A stretch of DNA of 64,000 nt from an uncultured delta proteobacterium (lineage in GTDB: Bacteria; Myxococcota; Myxococcia; SLRQ01). A program made the position numbers and the translations under genes. The stretch is taken from contig CAVSGM010000002.1 of the NCBI GenBank assembly GCA_963727485.1, positions 1,344,001 through 1,408,000 on the forward strand, written 5' to 3'. Numbering within the stretch: position 1 is the stretch's first letter; each line of letters starts with the position of its first letter. The notes below the pieces were generated by a model. It was given only the letters and a program-made list of their open reading frames with translations, was not told the DNA's origin and did not search any database. Shown here in pieces: positions 1-64,000 of the stretch.

Positions 1-1930
1 GGTGGCCTCGGGCACCTCGTAGCTGGTCCCGATGTGGCAGGTGGTGCAGGCGCCCAGCTGCCCGGGGAACCGGACGTCGCTGAAGTCGTGCTTGCTGCCA
101 CCGTAGCCGTAGACCGTGAGCCCGTTCTGCAGGTTCTCCCCGGCGTGGATCTTGTGGATGAGCACCGGGAAGTAGATGGACTGCGGGGTCCCGGCGCTCG
201 CCGGCCGCTGGGAGGCGTCGGTGGCGTTCATGTTGTGGCAGACCACGCAGTACTTGGTGTTCTTGCGGATGGTGCCGTGGAGCTCGAGCTTGTAGTGGCA
301 CTTCTCGCACTTGGCCTGGTCGACGATCTCCTCCCGGGGGGTCGGGGTCCCGCCGCCCACCGCGAAGTAGGCCACCGGGTTCATCGCCGTCTCCCGGAAG
401 GAGCCGGCGGTGCCGTAGCGGGTGAAGGGGATCATCTGGTAGCCCTCGAGGCCCACGGTCACCGACTCCCCGCCGGCGAGGGTGGTGGGCAGGGGGTTGG
501 CGCCGGTGACGGTCCAGGAGCCGTCGGGGTTCTGGGTGGCGCCCGAGAGGTCCTCGCTCACCGACCAGGCGATGTCGGCGTTGGGCCCACCGATGTTGGC
601 GACGATCCGGGCCAGATCCGAGACCAGGATGGCGTTGCCCGCGTCGTCCTGGACGGTGAAGGTGATGGTGGGCGCGGTGTCGGGCGCCACGTTGGTCACG
701 TCGACGATGGCCAGGTCGAGGCCCGGGAGCTGGCCGTTCTTCTTCAGCCAGGCCTCGTCGGTGAGGTGGCGGTCCTGGAAGTCGAAGAGGGCCCCGGCGG
801 CGTGGCAGAGGCTACAGCTGTCCGGCGCCTCGGCCCCGGCGGGGTGGAGCACCTTGCCCGCCGGCGGCGGGTCCACGAAGGAGATGGTGTCGTGGCAGGT
901 GGTGCACACGAACTCGGTGATCTCGGTCTTGGTGAGGTCCTCCTGGGCGGCGCCGGCGTGGCAGGTGGAGCACTGGCGCTGGTCCCGGGGGAAGCGCACG
1001 CCGGTGACCGTGCCGTCCGGCAGCTTCTCGGACCACACGTGGAGGACGTCCCGGTAGCCGGCGATGGCGTACTGGGTGCCCGGCGGGCCGTTGACCACGC
1101 TGGGGAGGTCCACGCCCATGTGGATCCGGTGGATGAGCACCGGGAGGTTGACGGTGTTGCCGGTCTGGGCGTCGGAGCTGGCGTCGTTGTGGCAGGTGAT
1201 GCACAGGCCGACCAGCCGCCGGGCCCCGCCGTGCATCGCCAGGGGGTTGTGGCACTGGTTGCAGTTCTTCGTGAGGACCACCTGGCGGGTCTGGGGTGTG
1301 GCGCCCGAGGGGGTGAAGTCGACGAAGTCGTTGCCCACGTAGGTGGTGTTCTGGAAGTCGCGCTCGCCGTAGGCGGCGACCCGGATGGAGGTGGTGGGAT
1401 CCGGCGCCTGGGGGAGCTGCACGTTGCTCACGTAGGTGTAGGTGCCGAGGGTGACCTCGGTGGTGGTCCCGTTGCGCTCGCTGGTGGCCTGGGTCGCCGG
1501 TGTTCCCGCCCGCGGCGGTCTCGGTCCGGGTCACGTAGGAGTGGTAGCGGCCGGTCGCCGGGTCGAGGTAGGCGAACACGAAGCTCGGGGTCACCGAGCC
1601 CTCGGTCATCCGGCCCGCCACGTCGAGGGCGTCGCCGTTGTCGTCGGCGAGGGTGTAGGTCACCTGGAAGTGGTTGTCGGCGGTGACCTTTGGATCCGAG
1701 AGGGTGAGCACCAGCCCGGGCCCGGAGTAGAGGGCGCTGGGCCCCTGGGGCCCGGCGGGGCCCGTGGGACCGGTGGCCCCGGGGGTCCCGGCGTCACCGG
1801 TGCCGCCGGTCTGGCCGGCGGGGCCCTGGGCGCCGGTCTGGCCGGCGGGGCCCGTGGGCCCGGGAGGGCCCTCACAGGCGGTGACGAGGACGAGCGAGAG
1901 CAGAAGTGGGATCCAACGGATAGACGGCAT
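1..1930 (-). CDS. OmcA/MtrC-family multiheme c-type cytochrome lipoprotein with N-terminal collagen-like repeat (runs off left edge; +1 frameshift near 1500)
   Basis: ATG 1930, lipobox LVTAC, then 15 G-X-Y triplets. After the frameshift there are 8 CxxCH motifs in window (CNQCH, CITCH, CSTCH, CTTCH, CSLCH, CEKCH, CVVCH, CTTCH), arranged 5 then 3+ as in decaheme MtrC/OmcA. Confidence 0.85.
1736..1870 (-). repeat. Collagen-like (Gly-X-Y)15 coding repeat
   Basis: GPPGPTGPAGQTGAQGPAGQTGGTGDAGTPGATGPTGPAGPQGPS starts two residues after the lipidated Cys. Confidence 0.9.
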
Positions 1931-1964
1931 GGGGCCTCCCTGGGACGACGCGTCTCGGAGGCAT

Positions 1965-1980
1965 TCCAACGCGCGTGCCA
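1965..1980 (-). promoter_or_regulatory. Putative sigma54 -24/-12 promoter of the multiheme cytochrome
   Basis: Minus strand TGGCACGCGCGTTGGA versus consensus TGGCAC-N5-TTGC; one mismatch at -12. Confidence 0.6.
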
Positions 1981-2134
1981 GATCTGCGTGGCGCAGCGTC
2001 GCGGTCGGCAACCATCGCGCAACTCCCAGCGTGCATTGGGGAAATGGCCCCTGCCCCCTCTCCGGGATCCACCGGAGTCCGGTCGGGTTTCCCCCCAGCG
2101 TCTTGCAGGCCTTACCGGTTGGCCGGGGAATTTA

Positions 2135-2147
2135 CGCAAAACCTGCG
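2135..2147. promoter_or_regulatory. Putative enhancer (UAS) box CGCA-N5-TGCG
   Basis: CGCAAAACCTGCG, about 155 bp upstream of the sigma54-like site; same palindrome recurs at 9046-9099, 9181-9193 and 10683-10734. Confidence 0.5.
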
Positions 2148-2220
2148 GTGTTCGCGCAGGCGTCCGGCGCAAGGGCGGGCCGGCGCGGGGCCGACCGACG
2201 CACGCCCTACGGGGCCCGGC

Positions 2221-3723
2221 TCAGGCGGCCGGCGCCGGGTCCGCGGTGACCGGGCCCAGGCGCGGGAGCACCACGCGCACCTCGGTCCCCGACCCGGAGC
2301 GGATGCTCACCTCGCCCCCGTGGAGGCTCACCAGGCTGTGGACGATGGCCATCCCCAGCCCCGTGCCCCCGGGCTTGGTCGAGTAGAAGGGCTCGAAGAT
2401 CCGGCTCTGGTGCTCCGCGGGGATCCCCGGGCCGTCGTCGGCCACCGCCAGGACCACCCCCTCGCACCCGGTGTCCACCCGGACGGTGACCCGGCCCCCA
2501 GCGTCCACCGCCTCGGTGGCGTTGCGCACCAGGTTGAGGAGGACCTGCTGGAGCTTGTCGGCGTCGCCGAGGACCTCCACCTTGGCCACCGGGACCTCGG
2601 CGGAGAGGACGATGGACCGCTCCTCGGCCCCGGGGCGCTCGAGATCGACCACCTTGCGCACCAGGGAGACCACGTCCACGGTCTCGGGCAGCAGCTCGCT
2701 GGGCCGGGCGAAGGCGAGGAACTCGACGACCAGGTTCGACAGGCGCCCGAGCTCCTCGCGCACCAGGCCGATGGGCTCGAAGAGGGCCTCGGCCTGGTCG
2801 CGGCCGGTGACCCGGCGCTCCAGGAGCCGGAGCTGGAGGGTGGCGGCGTTGAGGGGGTTTCGGATCTCGTGGGCCAGGCCCGCCGAGAGGGTGCCCACCG
2901 CCGCCAGCTTCTCCGAGAGCCGGGCCCGGCGCTCGAGCTCGCGGACCTCGGTGGTCTCGAGGCCCGAGGCGTAGACCCGCATCGCCCCCTCGGCGTCGGT
3001 GATCACGCTGGAGCGCCAGCTCACCCACCGCTCCACCGGCCGACCGTCCGGGCCCTGACCGAAGATGCGGGTCTCCTGGGAGGTCCCGGGCCCGCCGGCG
3101 CGGAGCCGGGCGAAGGCCGCCTGGGCCGCGGCCCGGTCCGGCTCGGCGACGAAGCGGGCCATCCAGTCGACCCCCACCAGGTCCTCGGGGTCGACGCCCA
3201 CCGCCCGGGCGACGGCGTGGTTCGCCTGGATCACCCGGCCCTCCTCGTCGAGGACCAGGAGCAGGGCCTGGACCGTGTCCACCAGGGTCGAGAGGCGCTC
3301 CTCCCGGGCCGCCAGGGCGACCCGGAGGGCCTCGGCCTCGCGGGTGGAGCGCACCTGGCGCACCGCCCGCCGCACCTGGTGGAGCAGGTCCTCGGGGTCG
3401 AAGGGCTTGAGGACGTAGGCGTAGGCGCCCCCGGCCAAGGCCCCGATGGCGGTCTCCACCGAGGCGTTGCCGGTGATGACGAGCACCTCGCCGCTCCCGT
3501 CGCCGGCGGCCCTGAGGGTGGGCAGGAGCGAGACGCCCACCGCGTCCGGGAGCCCCACGTCCACCAGGGCCACGTCGAAGGGGCGCTCGGCGAGGGCGAG
3601 GCCCGCGGCGGCGGTGGCGGCCACCTCGACCCTCGCCCCGTCGTCCTCGAGGAGCTCCCGGAGGTTCTCGGCGAGGTCCGCGTGGTCGTCGACGACCAGG
3701 ATCCGGGCGCCCGAAAGCTCCAT
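2221..3723 (-). CDS. Hybrid sensor kinase (REC-PAS-HisKA-HATPase)
   Basis: MELSGARILVVDDH receiver domain, PAS-like segment, H-box LAHEIRNPL, N-box NLVRNA, G-boxes DDGPGI and GTGLG. Confidence 0.92.
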   Translation of the reverse strand: MELSGARILVVDDHADLAENLRELLEDDGARVEVAATAAAGLALAERPFDVALVDVGLPDAVGVSLLPTLRAAGDGSGEVLVITGNASVETAIGALAGGAYAYVLKPFDPEDLLHQVRRAVRQVRSTREAEALRVALAAREERLSTLVDTVQALLLVLDEEGRVIQANHAVARAVGVDPEDLVGVDWMARFVAEPDRAAAQAAFARLRAGGPGTSQETRIFGQGPDGRPVERWVSWRSSVITDAEGAMRVYASGLETTEVRELERRARLSEKLAAVGTLSAGLAHEIRNPLNAATLQLRLLERRVTGRDQAEALFEPIGLVREELGRLSNLVVEFLAFARPSELLPETVDVVSLVRKVVDLERPGAEERSIVLSAEVPVAKVEVLGDADKLQQVLLNLVRNATEAVDAGGRVTVRVDTGCEGVVLAVADDGPGIPAEHQSRIFEPFYSTKPGGTGLGMAIVHSLVSLHGGEVSIRSGSGTEVRVVLPRLGPVTADPAPAA

Positions 3724-4460
3724 CAGAGCACCCGCTCGACCAGCCCCAGCAGGTCCACCGGCCGGAAGGGCTTCTCCAGGAGCGCCACCTCGGGCGGCGC
3801 GCCGGGCCCGCCGAGGGCCTCGGCGAAGTCGGGGCGGTAGCCGGTGATGTAGACCACCGGGATCGGCCCGTCCGGGTGCCGGATGAGCGCCTCCCCCACC
3901 GCGAGGCCGTCGCCGTCGGGGAGGCGCAGATCGACGATGGCGGCCTTGAAGGGCACCGTCTCCAGCAGGCGCCTGCGCGGTGGCGAGGTCCGGCGCCGGG
4001 TGGGGCACCACGCGAGGTGAGCGCCTGGAGCGCCTGGGTGAGCTGGGCCCGGAGGACGTCGTCGTCCTCCACCAGGAGCACCGGGGCCTCGGCGGCGACC
4101 ACCCGGGAGACGAAGGTCGTCAGGGCCCGAGAGATCCACCGGCTTGGCCAGGACGTCCAGGGCCCCGCCGGCCTCGGCCTCGTCGAGGAGGGCGTCCCGG
4201 GAGAAGGCGGTCATCACCACCACCGGCGTCTGGGGCCACCGGGCCTTGACCGCCCGCAGCATCTGCACCCCGTTCATCCCCGGCATCCGCAGGTCGGTGA
4301 GGATGAGGTCCACCGGGTCCCCGGACTCGAGGCGCGCCAGGGCCTCGGCGCCGCCCCCGGCGACCTCCGCCCGGTGACCCTCGTCCTCGAGGATCTCCCG
4401 GAGGTTCTCGGCCAGATCGAGGTTGTCGTCGACGATGAGGACAGTGTGCTTCACGCGCAT
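3723..4460 (-). CDS. Dual-receiver response regulator (internal compensating frameshifts about 3970-4130)
   Basis: REC1 HTVLIVDD...DLRMP...KP; REC2 PVLLVEDD...DLRLPDGDG...EKPF reconstructed across three frames. Sits directly downstream of the globin kinase. Confidence 0.82.
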   Translation of the reverse strand: MRVKHTVLIVDDNLDLAENLREILEDEGHRAEVAGGGAEALARLESGDPVDLILTDLRMPGMNGVQMLRAVKARWPQTPVVVMTAFSRDALLDEAEAGGALDVLAKPVDLSGPDDLRLPGGRRRGPGAPGGGRRRPPGPAHPGAPGAHLAWCPTRRRTSPPRRRLLETVPFKAAIVDLRLPDGDGLAVGEALIRHPDGPIPVVYITGYRPDFAEALGGPGAPPEVALLEKPFRPVDLLGLVERVL

Positions 4461-5683
4461 GCGTCTCCCCCCGGAGCTCGAGACGGACCGCACCCGTCCC
4501 TCGGGCGCCGGCCGCTCACGAGGGATGTTGGGTCCTCGGTGGGGGGGAAGGCAAGGACGAGGCGGATCCGGGCCCCGCCGCCGTCCCGGTTCTCCGCGGT
4601 CACGGTCCCCCCGTGTCGCTCGACGATGCTGCGCACCAGCGCCAGCCCCAGGCCCACCCCCTTGGAGCGGGTGGTCACCAGGGGCTCGAAGGCGTCCCCC
4701 AGGGCCTCGGGGGCGAAGCCGGGCCCGTCGTCCTCCACCGAGAGGGTCACCGCGGTGGCGTCCAGGCGCCGGGCGTTCACCCACACCCGGCCCCCGGCCT
4801 CGCCGAGGACCGAGCCGGCGTTGGTGAGGAGGTTGACCACCGCCTGGCGCAGGAGCCCGGCGTCCCCGAGGAGGGCGGCGTCGACGTCGACCTCGACGGT
4901 GACCTCGGGCGGGAGGGCCGCGCCCTCAATCGCCTCGGCGACCACCCGGGCGAGGTCCACCGGCTCGCGCACCGCCTCCTTCTCCCGGGCGAGCTGGAGG
5001 AGGTCGGTGATGATCTGGTTGCTCACCCGCACCTGGGCGGAGATCTTCTCGAGGTGGCGGCCCGCCCGGTCGTCGTCGCCGATGCGCTTGCGCAGGAGGT
5101 AGAGCGAGCTCTCGATGACCCCCAGGGGGTTGCGCAGGTCGTGGCCGATCCCCGCGGCGACCTGGCCGATGGTGGCGAGGCGCTCCCGGCGCCGGAGCCG
5201 GGCGTTGCTGTCCTCCCGGTAGGTCTCCAGCATGATCGCCAGCTCCATGTCGAAGAGCTTGTCCACCGCGGCGCTGGCCCGCTGCCGGGCGGCGGCGTCG
5301 CCGGCGTAGGCGTCCTCGACGACCTCCCGGAAGTCGAGGCGCATCACGTCCATGGCGGTGAACATGTAGTGCTGGGGCAGCGCGATCTGGACGTGGACCC
5401 GGCCGATGCGGGCCCGGCGCTCGAAGAACGCCTGGTCGTGGGGCCCCTCGAGGCCCGAGTCCATCCACGCCACCAGGGTCCGCTTCAGGCGGTGGGCCTG
5501 GGCCTGGCCCCCGCGGATGGCCTCGTGGGCCTTCGGGTGGGCGAAGATCCGGGCGTAGAAGTGCTCGGCAATCCGCTCGAAGTGCGGCGCCGCCCGGGGC
5601 TTCAGGGCCCGGAGGGCCTCGGTGTCCGCCTCGGTGAACCCGATGTAGGCCTGGATGTCGTCGAGGAGCGTGGCGTCGGGCAT
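4451..5683 (-). CDS. Globin-coupled O2-sensor histidine kinase (AfGcHK-like)
   Basis: Sensor globin YIGF...HFYARIF...RIGRVHVQIALPQHYMF with distal Tyr and proximal His, followed by H-box IGHDLRNPLGVIESSLY and HATPase motifs. Confidence 0.92.
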   Translation of the reverse strand: MPDATLLDDIQAYIGFTEADTEALRALKPRAAPHFERIAEHFYARIFAHPKAHEAIRGGQAQAHRLKRTLVAWMDSGLEGPHDQAFFERRARIGRVHVQIALPQHYMFTAMDVMRLDFREVVEDAYAGDAAARQRASAAVDKLFDMELAIMLETYREDSNARLRRRERLATIGQVAAGIGHDLRNPLGVIESSLYLLRKRIGDDDRAGRHLEKISAQVRVSNQIITDLLQLAREKEAVREPVDLARVVAEAIEGAALPPEVTVEVDVDAALLGDAGLLRQAVVNLLTNAGSVLGEAGGRVWVNARRLDATAVTLSVEDDGPGFAPEALGDAFEPLVTTRSKGVGLGLALVRSIVERHGGTVTAENRDGGGARIRLVLAFPPTEDPTSLVSGRRPRDGCGPSRAPGGDACA

Positions 5684-5693
5684 CGCGGGTAGG

Positions 5694-6110
5694 TCACTTG
5701 ACCAGCAGCACCGGGCACGGTGCGAGGATGCCCACCTTGTAGCTCAGAGTGCCCCAGCCTGCACCCGGCTGTTCGAGGTCGATGGGGTGCGAGCCGAGGA
5801 CCACCAGGTCGGTCCCCGCCTCGTCCACGTAGCGGACAATCTCCTCGGCGCGGTCGCCATAGCGCAGGACCCCCTCGGCCCGGGCCCCGGCGGCCTCCAC
5901 GCGCCGCTTCGCCCCCTCGAGGTGGGCGCGGGCCCGCGCCTCGAGGCGCGCGTAGAAGTCCGGGTCCTCGTCGGGGCCGACCCCCGGGATCACCTCCACC
6001 ACGTGGATCAGGGTGATCTCCCCACCTGGGGCCACGATCCTCGCGGCGACGTCCACCGCCGAGAGGTGTCTGGGCGAGAGGTCCAAGGGGACCAGGACGC
6101 GCTCGAACAT
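5694..6110 (-). CDS. Universal stress protein
   Basis: MFERVLVPLDLS...DLVVLGSH...APCPVLLVK. Confidence 0.9.
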   Translation of the reverse strand: MFERVLVPLDLSPRHLSAVDVAARIVAPGGEITLIHVVEVIPGVGPDEDPDFYARLEARARAHLEGAKRRVEAAGARAEGVLRYGDRAEEIVRYVDEAGTDLVVLGSHPIDLEQPGAGWGTLSYKVGILAPCPVLLVK

Positions 6111-6119
6111 CGCCGCCTC

Positions 6120-7455
6120 CTACTCGGCGGGCCCCTGCACCACCAGGACCGGCCGGTCGGTGTGCCGCATCACGTACTCGGTGACCGAGCCCAGGAGGCT
6201 GCGGGCCACCCCGGACTGGCCCCGGGAGCCGACCACCACCGCGTCGCACTCCAGGCGCTCGGCGGCGGCCACCAGCTCCCGGCCCACGCTGTCACCCTCG
6301 AGGACATGGACCTCGGTGCGGATGCCCAGGGCCTCGGCGGGGGCGGGGACGCGGGCCCGGAGGGCGTCCTCGAGGCGCGCGCGCTCGCCGACGTCGGGGG
6401 CGCCCTCGAGGACGGTGCACAGGTGGACCTCGCCCCCCTCGCCGACCAGGCCGTAGGCCTGGCGCAGGGCCACGTCGGCGCGCCCGGAGAGGTCGGTGGC
6501 GACCAGCACCCGGTGGAGCCTGGGGACCGGGGCGGTCCGGGCCACCTGGGCGGGGTCCACCGGGACGCAGAGGACCGAGCGCCGGGCGTGGTGCAGGGCC
6601 CCGTGGCTCGAGCCCCCGCGCCAGATCCGTCCCAGGACCCCGCGCCGGTGGCTGCCCACCAGGATGAGAATCGGCGTCCAGGTCCTCGGCGAAGCGGTCG
6701 AGGACGTAGCCGAGGTTCCCCAGGGCGGGCCAGACCTTGAGGGTCGTCTCGCCCTCGCCGGGGAGGGCGCCGATGCGGGCGGTGAGGTCGCGCTCGAGGC
6801 GGGCGACCACCTCCTCGTCGGGGACCACGAAGCCCGAGCCCGCGGCGGGGCGCACGTCGACGGCCTCCCCGGGGGGCCAGTAGGCGTGGACGAAGGTCAC
6901 GTCGACCGGGCCGGCGGCGCGCAGGGTCCGCAGCAGCTCGAGGGCGGCCATCGAGGGGGTGGAGCGGTCGAGGCCCATGACCACCCGCAGCGCCCGGTCG
7001 CCCCGGCCCCAGGCGTCGAAGCCGGCGGTCTCGCCCCGGACCGCCAGCACCGGCCGGGCGGAGAGGCGGGCCAGCCGGTCGGTGACCGAGCCCACCACCA
7101 GGCGCTCCACCGCCCCGCGGCCGAGGCTGCCCACCACCACCAGGCGGACGTCCTCGGCCTCGGCGAGCTCGGCGATCTGCCCGGCCGCCGAGCCCTCGAG
7201 GATCCGGGTCTCGACGGTCACCCGGGCGTCCTCCACCGCGGTGGTGGCGTCGGAGAGGGCGTCGGCCACCCCCTCGCGCATCAGCCGGTCGTACTCGAGG
7301 GTGGCCGCGGCGTCGAGGTTGGCGAGGCCGGCGCTCGGCAGCTGGAACACGTGGACGACGAGGAGCGTGTCCCCGAAGCGGGAGGCCATCCGCGCCGCGA
7401 CCCGGGTGGCCTCGGCGGCCGCCTCGGAGAAGTCGGTGGCGCAGAGGATCTTCAT
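6120..7455 (-). CDS. Multi-domain universal stress protein (frameshift about 6670)
   Basis: MKILCATDFS...GSVTDRL; removing one base at 6669-6670 restores DADLILVGSHR and joins it to the C-terminal USP domain (GSVTEYVMR). Confidence 0.85.
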
Positions 7456-7457
7456 GG

Positions 7458-7814
7458 CTACAAGGCTCCGGTCTCCCGCAGATTGCGCAGGACCCGCCAC
7501 ACGTAGATGAGCATGCCCAGCCCGGCAATCGGGATCCCGAGGAAGAAGAAGATCACGAAGGTGATGGGCCGGAAGTAGAGGAGGGGCACCAGCTCCAGTG
7601 CCAGGCCCACGAACACCAGGACGATGGCGATCCGGAGGAGCTTGCCGGTGGGCTCGACGCGGGCCTTGCCCTTCTCGGCGGCGCCGGCCTCTTCGGCCTG
7701 GGCCTTGACGGCGCCGGCCTCGGCGGCCTCGGCGGCGCCCACCTCGGGCTTGGCTCCCTTCGCCTGGTCCTCGGCGGCGTCGGGGGTGCCGCCCTTGGGA
7801 GTGGTCTCGCTCAT
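7458..7814 (-). CDS. Small membrane protein (2 TM, low-complexity N-terminus)
   Basis: ATG overlaps the upstream stop (ATGA); two hydrophobic helices IAIVLVFVGLALELV and FVIFFFLGIPIAGLGMLIYVW. Confidence 0.7.
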   Translation of the reverse strand: MSETTPKGGTPDAAEDQAKGAKPEVGAAEAAEAGAVKAQAEEAGAAEKGKARVEPTGKLLRIAIVLVFVGLALELVPLLYFRPITFVIFFFLGIPIAGLGMLIYVWRVLRNLRETGAL

Positions 7815-8479
7815 TGGTCCGCGTCCTTGGGGGTGTAGGGCTTGTTCGGGTTCCACATGGGCAGGTCCTTCAGATCGCCCACCTGGTGGATGAAGTCGTG
7901 GCACCCGGAGGCCACGCACGACTGCTTGCCGGAGATGATGTTCTCGTAGGGGACGTCCTTGGTGTGGTGCGCCGGTTGGCTCTCGAACAGGCGCATCCCC
8001 TTGTGGCAGTGGAGGCAGTTGGCGTTGGGGTAGGGGTTGTAGAGCTTGATGTCCTGGGTCTTCGGGATCTTGCCGAAGAAGTGGATCCAGACATGCCGCA
8101 TCCCGGTGAGCTTCGCCCGCATGGTGCCGAACAGCCCGTAGTTGGTGTGGCAGGTGAAGCAGGCCTCCTGGGGCGGCACCATGTGGTTCTGGAAGTGGGC
8201 CGCGGGGATGGCGCTCGGGTCGTCGATGTACAGGCTCTGGCCGAACGGCTTCATCTCGTGGCACGAGAGGCAGAAGGTCCGCTGGGAGGCCTCGTGGTAG
8301 TAGTGGTTCCCACCTACCCACATGGCGGCCACCGGGAGGATCACGATCCCCATGAGGAGGACGAACTTCCCGGTGCGCTGGAGGGCGAGGTTGGGCGCCT
8401 GGAGGACGACGTAGAGGCCGACCTCGGCGGCGAGGAAGAGCAGGACCGCCGTCGCCAGGGTGCTTGAGTCGGTGAGCAT
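7811..8479 (-). CDS. NapC/NirT/CymA-family membrane-anchored tetraheme cytochrome c
   Basis: N-terminal TM helices, then FCLSCHEM, CFTCH, CLHCH and an atypical CVASGCH. Confidence 0.88.
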   Translation of the reverse strand: MLTDSSTLATAVLLFLAAEVGLYVVLQAPNLALQRTGKFVLLMGIVILPVAAMWVGGNHYYHEASQRTFCLSCHEMKPFGQSLYIDDPSAIPAAHFQNHMVPPQEACFTCHTNYGLFGTMRAKLTGMRHVWIHFFGKIPKTQDIKLYNPYPNANCLHCHKGMRLFESQPAHHTKDVPYENIISGKQSCVASGCHDFIHQVGDLKDLPMWNPNKPYTPKDADQ

Positions 8480-8508
8480 GTCTGGGCCCTCGGTTGGCCG
8501 TGCTTGGG

Positions 8509-8880
8509 CTAGTGGGCGGTACCGGCGCTCTTGTCCTTGAGGCTGCCGAGCCACTCGGTGAGGTTCTTCAGGTCCTTCTCGGCGCCGATGAAGAACTTCT
8601 TGTGCTTCTTGCCGTCGAGCTCGACCTTCTTCTTGAGGTAGTTGTGGATCCAGGCGGCGTCGTGCTTCACCCCGACGTCCGAGAGATCCGGCGCCTGGGG
8701 CTGACCTGCGGGGGTCTTGCCCACCTGGGCGATCTTCTTAGCCTTGATGCTGTGGCAGAAGTTGCAGCGCTTGGCCGTGAAGACCTTCTTTCCTGCGGGC
8801 TCGTCGGCGTGGGCCACGGCGGGGGCCGTGAGGGCGAAGGCGGCGAGGAGCAGGGCCAAGATCGGGATGCGGCGCTTCAT
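8509..8880 (-). CDS. Periplasmic monoheme cytochrome c
   Basis: Signal peptide MKRRIPILALL...AHA, CNFCH, APDLSDVG; GGAG RBS; very Lys-rich. Confidence 0.88.
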   Translation of the reverse strand: MKRRIPILALLLAAFALTAPAVAHADEPAGKKVFTAKRCNFCHSIKAKKIAQVGKTPAGQPQAPDLSDVGVKHDAAWIHNYLKKKVELDGKKHKKFFIGAEKDLKNLTEWLGSLKDKSAGTAH

Positions 8881-8929
8881 GGGGGGTCTCCTGTGGGAGC
8901 GGGTCCGCGAGCCGGACGGCCCGAGGGAA

Positions 8930-8945
8930 AGCAAGGGCCGCGCCG
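8930..8945 (-). promoter_or_regulatory. Putative sigma54 promoter of the cytochrome-USP-kinase operon
   Basis: Minus strand CGGCGCGGCCCTTGCT, GG-N10-GC with TTGC at -12. Confidence 0.65.
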
Positions 8946-9045
8946 GACGCGGCTTCCCCCGGGGCCGATCGCCGGAAGCCCGCCCGCCACCGGGGTTTTG
9001 CCCACTGGGCCCCCTCGGGCCGCCTCCGGTGGGGGCAGGACGCCT

Positions 9046-9099
9046 CGCATTTTCTGCGCACACCTTGCGCCAGACAGGGAAAAATGCGCACCTCCTGCA
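9046..9099. promoter_or_regulatory. Tandem UAS-like palindromes
   Basis: CGCATTTTCTGCG (9046), CGCACACCTTGCG (9057), CGCACCTCCTGCA (9087); about 100-150 bp from the sigma54 site at 8945. Confidence 0.55.
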
Positions 9100-9165
9100 C
9101 GCCATGCAGGCGGGCCGATGAACGGAACTTCAATGATTCTGGGTTCGTACGCAGGATTTCGGCCT

Positions 9166-9193
9166 CGGCACGGTGTTTGTAGCAATTTTTGCG
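9166..9193 (+). promoter_or_regulatory. sigma54-like element plus adjoining UAS-like box upstream of the activator gene
   Basis: CGGCACGGTGTTTGT (9166-9180) immediately followed by AGCAATTTTTGCG (9181-9193). Confidence 0.45.
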
Positions 9194-9230
9194 TCAAACC
9201 AGCCCGAGCCCTGCCCGGAGTGACCCGACC

Positions 9231-10682
<1,452 letters not shown>

Positions 10683-10765
10683 CGCAGGATGTGCGCGCAC
10701 CCGGCGTTCTTGCGCGCACATTGCGTTTCCTGCGCATAAACCGACCTGATTTCAACGGTTTTTGG

Positions 10766-10781
10766 TGGCACGCCGGTTGCT
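10766..10781 (+). promoter_or_regulatory. Consensus sigma54 promoter for sORF-usp-hemN
   Basis: TGGCACGCCGGTTGCT matches TGGCAC-N5-TTGC exactly; UAS-like boxes at 10683-10734. Confidence 0.85.
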
Positions 10782-10839
10782 CTACCGCTTCCCCGGCGGC
10801 ACCCCCCCCTGCCGCCGACCGCATCCCAAGGAGCCTCCC

Positions 10840-10923
10840 ATGAACCGTCCCTTCGAGGTCATCTCCCTCCTGCTCCTGGTCGCCGCCGCCGTGGCCATCT
10901 GCCTGCCCATCCTCTCGCTCTAG
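10840..10923 (+). CDS. Unannotated 27-aa single-TM small protein
   Basis: AAGGAG RBS at 10828-10833; MNRPFEVISLLLLVAAAVAICLPILSL*; GC3-biased codons; first ORF after the sigma54 promoter. Confidence 0.7.
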   Translation: MNRPFEVISLLLLVAAAVAICLPILSL

Positions 10924-10955
10924 CCCGTCCCGGCCAGCCCGCCCCGGAGCCCCCC

Positions 10956-11444
10956 ATGGCAGAGGTCACCTTCCGCTCGATCCTGGTCCCCCTGGACTTC
11001 TCGGCGTCGAGCGAGCACGCCGTGCGCGTGGGCGCGAGCCTCGCCGGGCGCTACGCCGCCAAGCTGACCCTGCTCCACGTGGTCCACCTGCCGATGCCGG
11101 TGCCCACCTTCGACGGCACCGACGTCATCGTCGACTACGAGGTCCTCACCAAGCACTCCGAGGAGGCGGCCCGCACCGAGCTCGGCCGGCTCCTCGAGGT
11201 CACGGGCCTCACCGGGAAGGTCGACGTCCGCATCGAGATCGGCGACCCGGTCACCACCATCCTCGACGTCATCGAGGACCGGCAGGTGGACCTGGTGGTG
11301 ATGGGCACCCATGGACGCACCGGGCTCTCCCGGCTCATCATGGGCAGCGTCACCGACCGCATCCTCCGCACCGCCCCCTGCCCGGTCCTGGCCGTCCGTG
11401 AGGAGGCGGGCGCCGAGGCCCCCACCGAGAAGACCACGCCATGA
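10956..11444 (+). CDS. Universal stress protein
   Basis: ILVPLDFS...VMGTHGRTGLSRLIMGSVTDRILRTAPCPVL. Confidence 0.93.
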   Translation: MAEVTFRSILVPLDFSASSEHAVRVGASLAGRYAAKLTLLHVVHLPMPVPTFDGTDVIVDYEVLTKHSEEAARTELGRLLEVTGLTGKVDVRIEIGDPVTTILDVIEDRQVDLVVMGTHGRTGLSRLIMGSVTDRILRTAPCPVLAVREEAGAEAPTEKTTP

Positions 11445-12811
11445 GCCTCGACCTCACCCCCGAGCTGATCACCCGGATGGACCGCCCCGGCCCCCGGTAC
11501 ACCAGCTACCCCACCGCCCCGGTGTTCTCGCCGACCTTCGGCGAGGTGGCCTACGCCGACGCCCTCAAGGCCGCCGGCCAGAGCGACGCGCCCCTCAAGC
11601 TCTACGTCCACCTGCCCTTCTGCGAGCGCCTGTGCACCTACTGCGCCTGCAACGTGGTGGTGCGAAAGCACATCGGGCTCGCCGCCGACCCCTACGTCGC
11701 CCGGGTGATGCAGGAGGCCGACCTGGTGCTGGCCCACCTCGGGCACGGCAAGCCGGTGGCGCGCCTCCACCTCGGCGGCGGCACCCCCAACTACCTGATG
11801 CGGCCCCAGATGATGCAGCTGCTCGCCGGGCTGCGCGAGCGCTTCGCCTTCACCGACGACGCCGAGCTCTCGTTGGAGGTCGACCCCCGCCACGTCGAGG
11901 ACGGGCAGCTCGCGTGGCTGCGGAGCCTGGGGTTCAACCGGGTCTCCTTCGGGATCCAGGACTTCGACCAGGACGTGCAGCAGGCCATCGGCCGGCGCCA
12001 GACCCTCGAGGAGACCCTCCGGGCCATCTCCGACGCACGGGCCGCGGGCTTTAAGAGCGTGAACGTCGACCTGGTCTACGGCCTCCCGGGCCAGGACCGC
12101 GAGCGCTTCGGCCGCACCCTCGACCGGGTGCTGGAGATCCGCCCGGACCGCCTGGCGATCTTCTCCTTCGCCTACGTCCCCGAGGTGAAGCCGCACCAGA
12201 AGAAGCTCCCCGCCGACCGGATGCCCGGGCCGCTGGACAAGGCCGCGTTCCTGGTCGACGCCATGACCCGGCTGGTGGACGCGGGCTACGTGCAGGTGGG
12301 CATGGACCACTTCGCGCTCCCCGACGACGCCCTCGCCCGCTCCTACCGGGACGGGTCGCTCCAGCGCAGCTTCCAGGGCTACGAGCCGGGGCCGGCGATG
12401 GACACCCTGGGCCTGGGGCTCACCTCCATCGGCGACATCGGCGGCGCCTACGTCCAGAACCACCACCGGCTGCGCGAGTACGAGGCCGCCGTCGACGCCG
12501 GGATCCTCCCGGTGGAGCGCGGCTGGACCCGCACCGTCGAGGACGAGATCCGGCGCACCGCCATCTGGGACCTGATGTGCCGGTTCCGCCTCGACTACCG
12601 GGGCTTCGCCGACCGCTTCGAGGTGGACCACGACGCCTACTTCGGCGAGGCCCACGCCGCCCTCGAGCACCTGGCCGACGAGGGGCTGGTGGAGCTGAAG
12701 GACGCCGGGGTCGAGGTCACCGAGCTCGGGCGGGTGTTCGTGCGCAACGTGGCGATGATCTACGACGCGTACCTGCCCGGGCAGCGGGCGAAGTTCTCCC
12801 GGACGGTCTGA
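11441..12811 (+). CDS. hemN: Oxygen-independent coproporphyrinogen III oxidase
   Basis: GPRYTSYPTA, YVHLPFCERLCTYCAC radical-SAM motif, GGGTP, GMDHFA. Confidence 0.93.
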   Translation: MSLDLTPELITRMDRPGPRYTSYPTAPVFSPTFGEVAYADALKAAGQSDAPLKLYVHLPFCERLCTYCACNVVVRKHIGLAADPYVARVMQEADLVLAHLGHGKPVARLHLGGGTPNYLMRPQMMQLLAGLRERFAFTDDAELSLEVDPRHVEDGQLAWLRSLGFNRVSFGIQDFDQDVQQAIGRRQTLEETLRAISDARAAGFKSVNVDLVYGLPGQDRERFGRTLDRVLEIRPDRLAIFSFAYVPEVKPHQKKLPADRMPGPLDKAAFLVDAMTRLVDAGYVQVGMDHFALPDDALARSYRDGSLQRSFQGYEPGPAMDTLGLGLTSIGDIGGAYVQNHHRLREYEAAVDAGILPVERGWTRTVEDEIRRTAIWDLMCRFRLDYRGFADRFEVDHDAYFGEAHAALEHLADEGLVELKDAGVEVTELGRVFVRNVAMIYDAYLPGQRAKFSRTV

Positions 12812-12852
12812 GCCGATGCGCCGGCGCCGCCGGTCCGGGCAGGTCCCGGGCT

Positions 12853-13021
12853 GCGGGGGCGTCACCGGGGCGACGACCCGTCACCTGCCGGTGGGGGCTC
12901 CGAGGCCGGGTTCGGCGTGCACGTTTGATCCGGCGCCGGAGGCCCTCTTCCGGCTGGGATCCGTCCCACTCGGCGCCTGAACGCTTCAGACGAGCACCCG
13001 CCGCGCGTCGGCGTCCCCCGC
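12853..13021. ncRNA. Candidate structured ncRNA (about 170-nt rod with internal loops, 6S-like size)
   Basis: Nested stems GCGGGGGCGTC/GGCGTCCCCCGC, GTTCGGCG/CGCCTGAAC, GATCC/GGATC and GCCGGA/TCCGGC, lying between convergent genes. Confidence 0.35.
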
Positions 13022-13045
13022 GCGTTTGCTGCGCCCGCGCAATCG

Positions 13046-13927
13046 TCAGCCCTGGTCCTGCCCCCGCGCCGCCACGAAGATCGCGCTCATGTCCGCGTCG
13101 GTCTCGCCGGCGGCCTCGGCCCGCTCGAAGAGCCTCGCCACCGCGGCGGTGGTCTCTGCCTTCAGGCCCGCGCCCCCGGCGGCCTCGAGGACCAGGCGCG
13201 CGTCCTTGAGGGCGAGGCGCAGGGGGAAGCTGGTCTCGAAGTTCCGGGAGATCATCATCTTGCCCTTGAGCTGGGCGTAGGGGGCGTTGAGGGCTCCGCC
13301 GTCGATGGCGTCGAGGAAGGCCGCCGGGTCGACGCCGGTGGCCTCGGCAAACGCCAGGGTGTCGGCCAGGACCCCGAGGAGGCCCACCAGCCACCCGTTG
13401 ATCACCAGCTTGAGGCGGCTCCCCTCGCCGGCGGCGCCGAGCCACCGCACCCGCTTGCCCACCACCTCGAAGATCGGCGCGCAGGTGGCCCGGGCCGCCT
13501 CGGGGCCCGAGGCGAGGACCAAGAGCTCCCCGCGCTCGGCGGGGGCCTTGGTGCCCAGGACCGGGGCGTCGACGAAGACGACCCGGGCGTCCTCGGCGGC
13601 GGCGGCGAAGCGCCCGGTCCAGGGGACGCCCACGGTGCCCATCTGGACCCAGGTGGTGCCCGGGGCCATGGCCTTCAGGGCCCCCGAGGCGAGGATGGCC
13701 TCCTCGGTGGCCGGGCCGTCGGAGAGGACGGAGAGGACCACCCGGGCGCCGGCCACCGCCTCGGCGGGGGTCTCGCACACGGTGGCGCCGTGGGCCTCGA
13801 GGGGCGCGGCCTTGGCGCGGGTGCGGTTCCACACCCGGAGGGGGAAGCCGGCGTCGGCGAGGCGGGCGGCCATGGCGCCCCCCATGATGCCGAGGCCGAG
13901 GACGGCGAGCTGGGGCTTTTCGGACAT
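13046..13927 (-). CDS. NAD(P)-dependent oxidoreductase, 3-hydroxyisobutyrate dehydrogenase family
   Basis: LGLGIMG, WNRT, FVDAPVLG, catalytic KLVIN. Confidence 0.9.
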   Translation of the reverse strand: MSEKPQLAVLGLGIMGGAMAARLADAGFPLRVWNRTRAKAAPLEAHGATVCETPAEAVAGARVVLSVLSDGPATEEAILASGALKAMAPGTTWVQMGTVGVPWTGRFAAAAEDARVVFVDAPVLGTKAPAERGELLVLASGPEAARATCAPIFEVVGKRVRWLGAAGEGSRLKLVINGWLVGLLGVLADTLAFAEATGVDPAAFLDAIDGGALNAPYAQLKGKMMISRNFETSFPLRLALKDARLVLEAAGGAGLKAETTAAVARLFERAEAAGETDADMSAIFVAARGQDQG

Positions 13928-14020
13928 GGGGGGACGTTAGGACGGACCGGGTCGGTCCGCCACACGGGGGCCGCGGGCGGGGCGGCGCGGGGGACGCCGG
14001 GGTCGGACGGGGCGGCGAGC

Positions 14021-14431
14021 CTAGGCCGCCGGGTCCTCGGAGGCCTTCTTCCGACCGAAGAGCCGGGAGAGCAGGCCCCGGCCCTCGGCCTTGGCCACGA
14101 GCCAGTCGACCTTCTTCGCCAGGCGGGCTCCGTCCAGGGTCCCCACGTGGACGTCGACGACCTCCCCCCGGTTCACGAACAGGAGGGTGGGGATCGAGCG
14201 CACGTGGAAGGCGTCGCCGAGGGCCGGGTGGGCCTCGGTGTCGATCTTGTAGAAGCCGACGCCGCGGTCCTGGTACTCGGTGGCCACCGCCTCGAAGTGC
14301 GGGGCCATGGCCTTGCAGGGGACGCACCAGGGGGCCCAGAGGTCGATGACCCCGGGACCTGCGTCCGGGGACATGATCGCCTCGACGCTGGCGGGGGAGG
14401 TGAGGTTCCGATAGGGGCTGTGCTTTGCCAT
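14021..14431 (-). CDS. Thioredoxin family protein
   Basis: WAPWCVPCK, VRSIPTL. Confidence 0.9.
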   Translation of the reverse strand: MAKHSPYRNLTSPASVEAIMSPDAGPGVIDLWAPWCVPCKAMAPHFEAVATEYQDRGVGFYKIDTEAHPALGDAFHVRSIPTLLFVNRGEVVDVHVGTLDGARLAKKVDWLVAKAEGRGLLSRLFGRKKASEDPAA

Positions 14432-14453
14432 TTGTCGCACAGCCTAGTCCCGA

Positions 14454-15236
14454 TCAGCGCGGCGGCTCGATGAGGGCAAAGACCGCCCCCTGGGGATCGG
14501 TGAGGACCGCGAAGCGCCCCACCCCCTCCACGCGCTGGGCCGCGACGTTGACGCTGCCCCCCTCGCCCTCGGCGGTGCGCACCGCGGCGTCGAGGTCCTC
14601 CACCCGGAAGTAGGTCAGCCAGCTCGCCGGGACCCCCTCGAGGCCCTCGGGCATGGCCATCATCCCCGCCACCGAGGTGTCGCCGAGCAGCAGCTCCGTG
14701 TACTCGCCCCCCTCGGCCAGGGGCGCGGTCCGCGCCTTCCAGTCGAAGAAGCCGCCGTAGAAGCGCTGCATCGCCGTGACGTCCCGGGTGAGCACCTCGA
14801 ACCAGACCGGGGCCCCCGGGGCCTGGCCCAGATCGGCGAAGCCCGGGTGTCCGGCCGCCTGGAAGAGGCCGAGGGTGGCGCCGTCCGGGTCCTGGAGGAC
14901 GGCGAGGGTCCCCGCCTCGGGCACCTCCAGGGGCCCGGCGAGCACCGTGGCCCCGAGGCCCCGGGCGCGCGCCACCGCCGAGGGGCAGTCGTCGACGGCC
15001 ACGTAGGGCAGCCAGCTCGGGGGCCGTCCGGCGAGCTGCTCGTCGACGTCCTCCTCGTAGACGGCGCCCACGTCGCCCTGGCCCTGGCGCAGGAAGGTGT
15101 AGGTCCCGCCCCCGGGCATCTCGGTGTGGAAGGTCTTCCACCCGAAGAGCCGGCCGTAGAAGCGACCGGCGGCGGCCGGGTCGGTGGTGGCGAGCTCCAG
15201 CCAGCAGAACGTCCCCTGAGGGTGCAGTCGGGCCAT
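14454..15236 (-). CDS. VOC/glyoxalase family two-domain protein
   Basis: FCWLELATTDP...FYGRLFGW...DPDGA, repeated as WFEV...FYGGFFDW...DPQGA. Confidence 0.9.
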   Translation of the reverse strand: MARLHPQGTFCWLELATTDPAAAGRFYGRLFGWKTFHTEMPGGGTYTFLRQGQGDVGAVYEEDVDEQLAGRPPSWLPYVAVDDCPSAVARARGLGATVLAGPLEVPEAGTLAVLQDPDGATLGLFQAAGHPGFADLGQAPGAPVWFEVLTRDVTAMQRFYGGFFDWKARTAPLAEGGEYTELLLGDTSVAGMMAMPEGLEGVPASWLTYFRVEDLDAAVRTAEGEGGSVNVAAQRVEGVGRFAVLTDPQGAVFALIEPPR

Positions 15237-15374
15237 GGGCGGTCCCCCTTTCGGCGCGAAACTAGCCACCCGCCCGGGCCGTGGAAGCGGGGAGACTGAC
15301 CGGGAACGCTTGTCCCCGGGGGCTGGGAGTGCTACCCGGGGGCCCGAAGTCGGACCCTCGCCAAGGAGACATCG

Positions 15375-16982
15375 ATGCGCCGCATCGCCCCCGTCGTCCT
15401 CGCTGCCGCCGTCTTCCTCCTCCCCGCCGGGTGCGCCCACGCACCCAAGGGAGGCACCGCGGCCCCCACCAAGAAAGCCTCGCCCCAGGCCATCAAGCAG
15501 TTCGACCGGGTCCGGGCCGAGATCCACGCGGCCTTCGAGGCCATCCCCAAGAGCTACGGGGCCGACCCCGTCGGGGAGCTGGAGAAGATCGGGGAGGCCA
15601 CCAAGCGGATGCAGGCCGCCGAGGCCGCCCTCACCCCCGACCTCAAGGGGCTGGCGACCTACCCGACCCTGACCACCAACCTCGCCGCCCTGAAGCACAA
15701 GATCCAGGAGGCGACGCTCATCCAGCACTGCTCCGCGGCGCGGCGCCACATCCTCGAGCGCCACCACGCCGGCCACAAGGCCTCCACCCCCGAGCTCAAG
15801 ACCTTGAGCGACGCGGTGGCCGCCCTCGACGCCTTCGAGCCCAAGGCCGACAAGGACGTGGTGGTCCCGTGGAAGACCGAGCTGGCGCGCCTGGAGAAGG
15901 AGAACGACAAGATCGTTCCCCTGCGCACCCAGATCCCCGGGCCCCCCCGGACCCCGCCGGAGCAGGCGCGCTACGACGCCCACATGACCACCGCCTCCGC
16001 GGCGGCCAACAAGGCCCTGGCGGCGGTGGTCGCCGACGCCAAGAAGCCCGGGCCCCTGCCCGCCGCCGACCTCACCGCCCTGGCCACCGCCGCCGGGCAG
16101 GTCAAGTCGGTGGACCCCAAGGCCGCCCGCTACTACCTCCACCGCCTCGAGGCCTTCCACCTCGTCAGCGACCTGCGAGAGGGCAGCGCCGCCGGGGCCA
16201 AGGCCATGGCCGACCGCCTCGGCGGGACGGTGGCCAGGCAGGGGAAGACCCGGGGCCGGCGCCTGCGGGTGACGCTGAAGGGCGAGAAGGACACCTGCTA
16301 CACCCTCTTCGCCCCGGCGGGGACGAAGTTCCGCCCGGCGCGCGCCAAGGACGCCCACGGCTACACCATCGACGACGCCACCTACGACGGCCTCGCCGCC
16401 ACCGGCACCTGCCTCATGGGCGCCTCCTCGGTGCGCCTCGAGGCCGCCACCCCCCGCAAGGCGCCGTACGTGGTCGTGGCCATCCCCCGGGCGAAGATGC
16501 CGCTGTTCCTGGCCACCTACCTCGCCCTGAACCCCGGCGACCCCTGCAACCTCGCCCAGTGGAAGGACGAGTGGCTCCACCCCATCCCCGGCACCGTGGT
16601 CTGGGGCGGCGGCGAGCCCTACCTGGTGACCAAGGTCAGCCCCCCGGCGCAGAAGATCGTCGGGCTCACCACCACCAGCGGCGGCCACGTCCGGGCCACC
16701 AAGCTCCAGCTCGTCGACGACGCGCCCCCGACGGTGAAGTACGCCACCCCGGTGCTCTTCCCCGGGTGCGACGGCTCCCGGGCCCGGCCGGGGATCGACA
16801 GGAAGTTCACCGCCGCGGTCCAGGAGATCCGCCAGGCCTGGAGCACCCACCCGATCCGGGCGCCCTTCGATCGGGCCGGCGAGATGTACGACCACGGCCG
16901 CGCCTGGGTCAGCGGGCACAGCCCCGACGCCAAGGCCAAGAAGGCCGCGGCGCCGGCGAAGCAGGCCCCGGCCAAGAAGTAG
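15375..16982 (+). CDS. Hypothetical lipoprotein
   Basis: AAGGAG RBS, lipobox LPAGC, strong codon bias; helical N-terminal half; no family recognised. Confidence 0.8.
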   Translation: MRRIAPVVLAAAVFLLPAGCAHAPKGGTAAPTKKASPQAIKQFDRVRAEIHAAFEAIPKSYGADPVGELEKIGEATKRMQAAEAALTPDLKGLATYPTLTTNLAALKHKIQEATLIQHCSAARRHILERHHAGHKASTPELKTLSDAVAALDAFEPKADKDVVVPWKTELARLEKENDKIVPLRTQIPGPPRTPPEQARYDAHMTTASAAANKALAAVVADAKKPGPLPAADLTALATAAGQVKSVDPKAARYYLHRLEAFHLVSDLREGSAAGAKAMADRLGGTVARQGKTRGRRLRVTLKGEKDTCYTLFAPAGTKFRPARAKDAHGYTIDDATYDGLAATGTCLMGASSVRLEAATPRKAPYVVVAIPRAKMPLFLATYLALNPGDPCNLAQWKDEWLHPIPGTVVWGGGEPYLVTKVSPPAQKIVGLTTTSGGHVRATKLQLVDDAPPTVKYATPVLFPGCDGSRARPGIDRKFTAAVQEIRQAWSTHPIRAPFDRAGEMYDHGRAWVSGHSPDAKAKKAAAPAKQAPAKK

Positions 16983-17240
16983 GCGGCCCTCGAGGCCGAC
17001 CTCGGCTCCCGGCAGACACCGGGGCCGCGCCCGCGGGGCGGCGGATTGACGGATCCCCGCCCCGCGTCGCGTTCCGTCGCCTGTGGCCGCCGTGCCCGGA
17101 GGGCGGGCCCTACTTGCCGGGCGGCGGCGGGGCGCGGGCCCCCGCCGGCGAGGCCGAGGGCGACCCCGGCGAGAAGGGCCAGCCGCCAGCCGGGACGGTG
17201 GCGAAACAGCGAGGCCATGGGCGTCTCCAGGGCGGGCGCT

Positions 17241-19076
17241 TCAGGCCGGCGGCGGCGCCGGCGGGGTCTCTAGCTGGGGTGCCTCGGCGGCGGGCTCCGC
17301 CTCGGCGTACATCGACTCGAGGATGTCGGCGAAGTGCGCGTCCACCACCCGCCGCTTGATCTTCAGGCTGGGGGTGAGCTCGCCGTCCTCCACGGTGAAG
17401 TCCCGGGGGAGGATCCGGAACTTGCGCACGTGCTCCACCCGGGCGAAGCGGGCGTTGACCGCGTCGACGCCCCGCTGCACCTCGGCGACCACCTGGGGGT
17501 GCCGGTGGAGCGCCTCGCCGGTGATCCCCTCGGCGGTGGCGAAGCGCGAGAGGGCCTCGGGGTCGAGGGTGAGAAGCGCCACCAGGTAGCGGCGCTTGTC
17601 CCCGTGGAGCACCGCCTGGCTGACCAGCGGGAGCTGCTTGAGGGCGTTCTCGATGTTCGCCGGGGCGATGTTCTTCCCGCCGGCGGTGATGATGATGTCC
17701 TTCTTGCGGCCGGTGATGTGGAGGAAGCCCTGGGCGTCGATGCGGCCGAGGTCCCCGGAGTGGAGCCAGCCGGCCTCGAGGGTCTCGGCGGTGAGCTCGG
17801 GGTCCTTGTAGTAGCCGAGGAAGACGTTGCGACCCCGGACCAGGATCTCGTCGTCCTCGGCGATGCGGATCTCGGTGCCGGGGAAGGGCGGGCCCACCGA
17901 CCCCAGGCGGGTGCGCCCGGGCTGGTTGAAGCTGGTGGGGCCGCAGTCCTCGCTCTGGCCGTAGACCTCCTGGACCACCAGGTCGATCCCGGTGAAGAAC
18001 TCGAGGACCTCCCGGGCGATGGGGGCGGCGCCGGAGACGCAGACCCGGGCCCGGTCGAGGCCGATGGCCTCCTTGACCTTCTGGAACACCAGGCGGTCGG
18101 CGACGCGGTACTCCCAGGCGAGGCGGCCGCGGGGCTCGACGCCCTGCACCGTCCCCGTGTGGACCCGGCGGCCCACCTCCTGGGACCAGCTGGCGATGCC
18201 CGCCTTGACCCCGCTGGCCTCCTTGAGCTTGGCGGCGATGCCCGCGTAGAGCTTCTCCCAGATCCGCGGCACCCCGAAGATCACCGTGGGCCGGACCTCC
18301 CGGAGGTTCGCCGCCACCTGCTCCAGGCTCTCGGCAAACGAGATCTTCATCCCCGCGGTGATGGCGATGTGGATGGTGAACATCTGCTCGGCGATGTGGG
18401 AGAGCGGCAGGTAGGAGAGCGCCGAGTCGTCGGCGCCGGTGTCGTTGAGCCGCTGGGCCTGGGCCGAGGTCCACGCCAGGTTGTCGTGGGAGAGCATCAC
18501 CGCCTTGGCCGGGCCGGTGGTCCCCGAGGTGTAGATGAGGGTCGCCAGCCCGCCCGGCTCGAGGGCCTCGAGGCGCGCGTCCACCGCCTCCTCGCCGATG
18601 CGGTCGCCCTCGGCGAGGAACTCGGTCCAGGTGAGGGCCTCGGGGTCGTCGATGGGCTCGCACTCCCGCATGAGCACGATGCGGTGGAGGCCCGGGGTCT
18701 CGGCGCGCTCGGCCTTCACCTTCTCGTACTGGTGGCGGTTCTCCACGAGCACCAGGCGCGAGTCGGAGTGGCGGAGGATGTAGCCGACCTCCTCGTGGGA
18801 GCAGGTGGTGTAGATGCCCGCCGGCGCGGCGCCGACCATCATCGCCGCCACGTCGAAGATCACCCACTCGGGGCGGTTGAACCCGAGGATGGAGACGAAG
18901 CCCCCGGGCTCGAGGCCCAGCGCGATCATCGCCCGGGCGGCGCGGCGGACCTCGTCGGCGTAGGCGCGCCAGGTCACCTCCACCCAGGCGCCACCGCGCT
19001 TGTGGGCGTAGGCGACCCGCTCGGGGCTGGTGCGGGCGCGGTCGAGCAGACGCTTGGGGATCGAGTCGATGGCCAT
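17241..19076 (-). CDS. Long-chain fatty acid--CoA ligase (AMP-dependent synthetase)
   Basis: IYTSGTTGPAK, YLPLSHIAE, YGQSE, WLHSGDLG, GRKKDIIITAGGKN. Confidence 0.93.
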   Translation of the reverse strand: MAIDSIPKRLLDRARTSPERVAYAHKRGGAWVEVTWRAYADEVRRAARAMIALGLEPGGFVSILGFNRPEWVIFDVAAMMVGAAPAGIYTTCSHEEVGYILRHSDSRLVLVENRHQYEKVKAERAETPGLHRIVLMRECEPIDDPEALTWTEFLAEGDRIGEEAVDARLEALEPGGLATLIYTSGTTGPAKAVMLSHDNLAWTSAQAQRLNDTGADDSALSYLPLSHIAEQMFTIHIAITAGMKISFAESLEQVAANLREVRPTVIFGVPRIWEKLYAGIAAKLKEASGVKAGIASWSQEVGRRVHTGTVQGVEPRGRLAWEYRVADRLVFQKVKEAIGLDRARVCVSGAAPIAREVLEFFTGIDLVVQEVYGQSEDCGPTSFNQPGRTRLGSVGPPFPGTEIRIAEDDEILVRGRNVFLGYYKDPELTAETLEAGWLHSGDLGRIDAQGFLHITGRKKDIIITAGGKNIAPANIENALKQLPLVSQAVLHGDKRRYLVALLTLDPEALSRFATAEGITGEALHRHPQVVAEVQRGVDAVNARFARVEHVRKFRILPRDFTVEDGELTPSLKIKRRVVDAHFADILESMYAEAEPAAEAPQLETPPAPPPA

Positions 19077-19186
19077 GTTCATCCTCCGGCAGGTTTCCGC
19101 ACGTTATTGGCGCCCGGCGAGCGGGGCCAGGGGGCCGGCGGCGATCGGTCGCGGTTTCCTCGGGCCTTACCCGTCTCCCCGGGCCG

Positions 19187-19216
19187 TTGACGACTCGCTG
19201 CGTCAACGCCTAGGGT
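19187..19216 (+). promoter_or_regulatory. Putative sigma70 promoter of the lipase
   Basis: TTGACG-N18-TAGGGT, 10 nt before GTG 19227. Confidence 0.5.
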
Positions 19217-19226
19217 CGCCGCCACC

Positions 19227-20405
19227 GTGGGACGCCACTCGCCGAGGGGAGCCCGTCACCTGGGGGCCTTTGGCCTCGCCGTCCTCGCCGCCTGCGCCCT
19301 GGCCCTCGCCGGCTGCGGCGACGGCGCGGTGCTCACCCACACCGCGCCCCCGGGCCCGGACTCGGGGGGCGCCTGGAACGCCGGCGGCGACGGCGGCGGG
19401 CAGGCCGGGACCTTCCACCCGGTGGGGCCCATCGACCGCCCCCTGGCACCTCCGTCGGCCGGCGGCGGCACCGGCGGCACCGGGACCGGCGGCGACACGG
19501 GTGGTGGCGACCCCGCGGGCCACGGCCCCCCCTACCCCATCGTCCTGGTCCACGGGATGGGCGGCTTCGACACCCTGCGCCACCTGGGCCTCGGCTACTT
19601 CAACGGCGTCCGGACGACCTCCTCGCCCACGGGGTCAAGGACGTGTTCGTCACCGAGACCTCGCCCTACGACACCAGCGAGGTGCGGGCGAAGGAGCTCC
19701 AGGCCCAGATCGCCGACGATCCTCGCCAAGACCGGCGCCGCCAAGGTCGACCTCGTGGCCCACAGCCAGGGGGGCCTCGACGCGCGGATCCTCGCCAGCC
19801 CCGGGGGCCTCGGCGAGGCCTCGGAGATCGCCTCGATCACCATGATCGGCACCCCCAACCGGGGCACCCCCGTCGCCGACCTGGTGATGACGGCGCTGCG
19901 GAGCCCCTTCGGCGGGATCCTCGATCGGCTGACGGACGCGGTGCTCATGCTCCTCGAGCGCTCGGTCTACGACCTCAAGACCGACCCCAGGCTCCGGGCC
20001 CAGGTCGCCGAGCTGACCACCCGCCACATGACGAAGGTGTTCAACGCCGAGTACCCGGACGCCCCGGGGGTCGCGTACATGAGCTACGCCGGGCGCACCA
20101 ACTTCGAGACCGGGATCGGCGCCTGCGCCGGCTCGTTCTACCCCAACGAGCCGACGCAGCTCGACGCCGCCCAGGTGCCGCTCTTCCCCACGGCCCTCTA
20201 CCTCCAGGGGCTCACCGGCCGGGCCAACGACGGGATGGTGCCGGTGTCGAGCGCCCGGTGGGGCACCTTCCTGCGCTGCATCCCCGCGGACCACGGCCGG
20301 GAGGTCGGGCAGATCGACCTCACCGGCCCGGACCCCCTCACCGGCTTCGACCACCTGGCGTTCTACCGGCGGGTGGTGTCGCGACTGCGGGCCATGGGCT
20401 TCTAG
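19227..20405 (+). CDS. Lipoprotein triacylglycerol lipase/esterase (compensating frameshifts about 19615-19720)
   Basis: Lipobox LAGC, YPIVLVHGMGG, nucleophile AHSQGG, GTPNRGT, NDGMV, DH. Confidence 0.88.
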   Translation: MGRHSPRGARHLGAFGLAVLAACALALAGCGDGAVLTHTAPPGPDSGGAWNAGGDGGGQAGTFHPVGPIDRPLAPPSAGGGTGGTGTGGDTGGGDPAGHGPPYPIVLVHGMGGFDTLRHLGLGYFNGVRTTSSPTGSRTCSSPRPRPTTPARCGRRSSRPRSPTILAKTGAAKVDLVAHSQGGLDARILASPGGLGEASEIASITMIGTPNRGTPVADLVMTALRSPFGGILDRLTDAVLMLLERSVYDLKTDPRLRAQVAELTTRHMTKVFNAEYPDAPGVAYMSYAGRTNFETGIGACAGSFYPNEPTQLDAAQVPLFPTALYLQGLTGRANDGMVPVSSARWGTFLRCIPADHGREVGQIDLTGPDPLTGFDHLAFYRRVVSRLRAMGF

Positions 20406-21040
20406 CGCCGGCGCCGGCGGGCGAGCGGCAGCTCGAGCTGGGCCGCGGCCGCCGCCGGGGCGCGCCTCGCCGCCGGGCGCGCCGGGGCCCGCGCCCCACC
20501 GGAGCGGGGCACCGCCTCGGCCTTCCGGGTCGCCCGCCGCCGCGCCGGCGCCACCGCCAGCAGCTGGCGGGCGAGGCTCGACTCCCGGCGGAAGAAGCCC
20601 TCGGTGTGGAAGGAGTCGGCGAGCTGGAGCAGCTCGTAGTCGAGGTGGTGGCAGACCTCGTGGAGCAACGTGCGCAGGAAGGTCCGCGGCGCCACCACCC
20701 GGCCGCGGGCTGCGGTGCGCATCCACACCCGGATCACCGGCCGCTCGCCCTCGACGCGCTCGTAGAGGCCGTGGAGCTCCGCCGACGCCGACGCCGGGCG
20801 CCTCGTGAGGATGCGCACGGTGACCCCGGAAACCTCGAGCTCCCGGCAGAGCGCGGAGGTGAGCCGCCGCGCCGCCCGCTCCACCTCCCGGCGGTCGCCG
20901 AGGGCGAGGGCGTCGAAGATCGCCGCCACCTGCGCGCCGTGTCGCGCGGGGTCCGCGAGGAGCACGTCGGCCACCGCGTCACTGTGCCGGTAGATGGCCT
21001 GCTCACGCCGGGTGAGCCGATGGTAGTAGGCGTAGCGCAT
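20402..21040 (-). CDS. Hypothetical HExxH zinc-metalloprotease-like protein
   Basis: FLRTLLHEVCHHLD...SFHTEGF. Confidence 0.7.
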   Translation of the reverse strand: MRYAYYHRLTRREQAIYRHSDAVADVLLADPARHGAQVAAIFDALALGDRREVERAARRLTSALCRELEVSGVTVRILTRRPASASAELHGLYERVEGERPVIRVWMRTAARGRVVAPRTFLRTLLHEVCHHLDYELLQLADSFHTEGFFRRESSLARQLLAVAPARRRATRKAEAVPRSGGARAPARPAARRAPAAAAAQLELPLARRRRR

Positions 21041-21181
21041 CCTCGGGGTGCCCCATCCGGCAGGGTGGCGCGGGCGGGGATCCCGGGCAAGAGGTGGGGC
21101 GTTCCCCCGTGCGCTCAAGGGGCCGGAACCAGGGGCGCCGGGCGGTGAGAAATCTCCCGGGCCCCCGGGTGCGGCCGCCGG

Positions 21182-23578
21182 CTACGGCCCCAGGGCCGGG
21201 AAGAAGCCGGGGAAGACGCCGATCGCAAAGCTCTGGCCGGAGCTGCCGGGGCCCCCGTTGGGCGCGCCAATCAGCACGGTGCTCGCCGGCGCGACCAGGG
21301 AGGCGCTCTGGGGCTGGAGCGTCGGCGTGATCAGGGGGATCGGGCCCGAGCCGTCGGCGGGGAGGAGGACCATCTGGGGCCCGAGACCGCCGGCGCCGAA
21401 GGTGCCCCCGAAGGCCGAGAAGACCTGGAGGCCCGGGTAGGTGGTCACGGTTCCGGAAGTGCCGTCGATGACGTAGGTGACCGCCGGGCTCTGCGTGCTC
21501 AGGGCGCCGACCGGCATGGGGGTCCCCGTGGTGGGATCGCCGGGGTTGCCTGCGATCGACATCGGGGTCCCCGGCGCGATCGGGAGGTCCACCGCCGCCG
21601 AGGCGCCGACGCGGGCGGCGAGCTTCCCGGTCGAGGGACGGGTCCACACGACCATGCCCCAGCGGACATGGCTGCTGCCCGCCTGGTAGTCGGTGTCCAC
21701 GCTCGGGGCCGCGCCGCCCTGGAAGACCAGCCGCCGCGCCGGGGTCGACTCGTCGAAGGCGACGAAGGTGTCGCCGGACACGAAGGTGCCGTGGAGGCTG
21801 GTGCCTTGGACCTCTGTCCCGGCGAAGGGCGCGGCGGTCAGGCCCACGTACATCCCGGTGAGGGCCTGGTTGATGAACGCCAGCTCGCTGCCGTCGGGGC
21901 TCACGTACACGCGGGGCGCAGGGTAGGGCGCCGCGACGGTCTTCCCGGTGCGCGCGTCCAGCAGGTAGCTCCCGGTGCCGCCGGCCGGGTCCACGAGGAT
22001 CGTCCAGGGACCGTCACTGGTGTAGATCGGGTTGTCGGTGGCGGTGTACGCCGAGCCGTCGGGGAGGGTGACGGGGAGGGTGGCGGTGGCGCCCGGGGTC
22101 AGGTCGACCACGGGGCAGCCGGCGGCGTTCGCACAGGTGGTGATGGCCAGCATCGCGGTGCCGCCCATGTCGGGCGAGGAGCCGGCCTGGAAGGTCCCCC
22201 CGACCCCGTCGAAGATCTTGGAGGTGATGCCGGCGCCGCTCACCCGCGCCCAGGTCTGGGCGCCACTGGCGCTCGCGGTCTCGACCAGGAAGGCGGCGGG
22301 ACCCACCTGCTGGATGGAGCTGCCGGCCGTGGGGGTCATCTTGCCGGTGGCGAGCTCCAGCCGGTCCACGCCGCTGTCCCCCATGACCAGCAGCGACTTG
22401 CCGTCCTGGGCGAAGACCAGCTCGTGGGGGTTGCTCACGTCCACCGGCGCGGTCACCACCGTCCCGGTGGCGATCGAGGTCACGTAGACGGCGCCGGAGG
22501 TGTAGAGGGCAACCTGCTTGCCCTGGGGGTCGAGCACCGGCCGGGGCTGCACCGGGCCATCGAGGGCCGCGATGGGGTGGAGCGCCAGGGTGTCGAGGTC
22601 GACGGCGTAGAGCCAGAAGCCCCCCGGTCCCTGCTGGTAGAGCAGCACCCGCCCCCCGGCATCGAGCGGGCCGTTGATGAAGGGGCCGTCGTTCTGAGCC
22701 GTCGTCCAGTCGGTGCTGCCGCCACCGGGCAGCGGCCGGTACATCGACATCACCTTCGGCGCCAGCGCCACCGTCTGCCCGGAGACCACGTGCGCCTGGC
22801 CCAGGGTCTGCTCGGGGTAGTGGGTCGCGGTGGCGTCGATCCGGTAGGTCCCGGGCGGGAGATCGAGGCTGAAGGTTCCGTCGGGGTTCGGCTGGGCGGT
22901 GGCGGTGGTGCCCACCGCGGTGAGGGTGATGGTCGAGGCGTCGGCGGCCAGCGGGTAGGTCACGGTGCCGGTCACCGTCCCCGGCTCCGGGGCCGGGGGC
23001 GGCGGCGGCGGGGCGGCGAGGGTGAGGCTCGCGGTCGCGGTCGCCCCCCGCTTCACGGTCACCTGCGCGGTCCCGGTCACCCGGTCGGCGCCGGTGCCGA
23101 GGCTCGCCATCACCGTCTGCGCCCCGGTGAGGACCCGATCCAGGCTGAAGGCGCCGGTGGCGTCGGTGCTCGCCGCCCGGTCGGTCCCCAGGAGGCGCAC
23201 CTCGGCGCCCTCGGCGGGGTTGCCCGACGCGTCGACCACCGTGCCGGTGAGGGCGCCCACGGCGGTGAAGGTCAGGGTGGGCACGGTCACCGCGGTCTTG
23301 CCCACGCTCACCACCACCTGGGCGTGCCGCTCCAGGGTGCCGGGGACGTCGGCGGAGAGGACGTAGGCGCCCTCGACCACCTTGGTGAAGGCGAAGTGCC
23401 CCGACCCGTCGGTGGTCGCGGCCTGCGTGGTCGGGCCCGCGAGCCCCAGGGTCACCCCGGTCACCGGGGTGCCGTCGGCGAAGTCCACCTTGCCGTTCAC
23501 CGTGCCGTCGGCCGCGACGCCGCCGCAGCCGGCGACGAGCACACCCAGCCCCACAACCCACGCGAGTCGCGTCCTCAT
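21182..23578 (-). CDS. Lipoprotein with three carboxypeptidase-regulatory-like repeats and probable beta-propeller C-terminus
   Basis: Lipobox VAGC; repeated G-V-D...TDxxGxF...GxY motifs; Pro-rich linker; SPDG-type blades. Confidence 0.78.
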   Translation of the reverse strand: MRTRLAWVVGLGVLVAGCGGVAADGTVNGKVDFADGTPVTGVTLGLAGPTTQAATTDGSGHFAFTKVVEGAYVLSADVPGTLERHAQVVVSVGKTAVTVPTLTFTAVGALTGTVVDASGNPAEGAEVRLLGTDRAASTDATGAFSLDRVLTGAQTVMASLGTGADRVTGTAQVTVKRGATATASLTLAAPPPPPPAPEPGTVTGTVTYPLAADASTITLTAVGTTATAQPNPDGTFSLDLPPGTYRIDATATHYPEQTLGQAHVVSGQTVALAPKVMSMYRPLPGGGSTDWTTAQNDGPFINGPLDAGGRVLLYQQGPGGFWLYAVDLDTLALHPIAALDGPVQPRPVLDPQGKQVALYTSGAVYVTSIATGTVVTAPVDVSNPHELVFAQDGKSLLVMGDSGVDRLELATGKMTPTAGSSIQQVGPAAFLVETASASGAQTWARVSGAGITSKIFDGVGGTFQAGSSPDMGGTAMLAITTCANAAGCPVVDLTPGATATLPVTLPDGSAYTATDNPIYTSDGPWTILVDPAGGTGSYLLDARTGKTVAAPYPAPRVYVSPDGSELAFINQALTGMYVGLTAAPFAGTEVQGTSLHGTFVSGDTFVAFDESTPARRLVFQGGAAPSVDTDYQAGSSHVRWGMVVWTRPSTGKLAARVGASAAVDLPIAPGTPMSIAGNPGDPTTGTPMPVGALSTQSPAVTYVIDGTSGTVTTYPGLQVFSAFGGTFGAGGLGPQMVLLPADGSGPIPLITPTLQPQSASLVAPASTVLIGAPNGGPGSSGQSFAIGVFPGFFPALGP

Positions 23579-23662
23579 GCCAATCCCTTCCCGTTGGTGG
23601 GACCGGCACCCCCGCCGGCGCCCTTGGTGGTGCGGGGACAATGGGGCAGCGGCCCGGCCGGG

Positions 23663-24351
23663 TCAAATCCCCCGGGTACGCGGCTTCGGAACCAGGGGCG
23701 CGGGGAGGGGAAAGACCTCCCCGCCCCAGGCCATGAAGGCGGCGCCGGGCTCGCGCCACATCACCAGCCCCTCGAGGAACGCCGGCCAGGCCCTCGGGGC
23801 CGGGGCTCGAAGCCGGCGAGCCACCCGGCGACGACGATGACCACCCCGTCGTGGGTCACGTGGGCGTCGACGCGGCCGGGCTCCGGGGGATCGGCCAGCA
23901 GGCTCTCGACCACCAGGCCCACGCCCTCGGCGGTGGGGCGCAGGCCCGGGAGGGGGCCCGGGTCGACCACCTGGCGGCGGGCCGCGCCCATGGCGCCGGT
24001 GTCCCGGAACTCGGCCCAGGCGGCGACCGGGTCGAGGAGGAACGGGCCGGGGTTCCCGAGGACCACCCGGGGCGCCACCCGCGGGGCGACGCCGGCGCCC
24101 GCGGCCAGCGCCTCGGCGGTCTGGCGGCACCGGCCCACCGGGCTGGTGTAGAGCCGCGCGAGGCGGGGGCCGAGGACGGCGCCGAAGGCCCGGGCGTCGG
24201 CGTGGCCGTCGTCGGTGAGCAGCACCGTGTCGCCGTCCACGCCAGGGGGGATCGCGGGCCGCTCGGCGTGACGCAGGAGCAGCGCGGCGCCGGCGCCGGA
24301 CGGGACCCTTGCGAGGCTGGCCAGGGTGGACTCGGGGACCGGAGAGCTCAT
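23663..24351 (-). CDS. Histidine phosphatase family protein (frameshift about 23790-23810)
   Basis: LLLRHAER, TSPVGRCRQTA, VTHD; C-terminus continues in another frame as WPAFLEGLVMW. Confidence 0.8.
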
Positions 24352-24404
24352 CAGGTCAATCGCAGGCTACACCCGGGGGCCGGAGCCGGGTAGGATCGGC
24401 GGCC

Positions 24405-25424
24405 ATGTCCCGCATCAACCCCCTGGCCAAGGAGATCTCCGCCAAGATCGTCTACTACGGGCCGGGGCTCTCCGGTAAGACCACGACCCTCCAGGCGATC
24501 CACCACGCCATCAAGCCCGAGCGCCGGGGCGAGCTGGTGTCGCTGGCCACCGAGGGCGACCGGACGATCTTCTTCGACTTCCTGCCGGTGGTGGTCGACC
24601 GGGTCCAGGGGATGCCGCTGCGGCTGCAGCTCTACACCGTCCCCGGGCAGGTCTACTACGCGGCGACCCGGAAGCTGGTGCTCAACGGCGCCGACGGGGT
24701 GGTCTTCGTCGCCGACAGCCAGGCGGCGGCCATGGACCAGAACCGGACCGCGCTCGCCGACCTCGAGGCGAACCTCCGGGAGCTGGGCATCGCCCTCGAC
24801 CAGTTCCCCCTGGTCATCCAGTACAACAAGCGCGACCTCCCCGGGGTGCTCCCGGTGGCCGACCTCGCCGCCGAGCTCAACCCGAGGGGCGTCCCCGGCT
24901 TCGAGACCTGCGCCCCCAAGGGCACCGGGGTCTTCGACGCCCTCAAGGCCATCGTCCGGGCGGTGGTCCTCGACCTGCGCGCGCGGCAGCGTGCCGCCGA
25001 GGCCCGCCCCACCCCCGCCGAGGCCTTCACCGGCCGGCACCCCGGCGAGGGGCTGGCCGCCGAGGCCGCCGCCGAGGCCGAGCGCCGCAGCGAGCCCGAG
25101 GAGGTCCCGGCCTTCTCCTTCGCGGCCCTCTGGGGCGGAGACCCCGCGGCGGTCCTCGAGGTCGAGGACCACCTCCGCGAGCGCGCCTTCGGCCCGGCGG
25201 TGCGCACCGCCGCGGCGATCCTCTCGCGGCTCCTCGACCAGCTGCCCGGGGCCACCGTCGAGGACGGGCCCATGACCCGGGCGAGCCTCCTGGGCCTCGA
25301 CGGCCGGGAGTACCTGCGCCTGTGCCGGCTGGCCTCCACCCCCGACGAGGCGGTGGGCGAGCCCGACGCCCTCTTCGCCCTCTACGTGCTCCTCGCCGCC
25401 CGGCTCAAGGCCCAGGCGATCTGA
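24405..25424 (+). CDS. MglA-like small GTPase with C-terminal helical extension
   Basis: KIVYYGPGLSGKTT, DRTIFFDFLP, YTVPGQ, VFVADS, QYNKRDLP. Confidence 0.92.
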   Translation: MSRINPLAKEISAKIVYYGPGLSGKTTTLQAIHHAIKPERRGELVSLATEGDRTIFFDFLPVVVDRVQGMPLRLQLYTVPGQVYYAATRKLVLNGADGVVFVADSQAAAMDQNRTALADLEANLRELGIALDQFPLVIQYNKRDLPGVLPVADLAAELNPRGVPGFETCAPKGTGVFDALKAIVRAVVLDLRARQRAAEARPTPAEAFTGRHPGEGLAAEAAAEAERRSEPEEVPAFSFAALWGGDPAAVLEVEDHLRERAFGPAVRTAAAILSRLLDQLPGATVEDGPMTRASLLGLDGREYLRLCRLASTPDEAVGEPDALFALYVLLAARLKAQAI

Positions 25425-25567
25425 AGCCGGCGGCCTTGCCGGCGCCGGGCGGGCGCGGGCGGGCGTGGGCCGGCGCCGGGCGGGCCCGGGCGAAGGGGCC
25501 CGGGGCCGGTGGGGCGATCCCCGGGGCGCGTTGCCCGAGGCGCTGCGGTCCCTATTCATTAGGGACC

Positions 25568-26659
25568 ATGATCGACAAACCGCCTGCCCCGCCCGTGCTC
25601 GGCAATCGGATCATCACCCTCGAGCGTCACATCCTCGATCACCAGCGCGAGGTCCCCGGCGCCACCGGCGCCTTCAGCCAGCTCCTCTCTTCCATCGCGC
25701 TCGCGGCGAAGGTGATCACCCGGGAGGTCCGCCGCGCCGGGCTCGTCGACATCCTCGGGCTCACCGGCGACACCAACATCCAGGGCGAGAAGGTCACCAA
25801 GCTCGACGAGTACGCCCACAACCTGATGGTGCGGATGCTCGGCCGCTCCGGCGAGGTGTGCGGGATGGCCAGCGAGGAGGCCGACGGGTTCATCCCGGTG
25901 GAGGCCCACCCGGACGCCCGGTACCTCGTCGCCTTCAATCCCCTCGACGGCAGCAGCAACATCGACGCCAACGCCTCCATCGGGACCATCTTCGGCATCT
26001 GGCGCCGGGAGGGCGACGGGGGCCCGGCGACGGCGGGCGACCTCCTCCAGCCGGGGACCCGCCTGGTGGGCGCGGGCTACGTGGTCTACGGCTCGTCGAC
26101 CATCTTCGTCTACTCCACCGGCGCCGGGGTCCACGGCTTCACCCTCGACCCCTCCATCGGCGAGTTCCTCCTCTCGCACCGGGACATCCGCATCCCCGAG
26201 CGGGGGAAGATCTTCTCGGTGAACGAGGGCAACACCGCCGCCTGGTCCGAGGGCGTGCGCCAGTACGTCGCCCACCTCAAGGGCCGGGACAACGCCCTGG
26301 GCAAGCCCTACTCGGCCCGGTACATCGGCTCCCTGGTCGCCGACTTCCACCGGAACCTGGTCTACGGCGGGGTGTTCATGTACCCGGCGACCCGGGAGAA
26401 GCCCGGCGGCAAGCTGCGCCTGCTCTTCGAGGCGGCGCCGCTGTCCTACCTCTGCGAGCAGGCCGGCGGCGGGGCCAGCGACGGCACCCGGCGCATCCTC
26501 GAGGTCGAGCCGGCCAAGCTCCATCAGCGGGTGCCCCTCTTCGTCGGCAGCCGTCTCGACGTGGAGGAGGCGGCGGCGTTCGTCTCCGGTCGCGCCCGGA
26601 CCCCGGCGCGGCGGGACCGCCCCCGGGCCTCCGTCGCCGACACCAGCCCCCGGGCCTGA
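25568..26659 (+). CDS. fbp: Fructose-1,6-bisphosphatase class 1
   Basis: NIQGE...KLD, ASEE, (N)PLDGSSNID, RYIGSLVADFHR, KLRLLFEAAP. Confidence 0.93.
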   Translation: MIDKPPAPPVLGNRIITLERHILDHQREVPGATGAFSQLLSSIALAAKVITREVRRAGLVDILGLTGDTNIQGEKVTKLDEYAHNLMVRMLGRSGEVCGMASEEADGFIPVEAHPDARYLVAFNPLDGSSNIDANASIGTIFGIWRREGDGGPATAGDLLQPGTRLVGAGYVVYGSSTIFVYSTGAGVHGFTLDPSIGEFLLSHRDIRIPERGKIFSVNEGNTAAWSEGVRQYVAHLKGRDNALGKPYSARYIGSLVADFHRNLVYGGVFMYPATREKPGGKLRLLFEAAPLSYLCEQAGGGASDGTRRILEVEPAKLHQRVPLFVGSRLDVEEAAAFVSGRARTPARRDRPRASVADTSPRA

Positions 26660-26782
26660 CCGCGGCCCGCCGACACCCGGGCGTTTCTTGACCCCGGGCC
26701 CCGAATCCCACGGACAATCCCCGGACGACGCGGGGGGGCCCCGTTTTCGGGACCTCCTCGCCCGCACCTCGGGGACACGCGC

Positions 26783-27774
26783 GTGCCGACCTACAACTTC
26801 AAGGACCGGGAGCTGACGGCGAAGATCGTCTACTACGGCCCCGGCATGTGCGGAAAGACGACCAACCTCCAGAAGGTCCACGAGAAGATGCGTGGGGACC
26901 TGCGGGGGAAGCTGGTCAGCATCGCCACCGAGACCGACCGGACCATCTACTTCGACCTGCTCCCCATGAACCTGGGGAAGATCGCGGGGATGACCTTCAC
27001 GGTCCGGGTGTTCACCGTCCCCGGCCAGAATCTACTACGCCGAGACGAGGCGGCTGGTGCTCCAGGGGGCCGACGGGATCGTCTTCGTCGCCGACAGCGG
27101 CCAGGACAAGCTCGCCGAGAACATCGAGTCCCTCAAGGACCTCAAGAAGAACCTCCAGGCCAACAAGCTCGACTACGGCGCCATCCCCCTCATCCTCCAG
27201 TGGAACAAGCGCGACCTCCCCGGGGCCCTGCCGGTGGGCGCGCTGAACCGGGCGCTCAACGACCGCAACGCCAAGGCCTTCGAGGCCATCGCCATGAACG
27301 GCGATGGAGTCCTGGAGACCCTCCGGGCGGTCACCGTCGAGGTGTTCAACAAGAATCAAGAACGGGATGGCCCAGGGCCGCTCCGCCCCCAGCGGCGCCC
27401 CCGCCGCGGCGCCGGCGCCGGCGCCCGCCGCCCCCGCGCCCCGGGCCGCGGCGCCCCAGCCGGCGCGGCAGGCCCCGGCGGCCCGCGGCGCCCCCAACGG
27501 CGCGGCCCCCACCAAGGCCCCCCCGCCCGCCGCCGCCCACCACGCGGCGACGCCCCTCACCGACCTCGACGGCCCCCCCGCCGGCGACCCGGACGATCCC
27601 GAGACCCTGCGCAAGCAGATCGCCTTTGCCGAGTTCCAGAACCTGGCGGTGATGCACCACAAGCTGGTGGAGCGGGTGGCCCTCCTGGAGAAGGAGGTCT
27701 TCCGCCTGCGCCGGGACCTGAAGGCCGCCGGCGTCGGCGCCGCCAAGCCGGCCGCGGGGCGGACCAAGAAGTAG
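26783..27774 (+). CDS. Second MglA/SofG-like GTPase with Pro/Ala linker and coiled-coil tail (frameshifts about 27030 and 27355)
   Basis: ELTAKIVYYGPGMCGKTT, DRTIYFDLLP, FTVPGQ; then LQGADGIVFVADS, QWNKRDLP; then tail LVERVALLEKEVFRLRRDLK. Confidence 0.85.
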
Positions 27775-27847
27775 CGGGGCCGGGGTGCCACCGGTCGATT
27801 GACCGAGGGACGCGGGCCGGGAGGCTGCGCTAGGATCATCCTCGCAG

Positions 27848-28606
27848 ATGCCCGGCGAGACCCCCGCACCGCTCCTGGCCCCCAATCCGGTCACCGAGCC
27901 CGCCTTCACGCCGGGTGACGCCGGGGACGCGCGCCTCGAGATCTTCATCGCCCGCCACCGTGGCCGCCCCGACGTCTACTGGTGGCTCCTCGGCGTGGTC
28001 GGGTCGGTGGGCTGGATCGGCTTCGCGGCCACTGCCGCCTGGTTCGTCGTCGACGGGCACCGGCGCAACGTCTACGACCCGTACGCCTACCCGGCCCTGG
28101 CCTTCGCCGTGATCAGCCACCTCGGCTACCTCTTCCGGCGCCGGTGGAGCCGGGTGGCCGTGCTCTTCCCCTACCTGCTGGTCACCGCGAGCGACGCCTA
28201 CATCGGCTGGATGTCCGCCCGGGATTTTGGGCCGCCCGCCCCCTATCCGGATCCCTTCGGCCCGATCCGGGAGGCGATCTTCGTCGCCCTCTTCGTCGGG
28301 CCGGCGGTCCTCGCCCTCATCAGCCCGCTGAACCGCCTCGCCTTCGGCCTCGAGGTCCCCCGCGACCGCCTCGAGGCCGCCCGGGTCACCTACCAGCGCA
28401 ACCGCCTCGCCGTGGTGGCGGCGGTGCTCTCCTTCGCCCTCGCCGCCGTCCCCCTGGGCTTCATCCTCGCGCTGCCGGTGACGGTGACCGCGTGGTGGCG
28501 CAGCCAGGTGCACGGGGCCGGCCATCCGCGGGTGGCCCGGGTGGCGCTGGCGCTGAGCGGGGTGGGCCTCCTGTGGACGGTGGCCTTCTTCGCCTTCGTG
28601 TCGTGA
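27848..28606 (+). CDS. Hypothetical multi-pass membrane protein
   Basis: About 6 hydrophobic segments; GC3-biased frame. Confidence 0.72.
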   Translation: MPGETPAPLLAPNPVTEPAFTPGDAGDARLEIFIARHRGRPDVYWWLLGVVGSVGWIGFAATAAWFVVDGHRRNVYDPYAYPALAFAVISHLGYLFRRRWSRVAVLFPYLLVTASDAYIGWMSARDFGPPAPYPDPFGPIREAIFVALFVGPAVLALISPLNRLAFGLEVPRDRLEAARVTYQRNRLAVVAAVLSFALAAVPLGFILALPVTVTAWWRSQVHGAGHPRVARVALALSGVGLLWTVAFFAFVS

Positions 28607-28684
28607 CCGGGACCCCGCCAGCGCCGGCAACCTGTGCGAGGCCGGCCTGGGCCGCGTTGATCCTGTGCTTCGTCGGGTTCGGGA

Positions 28685-29654
28685 TCACCGCTCTGGCGGT
28701 GGCCCTGCGGTTCCAGCAGACCGGCCGGCTGATCCGACGCCCGCCGGCGCGGCGTCGGCCCGGCGGGCCACGTCGCGGATGGCCGAGGCGATGACGTGGG
28801 GCACCTCCTCCTGGAGAAAGTGCCCGGCGTCGGTGAGGGTCATCGGCGCGTCCGGGAGCGTCCGCTGGGCGCGCCGGGCCAGCCGCCCGAGGATCGGATC
28901 GCGCCGCCCCCACACCAGGGCCGCCGGGCCGGCGAAGGCCTCGAGGTAGCCCTGCACCCCCTCGAGATCCGGCACCGAGGGGTGGTCCGGCCCGTCGGGG
29001 ACCATCCGCGCCAGGGCCAGCGGCGCCGCGTTCGCCGCCAGACCCTTGAGCGGCAGGCGGTAGGCCCGGGCCACCTCGCCGGCGATGGACGACCGGTCGC
29101 CCTGGGCGATGGCGAGGAGGTTCTGGGGGAAGCCGAGGAGGCGGAAGACCAGGTCGCTGACCCCGGGCAGCCGCGCCAGGCGGTGGAAGGCGGTGGGCTT
29201 GAACCCGGGCTTCGGGGGGCCGACGGCGGTGTTCATCAGCACCAGGCCGGCGACCCGCGAGGGGACGTCGGCGACCGCGCGCACGGCGATGGGCCCGCCC
29301 CAGTCCTGGCCCACCACGATGAGGTCCGTGAGGTCGAGGCCGGTCACCAGGCCCCGGATCCAGGCGGCGTGGTTCGCCAGGGTGTGGACCGCCGGGATCG
29401 AGCGGGTGGTCGGAGAAGCCGAGGCCCACCAGGTCCGGGACCACCAGGCGCAGGCCCGCCCCGGCCAGCGCCCGGGCGACCTTCCGGTAGAGGAAGCCCC
29501 AGGTGGGGTTGCCGTGGAGGAGGAGCACCGGGCGGCCGGCGCCGGACTCCATCACGTGGAGGCGCTGGCCGAGGACCTCCACCCGGTAGCGGCGGTCGAA
29601 GGGCAGGAGGGCCTCGAGCCAGGGGGGCAGCGGCGGTGGGGGCAGGGTCTTCAT
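28685..29654 (-). CDS. Haloalkane dehalogenase-like alpha/beta hydrolase (frameshift about 29395)
   Basis: LLHGNPTW, PDLVGLGFSD, nucleophile GQDWGG, AGHFLQEE. Confidence 0.88.
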
Positions 29655-29711
29655 CGGGGCCCGAGTGTAGGCGTCCCGGGCCCGGCGCGCATCGGGAGCG
29701 GGCCCGGGGCG

Positions 29712-30413
29712 CTAGTTCGCCGGGCCGTGGCCGCGGCGGCAGGCCGGGTCGACCTTGAGGCAGACCTCGGCGACCTCGCTGACCACCCGCTGGAGGCGAC
29801 GGGTGACATTGGTCTCCTCGAGGATCTGCTGGCGGCGGAGGGGATTGGGGATGAGGCGGCAGGCGAGCTGGTCGGCGAGCTCGGCGGCCCCGCCGACGGT
29901 GTGGAGCAGGCGGCCGAGCGGCGCCTTGACGTCGGGGACCGCGTCGGCGAGGCGCAGCGCCAGCTTCTTGAGGGTCTGGCAGGCCTCGTTGTCGCAGGTG
30001 TCCGGGTCCAGCAGGGCCCCGGGGACGGGGCGGGCGGCGTCGAGGCGGGCGACCTGGAAGCGGCGGAACGCGGTGTCCGGGGGCAGCTCCTGGACCACCT
30101 TCACCCGGTCGGTGCCCCGGAGGAGGATGTTCCACCGGCCGTCGGGGAGGCGCTCCTCGTCGACGATGACCCCGGCGCCCAGCACCTCGAAGATCGGCGG
30201 CCGGCCGTCGTAGTCGGCCTCGTAGCCGGGCTTGAGCAGCGCCACGCCGAGGGCACGGTCGGTCTCGAGGCAGTGCTCGACCAGCGCCCGGTAGCGGGGC
30301 TCGAAGACGTGGAGGGGCAGCTCGGTCCCCGGGAAGAACACGGTCGCCGGCAGGGGGAAGACCGGGAGCCGATCGAGGACCGGGTCCTCGAGGAAGTGGG
30401 CCAACTCCGTCAT
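29712..30413 (-). CDS. LON peptidase substrate-binding (N-terminal) domain protein
   Basis: LPVFPL...FPGTELPLHVFEPRYRALV...LPDGRWNI. Confidence 0.9.
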   Translation of the reverse strand: MTELAHFLEDPVLDRLPVFPLPATVFFPGTELPLHVFEPRYRALVEHCLETDRALGVALLKPGYEADYDGRPPIFEVLGAGVIVDEERLPDGRWNILLRGTDRVKVVQELPPDTAFRRFQVARLDAARPVPGALLDPDTCDNEACQTLKKLALRLADAVPDVKAPLGRLLHTVGGAAELADQLACRLIPNPLRRQQILEETNVTRRLQRVVSEVAEVCLKVDPACRRGHGPAN

Positions 30414-30511
30414 GGGCCGAGAGTCTAGGCCGAGCCCGGAAAACAGCCACTTTACACGGGGGTGGGGCGTTCCCCGGGGGGCGGGACGGGCGGCCCGGCG
30501 CCGGGGCCGGG

Positions 30512-31495
30512 TCAGGCGTAGGCGGCGAGGCGGCGGCGGGCGGTCTCGGCGACCCGGGCCCGCAGGGCGCTGGGGGCCAGGACCTCACCGTCGGCGCCGA
30601 GGGCGAGGACGAGCCCCTCCACCCACTCCCAGCTCGGGGCGTCGAGGCGGACCTCCACCGCGCCGCCGGCCGCGTCGGTCACCTGGGCGTCCTCGAAGCG
30701 CTCGCGCACCCACCGGGCCCGGGCCGGGCCGACCCGGAGGCGCACCGTGGCCTCGCCGGCGCGCTGGAGGAAGCGGGTGCGCCGGAGCCGGTCGAGGTCG
30801 AGGCTCGCCGGCGCCTCGTAGGCCCCGGCGGCGCCGACGAGGCGCGCCTCGCGGACCCGGTCGAAGCGGTAGAGCTTGGGGCCCTCGGCGCCGTCGGGCC
30901 CGGCGACCAGGTACCAGTAGCCCCGGTGCGCCAGGATCCCGTAGGGCTCCACCGTGCGCTCGCCGAAGGCCCCGGAGTGGGCCGAGTAGTAGGTCATGGC
31001 GACGCGCTGCCTGGCCTCCACCGCCCGGCGGAGCACCGCGTGGACGTCCCCCTCGGCGGTGGGATCGCCCCCGAGGACGATGCGGCCCTCGAGGGCCCGG
31101 TAGCGCTCGCGCTCGGCGGGGGTGAGGGCGGCCTCGAGCTTGGCCAGGACCCCCCGGAGCGCCGCGCCCCAGTCGCCGGTCTCGCCCCCGAGCAGGCTCT
31201 GGGCGCCCACCGCCAGGGCCAACGCCTCGTCGTGGGTGAGCCTCGGCGGGCGGGTCAGCGACTGGGCCAGGGCCACGTGGACCCGGTCGCCGTCGACGTA
31301 GACGTCCAGGAAGTCGGCGGGGCTGAACGGCGGCTTGCCCACCAGCAGCAGGAAGTCGATCTCCGCCAGGACCTCGTCGGGGCTGACCCCGAGGCGCTCG
31401 GCGAGCTCGTCCACCGGGATCCCGTCCTCGGCGCGGGCGGCGGCCGGGACCAGGAGGAGCAGCCGGCGGATGCGCTCGGGGACCGGGACGCTCAC
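30512..31495 (-). CDS. pafC: WYL-domain transcriptional regulator, PafC-like (wHTH-WYL-WCX)
   Basis: RIRRLLLLVP, RPPRLTHDEALAL, YYSAHSG..ERTVEP...WYL...YRFDRV; GTG start overlaps upstream stop. Confidence 0.82.
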   Translation of the reverse strand: MSVPVPERIRRLLLLVPAAARAEDGIPVDELAERLGVSPDEVLAEIDFLLLVGKPPFSPADFLDVYVDGDRVHVALAQSLTRPPRLTHDEALALAVGAQSLLGGETGDWGAALRGVLAKLEAALTPAERERYRALEGRIVLGGDPTAEGDVHAVLRRAVEARQRVAMTYYSAHSGAFGERTVEPYGILAHRGYWYLVAGPDGAEGPKLYRFDRVREARLVGAAGAYEAPASLDLDRLRRTRFLQRAGEATVRLRVGPARARWVRERFEDAQVTDAAGGAVEVRLDAPSWEWVEGLVLALGADGEVLAPSALRARVAETARRRLAAYA

Positions 31496-32532
31496 GCCGC
31501 GTCCTCCACCGCGGACCGGGCGAGCGCCCCCTCGAGGCGGGCGACGATCCGGGCCCGGGCGTCGTCGGGGCCGGCGATCACCGCCCCCTCGCCGAGGCCG
31601 AGGACGTGGGAGACCAGGGCGTCGAGGTGGCGCACCGGGACCGCCACCGTGGCCGAGCCGTCCGCCTCGGGGGAGACCCGGGCGCGGTCGCCGAAGAGGG
31701 CCCGGGCGGAGAAGGCCAGGTGGGGGGCGAGGCGCACGGTCACCTCCCGGGGCGGCTCCAGGGCCACCTCCCAGGGGCGTTGCCGGGCGAGGGCCGGGAG
31801 GTCGAGGTCCGCCGGGAGGTCGTAGTCGGCCTGCCGGGGCTTGGCGGGGTTCACGGCCAGGGCGGCGATGCGGTCGAGGTGGAAGGTGCGCGGGGCGCCG
31901 CGGAGGTGGCAGTGCCCGTGGAGGCACCAGGTGCCGTCCCGGAGGAAGAGGCCCCAGGGATCGACGTCGCGCTCGGTGGCCTCGTCCCGGTAGAGGCCCC
32001 GGTAGGTGAGGTGGACCCGCTTGCGCCGGGCCAGGGCGTCCCGGAGGGTGCCGAAGGCCGCGCCCACCTGCGCCGGGTCCCCGGCGAGGCCCGCGTCGAC
32101 CAGGAGGTGGCGGGCGACGGGCGCCTCGGTGGCGCCGGTCTCCTCGGCGGCGAAGCCGATCTTCTCCAGGGCCCGGCCCACCTCGGCGGCCCAGGGGAAG
32201 CCCTCCATGGCCCGGGCGGCGGCGCCGGCGACCGAGAGGAGGCCGAGCTCCTCGGGGGTAAGCTCGAGGCGCGGGAGGAAGTAGGCCTCCTGGGGGATGC
32301 GGTAGCCGCCCTCCACCGCGTCGGGGCCCGCGTCGGGATCGGGGTCGACGAAGGTGAGCGGCATGCCCAGGTCGAGGAGGTCGGCCTTGTCCCGCTCGAA
32401 CTTCCTGGCCGCGGCCTCGGCGCTGATCCCCGCGTAGTCGGGGAAGTGGTCGCGGATGGCGCGGAAGGGCACCGGCCGGTCGGCGTTGACCAGGAGGGTC
32501 ACCAGGTCGAGGAGGCGCTCGGCGCGGTCCAT
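31492..32532 (-). CDS. pafB: WYL-domain transcriptional regulator, PafB-like
   Basis: AERLLDLVTLL, RKFERDKADLLDLG (PafB-type), GYRI...YFLPRLELTPEE, RDVDPWGL...RTFHLDRI. Confidence 0.85.
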   Translation of the reverse strand: MDRAERLLDLVTLLVNADRPVPFRAIRDHFPDYAGISAEAAARKFERDKADLLDLGMPLTFVDPDPDAGPDAVEGGYRIPQEAYFLPRLELTPEELGLLSVAGAAARAMEGFPWAAEVGRALEKIGFAAEETGATEAPVARHLLVDAGLAGDPAQVGAAFGTLRDALARRKRVHLTYRGLYRDEATERDVDPWGLFLRDGTWCLHGHCHLRGAPRTFHLDRIAALAVNPAKPRQADYDLPADLDLPALARQRPWEVALEPPREVTVRLAPHLAFSARALFGDRARVSPEADGSATVAVPVRHLDALVSHVLGLGEGAVIAGPDDARARIVARLEGALARSAVEDAA

Positions 32533-32604
32533 GGGCGACCGGTGGTAGCACGGCGGGCCCCGGCCCGCCAAGGGCCCGGCGCGCGCGGCCGGGGCGCCGA
32601 GGGG

Positions 32605-33459
32605 TCAGCGGCCCAGCAGCCCGTCGACGATCTCGGTGCCGGTGAACCGGTGGCCCCGGCGCACCAGCTTCGCGCCGAAGCTGTAGAGGTCGTAGCCGTA
32701 GTGCCGGCGCCCGTCGGGGCCCCGGCTCCCCTTCGCGGTCCCCTGGCACCGCAGGCGCACGCCGAGGTGCCGCCGGTCGAGGGGCCCGCCGGCGCCGTGG
32801 AGGTGCCCGTGGAGGACGAAGTCGACCCCGAGCTCGGCGCAGGCGGCGAGCAGCGCCTCCCCGCCCTCGAGGCCCTCGGGGACGGTGCGGCCGAGGCGCG
32901 CCGAGGGGCCCACCGGGAGCGGGTCCGGGTGGTGGTGGACGGCGACCAGGCGCCGGCCCCGCGCGCCCCGGAGGAGCCGGGCGAGGGCGACGAGGTCCGC
33001 GGGCCGCACCCGGCCGGCGACCCGGTGCTCGGGGGCCGCGGTGCACAGGGCCACCAGGGTCAGGGGGCCCAGGCGCTTTCGCACCGGGTGGCCGAGGCCC
33101 AGGGCGCCGCCGCCGGGCAGGCCCCGGTTCACCTCGGCGAAGGTGTCGAGGAAGGCGTCGAGGGCGCGGCGCCGGCTGGCCGGGGTCGACCGGGCGCCCG
33201 GGTCGCCGGCGAGGTCGTGGTTCCCCGGGAGGACGGTGGCCCGGGCCGGGGACAGGAGCCCGTGGAGGCGCAGGAGCCGGACCACCGTGGCCCGGGCCCT
33301 CGGGTCCGGGCGGTCGACGACGTCGCCGGTGAGGAGGACGTGGTCGGCCCCCCGGGCCACCGCGTCCCCGAGGAGGAAGTCGAGGACGGCCCCGGACCCG
33401 CGCCCGTCGAGGGCGAGGTGGGGATCGGAGAGGTGGGCCAGGCGGTAGATGGCGGCCAT
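32605..33459 (-). CDS. Metallophosphoesterase (calcineurin-like)
   Basis: HLSDPH, TGDVVD, PGNHD, VHHHP, LHGHLH. Confidence 0.88.
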   Translation of the reverse strand: MAAIYRLAHLSDPHLALDGRGSGAVLDFLLGDAVARGADHVLLTGDVVDRPDPRARATVVRLLRLHGLLSPARATVLPGNHDLAGDPGARSTPASRRRALDAFLDTFAEVNRGLPGGGALGLGHPVRKRLGPLTLVALCTAAPEHRVAGRVRPADLVALARLLRGARGRRLVAVHHHPDPLPVGPSARLGRTVPEGLEGGEALLAACAELGVDFVLHGHLHGAGGPLDRRHLGVRLRCQGTAKGSRGPDGRRHYGYDLYSFGAKLVRRGHRFTGTEIVDGLLGR

Positions 33460-33525
33460 GCTAGTCCCCGGGGCGCCCGGGCACACCCGGGGGCCCGGGC
33501 CGCGGGGCGTCCGCCGGGCGGGCGC

Positions 33526-33963
33526 TCAGGCGCCGGAGAGGAACGCGCGCCAGCTCCCGCTCTCGACCCGGCGGCCCCGGGCCTTCACCTCGGCCTCGCC
33601 GGGGCCGGGGCAGGCGTAGATCCAGCACCGGGCCCCGCCGCCGTCGGCGAGGCGCACCGGGGTGGCCACCCGCACGTAGAGGCCGTCGTCGCCGAGGTCC
33701 GGGCCGGCGCCCTCGTACTCGTCGAGGGCGACGAGGGCGGTGGCGGGATCGACGAGGCGGATGATCTCGCCCTGGACCCGGCCGTCCCCGTCCCCGGCGC
33801 TGGCGCCGGCGAGGATGAGCGTCGGGTAGCCCTCGGGGAGGTGGTAGAGCGCGCCGGCGACCGAGCCCTCGCCCACCGCCTCGAAGAAGCGACGGAAGGG
33901 CTGCCGGGCCGCGTTCCCGGTGAGCAGCGAGCCGTAGACGAAGAGGAGATCGAGCGTCTGCAT
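33526..33963 (-). CDS. Gamma-glutamylcyclotransferase (AIG2-like) family protein
   Basis: LFVYGSLL, GYP, LDEYEG, CWIY, SGSW. Confidence 0.88.
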   Translation of the reverse strand: MQTLDLLFVYGSLLTGNAARQPFRRFFEAVGEGSVAGALYHLPEGYPTLILAGASAGDGDGRVQGEIIRLVDPATALVALDEYEGAGPDLGDDGLYVRVATPVRLADGGGARCWIYACPGPGEAEVKARGRRVESGSWRAFLSGA

Positions 33964-34053
33964 GGGGTCCCCCGACCCTCGGGCGCAGGGTCTACCATGG
34001 GCCCGGTGGAGGCGCCTACCACCCGACCATGGGAGAGCGGGTAGGATGGGCCC

Positions 34054-35466
34054 ATGTCCGCGCCCTGGCGCCGCTACCGCCTGGAGACCCTGGGCTGCAA
34101 GGCCAACCACTATGACGGCCTCGAGCTCGAGGCCGCCCTGAAGGCCCGGGGCTTCGTCGCCGCCGGCCACGGGGAGCCGGTGGACCTCTGCGTGGTCCAC
34201 GGGTGCACGGTGACCGCCGCCGCCGACCGCAGCGGCCGGCGCCTGGTGGCGGCCCTGCGCCGGCGCCACCCCCGAGCGCGGGTGGTGGTCGCCGGGTGCC
34301 CGGTGGAGGCGGGGACCGCCGCGGGGTACCGGGCCCACCACCTCCTGGGCCACCGGGGCAAGGCCGAGGCGGCGGCGCACCTGGAGCGTGCCCTCGCCGG
34401 CCCCGCCCCGGCCCCGGACGCCCCCGCCGCGCGCCTCGATCCCCCGGACGCCCCCTGGCCCGAGCCCACCGCGCCGAAGGCCGCCTTGGCCCCGAGCGCC
34501 GGGGCGCCCGGCGCGGGGGACGCAAGAGTCAGCGGAGGTACCCGGGCCCTGCTGCGGGTCCAGGAGGGCTGCGACGCCCACTGCACCTACTGCGTGATCC
34601 CCGCGGCCCGGGGCCCGGGCAGGAGCCTGCGCCCGGGGGCGGCGGTGGCGGCGGTGCGCCGGCTGGTCGCCGCCGGGGCCCGGGAGGTGGTCCTCACCGG
34701 CACCCGCCTCGGCGACTACGGCGTGGACCTCGGCGGCGAGCCCCTCCTGGAGACGCTCATCGACCGGATCCTCACCGCGACCTCGCTCCCCCGGCTGCGC
34801 CTCGGGTCCCTGGATCCCACCGAGGTGACCCCGGGCCTCCTCGACCGCCTCGCCGGCGACCCGAGGCTCTGCCCCCACGTCCACCTCTCGGTGCAGAGCC
34901 CGGACCCGGCGGTGCTCAAGGCCATGGGCCGCCGCTACCGGGACGCCGAGCTCGAGACCTGCCTCGAGGCCCTCGCCGCCCTCGAGGCGCCTTTGGGCGG
35001 GGTCTACGTGGGGGTCGACGTGATCACGGGCTTCCCCGGGGAGACCCCAAGGATCTTCGAGGCGACGGTGGCGCGCCTCGCGGCGCTGCCCTGGACCCGC
35101 CTCCACGTCTTCCCCTTCAGCCCCCGGCCGGGGACCGCCGCCCCCCGCCTCGCCGGGGCCGTGGACGAGGCCACCCGCAGGGCCCGGGCCCGTCGCCTGC
35201 GCGCCCTCTCGCTCGATCGGGTGGCCGCCCGCTACCAGGCGGTCCTCGACCGCTGCCGGTGCACCGGCGAGACCGTCGACGGAGTCCTCCTCGAGGCGGC
35301 GGATCCCCGGCACCCGGGGCGCCTGGGCCACAGCCCCGGCTACCTGCGCTGCCAGGTCCCGGACGCCGGGTCGCTCCCCCGGGGCGCCGTGGTCCGGGTG
35401 CGCCCCCGGGCGGTGGAGGTGGACGCCCGCGCCGGGGACGCGGTGCTGGTGGGCGCCCTCGCCTGA
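34054..35466 (+). CDS. mtaB: MtaB-like radical SAM tRNA methylthiotransferase
   Basis: TLGCKAN, CTVT, RVQEGCDAHCTYC, DVITGFPGET, LHVFPFSPRPGT. Confidence 0.8.
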   Translation: MSAPWRRYRLETLGCKANHYDGLELEAALKARGFVAAGHGEPVDLCVVHGCTVTAAADRSGRRLVAALRRRHPRARVVVAGCPVEAGTAAGYRAHHLLGHRGKAEAAAHLERALAGPAPAPDAPAARLDPPDAPWPEPTAPKAALAPSAGAPGAGDARVSGGTRALLRVQEGCDAHCTYCVIPAARGPGRSLRPGAAVAAVRRLVAAGAREVVLTGTRLGDYGVDLGGEPLLETLIDRILTATSLPRLRLGSLDPTEVTPGLLDRLAGDPRLCPHVHLSVQSPDPAVLKAMGRRYRDAELETCLEALAALEAPLGGVYVGVDVITGFPGETPRIFEATVARLAALPWTRLHVFPFSPRPGTAAPRLAGAVDEATRRARARRLRALSLDRVAARYQAVLDRCRCTGETVDGVLLEAADPRHPGRLGHSPGYLRCQVPDAGSLPRGAVVRVRPRAVEVDARAGDAVLVGALA

Positions 35467-35469
35467 GCC

Positions 35470-38400
35470 TCAGGCCCGGTCGCCCAAGCCACCGTCGCCG
35501 GCCGACCCGCCCCCGCCGCGCGCCGCCCCCGCCGTCGCTGCCATCGCTGCCGTCGCGATCGCCATCGCCGTCGCCGTCGCCGTGGCAGAGGCGGAGGTAG
35601 CCGCAGCCGAGGGCCTCGCAGGTGGCGCGCGGGTGACCCTCGAAGACCCCCCGGGCCCGGCTCTCGAGGAGCTGGCCACCGAGGCGCGCGACCCGGGCCA
35701 CCACCGCGTCGGGGGAGGCGGGCTGGTCGAGCCACTGGGGTCCGGCGCCGGCGGGGCCCTCGAGGAACTGGATCCCCAGGCGCAGCGGCGGCGCGTCGGC
35801 ACCCGCACCCGCCCGGCCCTCGGCGGCGGCGGCGCCGTAGCACTCGAGCTGGAACCGGTAGGCCTCGGGGCCGTCGCGGCGCGGGCGGGTGAGCTTGTAG
35901 TCGACCACCTCCACCGCGTCGTCGCGCTGGACCAGCAGGTCGATCTGGCCCTTGACGTGGACCACCAGCCCCGCGTCCCCCTCGGCGGCGAGGAGAAACG
36001 GCACCTCCCGGCCCACCGCCCCCGGGGGCAGGGCCCGGAGCCCGGCGCCGTAGCCCGAGGCGAGGAAGCGCTCGGCCGCGTCGACGAGCTCGGACTGCCG
36101 GACGGGGTCGACCCCGGCCACCGGGGCGATGGCCTCGAGGTGGGCGCGGCCCCCGGCGGCGAAGGCGTCGAGGTCGGCGTGCTCGAGGAGGGCGTGGACC
36201 AGGGACCCCCGGCGCCTGGGGTCGCCCACCGGGCCTGGGCGGTCGGCGTCGGCCACCGGGTCCTCGAGGGGGATGCGCGCCCGGGGGTGCTCCTCGAGGC
36301 CGAGGAGGAACGCCGCCCGGTAGCGCCGGGGGCACTCGTCGAAGGTCTGGAGCGCGGTCACCGGGAGGAACACCCGGCGCACCGGGAGCTGGGTGAGCGG
36401 CGCCACCCGGGCCACCGCCGCCGCGGCCTCGGCCGGGGAGTAGAGCGCCACCCGGGCCTTGGGATTGGGGAGGACCGACGGGGCGCGGAGGGTCTCGAAG
36501 GGCCGGCGGGCGACGCCGGCGCCGGCGTCGAGGGCGGCGTCGCAGAGGCGCCGCTCGCAGGTCTTGGGGACGGTCGCCGCCTCGCCGGCGAGGAGGATCC
36601 GCCGCTTGGCCCGGGTCAGCGCCACGTAGAAGAGCCGCGCCCGCTCGGCGGCCTCCCGGTCGTTGGCGCGCTGCTTCGCCTCGTCGAAGCGCCCGGCGGG
36701 GACCAGGGTGCCGTCGGGGCCCGGGGCCTTGAGGCAGGGCCCGAGGTCGGGGTCGAGGCGGAGGGGATCGCCGTGGCCCCGGGGCTTGCGGGCCAGGCCC
36801 CCCAGCGCCACCACCGGGAACTGGAGCCCCTTGGCCTGGTGGACGGTGAGCACCCGCACCGCCTCGCCCCCGGACTCCTCGACCACCGCCGCGGTCTGCT
36901 CCCGGACCTGCCGCGCCCCCTCGACCCGGTCGGCGAGCTCCCGGGCGAAGGCCTGGAGATCCCCACGGCCGGCGGCCTCCCGGGCCCGGGCGAAGGCGAC
37001 GACCTTGTCGACGTTGGCGACCTTCTGGGCCCCGTCGGGGAGGGCCGCCACCAGCGCCCGGTAGCCGGTCTCCCGGAGCAGGGTCTCGAGGGTGCGGGTG
37101 GGGCCGACCCGGTCGCCGTGGCGCGCCAGCACCCGGTGGAGGGCGGCGAAGCGGGCGAGGGCCGCGGCGTCGGCATCGGCGAGGCCCGCGGGCAACGGGA
37201 CCCGGCCCCAGAGCCACCGGTCGTCGAGGCGCCCGCCCCCCGCCTCGGCGAGGACGGCGAGGCCCGGGTCCGAGAGGGCCAGAAGCGGCGAGCGGAGGAC
37301 CGCAGCGAGGGCCACGGGGTTGCCCGGGTCGACCAGGAGGGTCAGGGCCCGGGCGAGGTCGCGGACCTCCTGGGCGTCGTAGAAGCCCCGGCCCTTGACC
37401 ACGTGGAAGGGCAGCCCGGCGCGGGTCAGCTCCTCGGTCCAGGTGGCGAGGTGGGTGAACACCGGGAGGAGGATGGCGACCTCGCCGTAGCCGGTGCCGT
37501 CGCCGCCCTCGCCGTCGCCGCAGAGCTCGGCGATGCGCCGGGCGACCATCCGCGCCTCGCGCACCGCCGGGGGGAGACCCGGGTAGGCGCTGCCGTCGAA
37601 GAGCTCCACCGCCGGTGACCCGGCGCCCGGGGCGACCCCGGCGCCGTCCCGGCGGCCGCCGTGGTCCCCGTCGCCGCCGTGGTCCCCGTCGCGCCGTCGT
37701 CCCCGTCGCCGCCGTCGTCCCCGTCGCCGCCGCCTCCGGCGCCCGGGGCGGGGATGAGATCGTCGTCGTCGTCGTAGCCGGTGGCCGCCTCCCCGTCGCC
37801 TCCGAGGGCCGCCCGGGCGAGGTGGTTCACGGTGGCCAGCACCGCCGGGGTGGACCGGTAGCTGGTGCGCAGGGCGAGGCGCCGCCCCCCGGCGGCCTCG
37901 AGCGCTTCGGTGAGCGCCTCGAAGACGGTGACGTCGGCGCCCCGGAACCCGTAGATGGACTGCTTGCGGTCGCCGACGATGAACAGGCCGCCGGGCTTCA
38001 GGGCCGCCCCCGGCGCCCCGGCCCGGGCGCCGTCGGCGTCGTCGTCCTCGGCGCGCAGGAGGCGGACGATCTGGGCCTGGACCGGGTCGGTGTCCTGGAA
38101 CTCGTCGACCAGGACCACGTCGTAGCGGCCCTGCACCGCCCGGCGCACCGCCGGGTGGTCGGCGAGGAGGTCCCGGGCGCCGATGAGCAGGTCGCGGAAG
38201 TCGAGGGCGTCCCGGGCGGCCTTGGCCTCGGCGTAGTCGGCGTGGGCCCGGGCGACCACCTCGGCGAGGCCCGCGGCGAGGGCCCGCGCCCCGGGGAGGC
38301 TTTCGGCCGCGGTGGCCGCGGCTCCGGCGGCGGCGGCGGCGGCCTTGGCCGCGTCCTTGAGGTCCTTGATGCCGTCCCGGCTCTGGCGCAGGGGGGCCAA

Positions 38401-39313
38401 GGCCCCGGGGACCGCCGCGGCGACGGCGGCGACCGCGCCCAGGTCCCCGGCGGCGCGGGCGTTCCGGAGCGTCGGTCTCGAGGGCCCGGGCGGCGTCGAG
38501 GGCGCCCCGGGTGTTGGGGTTCACCCAGGGGGCGTCGAAGCCGGCGAGGGCCGTGAGGGCCGAGGCGAAGCCGGCGCCGGCGGCCTCGGCCTCGGCGGCG
38601 AGGTGGGCGGCGTAGGCGTCGTCGGTGAGGTGGGAGCCTTCGAGGAGCGCCGCCGGGGCCACCCCCCGCTCCCCGAGCCAGGTGAGGGTCCGGCGGGCCT
38701 GGGCGACGGCGGTCCCGTAGCCGAAGGCCCGGACCAGGGCCTCGACCCCCGGGTGCGCCTCGGCGAGGGCGGCGCGGACCGCCCGGCGGCAGGCGACCTC
38801 GGCGAGGGCGTGGGCCTCGGTCTCGTCGAGGAGGCCGTAGCCCGGGTCGACCCCGGCGGCCACCGGGTGCCGGCGCAAGAGCCCCCCGGCGAAGCCGTGG
38901 AAGGTGGTGATGGTGGCGTCGGTGAGGCGCCGGGCGATCTCGGCCCACCCGTCCGGGGACGGCGGCGACCACCCGGGGCGCTCGGCCTTCATCCGGGCCA
39001 CCTGGGCGGCCAGCCGCGTGGGGAGCAGGCCCTCGGTGTCGCCGGCGGCCAGGCGCCGGACGGCGTCGCGGACGCGCTCGGCCATCTCTCCGGCGGCCTT
39101 CTCGGTGAAGGTGATGGCGAGGATGCGCTCCGGGGGCACCTCGGGGGTCTCGCGGCCGGTGTCGAGGGCCACCGCCCCGGCGAGGCAGCAGGCGTAGAGG
39201 GTGGTGAGGGTCTCGGTCTTGCCGGTGCCGGCGCTCGCCTGGACCACGGTGTTCCGGTCGAAGCGGAAGAGGGCCGCGTCGAGGGCGTCGCCGGTGAGGG
39301 GGGTGCGGCTCAC
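35470..39313 (-). CDS. addA: AddA-like UvrD helicase/nuclease (frameshifts about 38473 and 37692, probably also about 35520)
   Basis: ASAGTGKT, AITFTEKAA, VDEFQDT, VGDRKQSIYGFRGA, LTVHQAKGLQFP, FYVALTRA, nuclease GQIDLL...VVDYK. The 3' end is uncertain. Confidence 0.88.
37655..37725. repeat. 18-bp tandem repeat x4 inside addA encoding a Gly/Asp linker
   Basis: GCCGCCGT(G/C)GTCCCCGTC copies at 37655, 37673, 37691 (one base short, which is the frameshift) and 37708. Confidence 0.85.
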
Positions 39314-42300
39314 GACCCGCCCTCCTCGTCGGTGCCCGCGGGGACCACCACCCGGCACACGTCGGCGAACTCGCACCAGGTGCAGGCCCCGTCGGTGGGC
39401 CGCGGGCCCAGGTCGCCCCGGCGGGCGGCGGCGAGGAGCGAGGCCACCCGGGCGGCGAGGCCCGGGCGCTCGCCGTTGCCGTCGAGGAGGGCCGGGACGT
39501 CGACGCCGAGGTCCTTCCACTTGCCCCGGGTGCTGGCCAGGGCCTCGGAGACCACCAGGTGGCCAGGCGGGCGATCGCCGAGGGCCACGTAGCCGGCGTC
39601 GAGGTCGGCGCCGGCGAAGCGGGCCCGGGCGGCGGCGAGGTAGGCGGGGAGCTGGAGCTCGGTGTGCCCGAGGACCTCGGGGTAGAGGCGGGGCCGGAGG
39701 CCGGCGGCGCCCCCGGACTTGTAGTCGAGGACCCGCAGCTGGGCCCCCCCGGGCCCGTCGCGGCGGTCGAGGCGGTCGAGGCGTCCCCGGAGGTGGTGGA
39801 CCCGCCCGGGCTCGCCGGGGTCGGGGAGGGCCAGGGCCGGCCACCCGTCGTCGCCGGCGCCGAAGGCGCGCTCGGTGGCCTCGAGGGTCCACCCGGCGTC
39901 GGCCTCGCACTCGGCGTCGACCAGGCGCCCCACCGTCTCCAGGGCGGCGTCGGCCTCGAGGGCGAAGAGGGCCGGGTCGCCGGCGTGGCCGGTCTCGGGC
40001 CAGGTGGCGACCACCCCCCGGGCCGCCGCCTCCGCCGCCTCCCTCGCCGCCTCGCGCCGCGCCGGGGTCAGGGGCAGCAGCCCCGCGCCGTCGAGGGCCA
40101 TCCACGCCCGCTCCAGGCAGGCGTGGAGGAGCTGGCCGCGGCTCATGGGGTCGAGGGTCTCGTCCCGGCGCTCCGGGGCCTCGAGGGCCAGGGCCCGGCC
40201 GGCGAAGGCCTGGAAGCCGCACCGGGCGAGGCGCTCGAGCTGGGTCACCGAGAGGGGCCGGTCGGCGCCGGCGTCGAGGCGGGCGGCCAGGCGCGGGGGC
40301 AGGGGCCCCACCTGACCGGTGTGGGTCCCGGGGGGGCGGTCGGGGTCGAGGAAGAACCCGTGGCGGGCCCGCTCCACGGAGAGCGGCGCCACCAGCCGCC
40401 CGAGGCGCACCCCCCCGGCGGCCAGCGCCGCCTCGACCGAGGCGGGCAGGGGCGCGGGCACCGGGAACGACCCGGGGCGGTCCGGGGGCGCGCCGAAGAT
40501 CCGCCCGGCGAGGGCGACCTCCAGGTCCGCCGGGGTCGCCGCCTGGGGCCGGGTCGGGCCGTCGTCCTTCTCGCCCGGGACCCCGGGGACCGGCGCCAGG
40601 GCCACCTCGGTGCGCGTGAGGCCGAGGCGCGCCTCGACCTCGGCGAGGTAGGGCGAGGCCACGGCCACCCGCCCGGTGTCCGAGGTCCGGGCGAAGGAGA
40701 GGCAGAGGTGCTCGGTGGGCAGGTGGAGGGCGAGGGCGAAGAGGAGCGCCTCCTCGGCCCGGCGGGCCGGGGCGTCGCCCTCGCCCCGGTCGTGGTCGGT
40801 CATCACCGGGAACGCCGGTCGGCCGAGGGCGCGGTTGAGGCGGCGGCGGGTGGCGTCGGGGAGGAGCGGGTCCTCCTCGGCCCGGGCGGGGAAGGCGCCG
40901 TCGGCGAGCCCCATGAGGAAGAGCGCCCGGCACCGCGTCGGGGCCAGGTCCTCGGCGCCCAAGAGGCGCACCGCCCCGCCCCGGAGGGCCGCGGCCCGGA
41001 GGGTGCGGGCGTCGAGGGCGTCGCCGAGCAGCGCCTGGAAGGCGGCGGCCCCGAGCACCCGGTCGGCCTCGCCGAGGCGATCGGCCACCGCCAGGCAGTC
41101 GTCGAGGGCGGCGTCGAGGGCGGCCAGGGCCGCCTCGTCCCGGGCCACCGCCTCGAGGGCGGCGCCGGCCAGCGGCCCGGCCCCCTCGCCGGCGAGGAGC
41201 CGGGCCCCGGTGGCCTGGACCCCGGCCCGCAGCCCCAGGGTGGCCTCGGCGAGGCGGAGGCGGTCGACGTGCTCGGCGACGGTCCCGGCGCGCCCCAGGG
41301 CCGAGAGGGCCGGGAGCACCCGGTCGAGGTGATCGGCGACCTTCAGGCCCTCGGGGTCCGGCGGGGCCCCGGGGCGGCTCGCCGCCGCGGCGGCCTGGCG
41401 CACCGCCCGGACGTAGCCCTCGCCGAGGTCGTCGACGGCCCCGGCCCGGCGCAGCCAGCGGATCACCGCCCGGGCCCCGAGGCCCGCCTCGCCCACCCCC
41501 ACGTAGCGGGAGCCGAAGAGGGCCAGGAGCCCGTCGCGATCGAGGTGCTCGCGGGCGAGGCGCATCAGGTCGAGGAGCAGGCGCACCGGCCCCACCGACT
41601 GCACCGGCCGGCCGCGGCGATCGTCCACCGGGAGGCCCATGTCGGCCAGGGCGTCGACCAGCGCCAGGGCCTCGCCCCCGAGGCGCCGGGCGGCGACCAC
41701 GACGTCCTCGGGGGCCATCCCCGAGGCGACGAGCGCCCGGACCCGGCGGGCCACCTCCCGGGCCTCGGCAGCGGCGTCGGGGGCGGCGACGGTCTCGAGG
41801 CCGGCGAGCCCGGCGGCGCCCCCCGGGGGCGCCTCGGCCTCGGCCCCGGGCGGCGGCGGCGCCGGGAGGAACGCGGCGGCGGCGGCCCCCGGGCCCGGGG
41901 CCCGGCTGCGCCGGTCGGCGGGGAGGTCCTCGGCGAGGTCGACCTGCCCGCCGGCGCCCCCGGCCTCGAAGAGGCGCTTGACCGAGACCAGCCAGGCGAA
42001 CGCCCCGCCCTCGGCCATGATGCCCGGGAGCACCACCCGCACCCCGCCGCCGGTGGCGGCGAGGCGGGAGGCGAGGGCCTCGAGGAGGCGGACGTCGGCG
42101 GCGGTGTAGCGGAAGGTGCCCTCGAGCACCACCAGCACCGGCCCGTCGACCAGGGCCGGGGGCAGGGGGGCGCCGGCGGCCAGGGCGTCGGCGAGGCGGC
42201 CGGGCAGGGAGGCCGCGTCGACCGCCTCGAGGGCGGCCAGCCGCCGCTCCCACCGCTCGAGGAGGTGGCCGAGGCGGGCGCCGTCGGGGCCGGTGGCCAC

Positions 42301-42642
42301 GAGCTGCTCGGGGCGGGCCCCGGCGCCGCGGCAGTCCTGGAGGGCCCGGGCGGCGGCGGCGACCAGCCCCTGGGGGAGCCGGCCCCGGTGGCGCAGGCGC
42401 CCGAGGGCCGGGTCGGCGTCGGCGGCCTCGGCGAGGACCGAGCGCAGCAGGTGCCGCTCGGCCACCGGGGAGAGCGGCGCCACCCCGAGGCGCGCGGCGG
42501 CGAGGAGGTCCTGGTGGAACCTCGCGGCGGCGACGATGTCCCGGCCGTCGAGGACCCGCCCCCCGCGGTCGGCGAGGCGCTCGGCCTGGCGCACCTCCGC
42601 CGAGGCGGTGTCGGGGAGGACCAGGAGTCGGCGCCGTCGCAT
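39310..42642 (-). CDS. addB: AddB-like PD-(D/E)XK nuclease subunit with Fe-S cysteines
   Basis: Degenerate helicase body; LSVTQLERLARCGF, LRGRLDRLD, VLDYKSG, QLPAY, CTWCEFADVC; stop overlaps addA start. Confidence 0.88.
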   Translation of the reverse strand: MRRRRLLVLPDTASAEVRQAERLADRGGRVLDGRDIVAAARFHQDLLAAARLGVAPLSPVAERHLLRSVLAEAADADPALGRLRHRGRLPQGLVAAAARALQDCRGAGARPEQLVATGPDGARLGHLLERWERRLAALEAVDAASLPGRLADALAAGAPLPPALVDGPVLVVLEGTFRYTAADVRLLEALASRLAATGGGVRVVLPGIMAEGGAFAWLVSVKRLFEAGGAGGQVDLAEDLPADRRSRAPGPGAAAAAFLPAPPPPGAEAEAPPGGAAGLAGLETVAAPDAAAEAREVARRVRALVASGMAPEDVVVAARRLGGEALALVDALADMGLPVDDRRGRPVQSVGPVRLLLDLMRLAREHLDRDGLLALFGSRYVGVGEAGLGARAVIRWLRRAGAVDDLGEGYVRAVRQAAAAASRPGAPPDPEGLKVADHLDRVLPALSALGRAGTVAEHVDRLRLAEATLGLRAGVQATGARLLAGEGAGPLAGAALEAVARDEAALAALDAALDDCLAVADRLGEADRVLGAAAFQALLGDALDARTLRAAALRGGAVRLLGAEDLAPTRCRALFLMGLADGAFPARAEEDPLLPDATRRRLNRALGRPAFPVMTDHDRGEGDAPARRAEEALLFALALHLPTEHLCLSFARTSDTGRVAVASPYLAEVEARLGLTRTEVALAPVPGVPGEKDDGPTRPQAATPADLEVALAGRIFGAPPDRPGSFPVPAPLPASVEAALAAGGVRLGRLVAPLSVERARHGFFLDPDRPPGTHTGQVGPLPPRLAARLDAGADRPLSVTQLERLARCGFQAFAGRALALEAPERRDETLDPMSRGQLLHACLERAWMALDGAGLLPLTPARREAAREAAEAAARGVVATWPETGHAGDPALFALEADAALETVGRLVDAECEADAGWTLEATERAFGAGDDGWPALALPDPGEPGRVHHLRGRLDRLDRRDGPGGAQLRVLDYKSGGAAGLRPRLYPEVLGHTELQLPAYLAAARARFAGADLDAGYVALGDRPPGHLVVSEALASTRGKWKDLGVDVPALLDGNGERPGLAARVASLLAAARRGDLGPRPTDGACTWCEFADVCRVVVPAGTDEEGGS

Positions 42643-42649
42643 CACAGGC

Positions 42650-42671
42650 GGTCTACCACGGGCCTCCGACA
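42650..42671 (-). promoter_or_regulatory. PafBC/RecA-NDp-type promoter motif upstream of addB
   Basis: Minus strand TGTCGG-AGGCCCGTGG-TAGACC versus mycobacterial consensus TGTCGG-N10-TA-N3-T; only the last T differs; 7 nt before the addB ATG. Confidence 0.65.
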
Positions 42672-42678
42672 GAACCGG

Positions 42679-43086
42679 TCACACCGACGGCCCCCGGGTG
42701 AGCTCGGCGAGGAAGCGGATCTCCGCGACCAGGTTGTCGAGGCCCACCTCCCGCTGCCACACCAGCTCGGTGACCAGGGCCAGGTCGGCCTCGGGGCCGG
42801 CGTCGGGGAGGGTGGACTCGGTGGTGTCGGCGTGGGTGAGGACGTAGCCCCGGGCCCCCAGGCGGTCGCCGAGGCGCCCGCGCAGCTCCGCCTCGACCTC
42901 GGCCGGGGGCCGGCCCGCGTGGCGGGCGACCACGGTGAGCTCGAGGTGGTTCACCGAGACGGTGAGGGCCACCCCCGGGGCGGGCTCCACCATCCGGCTG
43001 TGGCCCAGCCGCCGCACCGGCGCCAGGCCGACGCCGGCGAAGGCCGCCTCCGCCCGCTGGAGGAACGCCCGGCCCCCCTCGGCCAA
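42679..43086 (-). CDS. Hypothetical protein
   Basis: TTG start abutting the archaemetzincin stop; GC3-biased frame. Confidence 0.6.
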   Translation of the reverse strand: MAEGGRAFLQRAEAAFAGVGLAPVRRLGHSRMVEPAPGVALTVSVNHLELTVVARHAGRPPAEVEAELRGRLGDRLGARGYVLTHADTTESTLPDAGPEADLALVTELVWQREVGLDNLVAEIRFLAELTRGPSV

Positions 43087-43629
43087 CTAGCGCCTCGGCC
43101 CCAGGCCCAGGCGATCGCGGCAGGTGTCGCAGAACCGCGGGCGCTTGCGATCGGTGTCGGAGAGGGTGTTGGCGAAGAACATGGCGCAGCTGTCGGTCTG
43201 GCAGTGGGGCAGGCCGAAGATGTGGCCCACCTCGTGGAGCACCTCGGCGCTGACCCGGCGGAGGGTGACCGCCGCGTCGGCGGGGCGCCCGTAGAAGCCC
43301 GGCTGCATCCGCGCCAGGGAGACCACCGCCGCCTTCTCCGCCCGGTCGGCCTCGCCGAACACGAAGTTGAGGTCGGGGGTGAACAGGTCGACGTCCACCA
43401 GGCCCACGCCCAGCACGTGCTTCTTGGGATCGATGGCGTGGCTCACCCGCCGGACCACGGCGGTGGAGTGGTACTGCTGCCGCGCCGGGTTGAAGGCGTA
43501 CTGGGGGTCGGCGAGCGACGGAAGCACGTCGAAACCGCGCCCGAGGGCCTCGGTGAGGACCTGCCCCAGATCCCGGCAGAAGGTCCGAGAAACCGACCCC
43601 ACGGGGACGATGGCGAAGACTCCATCCAT
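43087..43629 (-). CDS. Archaemetzincin-family Zn metalloprotease
   Basis: RQQY, DLF...LNFVFGEA, HEVGHIFGLPHCQTDSCAM, DRK...FCDTC. Confidence 0.92.
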   Translation of the reverse strand: MDGVFAIVPVGSVSRTFCRDLGQVLTEALGRGFDVLPSLADPQYAFNPARQQYHSTAVVRRVSHAIDPKKHVLGVGLVDVDLFTPDLNFVFGEADRAEKAAVVSLARMQPGFYGRPADAAVTLRRVSAEVLHEVGHIFGLPHCQTDSCAMFFANTLSDTDRKRPRFCDTCRDRLGLGPRR

Positions 43630-43683
43630 CCTGAGGACCAACACTTGCCAGTCCCCGGTCCTGGTGTAAAGGGCCAATTGCGC

Positions 43684-43712
43684 TTGATGCACCGGGCGCT
43701 TCCGCCTACCAT
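43684..43712 (+). promoter_or_regulatory. sigma70 promoter of tRNA-Gln
   Basis: TTGATG-N17-TACCAT followed by a GC-rich discriminator, 11 nt before the tRNA. Confidence 0.7.
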
Positions 43713-43723
43713 CCGCGCCGCGC

Positions 43724-43797
43724 TGGGGAGTCGTCTAACGGCAGGACATCGGCCTTTGGAGCCGATTATCCAGGTTCGAATCCTGGCTCCCCAGCCA
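43724..43797 (+). tRNA. tRNA-Gln(TTG)
   Basis: Acceptor TGGGGAG/CTCCCCA, anticodon arm TCGGC-CTTTGGA-GCCGA, T-arm CCAGG-TTCGAAT-CCTGG, encoded CCA. Confidence 0.97.
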
Positions 43798-43801
43798 GGT
43801 C

Positions 43802-45645
<1,844 letters not shown>

Positions 45646-45649
<4 letters not shown>

Positions 45650-46251
45650 GGCCGCGGGGCCTCCCGGCGGGCGGCGAGGACCAGGGCGTCGTCCCGGGCG
45701 AGGGCGCCGGCGACGAGGACCCGGCCCACCATCGGCCCCAGGGGTCCCTGGGTGTCGGCCTGGGACAGGGCCTCGGGGGCGAGGCCGTCGGTGGCCAGGA
45801 GCAGGAGGGACCCGGCGGACCAGGCCACCTCCCGCACCCGCACCGCCGCCGTGAGGCGCCCGACCACCCCGCCGACGAGGGGCAGCCCCTCGGTGCGCCC
45901 CCCGGGGACGAGGAGGCGGCCCTCGACGTTGCCCACCCCCGCCCAGGCGAGGGCCCGGCCGCGACGCTGGACCAGGGACAGGGCCAGGCCCCTCGTCCGC
46001 TTCGCGGCGAGGTCGGCGCGCTCGAAGAGCTCGGGGAGCGGCGCCCCCGCGTCCGCCGCCAGGGCGCCGGCGGCGGCCAGCGCGGCCTCCCGGGCCTCGG
46101 GGCCGTGTCCGAGGCCGTCCATCATGGCCACCAGCACCCCCCCGTCGAAGGGGAGCACCCGGCACAGATCGCCGCTGGTCTCGCCCCCGAGGCGAGGCCG
46201 GCCGGCGCTGGCCCAGGCCAGCCCGCCATCACGCCCGACCTCGATCGGCAT
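45646..46251 (-). CDS. rsbX: RsbX-like PP2C/SpoIIE phosphatase
   Basis: SGD, DGLGHG, GVGNV, ATDGL, DDA. Confidence 0.82.
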
Positions 46252-46669
46252 CGCCCACCCACTTGGTCATGGTCACGGTGGTCCCCAGCCCGGGCCCGCT
46301 GTCCACGGCGAGGGCGTCCATCAGCCGCCGCGCCCCCGGGAGCCCCAGCCCCAGCCCCCGGCCCGTGGAGAACCCGTCGGTGAGGGCCCGGGCCACGTCG
46401 TCGATCCCCGGACCCCGGTCCCGGGCGATCACCTCCAGGCCCACCCGGCCGGCGTGGGCCACCCGGCGGAGCACCACCTCGCCCTCGACGGCGTAGTTGA
46501 GGATGTTTCGCGCCACCTCGGAGATGGCGGTGGCCACCATGGTCAGCTCCATCTGGCCGAGGCCCACCGCCTCGCCCATCGCCCGGCCCCGTTTGCGGGC
46601 CTCGACGATGTCCCCCTCGTGTCGGATGGGGATCACCCGGCTGTCCGCGTCGTCGCCGCCCGGGATCAT
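46229..46669 (-). CDS. rsbT: Ser/Thr kinase RsbT
   Basis: DIVEAR, ATAISEVARNILNYA, DRGPGI, DGFST..GLGLGLPGARRLMD. Confidence 0.93.
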   Translation of the reverse strand: MIPGGDDADSRVIPIRHEGDIVEARKRGRAMGEAVGLGQMELTMVATAISEVARNILNYAVEGEVVLRRVAHAGRVGLEVIARDRGPGIDDVARALTDGFSTGRGLGLGLPGARRLMDALAVDSGPGLGTTVTMTKWVGDADRGRA

Positions 46670-47031
46670 GGCTCGACGTCCCCGGCAAGGAGCCGCGACA
46701 GGCGGTCGAGGCCCTCCTCAAGGTCGAGGGCGGTGACGGTTCTTGGGAGGCGGAGGCCGAGCTGCACCATGGAGAAGGCGACGTCGGGCTGGATCCCGCT
46801 GATGACGGTCTTCGCTCCCCGGAGGCGGAGCATCTGGGCGAGGTCGCCGAGGGCCCGGCCGGCGAAGGAGTCCAGCACCGGCATCCCGGTCACGTCGACC
46901 AGCACCCCCTTCGACCGGTACCGGCCGAGCTGGTCGAGCAGCGTGTCCTGGAGGATCCCCCACTCACTGTCCGTGAGCTCCCGCTGGAGCGAGGAGATGA
47001 GCACCTCGCCCTGCTTGAGGATGGGGATCAT
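46666..47031 (-). CDS. rsbS: STAS protein RsbS
   Basis: IPILK, VDVTGMPVLDSF (phospho-Ser), SGIQPDVAFSMVQLGL, TALDLEEG. Confidence 0.93.
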   Translation of the reverse strand: MIPILKQGEVLISSLQRELTDSEWGILQDTLLDQLGRYRSKGVLVDVTGMPVLDSFAGRALGDLAQMLRLRGAKTVISGIQPDVAFSMVQLGLRLPRTVTALDLEEGLDRLSRLLAGDVEP

Positions 47032-47954
47032 TTCACCGGCTCCGCGGCGAAGCCCGCCGGGGCGGGCGACATCATGCCCCCGCCCGGCTCGGCCGGAAGG
47101 CCGAGCTCGGCGAGGCGCTGCTCGGCGGCCTCGACGCCGGCCTGGAGGTCCACCAGGGTGCGCACCCGGCCGAGATCGGCGCCGAGGGCCACCACGGTCC
47201 GGGCGATGCCCGGGGAGATGCCCGTGAGGAGCACCTCGCAGCCCATGAGCCCGGCGGCCTCCACCGTCTGCACCAGGTGGTGGGCCACCCGGGAGTCGAC
47301 CATGGGCACGCCGGTGATGTCGATGACCGCCGCCCGGGCCCGATGGGTCCGCACCGCCTCCAGGACCGACTCGGTGATCTGCCGGGCCCGGTGGGTGTCC
47401 ACCACGCCCACCACGGGGACGATGAGCAGCCGCGGCCGGATCCGGAACACCGGGGTGGACAGCTCGCGGATCGCCGCCTGCTGCTGGGTGATGATCCGCT
47501 CCTTGGCGGTGAGGTAGGCCTCGCCGAGGATCTCGGTGATGAGATCGAGGTAGTGGCCGAGGCCCGCGACCAGCCGGTTCAGGGTGCCCGCGTCCCCGGC
47601 GGCCCGGTCGACGAGGCGTTTGAGGACCTCCCGGCGCATCAGGGTGAGGAGGGCGTGCCAGTCCGCGAAGGGCACCCCGCGCTCGGCCCAGCCCTCGGCC
47701 TCGGCGCGGAGCCGCGCCACCAGGGGACCGAAGTCTCCCGACTCGAGGGCGGCGTGCATCTCCCGGTCGCTCTCGGCGTTGCGCCTCGCCTGGAGCTCCG
47801 GGTCGACCTCGTCGGCGGCCCGGGCCAGGGACGGGACCTCGGAGAGGCGGTCCCTCAGGGCCGCGTCCAGGCCCTCCCGCTCGGCCTGGTAGACCTCCCA
47901 GAAGGCCGCGAGCTCGGCCCGCGCCGCATCATCGAGGCTGGGAACATAATCCAT
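47028..47954 (-). CDS. rsbR: RsbR (globin-like sensor + STAS)
   Basis: QQQAAIRELSTPV, VGVVDTHRA, IDITGVPMVDS, TGISP; AGGAG RBS. Confidence 0.9.
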   Translation of the reverse strand: MDYVPSLDDAARAELAAFWEVYQAEREGLDAALRDRLSEVPSLARAADEVDPELQARRNAESDREMHAALESGDFGPLVARLRAEAEGWAERGVPFADWHALLTLMRREVLKRLVDRAAGDAGTLNRLVAGLGHYLDLITEILGEAYLTAKERIITQQQAAIRELSTPVFRIRPRLLIVPVVGVVDTHRARQITESVLEAVRTHRARAAVIDITGVPMVDSRVAHHLVQTVEAAGLMGCEVLLTGISPGIARTVVALGADLGRVRTLVDLQAGVEAAEQRLAELGLPAEPGGGMMSPAPAGFAAEPVK

Positions 47955-48019
47955 GGCCACGGCAGCTGCTCCTTTCCGGTCTTCCCCGCATGACCGCCTC
48001 CGCGCCCCGCAGATCTTGC

Positions 48020-48049
48020 ACGCTAGGGCCCCCGGGTCGGCGGGGTCAA
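48020..48049 (-). promoter_or_regulatory. Putative sigma70 promoter of rsbR operon
   Basis: Minus strand TTGACC-N18-TAGCGT. Confidence 0.5.
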
Positions 48050-48115
48050 GTGGGTCGATCAGCCACCGCGGCCGGGGTGTGACCGGGGTCACAACCCCCA
48101 AGCTGTGCGGGAGAC

Positions 48116-49117
48116 CTAGTACCGCCAGACCGCGGCGCCCCAGGTGAACCCGGCGCCGAAGGCGGCCATGGCCAGCACCTGCCCCCGGTCGATGCGCCCC
48201 TGCTCGATGGCCTCGTCGAGGCCCAGGGGGATGGTGGCCGCGGTGGTGTTCCCGTAGCGCTGGATGTTGTTGAACACCTGCTCGGGCTTCAGCCCCAGGG
48301 TCTGGGCCACCATCTCGTTGATCCGGAGGTTGGCCTGGTGGGGGACGAGCAGGTCGATGTCCTTGGGCTCGAGGCCCGCCTCGCCCAGGACCTGGCCGAT
48401 GGCCTGGGGCATCTTCACGACCGCGTGCTTGAAGACCTTGGAGCCCTGCATCTTCGGGTACTGGCGGCGGCCCTCGTCGACCCCGAGGTCGTACTGGGGG
48501 TGGTGCTTGCTCGAGGGGAACTCGACCCAGAGGTCCTCGGCGTGGCGGCCGTCGGCGCCCAGCGTGAGGGCGAGCAGCCCCCGGTCCGGGTCGTCGGTGG
48601 GCCCGAGGATGGCCACGGCGGCGCCGTCGCCGAAGATCACCGAGACGTCGCGCCCCTCGGTGGTCAGGTCGAGGCCTGTGGAGTGGACCTCGGCGCCCAC
48701 CAGGAGCACCCGCTTGTAGGCCCCGGCGCGGATCCAGGCGTCGGCCACGGAGAGCCCGTAGAGGAAGCCCGAGCACTGGTTGCGGATGTCCAGTGCCGGG
48801 ACGCCCTTGAGGCCGAGCTTCGCCTGGAGGAAGCACCCGGAGCCGGGGAAGTGGTGGTCCGGGGAGAGGGTGGCGTAGACGATGGCGTCAATCTCGCTGG
48901 CGTCCATGTCCGCCTTGTCCAGGGCCTTCTTCGTGGCCTCGAGGGCGAGGTCCGAGCCGCCCACCCCGCTGCCCTCGTCGATCCAGTGGCGCGCCTCGAT
49001 GCCGGTGCGCTGGCGGATCCAGGCGTCGGAGGTGTCCATCATCTGCTCGAGGTCGTGGTTGGTGACCACCCGGTCGGGGACGTGGCGGCCGGTGGCGATG
49101 ATCTCGGTCCTGGGCAT
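48116..49117 (-). CDS. fabH: 3-oxoacyl-ACP synthase III
   Basis: DTSDAWIRQRTGI, catalytic NQCSGF, FGDGA, PHQAN, GNT, FGAGFTWG. Confidence 0.92.
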   Translation of the reverse strand: MPRTEIIATGRHVPDRVVTNHDLEQMMDTSDAWIRQRTGIEARHWIDEGSGVGGSDLALEATKKALDKADMDASEIDAIVYATLSPDHHFPGSGCFLQAKLGLKGVPALDIRNQCSGFLYGLSVADAWIRAGAYKRVLLVGAEVHSTGLDLTTEGRDVSVIFGDGAAVAILGPTDDPDRGLLALTLGADGRHAEDLWVEFPSSKHHPQYDLGVDEGRRQYPKMQGSKVFKHAVVKMPQAIGQVLGEAGLEPKDIDLLVPHQANLRINEMVAQTLGLKPEQVFNNIQRYGNTTAATIPLGLDEAIEQGRIDRGQVLAMAAFGAGFTWGAAVWRY

Positions 49118-49322
49118 CGGGCGATCCTCCGGGGGGGCGCGCGCGGGGGGAGGCGCGCGGGGGGATGAGCGCCGCTCATTGGCGGCCGGGGCGCATGGTG
49201 CCGCGCCCGGCCCCGGGCCGCAACCCCTTGTCGTCCCAGGACCGGGGTAGGTACGGGTCCCCAGTCGACCCCGGCCAATCGACCGATGCCGCCGGGGAGC
49301 CGTTCCCCTAGAATCGCCCACG

Positions 49323-50114
49323 ATGGACGACCGGGGACAACGACGAAGGCGGGGCCAGGCCGGCCAGGCGGCGGTGGAGCAGGCGCTGGTGATGCCGCTG
49401 ATGGTCTTCCTGATCCTGGGGATCGTGCAGCTCACCATGATGCAGCAGGCGCGCATCATGCTCGAGTACGCGGCCTTCAACGCGGCCCGCTCGGGGGCGG
49501 TCTACAACGGCGACCCCGACGCCATGGAGTGGGCGGCCACCTTGAGCCTCCTGCCGACCATGGGCCGGACCGACAGCTGGGGAAATCTGATGAAGCGGGC
49601 CGGGGTCGCGGCGCTCACCGCGGGCCTGGGCAGCTTCCTCGGCAAGTTCCACATCCCCGGGGTGGCGACCAAGCTGGTGAAGGTGGAGATCCTCAACCCC
49701 ACCAAGGACGCCTTCTCCTCCAAGTACGCCAAGCACCTCGACTACAAACAGCTCGATTTCGATGACATCCGGGGGCAGGCGGCCAAGGACAATCTGCTGT
49801 CCATCCGGCTGACCTATTTCTATCACCTGCGCGTGCCCTTCGTGAATCACCTGATCATGCTGTTCTGGTTCGGGAGCACGGTGGGCCAGCTCGACCGGCT
49901 CCACAGCATCGACTTCGTGAACCCGAAGATGGCCCACGCCTCGGACCTGGTCGCCGCCATGGCCTTCGCCCGGGGCAAGGCCAACCTGCGCACCGCCTAT
50001 CTCGCCTGGCAGGCGGGCTACGACTACTTCCCGATGACCACCTATTACACCATCCGGATGCAGTCGAACCTCTACAAGGCCAACGTGCTCAAGGCCGCCC
50101 CCACGGGCGGGTGA
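49323..50114 (+). CDS. TadE-like pseudopilin
   Basis: GQAAVEQALVMPLMVFLILGIVQL...AAFNAAR prepilin motif (G|xxxxE). Confidence 0.85.
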   Translation: MDDRGQRRRRGQAGQAAVEQALVMPLMVFLILGIVQLTMMQQARIMLEYAAFNAARSGAVYNGDPDAMEWAATLSLLPTMGRTDSWGNLMKRAGVAALTAGLGSFLGKFHIPGVATKLVKVEILNPTKDAFSSKYAKHLDYKQLDFDDIRGQAAKDNLLSIRLTYFYHLRVPFVNHLIMLFWFGSTVGQLDRLHSIDFVNPKMAHASDLVAAMAFARGKANLRTAYLAWQAGYDYFPMTTYYTIRMQSNLYKANVLKAAPTGG

Positions 50115-50132
50115 GGCCGGGGGAACGCGACC

Positions 50133-51731
50133 ATGTTCATCCACTTCGAGCGGCTGCGGAAGGACGAGGACGGGCAGACCCTGGTCCTCGCGGCGGTGTC
50201 GATGCTGGTCCTCGCGCTGTGCGTGATGGCCACCATCCACATCGGCCACGTGGCCTACGAGAAGGTCGAGCTGCAGAACGCCGCCGACCAGGGCGCCTAC
50301 TCCCTGGCCGCCACCACCGCCGAGGGCTTCAACTTCTTCGCCTACACCAACCGGGCGATGATCTGCCACTACGCCGGCCTGCTCACCCTCTACGCCTGGG
50401 TGAGCTACCTGCTCTACGTCGACCACACCTGGGTTCGGCTGGCGAAGCTCTTCGAGGTGATCCCCGGCATCGGCGAGGCCATCGCCGTGATCACCGACAT
50501 CATAGACAACGTGATCACCGCCCTCGACGACTTCGTGGGCTACACCGCCGGACCGGCGATCAACGCCTTCAACTACATCCTCTTCGCCTTCCAGACGGCG
50601 ATGGCCCTCTTCCTCGCCACCGACGTGGTCATCTCCACACCCCAGGCGTTCACCGACAGTGACAGCGGCGCCAAGATGAACAAGCTGGCGAGCGTCCTCG
50701 GCGCCGCCTCCCGGGTGGCCAACACCGTGGAGCTCGCCAAGTCCGTCGACTACAAGGACATCGAGAAGCTCGCCTCGATGAAGGCCGACACCGACGAGGG
50801 GCGGATGGTGATGACCGACCTCATCAACTCGGCCAGACACCCCTGGGTGGCGGGCACCGACGTCAAGACCAACTCCTGGAACCCGCTGGCCTACCTGGGG
50901 CGCAGCTTCGCCATCCACATCCACCTGTGGCTGCTCATCGCCGGCCTCGACTTCCAGCTGCGCAAGGAGGCCCGCACCGAGGAGGGCGCCACCGACTCCA
51001 GCCAGAAGCGCGACCAGGTCTACTCGGTGGACGCCTTCAAGCTGCGGGCCACCGCCTCCGTCGGGATCGCCGACGTGACCGTGGGCTTCACCTACCTCTC
51101 CCAGGTCTGGGCCGACAAGGCCAAGGGCGGGATGAGCGAGGCCCTCCTCGATGTCGACGGGCACATGTGGGGCGGGCGCCTGGCCAAGTGCCACGTGCTG
51201 CACGTCTCCTGCCCCGGGTTCATCTCCGACGGGCTGCTCGCACCGCTGAACACCCCCTGGAAGATCCTGGTGAAGCTGGTGGAGGGGCTGGCCATCGAGG
51301 AGGAGCAGCAGGGCAAGCACCACCTCTACCCCCTGGGCATCACGCCCTACGCCAAGTTCAAGCCCGAGGCCAAGTGGCGCGCCGGGTTCAACGAGCCGGA
51401 CTTCATGGTCTTCGCCAGCAAGGACCTCAAGGAGGTCAACAAGCTCTGGACCCAGAGCAAGATCCCCTCGAAGTACAGCCTCACCATCCCCGGGCAGAAG
51501 GAGGCGAAGATCGACTTCACCGACACCCAGTCGGGGATGCCCAGCTGGATGAGCCCGGGGCTCAACGCCCTCTCGGTGGCGCGGGCCTACTACCACCGCC
51601 CGGGTGACTGGCGGGAGCAGCCGAACTTCTTCAATCCCTTCTGGGGCGCGAAGCTCGAGCCGGTGGCCAACCACCCGCTCCTCGAGTCGCTGCACCTCGG
51701 GACCCTGGCCGACAAGGTCATCACCCACTAG
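50133..51731 (+). CDS. TadG-like / Tad-domain pilus tip protein
   Basis: DEDGQTLVL TM helix, ELQNAADQGAYS. Confidence 0.82.
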   Translation: MFIHFERLRKDEDGQTLVLAAVSMLVLALCVMATIHIGHVAYEKVELQNAADQGAYSLAATTAEGFNFFAYTNRAMICHYAGLLTLYAWVSYLLYVDHTWVRLAKLFEVIPGIGEAIAVITDIIDNVITALDDFVGYTAGPAINAFNYILFAFQTAMALFLATDVVISTPQAFTDSDSGAKMNKLASVLGAASRVANTVELAKSVDYKDIEKLASMKADTDEGRMVMTDLINSARHPWVAGTDVKTNSWNPLAYLGRSFAIHIHLWLLIAGLDFQLRKEARTEEGATDSSQKRDQVYSVDAFKLRATASVGIADVTVGFTYLSQVWADKAKGGMSEALLDVDGHMWGGRLAKCHVLHVSCPGFISDGLLAPLNTPWKILVKLVEGLAIEEEQQGKHHLYPLGITPYAKFKPEAKWRAGFNEPDFMVFASKDLKEVNKLWTQSKIPSKYSLTIPGQKEAKIDFTDTQSGMPSWMSPGLNALSVARAYYHRPGDWREQPNFFNPFWGAKLEPVANHPLLESLHLGTLADKVITH

Positions 51732-51742
51732 GAGGCGATGGG

Positions 51743-53053
51743 ATGCGGCGGCCATTCTCACGACTGCGTGACGAGGAGGGGACGGCGATCACCGAGATGG
51801 CGATCATGCTCCCCGCGCTCCTCATCATCTTCTTCTGGTGCCTGTTCTTCACCGACATCTCGCTGGTGCGCCTCAAGGTCCTCGAGGCCACCCGGATGGC
51901 CGTGTGGGAGACCACCGTGTTCCGCAGCCCCAGCGCCATCAAGTCGGACGTGGAGGCGCGGTTCCAGGACCTGCGCTCCAGCGACACCGACAAGACGACC
52001 AAGCCCAAGGGGTTCATGACCCTCAACGACGTCAAGGTGAACGTCTCCGTCCAGTCGAACCTCGAGCACCCCTTCGTGGGCCAGGCCGACTTCGGGGACA
52101 AGGGGGGCGCTGCCACCAAGGTCGTCGGCTCGATCAACAAGGGCCTCGACTGGATCCTGAACTACATGGGGATGAACACCAAGGCCCGGGCCAAGGCCAC
52201 CGTCTCCATCTCGGTCCAGAACGACCTCATCCCCAAGAACCTCCACATCCTCGACAACCGCATCGACGACGACGTGCTCACCAGGCCCCTGGTGTTCAAG
52301 TCCCAGGGCGGGATCGTCTTCGACACCTGGAAGGCCTGGCCCCACCGGGCGTCGGGCACCACCAGCAACGCCGGCAACGAGACCGACGTCTACCGCTCCT
52401 ACCCGGTGGCCGAGAAGTACGTGGCCGACAAGGTGAAGAACATCGCCTTCTTCGGCCTCAACAAGGTGTCGATCTTCGACACCGCCGCCAAGGTGGTCGA
52501 CAAGCTGGGGATGCCGGTGCCCTGGCTGGTGAGCTCCTTCCAGGCCGACCACGAAGGCCCCATCGCCATGCTCCCGGCGGCGCCCATCTCCGAGAGCTGG
52601 GTCCCCGGCCATGGGATGAAGCCCTACAAGGCCGGGCAGCTCACCTTCAACAACTACGCCAAGGCCGGCCCGGGCACCTTCGACACCCCGGCCCAGGGCG
52701 TGGACCGGGCGCGGCCCACCCTCCCCTACAAGATCGCCAGCGCCAAGTGGTCGATGAGCGGCGGCAGCGGCGGCAACATCCTGGGGGCGGTCACCGGGAG
52801 CTGCAACGGCGGCTACTGCAAGACCGAGCTGTCCTCGGGCGACGCCGAGAACGCCTACTACCAGAGCTACCAGTGCCGCGGGCACTTCTACGAGGGGATG
52901 ACCAACGCCACCGGCAAGCCGGGCTCGGCGGCGTTCTTCAACCTGGTGGGCGCCTCCAAGAACTACAACGGCTGCGAGGACGCGGCGGACAGCGCCGCCG
53001 ACACCATCGCCAAGTGGGGCTCGGGCCTGGGCTCGCTGCTCGGGGGAGGCTGA
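51743..53053 (+). CDS. Large TadE/TadG-like pseudopilin
   Basis: DEEGTAITEMAIMLP TM helix, EATRMAVW; Cys-containing C-terminus. Confidence 0.8.
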   Translation: MRRPFSRLRDEEGTAITEMAIMLPALLIIFFWCLFFTDISLVRLKVLEATRMAVWETTVFRSPSAIKSDVEARFQDLRSSDTDKTTKPKGFMTLNDVKVNVSVQSNLEHPFVGQADFGDKGGAATKVVGSINKGLDWILNYMGMNTKARAKATVSISVQNDLIPKNLHILDNRIDDDVLTRPLVFKSQGGIVFDTWKAWPHRASGTTSNAGNETDVYRSYPVAEKYVADKVKNIAFFGLNKVSIFDTAAKVVDKLGMPVPWLVSSFQADHEGPIAMLPAAPISESWVPGHGMKPYKAGQLTFNNYAKAGPGTFDTPAQGVDRARPTLPYKIASAKWSMSGGSGGNILGAVTGSCNGGYCKTELSSGDAENAYYQSYQCRGHFYEGMTNATGKPGSAAFFNLVGASKNYNGCEDAADSAADTIAKWGSGLGSLLGGG

Positions 53054-53054
53054 C

Positions 53055-53852
53055 ATGCGCGGCGCGCGACGCATCCTGGTGGACCTCGGGGCCACGGCGC
53101 TGGTCGGCGGCTGCGTGGTGGCGGCGCTGGTGGTGGGCAGCCCCCGCCTCCCGGCGGCGCGGGCCGAGATGCCCGACACCGCCGCCCCGCCCCCGGTCGA
53201 CCCCCTGCTGCCGTCGGCGGGCCCGGGCTCGGTGCCGGTGGTCCGCGGGAGCACCGTCGACGGCCGGGAGATGAACGCCGACATCCGGCTCTCCCACCAG
53301 AGCGTCGACGCCCTCGCCGAGCACTACCGGGCGCTGCTCACCGACCGGGGGATCCACGTCGACGAGACCGACCTCGCCGGCCAGCACTTCGTGGGCGGGC
53401 TCGCCCCGGATGGCCACCAGGTGGGCGTGCTCCTCCGGCCGGTGGCCGACCCCACCGGCGGCACCGAGACGGTGGTGGTGCCCATCTCCGCCCGGGGCAC
53501 CTACCGCCCCGGCGCCGAGGCGACCGACCTCGACCTGCCCCTGCCCCCGAACCACCAGGTGGTCTCCACCGGGCGCTCCCACGCCGGCGCCTCCGGGGCC
53601 ACCACCGCGGAGATCCTCTGCACCCAGTCGGCCGAGGCGGTGCGGGCCTTCTACGCGCAGGCCATGGCCGCGCGGCACTACACCCCCCTGACCCTCGGCG
53701 GCCGGATCCGGGGCCGCGGCCACAAGGCCCTGATCCTGCGCTACCGCGGCCCCGATGGCGACCTCGCCACCATCGGCATCCACCGGATGGACGACGGGCA
53801 CGCCGCGGTGTTCCTGGTCCACACCGACCACCGAGAGGTCAACACCCCATGA
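53055..53852 (+). CDS. Hypothetical exported protein in Tad cluster
   Basis: N-terminal hydrophobic segment; GGAGG RBS; tightly coupled to neighbours. Confidence 0.7.
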   Translation: MRGARRILVDLGATALVGGCVVAALVVGSPRLPAARAEMPDTAAPPPVDPLLPSAGPGSVPVVRGSTVDGREMNADIRLSHQSVDALAEHYRALLTDRGIHVDETDLAGQHFVGGLAPDGHQVGVLLRPVADPTGGTETVVVPISARGTYRPGAEATDLDLPLPPNHQVVSTGRSHAGASGATTAEILCTQSAEAVRAFYAQAMAARHYTPLTLGGRIRGRGHKALILRYRGPDGDLATIGIHRMDDGHAAVFLVHTDHREVNTP

Positions 53853-54073
53853 TCGCGCGCCTCGCCTGCCTCCGGCTCTGGCTCGTCGCCCGCCGCGCCC
53901 ACCGCGCGCAGGCGGGTCAGGCGGCCGTGGAGTACGCGGTGATGACCGCGAGCCTCCTGCTGACCACCGCCCTGGCCGCCCCGTTCATCCTGAAGTTCGC
54001 GCCGGACATGATCAACGCGCTCCAGATCTACATGAACGGGTTCTACTTCGTGCTCTCGCTGCCCTTCCCCTGA
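53849..54073 (+). CDS. Flp-like small pilin
   Basis: GQAAVEYAVM (Flp G|xxxxEY motif); 74 aa; ATGA overlap. Confidence 0.78.
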   Translation: MIARLACLRLWLVARRAHRAQAGQAAVEYAVMTASLLLTTALAAPFILKFAPDMINALQIYMNGFYFVLSLPFP

Positions 54074-54891
54074 TAGGGCTTGAGCTTCACCGGGCCCTGG
54101 CCCGCGCCGGGGACGGCGGCCTTGGCCTTCCCCCGGTGCCGGCGGCGGGTCTTCTGCTTCAGGGGCTCGAACGGGGGCAGGTCGGTCTTGGCGCCCTGGC
54201 CCGTGGCCGTCAGCTCCAGGGTCACCCCCTGGGGGGTGACCGACTTCACCAGGCCCCACAGCGGCACCTTGCCGCCGTCGAGCCAGAGGTCGGCGAGGAG
54301 GACCTGGCGCTTGCCCTGGCGCTGGTAGACCTTCAGGTGGCGGGTGGTGAACCGGCCCGCGGGGACGGTGACGGTCTCCCGGCCCAGGTGGCGCACCACG
54401 ATGTTGGCCGCGGTCATCGGCTGGCCCCGGCCGCCGACCTGGGTGACCTTCACGGCCCGGCCCGCGCCGTGGCCCCCGAGGATCGGGACCTCGATCGCCG
54501 GGACCCCGGTCTGGGCCAGCATCAGCCGGTCGATGTTCCCGGCGTGGCCGAGGCCCCCGGCGATCAGCATCTTCGCCCAGGCCCGGGTCCCCGTGGGCCG
54601 GGTGATGCGGAACTCCAGGAGGTGGTGGTGGGGGAACTGGTGGGGCAGCCGCGGGATCACCGAGACCCGCATCCGGGACGGGTTTGCGTTCGGCCGGGCC
54701 TCCTGATAGCTCACCCACACGCCCGGGGTGAGCTTGGGGGTGATCCCGAGCTTCTTCCACACGCCCGCGGGCAGGTAGAGGGAGAATGCCTTCGCTGCCG
54801 CCGCGGTCTTGTCCGGCTTCGACCCCGTCGCCCGCGCCGATCCCGGCGAGACGAGGAGCGCGACGACGAGGAGCAGGCCGGTGCGTCCCAT
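54043..54891 (-). CDS. Hypothetical secreted protein
   Basis: Signal peptide MGRTGLLLVVALL...ARA; ETVTVPAGRF motif; basic composition. Confidence 0.72.
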   Translation of the reverse strand: MGRTGLLLVVALLVSPGSARATGSKPDKTAAAAKAFSLYLPAGVWKKLGITPKLTPGVWVSYQEARPNANPSRMRVSVIPRLPHQFPHHHLLEFRITRPTGTRAWAKMLIAGGLGHAGNIDRLMLAQTGVPAIEVPILGGHGAGRAVKVTQVGGRGQPMTAANIVVRHLGRETVTVPAGRFTTRHLKVYQRQGKRQVLLADLWLDGGKVPLWGLVKSVTPQGVTLELTATGQGAKTDLPPFEPLKQKTRRRHRGKAKAAVPGAGQGPVKLKPYQGKGSESTK

Positions 54892-54952
54892 GGCGGAACT
54901 ATCCGGGATGGCCCGGGGCGGGTCAAGGCAGGGCCCCGGGGCGGGATGCGCC

Positions 54953-55651
54953 GTGAAGAAGGGGCTGGTCCTCACCGTCTACGGGGCCATGGCCTTCGCC
55001 GGACTCCTCTGCGCCGCGCCCTTTCTCCAGGACGCCTGGCTCGCCCTCACCCGGCCCTGCGCCTACCTCCCGGGGCTCCGGGCGCCGGGGTTCTGGGTCG
55101 CCGCCAGCCTGGTCACCGCCGGCGCCCTCTTCCACGTGGTGCGCAGCACCTTCCTCGGCTCGCCCCACCGCCGGCAGGTGGCGGCGCTGATGCTGGTGGC
55201 CAGCGCGTCCCTGGTGGTGGGCCGGCTCCTCGGGGTCCCCGCCGACACCGGGCCGGTCCCGGGGATCCAGCTGGGCCACGCCTTCGCCCGGGCCCGGGCC
55301 GTCCTCGCCGCCGCCACCGTCGACGGCCGCTACCCCGCGCGCTTCCCCGGGGACGGGGTGCTCCGGGACGCCCGGGGCCACCCGGTGGTCACCGGCTACC
55401 TCGGCCACGGCCGTCGCCTGCCCTTCCGCGTGGTCACCCGGACCCCGGCAGCGGGCGCCGCCCTCACCGCCCGGGCCGACGACCGCCCGGGCACCCTCTA
55501 CTACGTGCGCCGCCCCGACGGCGGCACCTACTGGCTCACCGCCCTGATGATGGCCGGGACCCCCGTGGGCCCCGCCCGCTTCGTCCGCGACCCGTCCTCC
55601 CACCAGGCCGTGGTCGTCCACCCCGACCCCCCCACTCGGAGCCCCGAATGA
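54953..55651 (+). CDS. Hypothetical membrane protein
   Basis: GTG start, three N-terminal hydrophobic segments; stop overlaps next ATG. Confidence 0.65.
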   Translation: MKKGLVLTVYGAMAFAGLLCAAPFLQDAWLALTRPCAYLPGLRAPGFWVAASLVTAGALFHVVRSTFLGSPHRRQVAALMLVASASLVVGRLLGVPADTGPVPGIQLGHAFARARAVLAAATVDGRYPARFPGDGVLRDARGHPVVTGYLGHGRRLPFRVVTRTPAAGAALTARADDRPGTLYYVRRPDGGTYWLTALMMAGTPVGPARFVRDPSSHQAVVVHPDPPTRSPE

Positions 55652-56088
55652 TCCGCTTCCTCCTCGCCACCGTGGCCCTGCCCCTGGTGTTCTCCACCGC
55701 CATCCCCGTGCCCACCCACGGGCCCAAGACCATGCCCCCCGAGGCCTTCAAGATGGTCCACGACCACCTGAAGACCATCAAGCAGTTCGACCTGAAGGCG
55801 CTGGGGATCCCGGTGGAGCAGAGCCTCCGGCTCGCCGGCGCGGTGGGCAACCCCGCGAACCCCGGGGTCCTGGTCGCCGTGTCCCCCAAGAAGGTGGAGA
55901 CCCTGGTGCGCTGGTACCAGCACCGCCTCCACGGCTGGAAGCTCGAGGGCCACGTCCCGGGCAAGAGCGCCAGCTTCAAGCCGGCGACCGGCACCGCCAA
56001 GGTCACGGTGAGCGTCTGCCTCGGCGGCAGCTACCAGCTCTTCAAGTGCGCCTCGGTGCTCCGCTTCTACAAGGCCACCGGCAAGTAG
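55648..56088 (+). CDS. Hypothetical secreted protein, paralog 1
   Basis: MIRFLLATVALPLVFST signal; KQFDLKALGIPVEQSLRL. Confidence 0.78.
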   Translation: MIRFLLATVALPLVFSTAIPVPTHGPKTMPPEAFKMVHDHLKTIKQFDLKALGIPVEQSLRLAGAVGNPANPGVLVAVSPKKVETLVRWYQHRLHGWKLEGHVPGKSASFKPATGTAKVTVSVCLGGSYQLFKCASVLRFYKATGK

Positions 56089-56219
56089 GGCCGCCGGCCG
56101 GGCGCCGGCCCCGCACCTCGACCGGTCGGCCCGGGGGCGGTATCCTGGGATGTCTTCAATGGAAGGCCCGGTGCCGACCGGCCGGCGTCGGGGCGTCCAC
56201 CGCGACCCTGGAGGAGCCC

Positions 56220-59344
<3,125 letters not shown>

Positions 59345-60496
59345 TCAACCCCCTGGAATCCAAGACGATTCCGGGGGCGCCGATGGGGTGAGGACCCCGG
59401 CCTCCACCCGGACCCAGGTGGCGGCCGCCGAGGGGGGCACCGGGGCCAGGGACGGATTGGTCGTGGTGAGCACCACCTGGCCGGTGAACTGCCCGAGGTA
59501 GGCCAGCAGGTGGGCGTTGCGCTCGGGGTCGAGCTCGCTGGAGACGTCGTCGAGGAGCAGCAGGGGCACCCGCCCGGTCTCGGCCTCGAGGTTCTCGATC
59601 TCGGCGACCTTCAGGGCCAGCACCACCGCCCGCTGCTGCCCCTGGCTGGCGTAGACCCGCACCTCCCGGTCGTCCAGGGAGAGCGCCACGTCGTCGGCAT
59701 GGGGACCGGCGGTGGTGAAGCCCCGGGCCCGGTCGAGGCCGGCCCGGCGGGCCAGCACCTCGGCGAAGCACCCGGCGAGGCCCTCCGGGTCCCGGGGGAG
59801 CGATCCGGCGTCGCCCAGGGCGCTCTGATAGGCCAGGGTGAGGGTGAGGTCGGCGCCGGTGACCGAGCGCCACCTCGCCTCGACCCGGGGGGCGAGCTCG
59901 TCGAGGAGGGTCAGGCGCCGGGCGAGGATCCGCCCCCCGGCGGTGGCCAGGGTGGCGTCGAAGGCGGCCAGCGCCCCGGCGTCCCCGGCGCCCTTGCGCG
60001 CCGCCCGGAGCAGCTCGTTTCGCGCCTTGAGGGCCCGGCTGTAGACCCGGTGGTCGGCGAGGTAGCCCGCCTGCCGGGTGAACGCCGCCCGGTCGAGCCA
60101 GCGCCTTCGGGTCGCCGGCGCGCCCTTGGCGATCTCCAGGTCGTCGGGGGTGAAGGCCACGACCTTGAGGACCTCGGCGTAGCGCTCCACCGACCCCGGG
60201 GCCTTCTCGTCGACGGTCGCCTCCCGGCCCCCGGCCCCCAGGCGCACCTTGAGGGTCCGGGTGATGGTCTCGGCGACCTCGCCCCTCACCTCGGCGGCCT
60301 CGGCCCCCAGGCGCACCAGGTCGGCGCTCCGGCTCCCGCGCAAGGGCCGGAGGGTGGCCAGGTAGTAGATGGCCTCGAGGAGGTTGGTCTTCCCCTGGCC
60401 GTTCTCGCCGTGGACCACCGTCACCGACCCGGCGGGCACCAGGACCGCCGACCGGAGGTTGCGGAAGTCCCGCACCGTGAGGCGGGTGAGGCGCAG
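59345..60496 (-). CDS. recF: DNA replication/repair protein RecF (apparent CTG start)
   Basis: (L)RLTRLTVRDFRNL, GENGQGKTNLLEAI, GPHADD, SQGQQR, LLLDDVSSELD. Confidence 0.95.
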   Translation of the reverse strand: MRLTRLTVRDFRNLRSAVLVPAGSVTVVHGENGQGKTNLLEAIYYLATLRPLRGSRSADLVRLGAEAAEVRGEVAETITRTLKVRLGAGGREATVDEKAPGSVERYAEVLKVVAFTPDDLEIAKGAPATRRRWLDRAAFTRQAGYLADHRVYSRALKARNELLRAARKGAGDAGALAAFDATLATAGGRILARRLTLLDELAPRVEARWRSVTGADLTLTLAYQSALGDAGSLPRDPEGLAGCFAEVLARRAGLDRARGFTTAGPHADDVALSLDDREVRVYASQGQQRAVVLALKVAEIENLEAETGRVPLLLLDDVSSELDPERNAHLLAYLGQFTGQVVLTTTNPSLAPVPPSAAATWVRVEAGVLTPSAPPESSWIPGG

Positions 60497-60505
60497 GGCC
60501 CGCCC

Positions 60506-61108
60506 CTACTTCGACCCGGGGGTGGGCGACCCGACCCCGGCCGGCCGGACCCTCGGCGGGATCGCCCCCCGGTCGAGGACCCGGGGGAGGACGCAGCCGC
60601 GGACGCCGTACCGGAACTGGGTGATCACCTCGGCGGGGGGCTGGCCCTTGCCCTTGGCCTTGCCGACCTCGTAGACCCAGGCCACCCGGCCCAGCGGGTC
60701 GCGCTCGAGGCTCGCCTGACCCCGGCCCGCGGGGCCGTCGAGGATGCTCGCGAGGAGCACCAGGCCCGGCTTCATCGGGCCCCCGGTGGCGGCGCCCCGG
60801 GCGGGGATGGCGGCGAGCTCGTAGCGCCCGTCGTCGCTCTCGGTGAGCCGCTCCCGGAGGAAGCAGGTCCCGCGGACGAAGCGCTCGAGGATCACCGACT
60901 GGGGCGCGCCCCCGTCCCAGGTGACCTGGGTCCCCTGGTAGGCGTCGACGCCCTGGGGGATGGCCCGGTCCACCGCCCCCTGGCCCACGGCGTAGGCGGG
61001 CTTGGGGCCGGTGGCGGTCAGCGGCCTCGGACCCCGGCTGCCCGGCGCGGCCTGATGGCAGGCACCGAGGGCGAGGAGGGTGGAGGCGGCGAGGGCGAAA
61101 CGACGCAT
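60506..61108 (-). CDS. Hypothetical lipoprotein between dnaN and recF
   Basis: MRRFALAASTLLALGAC lipobox; appears fused to dnaN only because of one extra base at about 61112. Confidence 0.75.
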   Translation of the reverse strand: MRRFALAASTLLALGACHQAAPGSRGPRPLTATGPKPAYAVGQGAVDRAIPQGVDAYQGTQVTWDGGAPQSVILERFVRGTCFLRERLTESDDGRYELAAIPARGAATGGPMKPGLVLLASILDGPAGRGQASLERDPLGRVAWVYEVGKAKGKGQPPAEVITQFRYGVRGCVLPRVLDRGAIPPRVRPAGVGSPTPGSK

Positions 61109-62209
61109 CAGAATCCGCATCGGCATGACCACGGCGGTGTACCCGTCCTCACCCTCGGGCTGGACCACCGCCGGAGAGAGCTCGTCGCTGACCGTGAGCC
61201 GGATGGCGTCGGTGGAGAGGACGCCGAGGACGTCGATGAGGTAGCGGGCGTTGAAGCCCACGGTGACCTCGGGGCCCTCGTAGGGGACCTCCAGGGCCTC
61301 GGAGGCCTCGCCGAGGTCGGGGTTCTCGCTGACCACCGTGAGGGCGCCGGAGGCGAGCTGGAGGCGCACCGCCGGGGCCCGGTCCGGGGAGACCAGGGAG
61401 ACGCGCTTGAGGGTCCCGAGGAAGCGCTCCCGGGGCACGATGAGGGCGCTGGCGGCGACCTCGGGGATGACCTGCTCGTAGTCGGGGAACTGGCCGTCGA
61501 CCAGGCGCATGGTGAGGGTGAGGCCCTCGGTGCGGAAGATGGCGTTGGACCCGGCGATGGCCAGCCGGACCGACCCGGGCTTCTCGGCGAGGAGCCGGCG
61601 CATCTCCTGGAGGCCCTTTCTCGGGACGATGACGCCCTGGGTGAGGCCGAGGTCGCCGCCCAGGGGCCGCTCGATCATCGCCAGGCGGTGGCCGTCGGTG
61701 GCCACCATCCGGACCTTGTCGTCCTTCTGCTCGAGGTAGACGCCGTTGAGGTTGTAGCGGGTCTCGTCGGTCGAGACCGCGAACTGGGTCTTCTCGATCA
61801 TCTCCGCCAGGAGCCCCGGCTCCACCTCGACGAAGCTGGCGCCCTCGGCACCCGGGAGCGCCGGGTAGTCCTCGGGGGCGGCGCCGACGATGCGGAAGCG
61901 CGCCCGGCCCGAGGTGATCTCCACCCAGTTGTTGGGGGTCCGGGAGAGGCGGACCTCGGGCTCGGGGAGGCTGCGGACGATGTCGAGGAGGTTCTTGGCG
62001 GGGACGGTGACCCGCCCCGGCTTCTCCACCTCGGCGGGGTGCTCGCCGGTCAGCCCGAGCTCGAGGTCGGTGGCCGAGACGGTGAGCTTGCCGCCCTCGG
62101 CGTCGAGGAGGACGTTGGCCAGGATGGGCATGGTCGCCTTGCGGTCGACGATGCCCTGGGCCCGGTAGAGGCCCTTCTGGAGCTCCTCGGCGCTCATCCG
62201 GATGTCCAT
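61108..62209 (-). CDS. dnaN: DNA polymerase III beta clamp
   Basis: MPILANVLL, ATDLE, STDETRYNLNG, VATDGHRL, FPDY, GFNARY, VVMPMRI; stop restored by deleting one base. Confidence 0.96.
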
Positions 62210-62259
62210 GCCGTTCTCCGTGTCCGGGCCCCAATCCCGATCCCAAGGGAAACAGAAAG

Positions 62260-62475
62260 GGTCTTGGATCGAATCTACAGTCGGGATCGTAGGGGATGTG
62301 GATTTGTGGGAAGCACAGCCAACCCACCGGGATCCCGAGCGGCTTGCCTGTGGGCTGTTCCCGGCCACCCGGTGTGGCCCGCCTGTGTAGCACCCGGCTC
62401 TGAGGGTCGTCAACACGATGCGAGGGGCCTGTCCCCACCGTTTCACCCAGGCCTTTCCCCATCCTCTCCACAGGG
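62260..62475. other. Candidate replication origin (oriC) / DnaA-box cluster
   Basis: Degenerate DnaA boxes TGTGGATTT (62297), TGTGGGAAG (62305), TGTGGGCTG (62349), CTGTCCCCA (62429), CTTTCCCCA (62453), CTCTCCACA (62464), plus a lower-GC stretch upstream of dnaN. Confidence 0.5.
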
Positions 62476-62539
62476 GCGGTGCCGCGCCACCGGGGTGGAC
62501 CTCCCGGCGGCCCGGGGGCTCTGGTAGCCTCCCGGGTCC

Positions 62540-64000
62540 ATGGGCCGCGACGTCACCGACAAGCGCCTGGCGCGCCTGCTCCCGGTGGAGCGCTGGCCGA
62601 CCGCCGAGGAGGCCGCGGGGAGCCGCCTCTTCTCCCCGGTGCGCCTCGGGCCGTTCACCCTCGCCACCCGCACCTGGGTCCCGGCGATGGTCCCCTGGCG
62701 GGCCACCGCCGACGGCGGGGTCACCGAGCGCAACCTCGCCTGGTACCGGCGCTTCGCCGAGGGGCGCCCCGGGGCCCTCGTGGTCGAGGCCACGGGGATC
62801 CGCGACGTGCCCTCGGGGCCGCTGCTGCGCATCGGCGACGACCGCTTCGTCGAGGGCCTCTCCCGCCTCGCCGAGGTCGTCCACCAGGCGAGCGGCGGAG
62901 AGACCCGGCTCTTCATCCAGCTCATCGACTTCCTGCGCATCCGCCGGCGCCCGGACCCGAAGCGGTTCTTCGCCGAGTTCCTGCGGGTGGACGAAGGCCT
63001 CCGGGCCCGCCTCGCCGCCCACCTCGGTGACCCCGCCCTCGAAGGCGCCGACGAGGCCGGGGTGCGCGCGCGGCTCGCCGGCCTCGCCGCCGCCGGCCTC
63101 GAGCAGGTCCTCTCCGAGCGCGACCTCGAGGCCCTGCGCTTCGGGGATCGGGAGCGGGTCACCGACGTCGAGGTGCCCGCCATCCGCGACCTGCCGCGCG
63201 CGCTCCCCGGCCTCTTCGCCGCCGCCGCCCGCCGGGCGAAGGCCGCGGGCTTCGACGGGGTCGAGCTCCACTGCGCCCACGCCTACACCCTCGCCTCCTT
63301 CCTCTCGCGGCTCAACACCCGGACCGACGGCTACGGGGGCGACCTCGAGGGCCGGGCGCGGCTGCCCCTCGAGGTCTACCGGGCGGTGCGCGCCGAGGTG
63401 GGCGAGGGCTACCCGGTGGGCGCCCGCCTGCTCACCGACGAGATCATCGGGGGGGGCAGCCGGGTCGCCGATGCCATCCACTTCGCCACCGCCTTCGCCC
63501 GCGCCGGCATGGACTACCTGTCGCTGTCCCGGGGCGGGAAGTTCGAGGACGCCAGGCAGCCCAAGGTCGGCCACGCCGCCTACCCCTACACCGGGCCCTC
63601 GGGGCAGGCGTGCATGCCCACCGTGGGGATCGACGCCGCCGGGCCCTTCGGCCGGAACGTCCCCGACACCGCGCGGGTGCGCCGGGCGCTGCGCGAGGCG
63701 GGTCATGGGACCCCGGTGGTGGTCGCCGGGGGCATCGCCACCTTCGACCAGGCCGAGGGGATCCTCGCCCGCGGCGAGGCCGACGTCATCGGCACCGCCC
63801 GGCAGGCCCTGGCCGACCCCGACTGGCTGCTCAAGGTGCGCACCGGCCACGGCGCCGAGGTGCGCCGGTGCTTCTTCACCAACTACTGCGAGGGCCTCGA
63901 CCAGGCCCACAAGACGGTGACCTGCCAAAGGTGGGACCGGCGCTTCCCCGAGGGCGAGGGGCACGTCCCCCTCGACGACGACGGCCGGCGCCGGCTCACC
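62540..64000 (+). CDS. NADH:flavin oxidoreductase (Old Yellow Enzyme family), runs off right edge
   Basis: LFSPVRLG, WVPAMV, GFDGVELHCAHAY..ASFLS..NTRTDGYGG, ARQALADPD, C-terminal Cys cluster. Confidence 0.9.
   Translation, partial: MGRDVTDKRLARLLPVERWPTAEEAAGSRLFSPVRLGPFTLATRTWVPAMVPWRATADGGVTERNLAWYRRFAEGRPGALVVEATGIRDVPSGPLLRIGDDRFVEGLSRLAEVVHQASGGETRLFIQLIDFLRIRRRPDPKRFFAEFLRVDEGLRARLAAHLGDPALEGADEAGVRARLAGLAAAGLEQVLSERDLEALRFGDRERVTDVEVPAIRDLPRALPGLFAAAARRAKAAGFDGVELHCAHAYTLASFLSRLNTRTDGYGGDLEGRARLPLEVYRAVRAEVGEGYPVGARLLTDEIIGGGSRVADAIHFATAFARAGMDYLSLSRGGKFEDARQPKVGHAAYPYTGPSGQACMPTVGIDAAGPFGRNVPDTARVRRALREAGHGTPVVVAGGIATFDQAEGILARGEADVIGTARQALADPDWLLKVRTGHGAEVRRCFFTNYCEGLDQAHKTVTCQRWDRRFPEGEGHVPLDDDGRRRLT

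Follow-up and report, generated by a model that had tools for sequence, protein, structure and literature searches.

Background

The closest described systems are the actinobacterial PafBC regulators, for which the proteins of M. smegmatis (PDB 7P5X, 9FND and 6SJ9; PMC8635444, PMC11804915) serve as reference. The PafBC consensus is quoted as tGTCgg(N10)tA(N3)T (PMC8635444), and PafB residues R211 and Y196 are required for ssDNA binding in M. smegmatis (PMC11804915). Other damage-responsive WYL activators that act outside SOS, namely DriD of Caulobacter, SiwR of mycobacteria and those of Moraxellaceae/Acinetobacter, share the wHTH-WYL-WCX architecture with the locus considered here. DriD is reportedly a homodimer, and DriD-type sites are palindromic. 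DriD and SiwR types are single-gene regulators, whereas our locus has two genes and a non-palindromic hexamer.

Among myxobacteria, the pafBC genes of M. xanthus (MXAN_1359/1360) are named in PMC9705874 and PMC12288472, with weak LexA binding and higher levels in a lexA mutant (PMC9705874 / PMC12288472). A PafBC-binding sequence in 24 of 51 genes is asserted there in one sentence, the accessible text giving neither motif nor gene list (PMC9705874 / PMC12288472). The later M. xanthus paper sets the pafBC homologues aside, states that ddiA induction 'remains to be determined' and assigns ImuB, DinB and RecX to unidentified LexA- and DdiA-independent regulators (PMC12288472). An earlier note on the present locus, which held that such a system was not described in this lineage, was therefore overstated; the conserved box, its co-loss with the regulator and the link to ddiA were not found in the literature searched.

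Results

We identified a pafB-pafC pair in a 64,000-nt stretch of an uncultured myxobacterial genome (the window). The pafB orthologue (31492..32532, minus strand; ATG at 32532, stop at 31492) encodes a 346-aa wHTH-WYL-WCX protein with Pfam WYL and WCX domains, the predicted DNA-reading subunit, and the pafC orthologue (30512..31495, minus; GTG at 31495, stop at 30512) encodes a 327-aa HTH_PafC-WYL-WCX protein (Pfam HTH_PafC, 86.7 bits), the predicted sigma-contacting subunit. The pafB stop and pafC start overlap at GTGA, which couples the genes in the pafB-pafC order that the earlier note had proposed, and pafC adjoins pafB in 77 of 80 related loci. In sequence searches of solved structures, the window PafB best matched PafBC (6sj9, 1e-33) and PafB (7p5x, 4e-21), with 1e-4 to the PafC chain and a far weaker similarity to DriD-type entries (3e-5), while PafC best matched PafC (7p5x, 1.5e-29), ahead of PafB (5e-17); each subunit is nearest its own namesake.

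With residue roles taken from PMC8635444 and PMC11804915, alignment shows that the PafB equivalents of M. smegmatis R8, S40, E42, A43, R46, R50, K52 and Y76 are conserved and that R56 is replaced by Leu. The R46, R50, K52 and Y76 equivalents are invariant across 18 aligned homologues, and PafC D62, R201 and R204 are likewise retained. Six of the eight ssDNA-binding positions of the WYL domains (PafB R181, Y196, R204, R208, R211 and R214; PafC R201 and R204) are conserved, the window PafB having His at R211 and Cys at Y196. The host RpoD keeps R416 and R442 and has Ala at S446, a PafC contact. The RpoD positions were numbered from SigA chain 5tw1_F (466 aa, species presumed) with a constant offset and no gaps. 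A complex prediction of the PafB HTH, PafC HTH and RpoD region 4 scored 0.02 and was used neither for nor against the model.

A -10-like TACCAC precedes pafB (32542..32547, minus), but no -26 box was found ahead of it in the window sequence, and autoregulation of pafBC was accordingly rejected. Elsewhere in the genome containing the window there is a second pair of PafBC-like genes (G000:C1:641190-643057), whose recognition helix is the same. The Pup ligase (PF03136), which the earlier note had reported as lacking beside the pair, was not found anywhere in this 93%-complete genome, the positive control matching in Corynebacterium.

About 10 kb from the pafBC pair, a PafBC-type -26 element TGTCGG (42666..42671, minus) and, 10 nt past it, a -10 element TAGACC (42650..42655, minus) stand 7 nt ahead of the addB ATG (42642), reading TGTCGG AGGCCCGTGG TAGACC at 42671-42650 on the minus strand, as the earlier note had reported. 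The hexamer fits the PafBC consensus and the -10 ends in C; placing the start site by spacing, the addBA transcript is predicted to be leaderless. A public DNA contig across 42618-42792, from a run that is possibly not independent, differs at one letter (42736), outside the motif. Called starts in the window are preceded by a TA-type -10 box at 4-12 nt in ten cases, and TGTCGG occurs at the right position only at addB, which bears out an earlier remark based on fewer promoters.

The addB-like gene (39310..42642, minus; 1110 aa) encodes a C-terminal PD-(D/E)XK nuclease (Pfam PDDEXK_1), its product scoring below cutoff against the curated NCBIfam AddB models (53.5 and 26.7 bits; cutoffs 903.7 and 486.5). 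It is coupled to an addA-like UvrD helicase-nuclease gene (35580..39313, minus; 3' end approximate), recognized by homology and its UvrD domain, and this order of nuclease gene and helicase-nuclease gene fits an AddAB/AdnAB-like architecture. The assembled addA has two compensating frameshifts, in that homology to a relative's protein (G002) runs through frames -1/-2/-1, with part of the UvrD domain in the middle frame. As recA of the same assembly is frameshifted too, assembly indels are likely in addA; the public sequencing contigs compared did not settle them. Because a radical-SAM (UPF0004, by Pfam) gene on the plus strand (34054..35466) separates addBA from pafBC, the two are not one transcript, and co-transcription was rejected. 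On the other side of the pair, a stand-alone LON substrate-binding-domain gene (29712..30413, minus; Pfam PF02190) has its own -10. This gene had been put forward as a shut-off candidate; it adjoins pafBC in 1 of 141 relatives' loci, some of them overlapping or short, so that we regard the shut-off idea as unsupported, discarded the gene as a conserved partner and treat it as a neighbour outside the conserved system.

Across the window's own genome, with other spacer lengths as control, exact TGTCGG-N10-TA showed no raw-count enrichment (12 matches, against 4-83 for other spacers). The strict box, TGTC[AG]G-N10-TA (TGTCRG-N10-TA), gave 29 matches, of which 27 fall in non-coding DNA and 13 no more than 150 nt from a called start, compared with 3-19 and 0-5, respectively, for the 14 other spacers; the signal is thus one of position, not of raw count. 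Ten of the 29 lead DNA-metabolism genes or operons, namely dnaX-ybaB-recR, recA, imuAB, ssb, holB-holA, recN, dprA, lhr, addBA and a PD-(D/E)XK nuclease gene, and variants differing by one base stand ahead of radA, two Mre11/SbcD-like genes, uvrA, xerC and a DnaC-like operon, while none of 17 housekeeping controls has the box. Among the repair genes that had been proposed as a check, addB excepted (n = 7), the strict box stands at 2, compared with a rate of 0.35% over all called genes (binomial p about 2e-4), and the relaxed box at 3, compared with 1.5% (p about 1e-4). This expected enrichment was borne out at recA and ssb, with a one-base variant at uvrA, but not at lexA, ruvCAB, uvrB or uvrC; in this genome the strict box is also absent before uvrD, recG, recQ, recJ, polA, priA and mfd.

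A further 7 of the 29 strict matches precede all seven full RAYT-like transposase genes of this genome, which are dispersed, have a hairpin upstream and encode Y1 transposases bearing HUH and Tyr motifs. They resemble REP-associated tyrosine transposases (NF047646; 52 bits, cutoff 80) in these features and differ in that each has a PafBC-type promoter; the literature search on RAYT genes returned only unrelated papers. The box was present at 5 of 6 such genes examined (of 13) in G154 and absent in G012 (0/3), G009 (0/7 examined, of 20), G153 (0/6, of 23), G058 (0/1) and two pafBC-negative genomes (0/7). These counts indicate a lineage-specific trait, and we rejected the RAYT box as a general feature.

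Among 97 Myxococcota genomes, the strict box lies within 400 nt upstream of recA in 40 of 54 pafBC-positive and 1 of 43 pafBC-negative genomes, or in 47/54 and 1/43 with a post hoc variant admitting TA or CA. Four positives with a lower-identity recA, probably a second paralogue (G065, G084, G104 and G116), were counted as misses, and outside the class the recA survey covered 70 of 85 genomes (5 left out, 1 without a recA match, 9 not fetched). Other spacers gave 0-1 strict matches, except 12 nt (10/54), mostly an echo of TATA/CATA. A LexA-type core precedes recA in 28 of the 43 negatives, so promoters were captured there. The box also tracks the pair at ssb (strict 13/17 against 0/8, relaxed 15/17 against 0/8) and recN (8/18 against 0/8). 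In G001, G011 and G020 the orthologous pair is absent, and so is the strict box from recA, ssb and recN, although a degenerate CGTCCG-N10-TA is present in G020, 254 nt upstream of recA. In all, three separate Myxococcia lineages are without both pair and strict box. The genomes are related, so these counts are not independent; independent contrasts drawn from quick recA trees, all in one direction, numbered 3 when restricted to well-supported branches (sign test p=0.25) and 7 over all branches.

Conservation of the box at addB is patchy. Of 28 addB loci with pafBC, 3 have the strict box, 12 a box or variant at equal spacing and 16 none; the 12 come from four families, with the box just ahead of addB. 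The conserved regulon core is recA and ssb, and addB is a variable member; lhr lacked the box in the relatives' loci (0/4). The second PafBC-like pair forms a separate clade (98 SH-aLRT). In Acidobacteriota, the pair occurs in 7 of 101 sampled genomes, and the pair-bearing ones examined lacked the box at recA (0/9) and, in one genome, at ssb and recN.

The M. xanthus pair MXAN_1359/1360 is orthologous to ours, and the PafB of G024 falls in the clade of the window's PafB in a tree of sequences from outside the actinobacteria. Raw box counts in G024 are not enriched (78 against 74 in a reversed control), most matches leading unrelated genes or none, and in that genome neither uvrA nor ruvA nor the second recA has it. 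The genes named recN, recA2, sbcD, ssb, ligA and gyrA in G024 carry it; in M. xanthus, RecN, RecA2, SbcD, SSB, LigA and GyrA are UV-induced. All 5 close ddiA orthologues, which adjoin a HEAT-repeat and a ParA gene, have the box 98-101 nt ahead of their ATG, and none of 4 paralogues does. Published mapping puts the ddiA ATG at +94, which would place the -10 at -13 to -8; the box thus stands at the mapped ddiA promoter in Myxococcus-like genomes.

Discussion

The locus shares with actinobacterial PafBC its gene order, domains, PafB recognition-helix residues and PafC D62, together with the hexamer, 10-nt spacer and -10, targets that include recA, end-resection genes, imuAB and lhr, and dual control with LexA at recA. 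It differs in belonging to another phylum, in that no Pup ligase was found, in PafB R211 (His), the varying Y196 and RpoD S446 (Ala), and in leaving uvrB, uvrC and ruv without a box. The Myxococcota consensus leans to TGTCAG, the -10 often lacks its final T, and -12 is C in several families. Moreover, M. xanthus pafBC is LexA-repressed, in contrast to the constant mycobacterial levels.

The pair's genes and its conserved DNA-reading residues, the box with a constant 10-nt spacer, and the joint presence and absence of box and pair across Myxococcota make it likely, in our view, that the coupled pair forms a heterodimer, a predicted ssDNA sensor, and that sigma adaptation would activate TGTCRG-N10-TA promoters of addBA, recA, ssb and others. 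By analogy with M. smegmatis, ssDNA would bind the WYL domains, the PafB HTH would read the GTC triplet at about -26, and the PafC HTH would bind region 4 of sigma-70, replacing a -35 element. The regulon would serve mainly recombination, replication restart and translesion synthesis and would overlap that of LexA at recA and recN. Given that no Pup ligase was found in the 93%-complete genome, shut-off probably follows ssDNA loss, with re-repression where LexA controls pafBC.

Of the competing readings, the least improbable, though unlikely, is that the regulon is real and the addB copy incidental or vestigial. The strict box at only 3 of 28 pafBC-positive addB loci, its lack in 16 and the final C of the -10 speak for it, but same-spacing variants stand directly before addB in 12 loci of four families and AdnAB is PafBC-regulated in mycobacteria. 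It is less likely still that the pair binds the box and acts by another route, through a different polymerase contact or as a CapW-type ssDNA-released repressor. WYL repressors are reported (PMC11662680), and the replacements at RpoD S446 and PafB R211 and Y196 would suit such a route; yet a single non-palindromic hexamer at a constant 10-nt distance from the -10 is the arrangement expected of an adaptor, PafC retains D62 and RpoD retains R416 and R442, and pair-less genomes lack the hexamer.

We give even less weight to an alternative sigma factor or unrelated regulator that reads the box and parallels pafBC in distribution. The few independent contrasts (p=0.25) and the pair-bearing Acidobacteriota without a box at recA leave some room for it, against which stand the match of hexamer, spacing and -10 to the PafBC consensus, the invariant reading residues and the three Myxococcia lineages lacking both elements. 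The most improbable candidate, by a little, is the second PafBC-like pair as cognate activator, alone or jointly: its PafB retains E-A-x-x-R-x-F-E-R-D-K, but it belongs to a separate clade, and in G001, which has only that type, recA, ssb and recN are all without the box. Activation by the window's pafBC remains our preferred reading; the earlier proposal of a PafBC-like regulator with a conserved operator is thus supported in its core, with recA and ssb rather than addB at the centre of the regulon.

In myxobacteria, the pair and its box are the likely switch of an SOS-independent repair response. The published LexA repression of pafBC and the box at ddiA make a cascade from LexA through PafBC and DdiA to DnaE2 likely in Myxococcus. 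On balance, we lean towards a broader view: in much of the Myxococcota, M. xanthus included, damage activation outside SOS would depend mainly on PafBC, with the actinobacterial DNA code; in M. xanthus PafBC would induce ddiA and dinB, in the order LexA, PafBC, DdiA and mutagenic polymerase; and resident transposase genes would have captured the box more than once. If regulator and box are conserved in a Gram-negative phylum this distant, apparently without the Pup system, sigma adaptation, presented in the papers as actinobacterial, would be a cross-phylum mechanism; this would also answer the stated gap on ddiA induction and on LexA- and DdiA-independent control of ImuB, DinB and RecX (PMC12288472). 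If the transposase genes did capture the box in this way, enzymes of mobile elements would be switched on by DNA damage as well.

PafBC homologues and host genome

Re-reading of the sequence confirmed the two coupled WYL genes on the minus strand (pafB, 31492..32532; pafC, 30512..31495) and the promoter motif before addB (TGTCGG-N10-TAGACC, 42671-42650, minus strand; hereafter the box) where an earlier note had placed them, and its guess of a myxobacterial host is supported by PafB homologues from Anaeromyxobacter, Archangium, Corallococcus, and other Myxococcota. Among solved structures, the upstream protein is closest to PafBC of 6sj9 and PafB of 7p5x, and the downstream one to PafC. According to PMC8635444, the GTC triplet is read by PafB R46 and R50, with E42, A43, K5, R8, S40, K52, R56, and Y76 assisting. 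In our alignment this set is conserved in the window except for R56 (Leu) and K5 (Arg), and the equivalents of R46, R50, K52, and Y76 are identical throughout 18 aligned homologues; PafC D62 is also conserved. Among the ssDNA-binding residues given in PMC11804915, PafB R181, R204, R208, and R214 and PafC R201 and R204 are conserved, whereas window PafB differs from M. smegmatis in having His for R211 and Cys for Y196. Relative to the sigma contacts of M. smegmatis PafBC, host RpoD has R416 and R442 but Ala for S446.

The host genome (G000; 5.55 Mb, 73% GC) is 93%-complete, and Pup ligase was not found in this assembly. An opposite-strand radical-SAM gene separates addBA from pafBC. The addA gene (35580-39313) contains two mutually compensating frameshifts; recA of the same assembly (C1:180909-182261) is also frameshifted, near its 3' end, and these shifts are therefore likely assembly indel errors. 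In ten genes (window 13046-54891) a TA-type -10 lies just a few nt 5' of the start codon, which suggests that leaderless transcripts may be frequent here. G000 also carries two single WYL genes and a second, divergent PafBC-like pair (C1:641190-643057), downstream of which lie a phosphatase-like ORF and an ADP-ribosylglycohydrolase. Pairs related to it occur in G001 and G002. This second pair forms a separate clade in a quick tree built without actinobacterial rows.

A selective predicted regulon in the host genome

The raw count of the exact hexamer pattern shows no enrichment in G000. The strict pattern TGTC[AG]G-N10-TA has 29 matches, of which 27 fall outside called genes and 13 no more than 150 nt from a start, compared with 3-19 non-coding and 0-5 start-proximal matches for 14 other spacer lengths (genes predicted by a self-trained caller; 4632 called genes). 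Ten strict matches precede dnaX-ybaB-recR, recA, imuAB, ssb, holB-holA, recN, dprA, lhr, addBA, and a PD-(D/E)XK nuclease gene; the remainder precede RAYT-like transposase genes (7) or other genes or none (12). One-base variants precede radA, two Mre11/SbcD-like genes, uvrA, xerC, and a DnaC-like operon. The enrichment at repair genes anticipated earlier was found: apart from addB, a strict box precedes two and a relaxed box three of seven listed genes (recA, uvrA, uvrB, uvrC, ruv, lexA, and ssb), the rest being boxless, against a background of 16/4632 and 68/4632 called genes, respectively (p about 2e-4 and 1e-4). Among 22 further repair and replication genes, located with E. coli and Myxococcus-like (G024) queries of which four were matchless, only xerC has a box. 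Since few repair genes and none of 17 housekeeping controls are preceded by a box, the predicted regulon is selective.

A strict box (C3:719535) also lies about 310 nt 5' of a DncV-like nucleotidyltransferase ORF, possibly placing a defence gene under damage-linked control, and TGTCAG-N10-CATACT (C1:373408) lies 5' of a degenerate Rv2578c-like radical-SAM gene.

The seven full RAYT-like Y1 transposase genes of G000 (C1:606005, C1:1027410, C1:746795, C1:456520, C2:718600, C3:306252, and C3:19106) are divergent, at 55-70% identity to the query copy. All have TGTCAG-ACCC-N6-TAGA(A/C)T upstream of the start, in six directly after a hairpin. The same hairpin and box occur at C11:159695, where a transposase was not detected. 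Among the copies examined in relatives, the RAYT box was found in G154 only (5/6), being absent in G012, G009, G153, G058, and two pafBC-negative genomes.

Co-distribution of box and pair

We sorted a phylum sample into genomes positive and negative for the orthologous pair by HTH_PafC and PafB-HTH searches. Within 400 nt upstream of the best recA match (97 genomes), the strict box was present in 40/54 positive versus 1/43 negative genomes, and in 47/54 versus 1/43 when, by post hoc choice, C was allowed at -12; the sole negative match lies 21 nt upstream of the protein match. The seven positives still boxless comprise four probable second paralogues, one TGTCCG, one 11-nt spacer, and one different -10, and none of eight second recA copies examined has a strict box. 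A LexA-type core is found upstream of recA in 44/54 positive and 28/43 negative genomes. The contrast extends to ssb (strict 13/17, relaxed 15/17 positive versus 0/8 negative) and recN (8/18 versus 0/8). Genomes with a recA box include five named Myxococcia and one further genome; two Kofleriaceae have CGTCAG-N10-TA.

Three genomes (G001, G011, and G020) from families that are otherwise positive have lost or never had the orthologous pair, and in them the strict box is absent at recA, ssb, and recN, G020 having a single degenerate match far 5' of recA. In G001 the second-type pair is the sole one present, which points to the window's pair, rather than the second type, as the cognate regulator. 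On a 71-genome recA tree, only three independent positive/negative pairs lie on well-supported branches (seven on all branches); they point in the same direction, but with p=0.25. Conservation before addB, expected from the earlier note, is partial: 12 of 28 positive loci, the window included, have the box or a one-base variant (one truncated locus excluded) and 16 do not, 15 of these being from 9-10-Mb genomes.

At recA, CA replaces TA in the -10 of the G058, G071, G075, G079, G091, G099, and G103 families, mostly preceded by TGG or TGC and with 10-nt spacing unchanged. The LexA box lies 5' of the PafBC box in G000 (C1:180710-180909), G003, G004, and Anaeromyxobacter-like genomes, an arrangement that would provide two promoters, and directly 3' in Myxococcus-like genomes, where both signals may be needed.

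The pair occurs in a small Acidobacteriota clade (7/101 genomes), whose PafB sequences (L252, L263, L278, L290, and L298) nest among those of Myxococcota in a quick tree, which may point to gene transfer. No recA box was found in pair-bearing Acidobacteriota (0/9). In the Acidobacteriota genome G152, a single identical sequence (e.g. L525:1501-1534) accounts for 22/53 pattern matches; the four copies examined are insertion-sequence ends with TGTCAG-N10-TATATG 9 nt 5' of a transposase-like ATG. This element, presumably IS1634-like, may be a further case of box use by mobile DNA where pafBC is present.

Myxococcus xanthus and ddiA

The probe sequence used for M. xanthus in PMC9705874 is found within the G024 recA promoter. 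In G024 the strict pattern occurs 78 times, versus 74 for a reversed control; ORFs were called downstream of 57, and 49 of those were Pfam-scanned. DNA-related genes include sbcD, ssb, recA, recN, ligA, topA, gyrA/parC, mutS, a uracil glycosylase, and three Uma2 nucleases, the others being mostly unrelated. The Uma2 genes and two paralogues of an unassigned family (L350, L364, L404, L372, and L417) each follow a box. Another box precedes an XRE gene adjoining HEAT-repeat and ParA genes, which we take, from Pom domain identities, to match pomXYZ.

PMC12288472 places ddiA, whose inducer is a published open question, beside pomXYZ, with its ATG at +94. Its box lies 98-101 nt 5' of the ATG in 5/5 close orthologues and 0/4 paralogues, with one weak match outside these counts. 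From G024-type sequence and the published ATG, the -10 would span -13 to -8 and the hexamer -29 to -24, a shift of a single base relative to where PafBC binds.

The recN box adjoins a weak SOS-like sequence without LexA binding in PMC9705874, and PMC12288472 reports RecN and PafBC both increased in a lexA mutant. A cascade from LexA to PafBC would explain this rise despite the missing LexA binding. PMC9705874 also lists RecN, RecA2, SbcD, SSB, LigA, and GyrA as UV-induced, SSB and LigA being unchanged in the lexA mutant; we paired these proteins with boxed genes by name only. Although induced, uvrA, ruvA, recA1, and lhr lack a box in the Myxococcus-like genomes examined, and dinB has a variant box in one of three genomes (G130).

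Mechanism and significance

The genes, their residues, the box geometry, and its co-distribution with the pair are observed directly. By analogy with M. smegmatis, PafB and PafC would form a heterodimer that senses ssDNA and activates promoters by sigma adaptation, and we consider it quite probable that the pair activates box promoters by this route. In a literature search in which subscription journals were thinly covered, neither the conserved box of myxobacteria nor its loss together with pafBC nor the tie to ddiA was found described, including in the accessible portions of related papers (PMC12288472, PMC9705874, PMC8635444, PMC6789036, PMC7617703, PMC8682763, PMC11804915, and PMC8223512). 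The M. xanthus case is partly foreseen in print, a PafBC-binding sequence having been stated for 24 genes in PMC9705874. That Myxococcota have a real variant of a known system is well supported; beyond prior print, the motif is now defined, the contrast spans the phylum, and a question that the literature leaves open gains an answer that can be tested.
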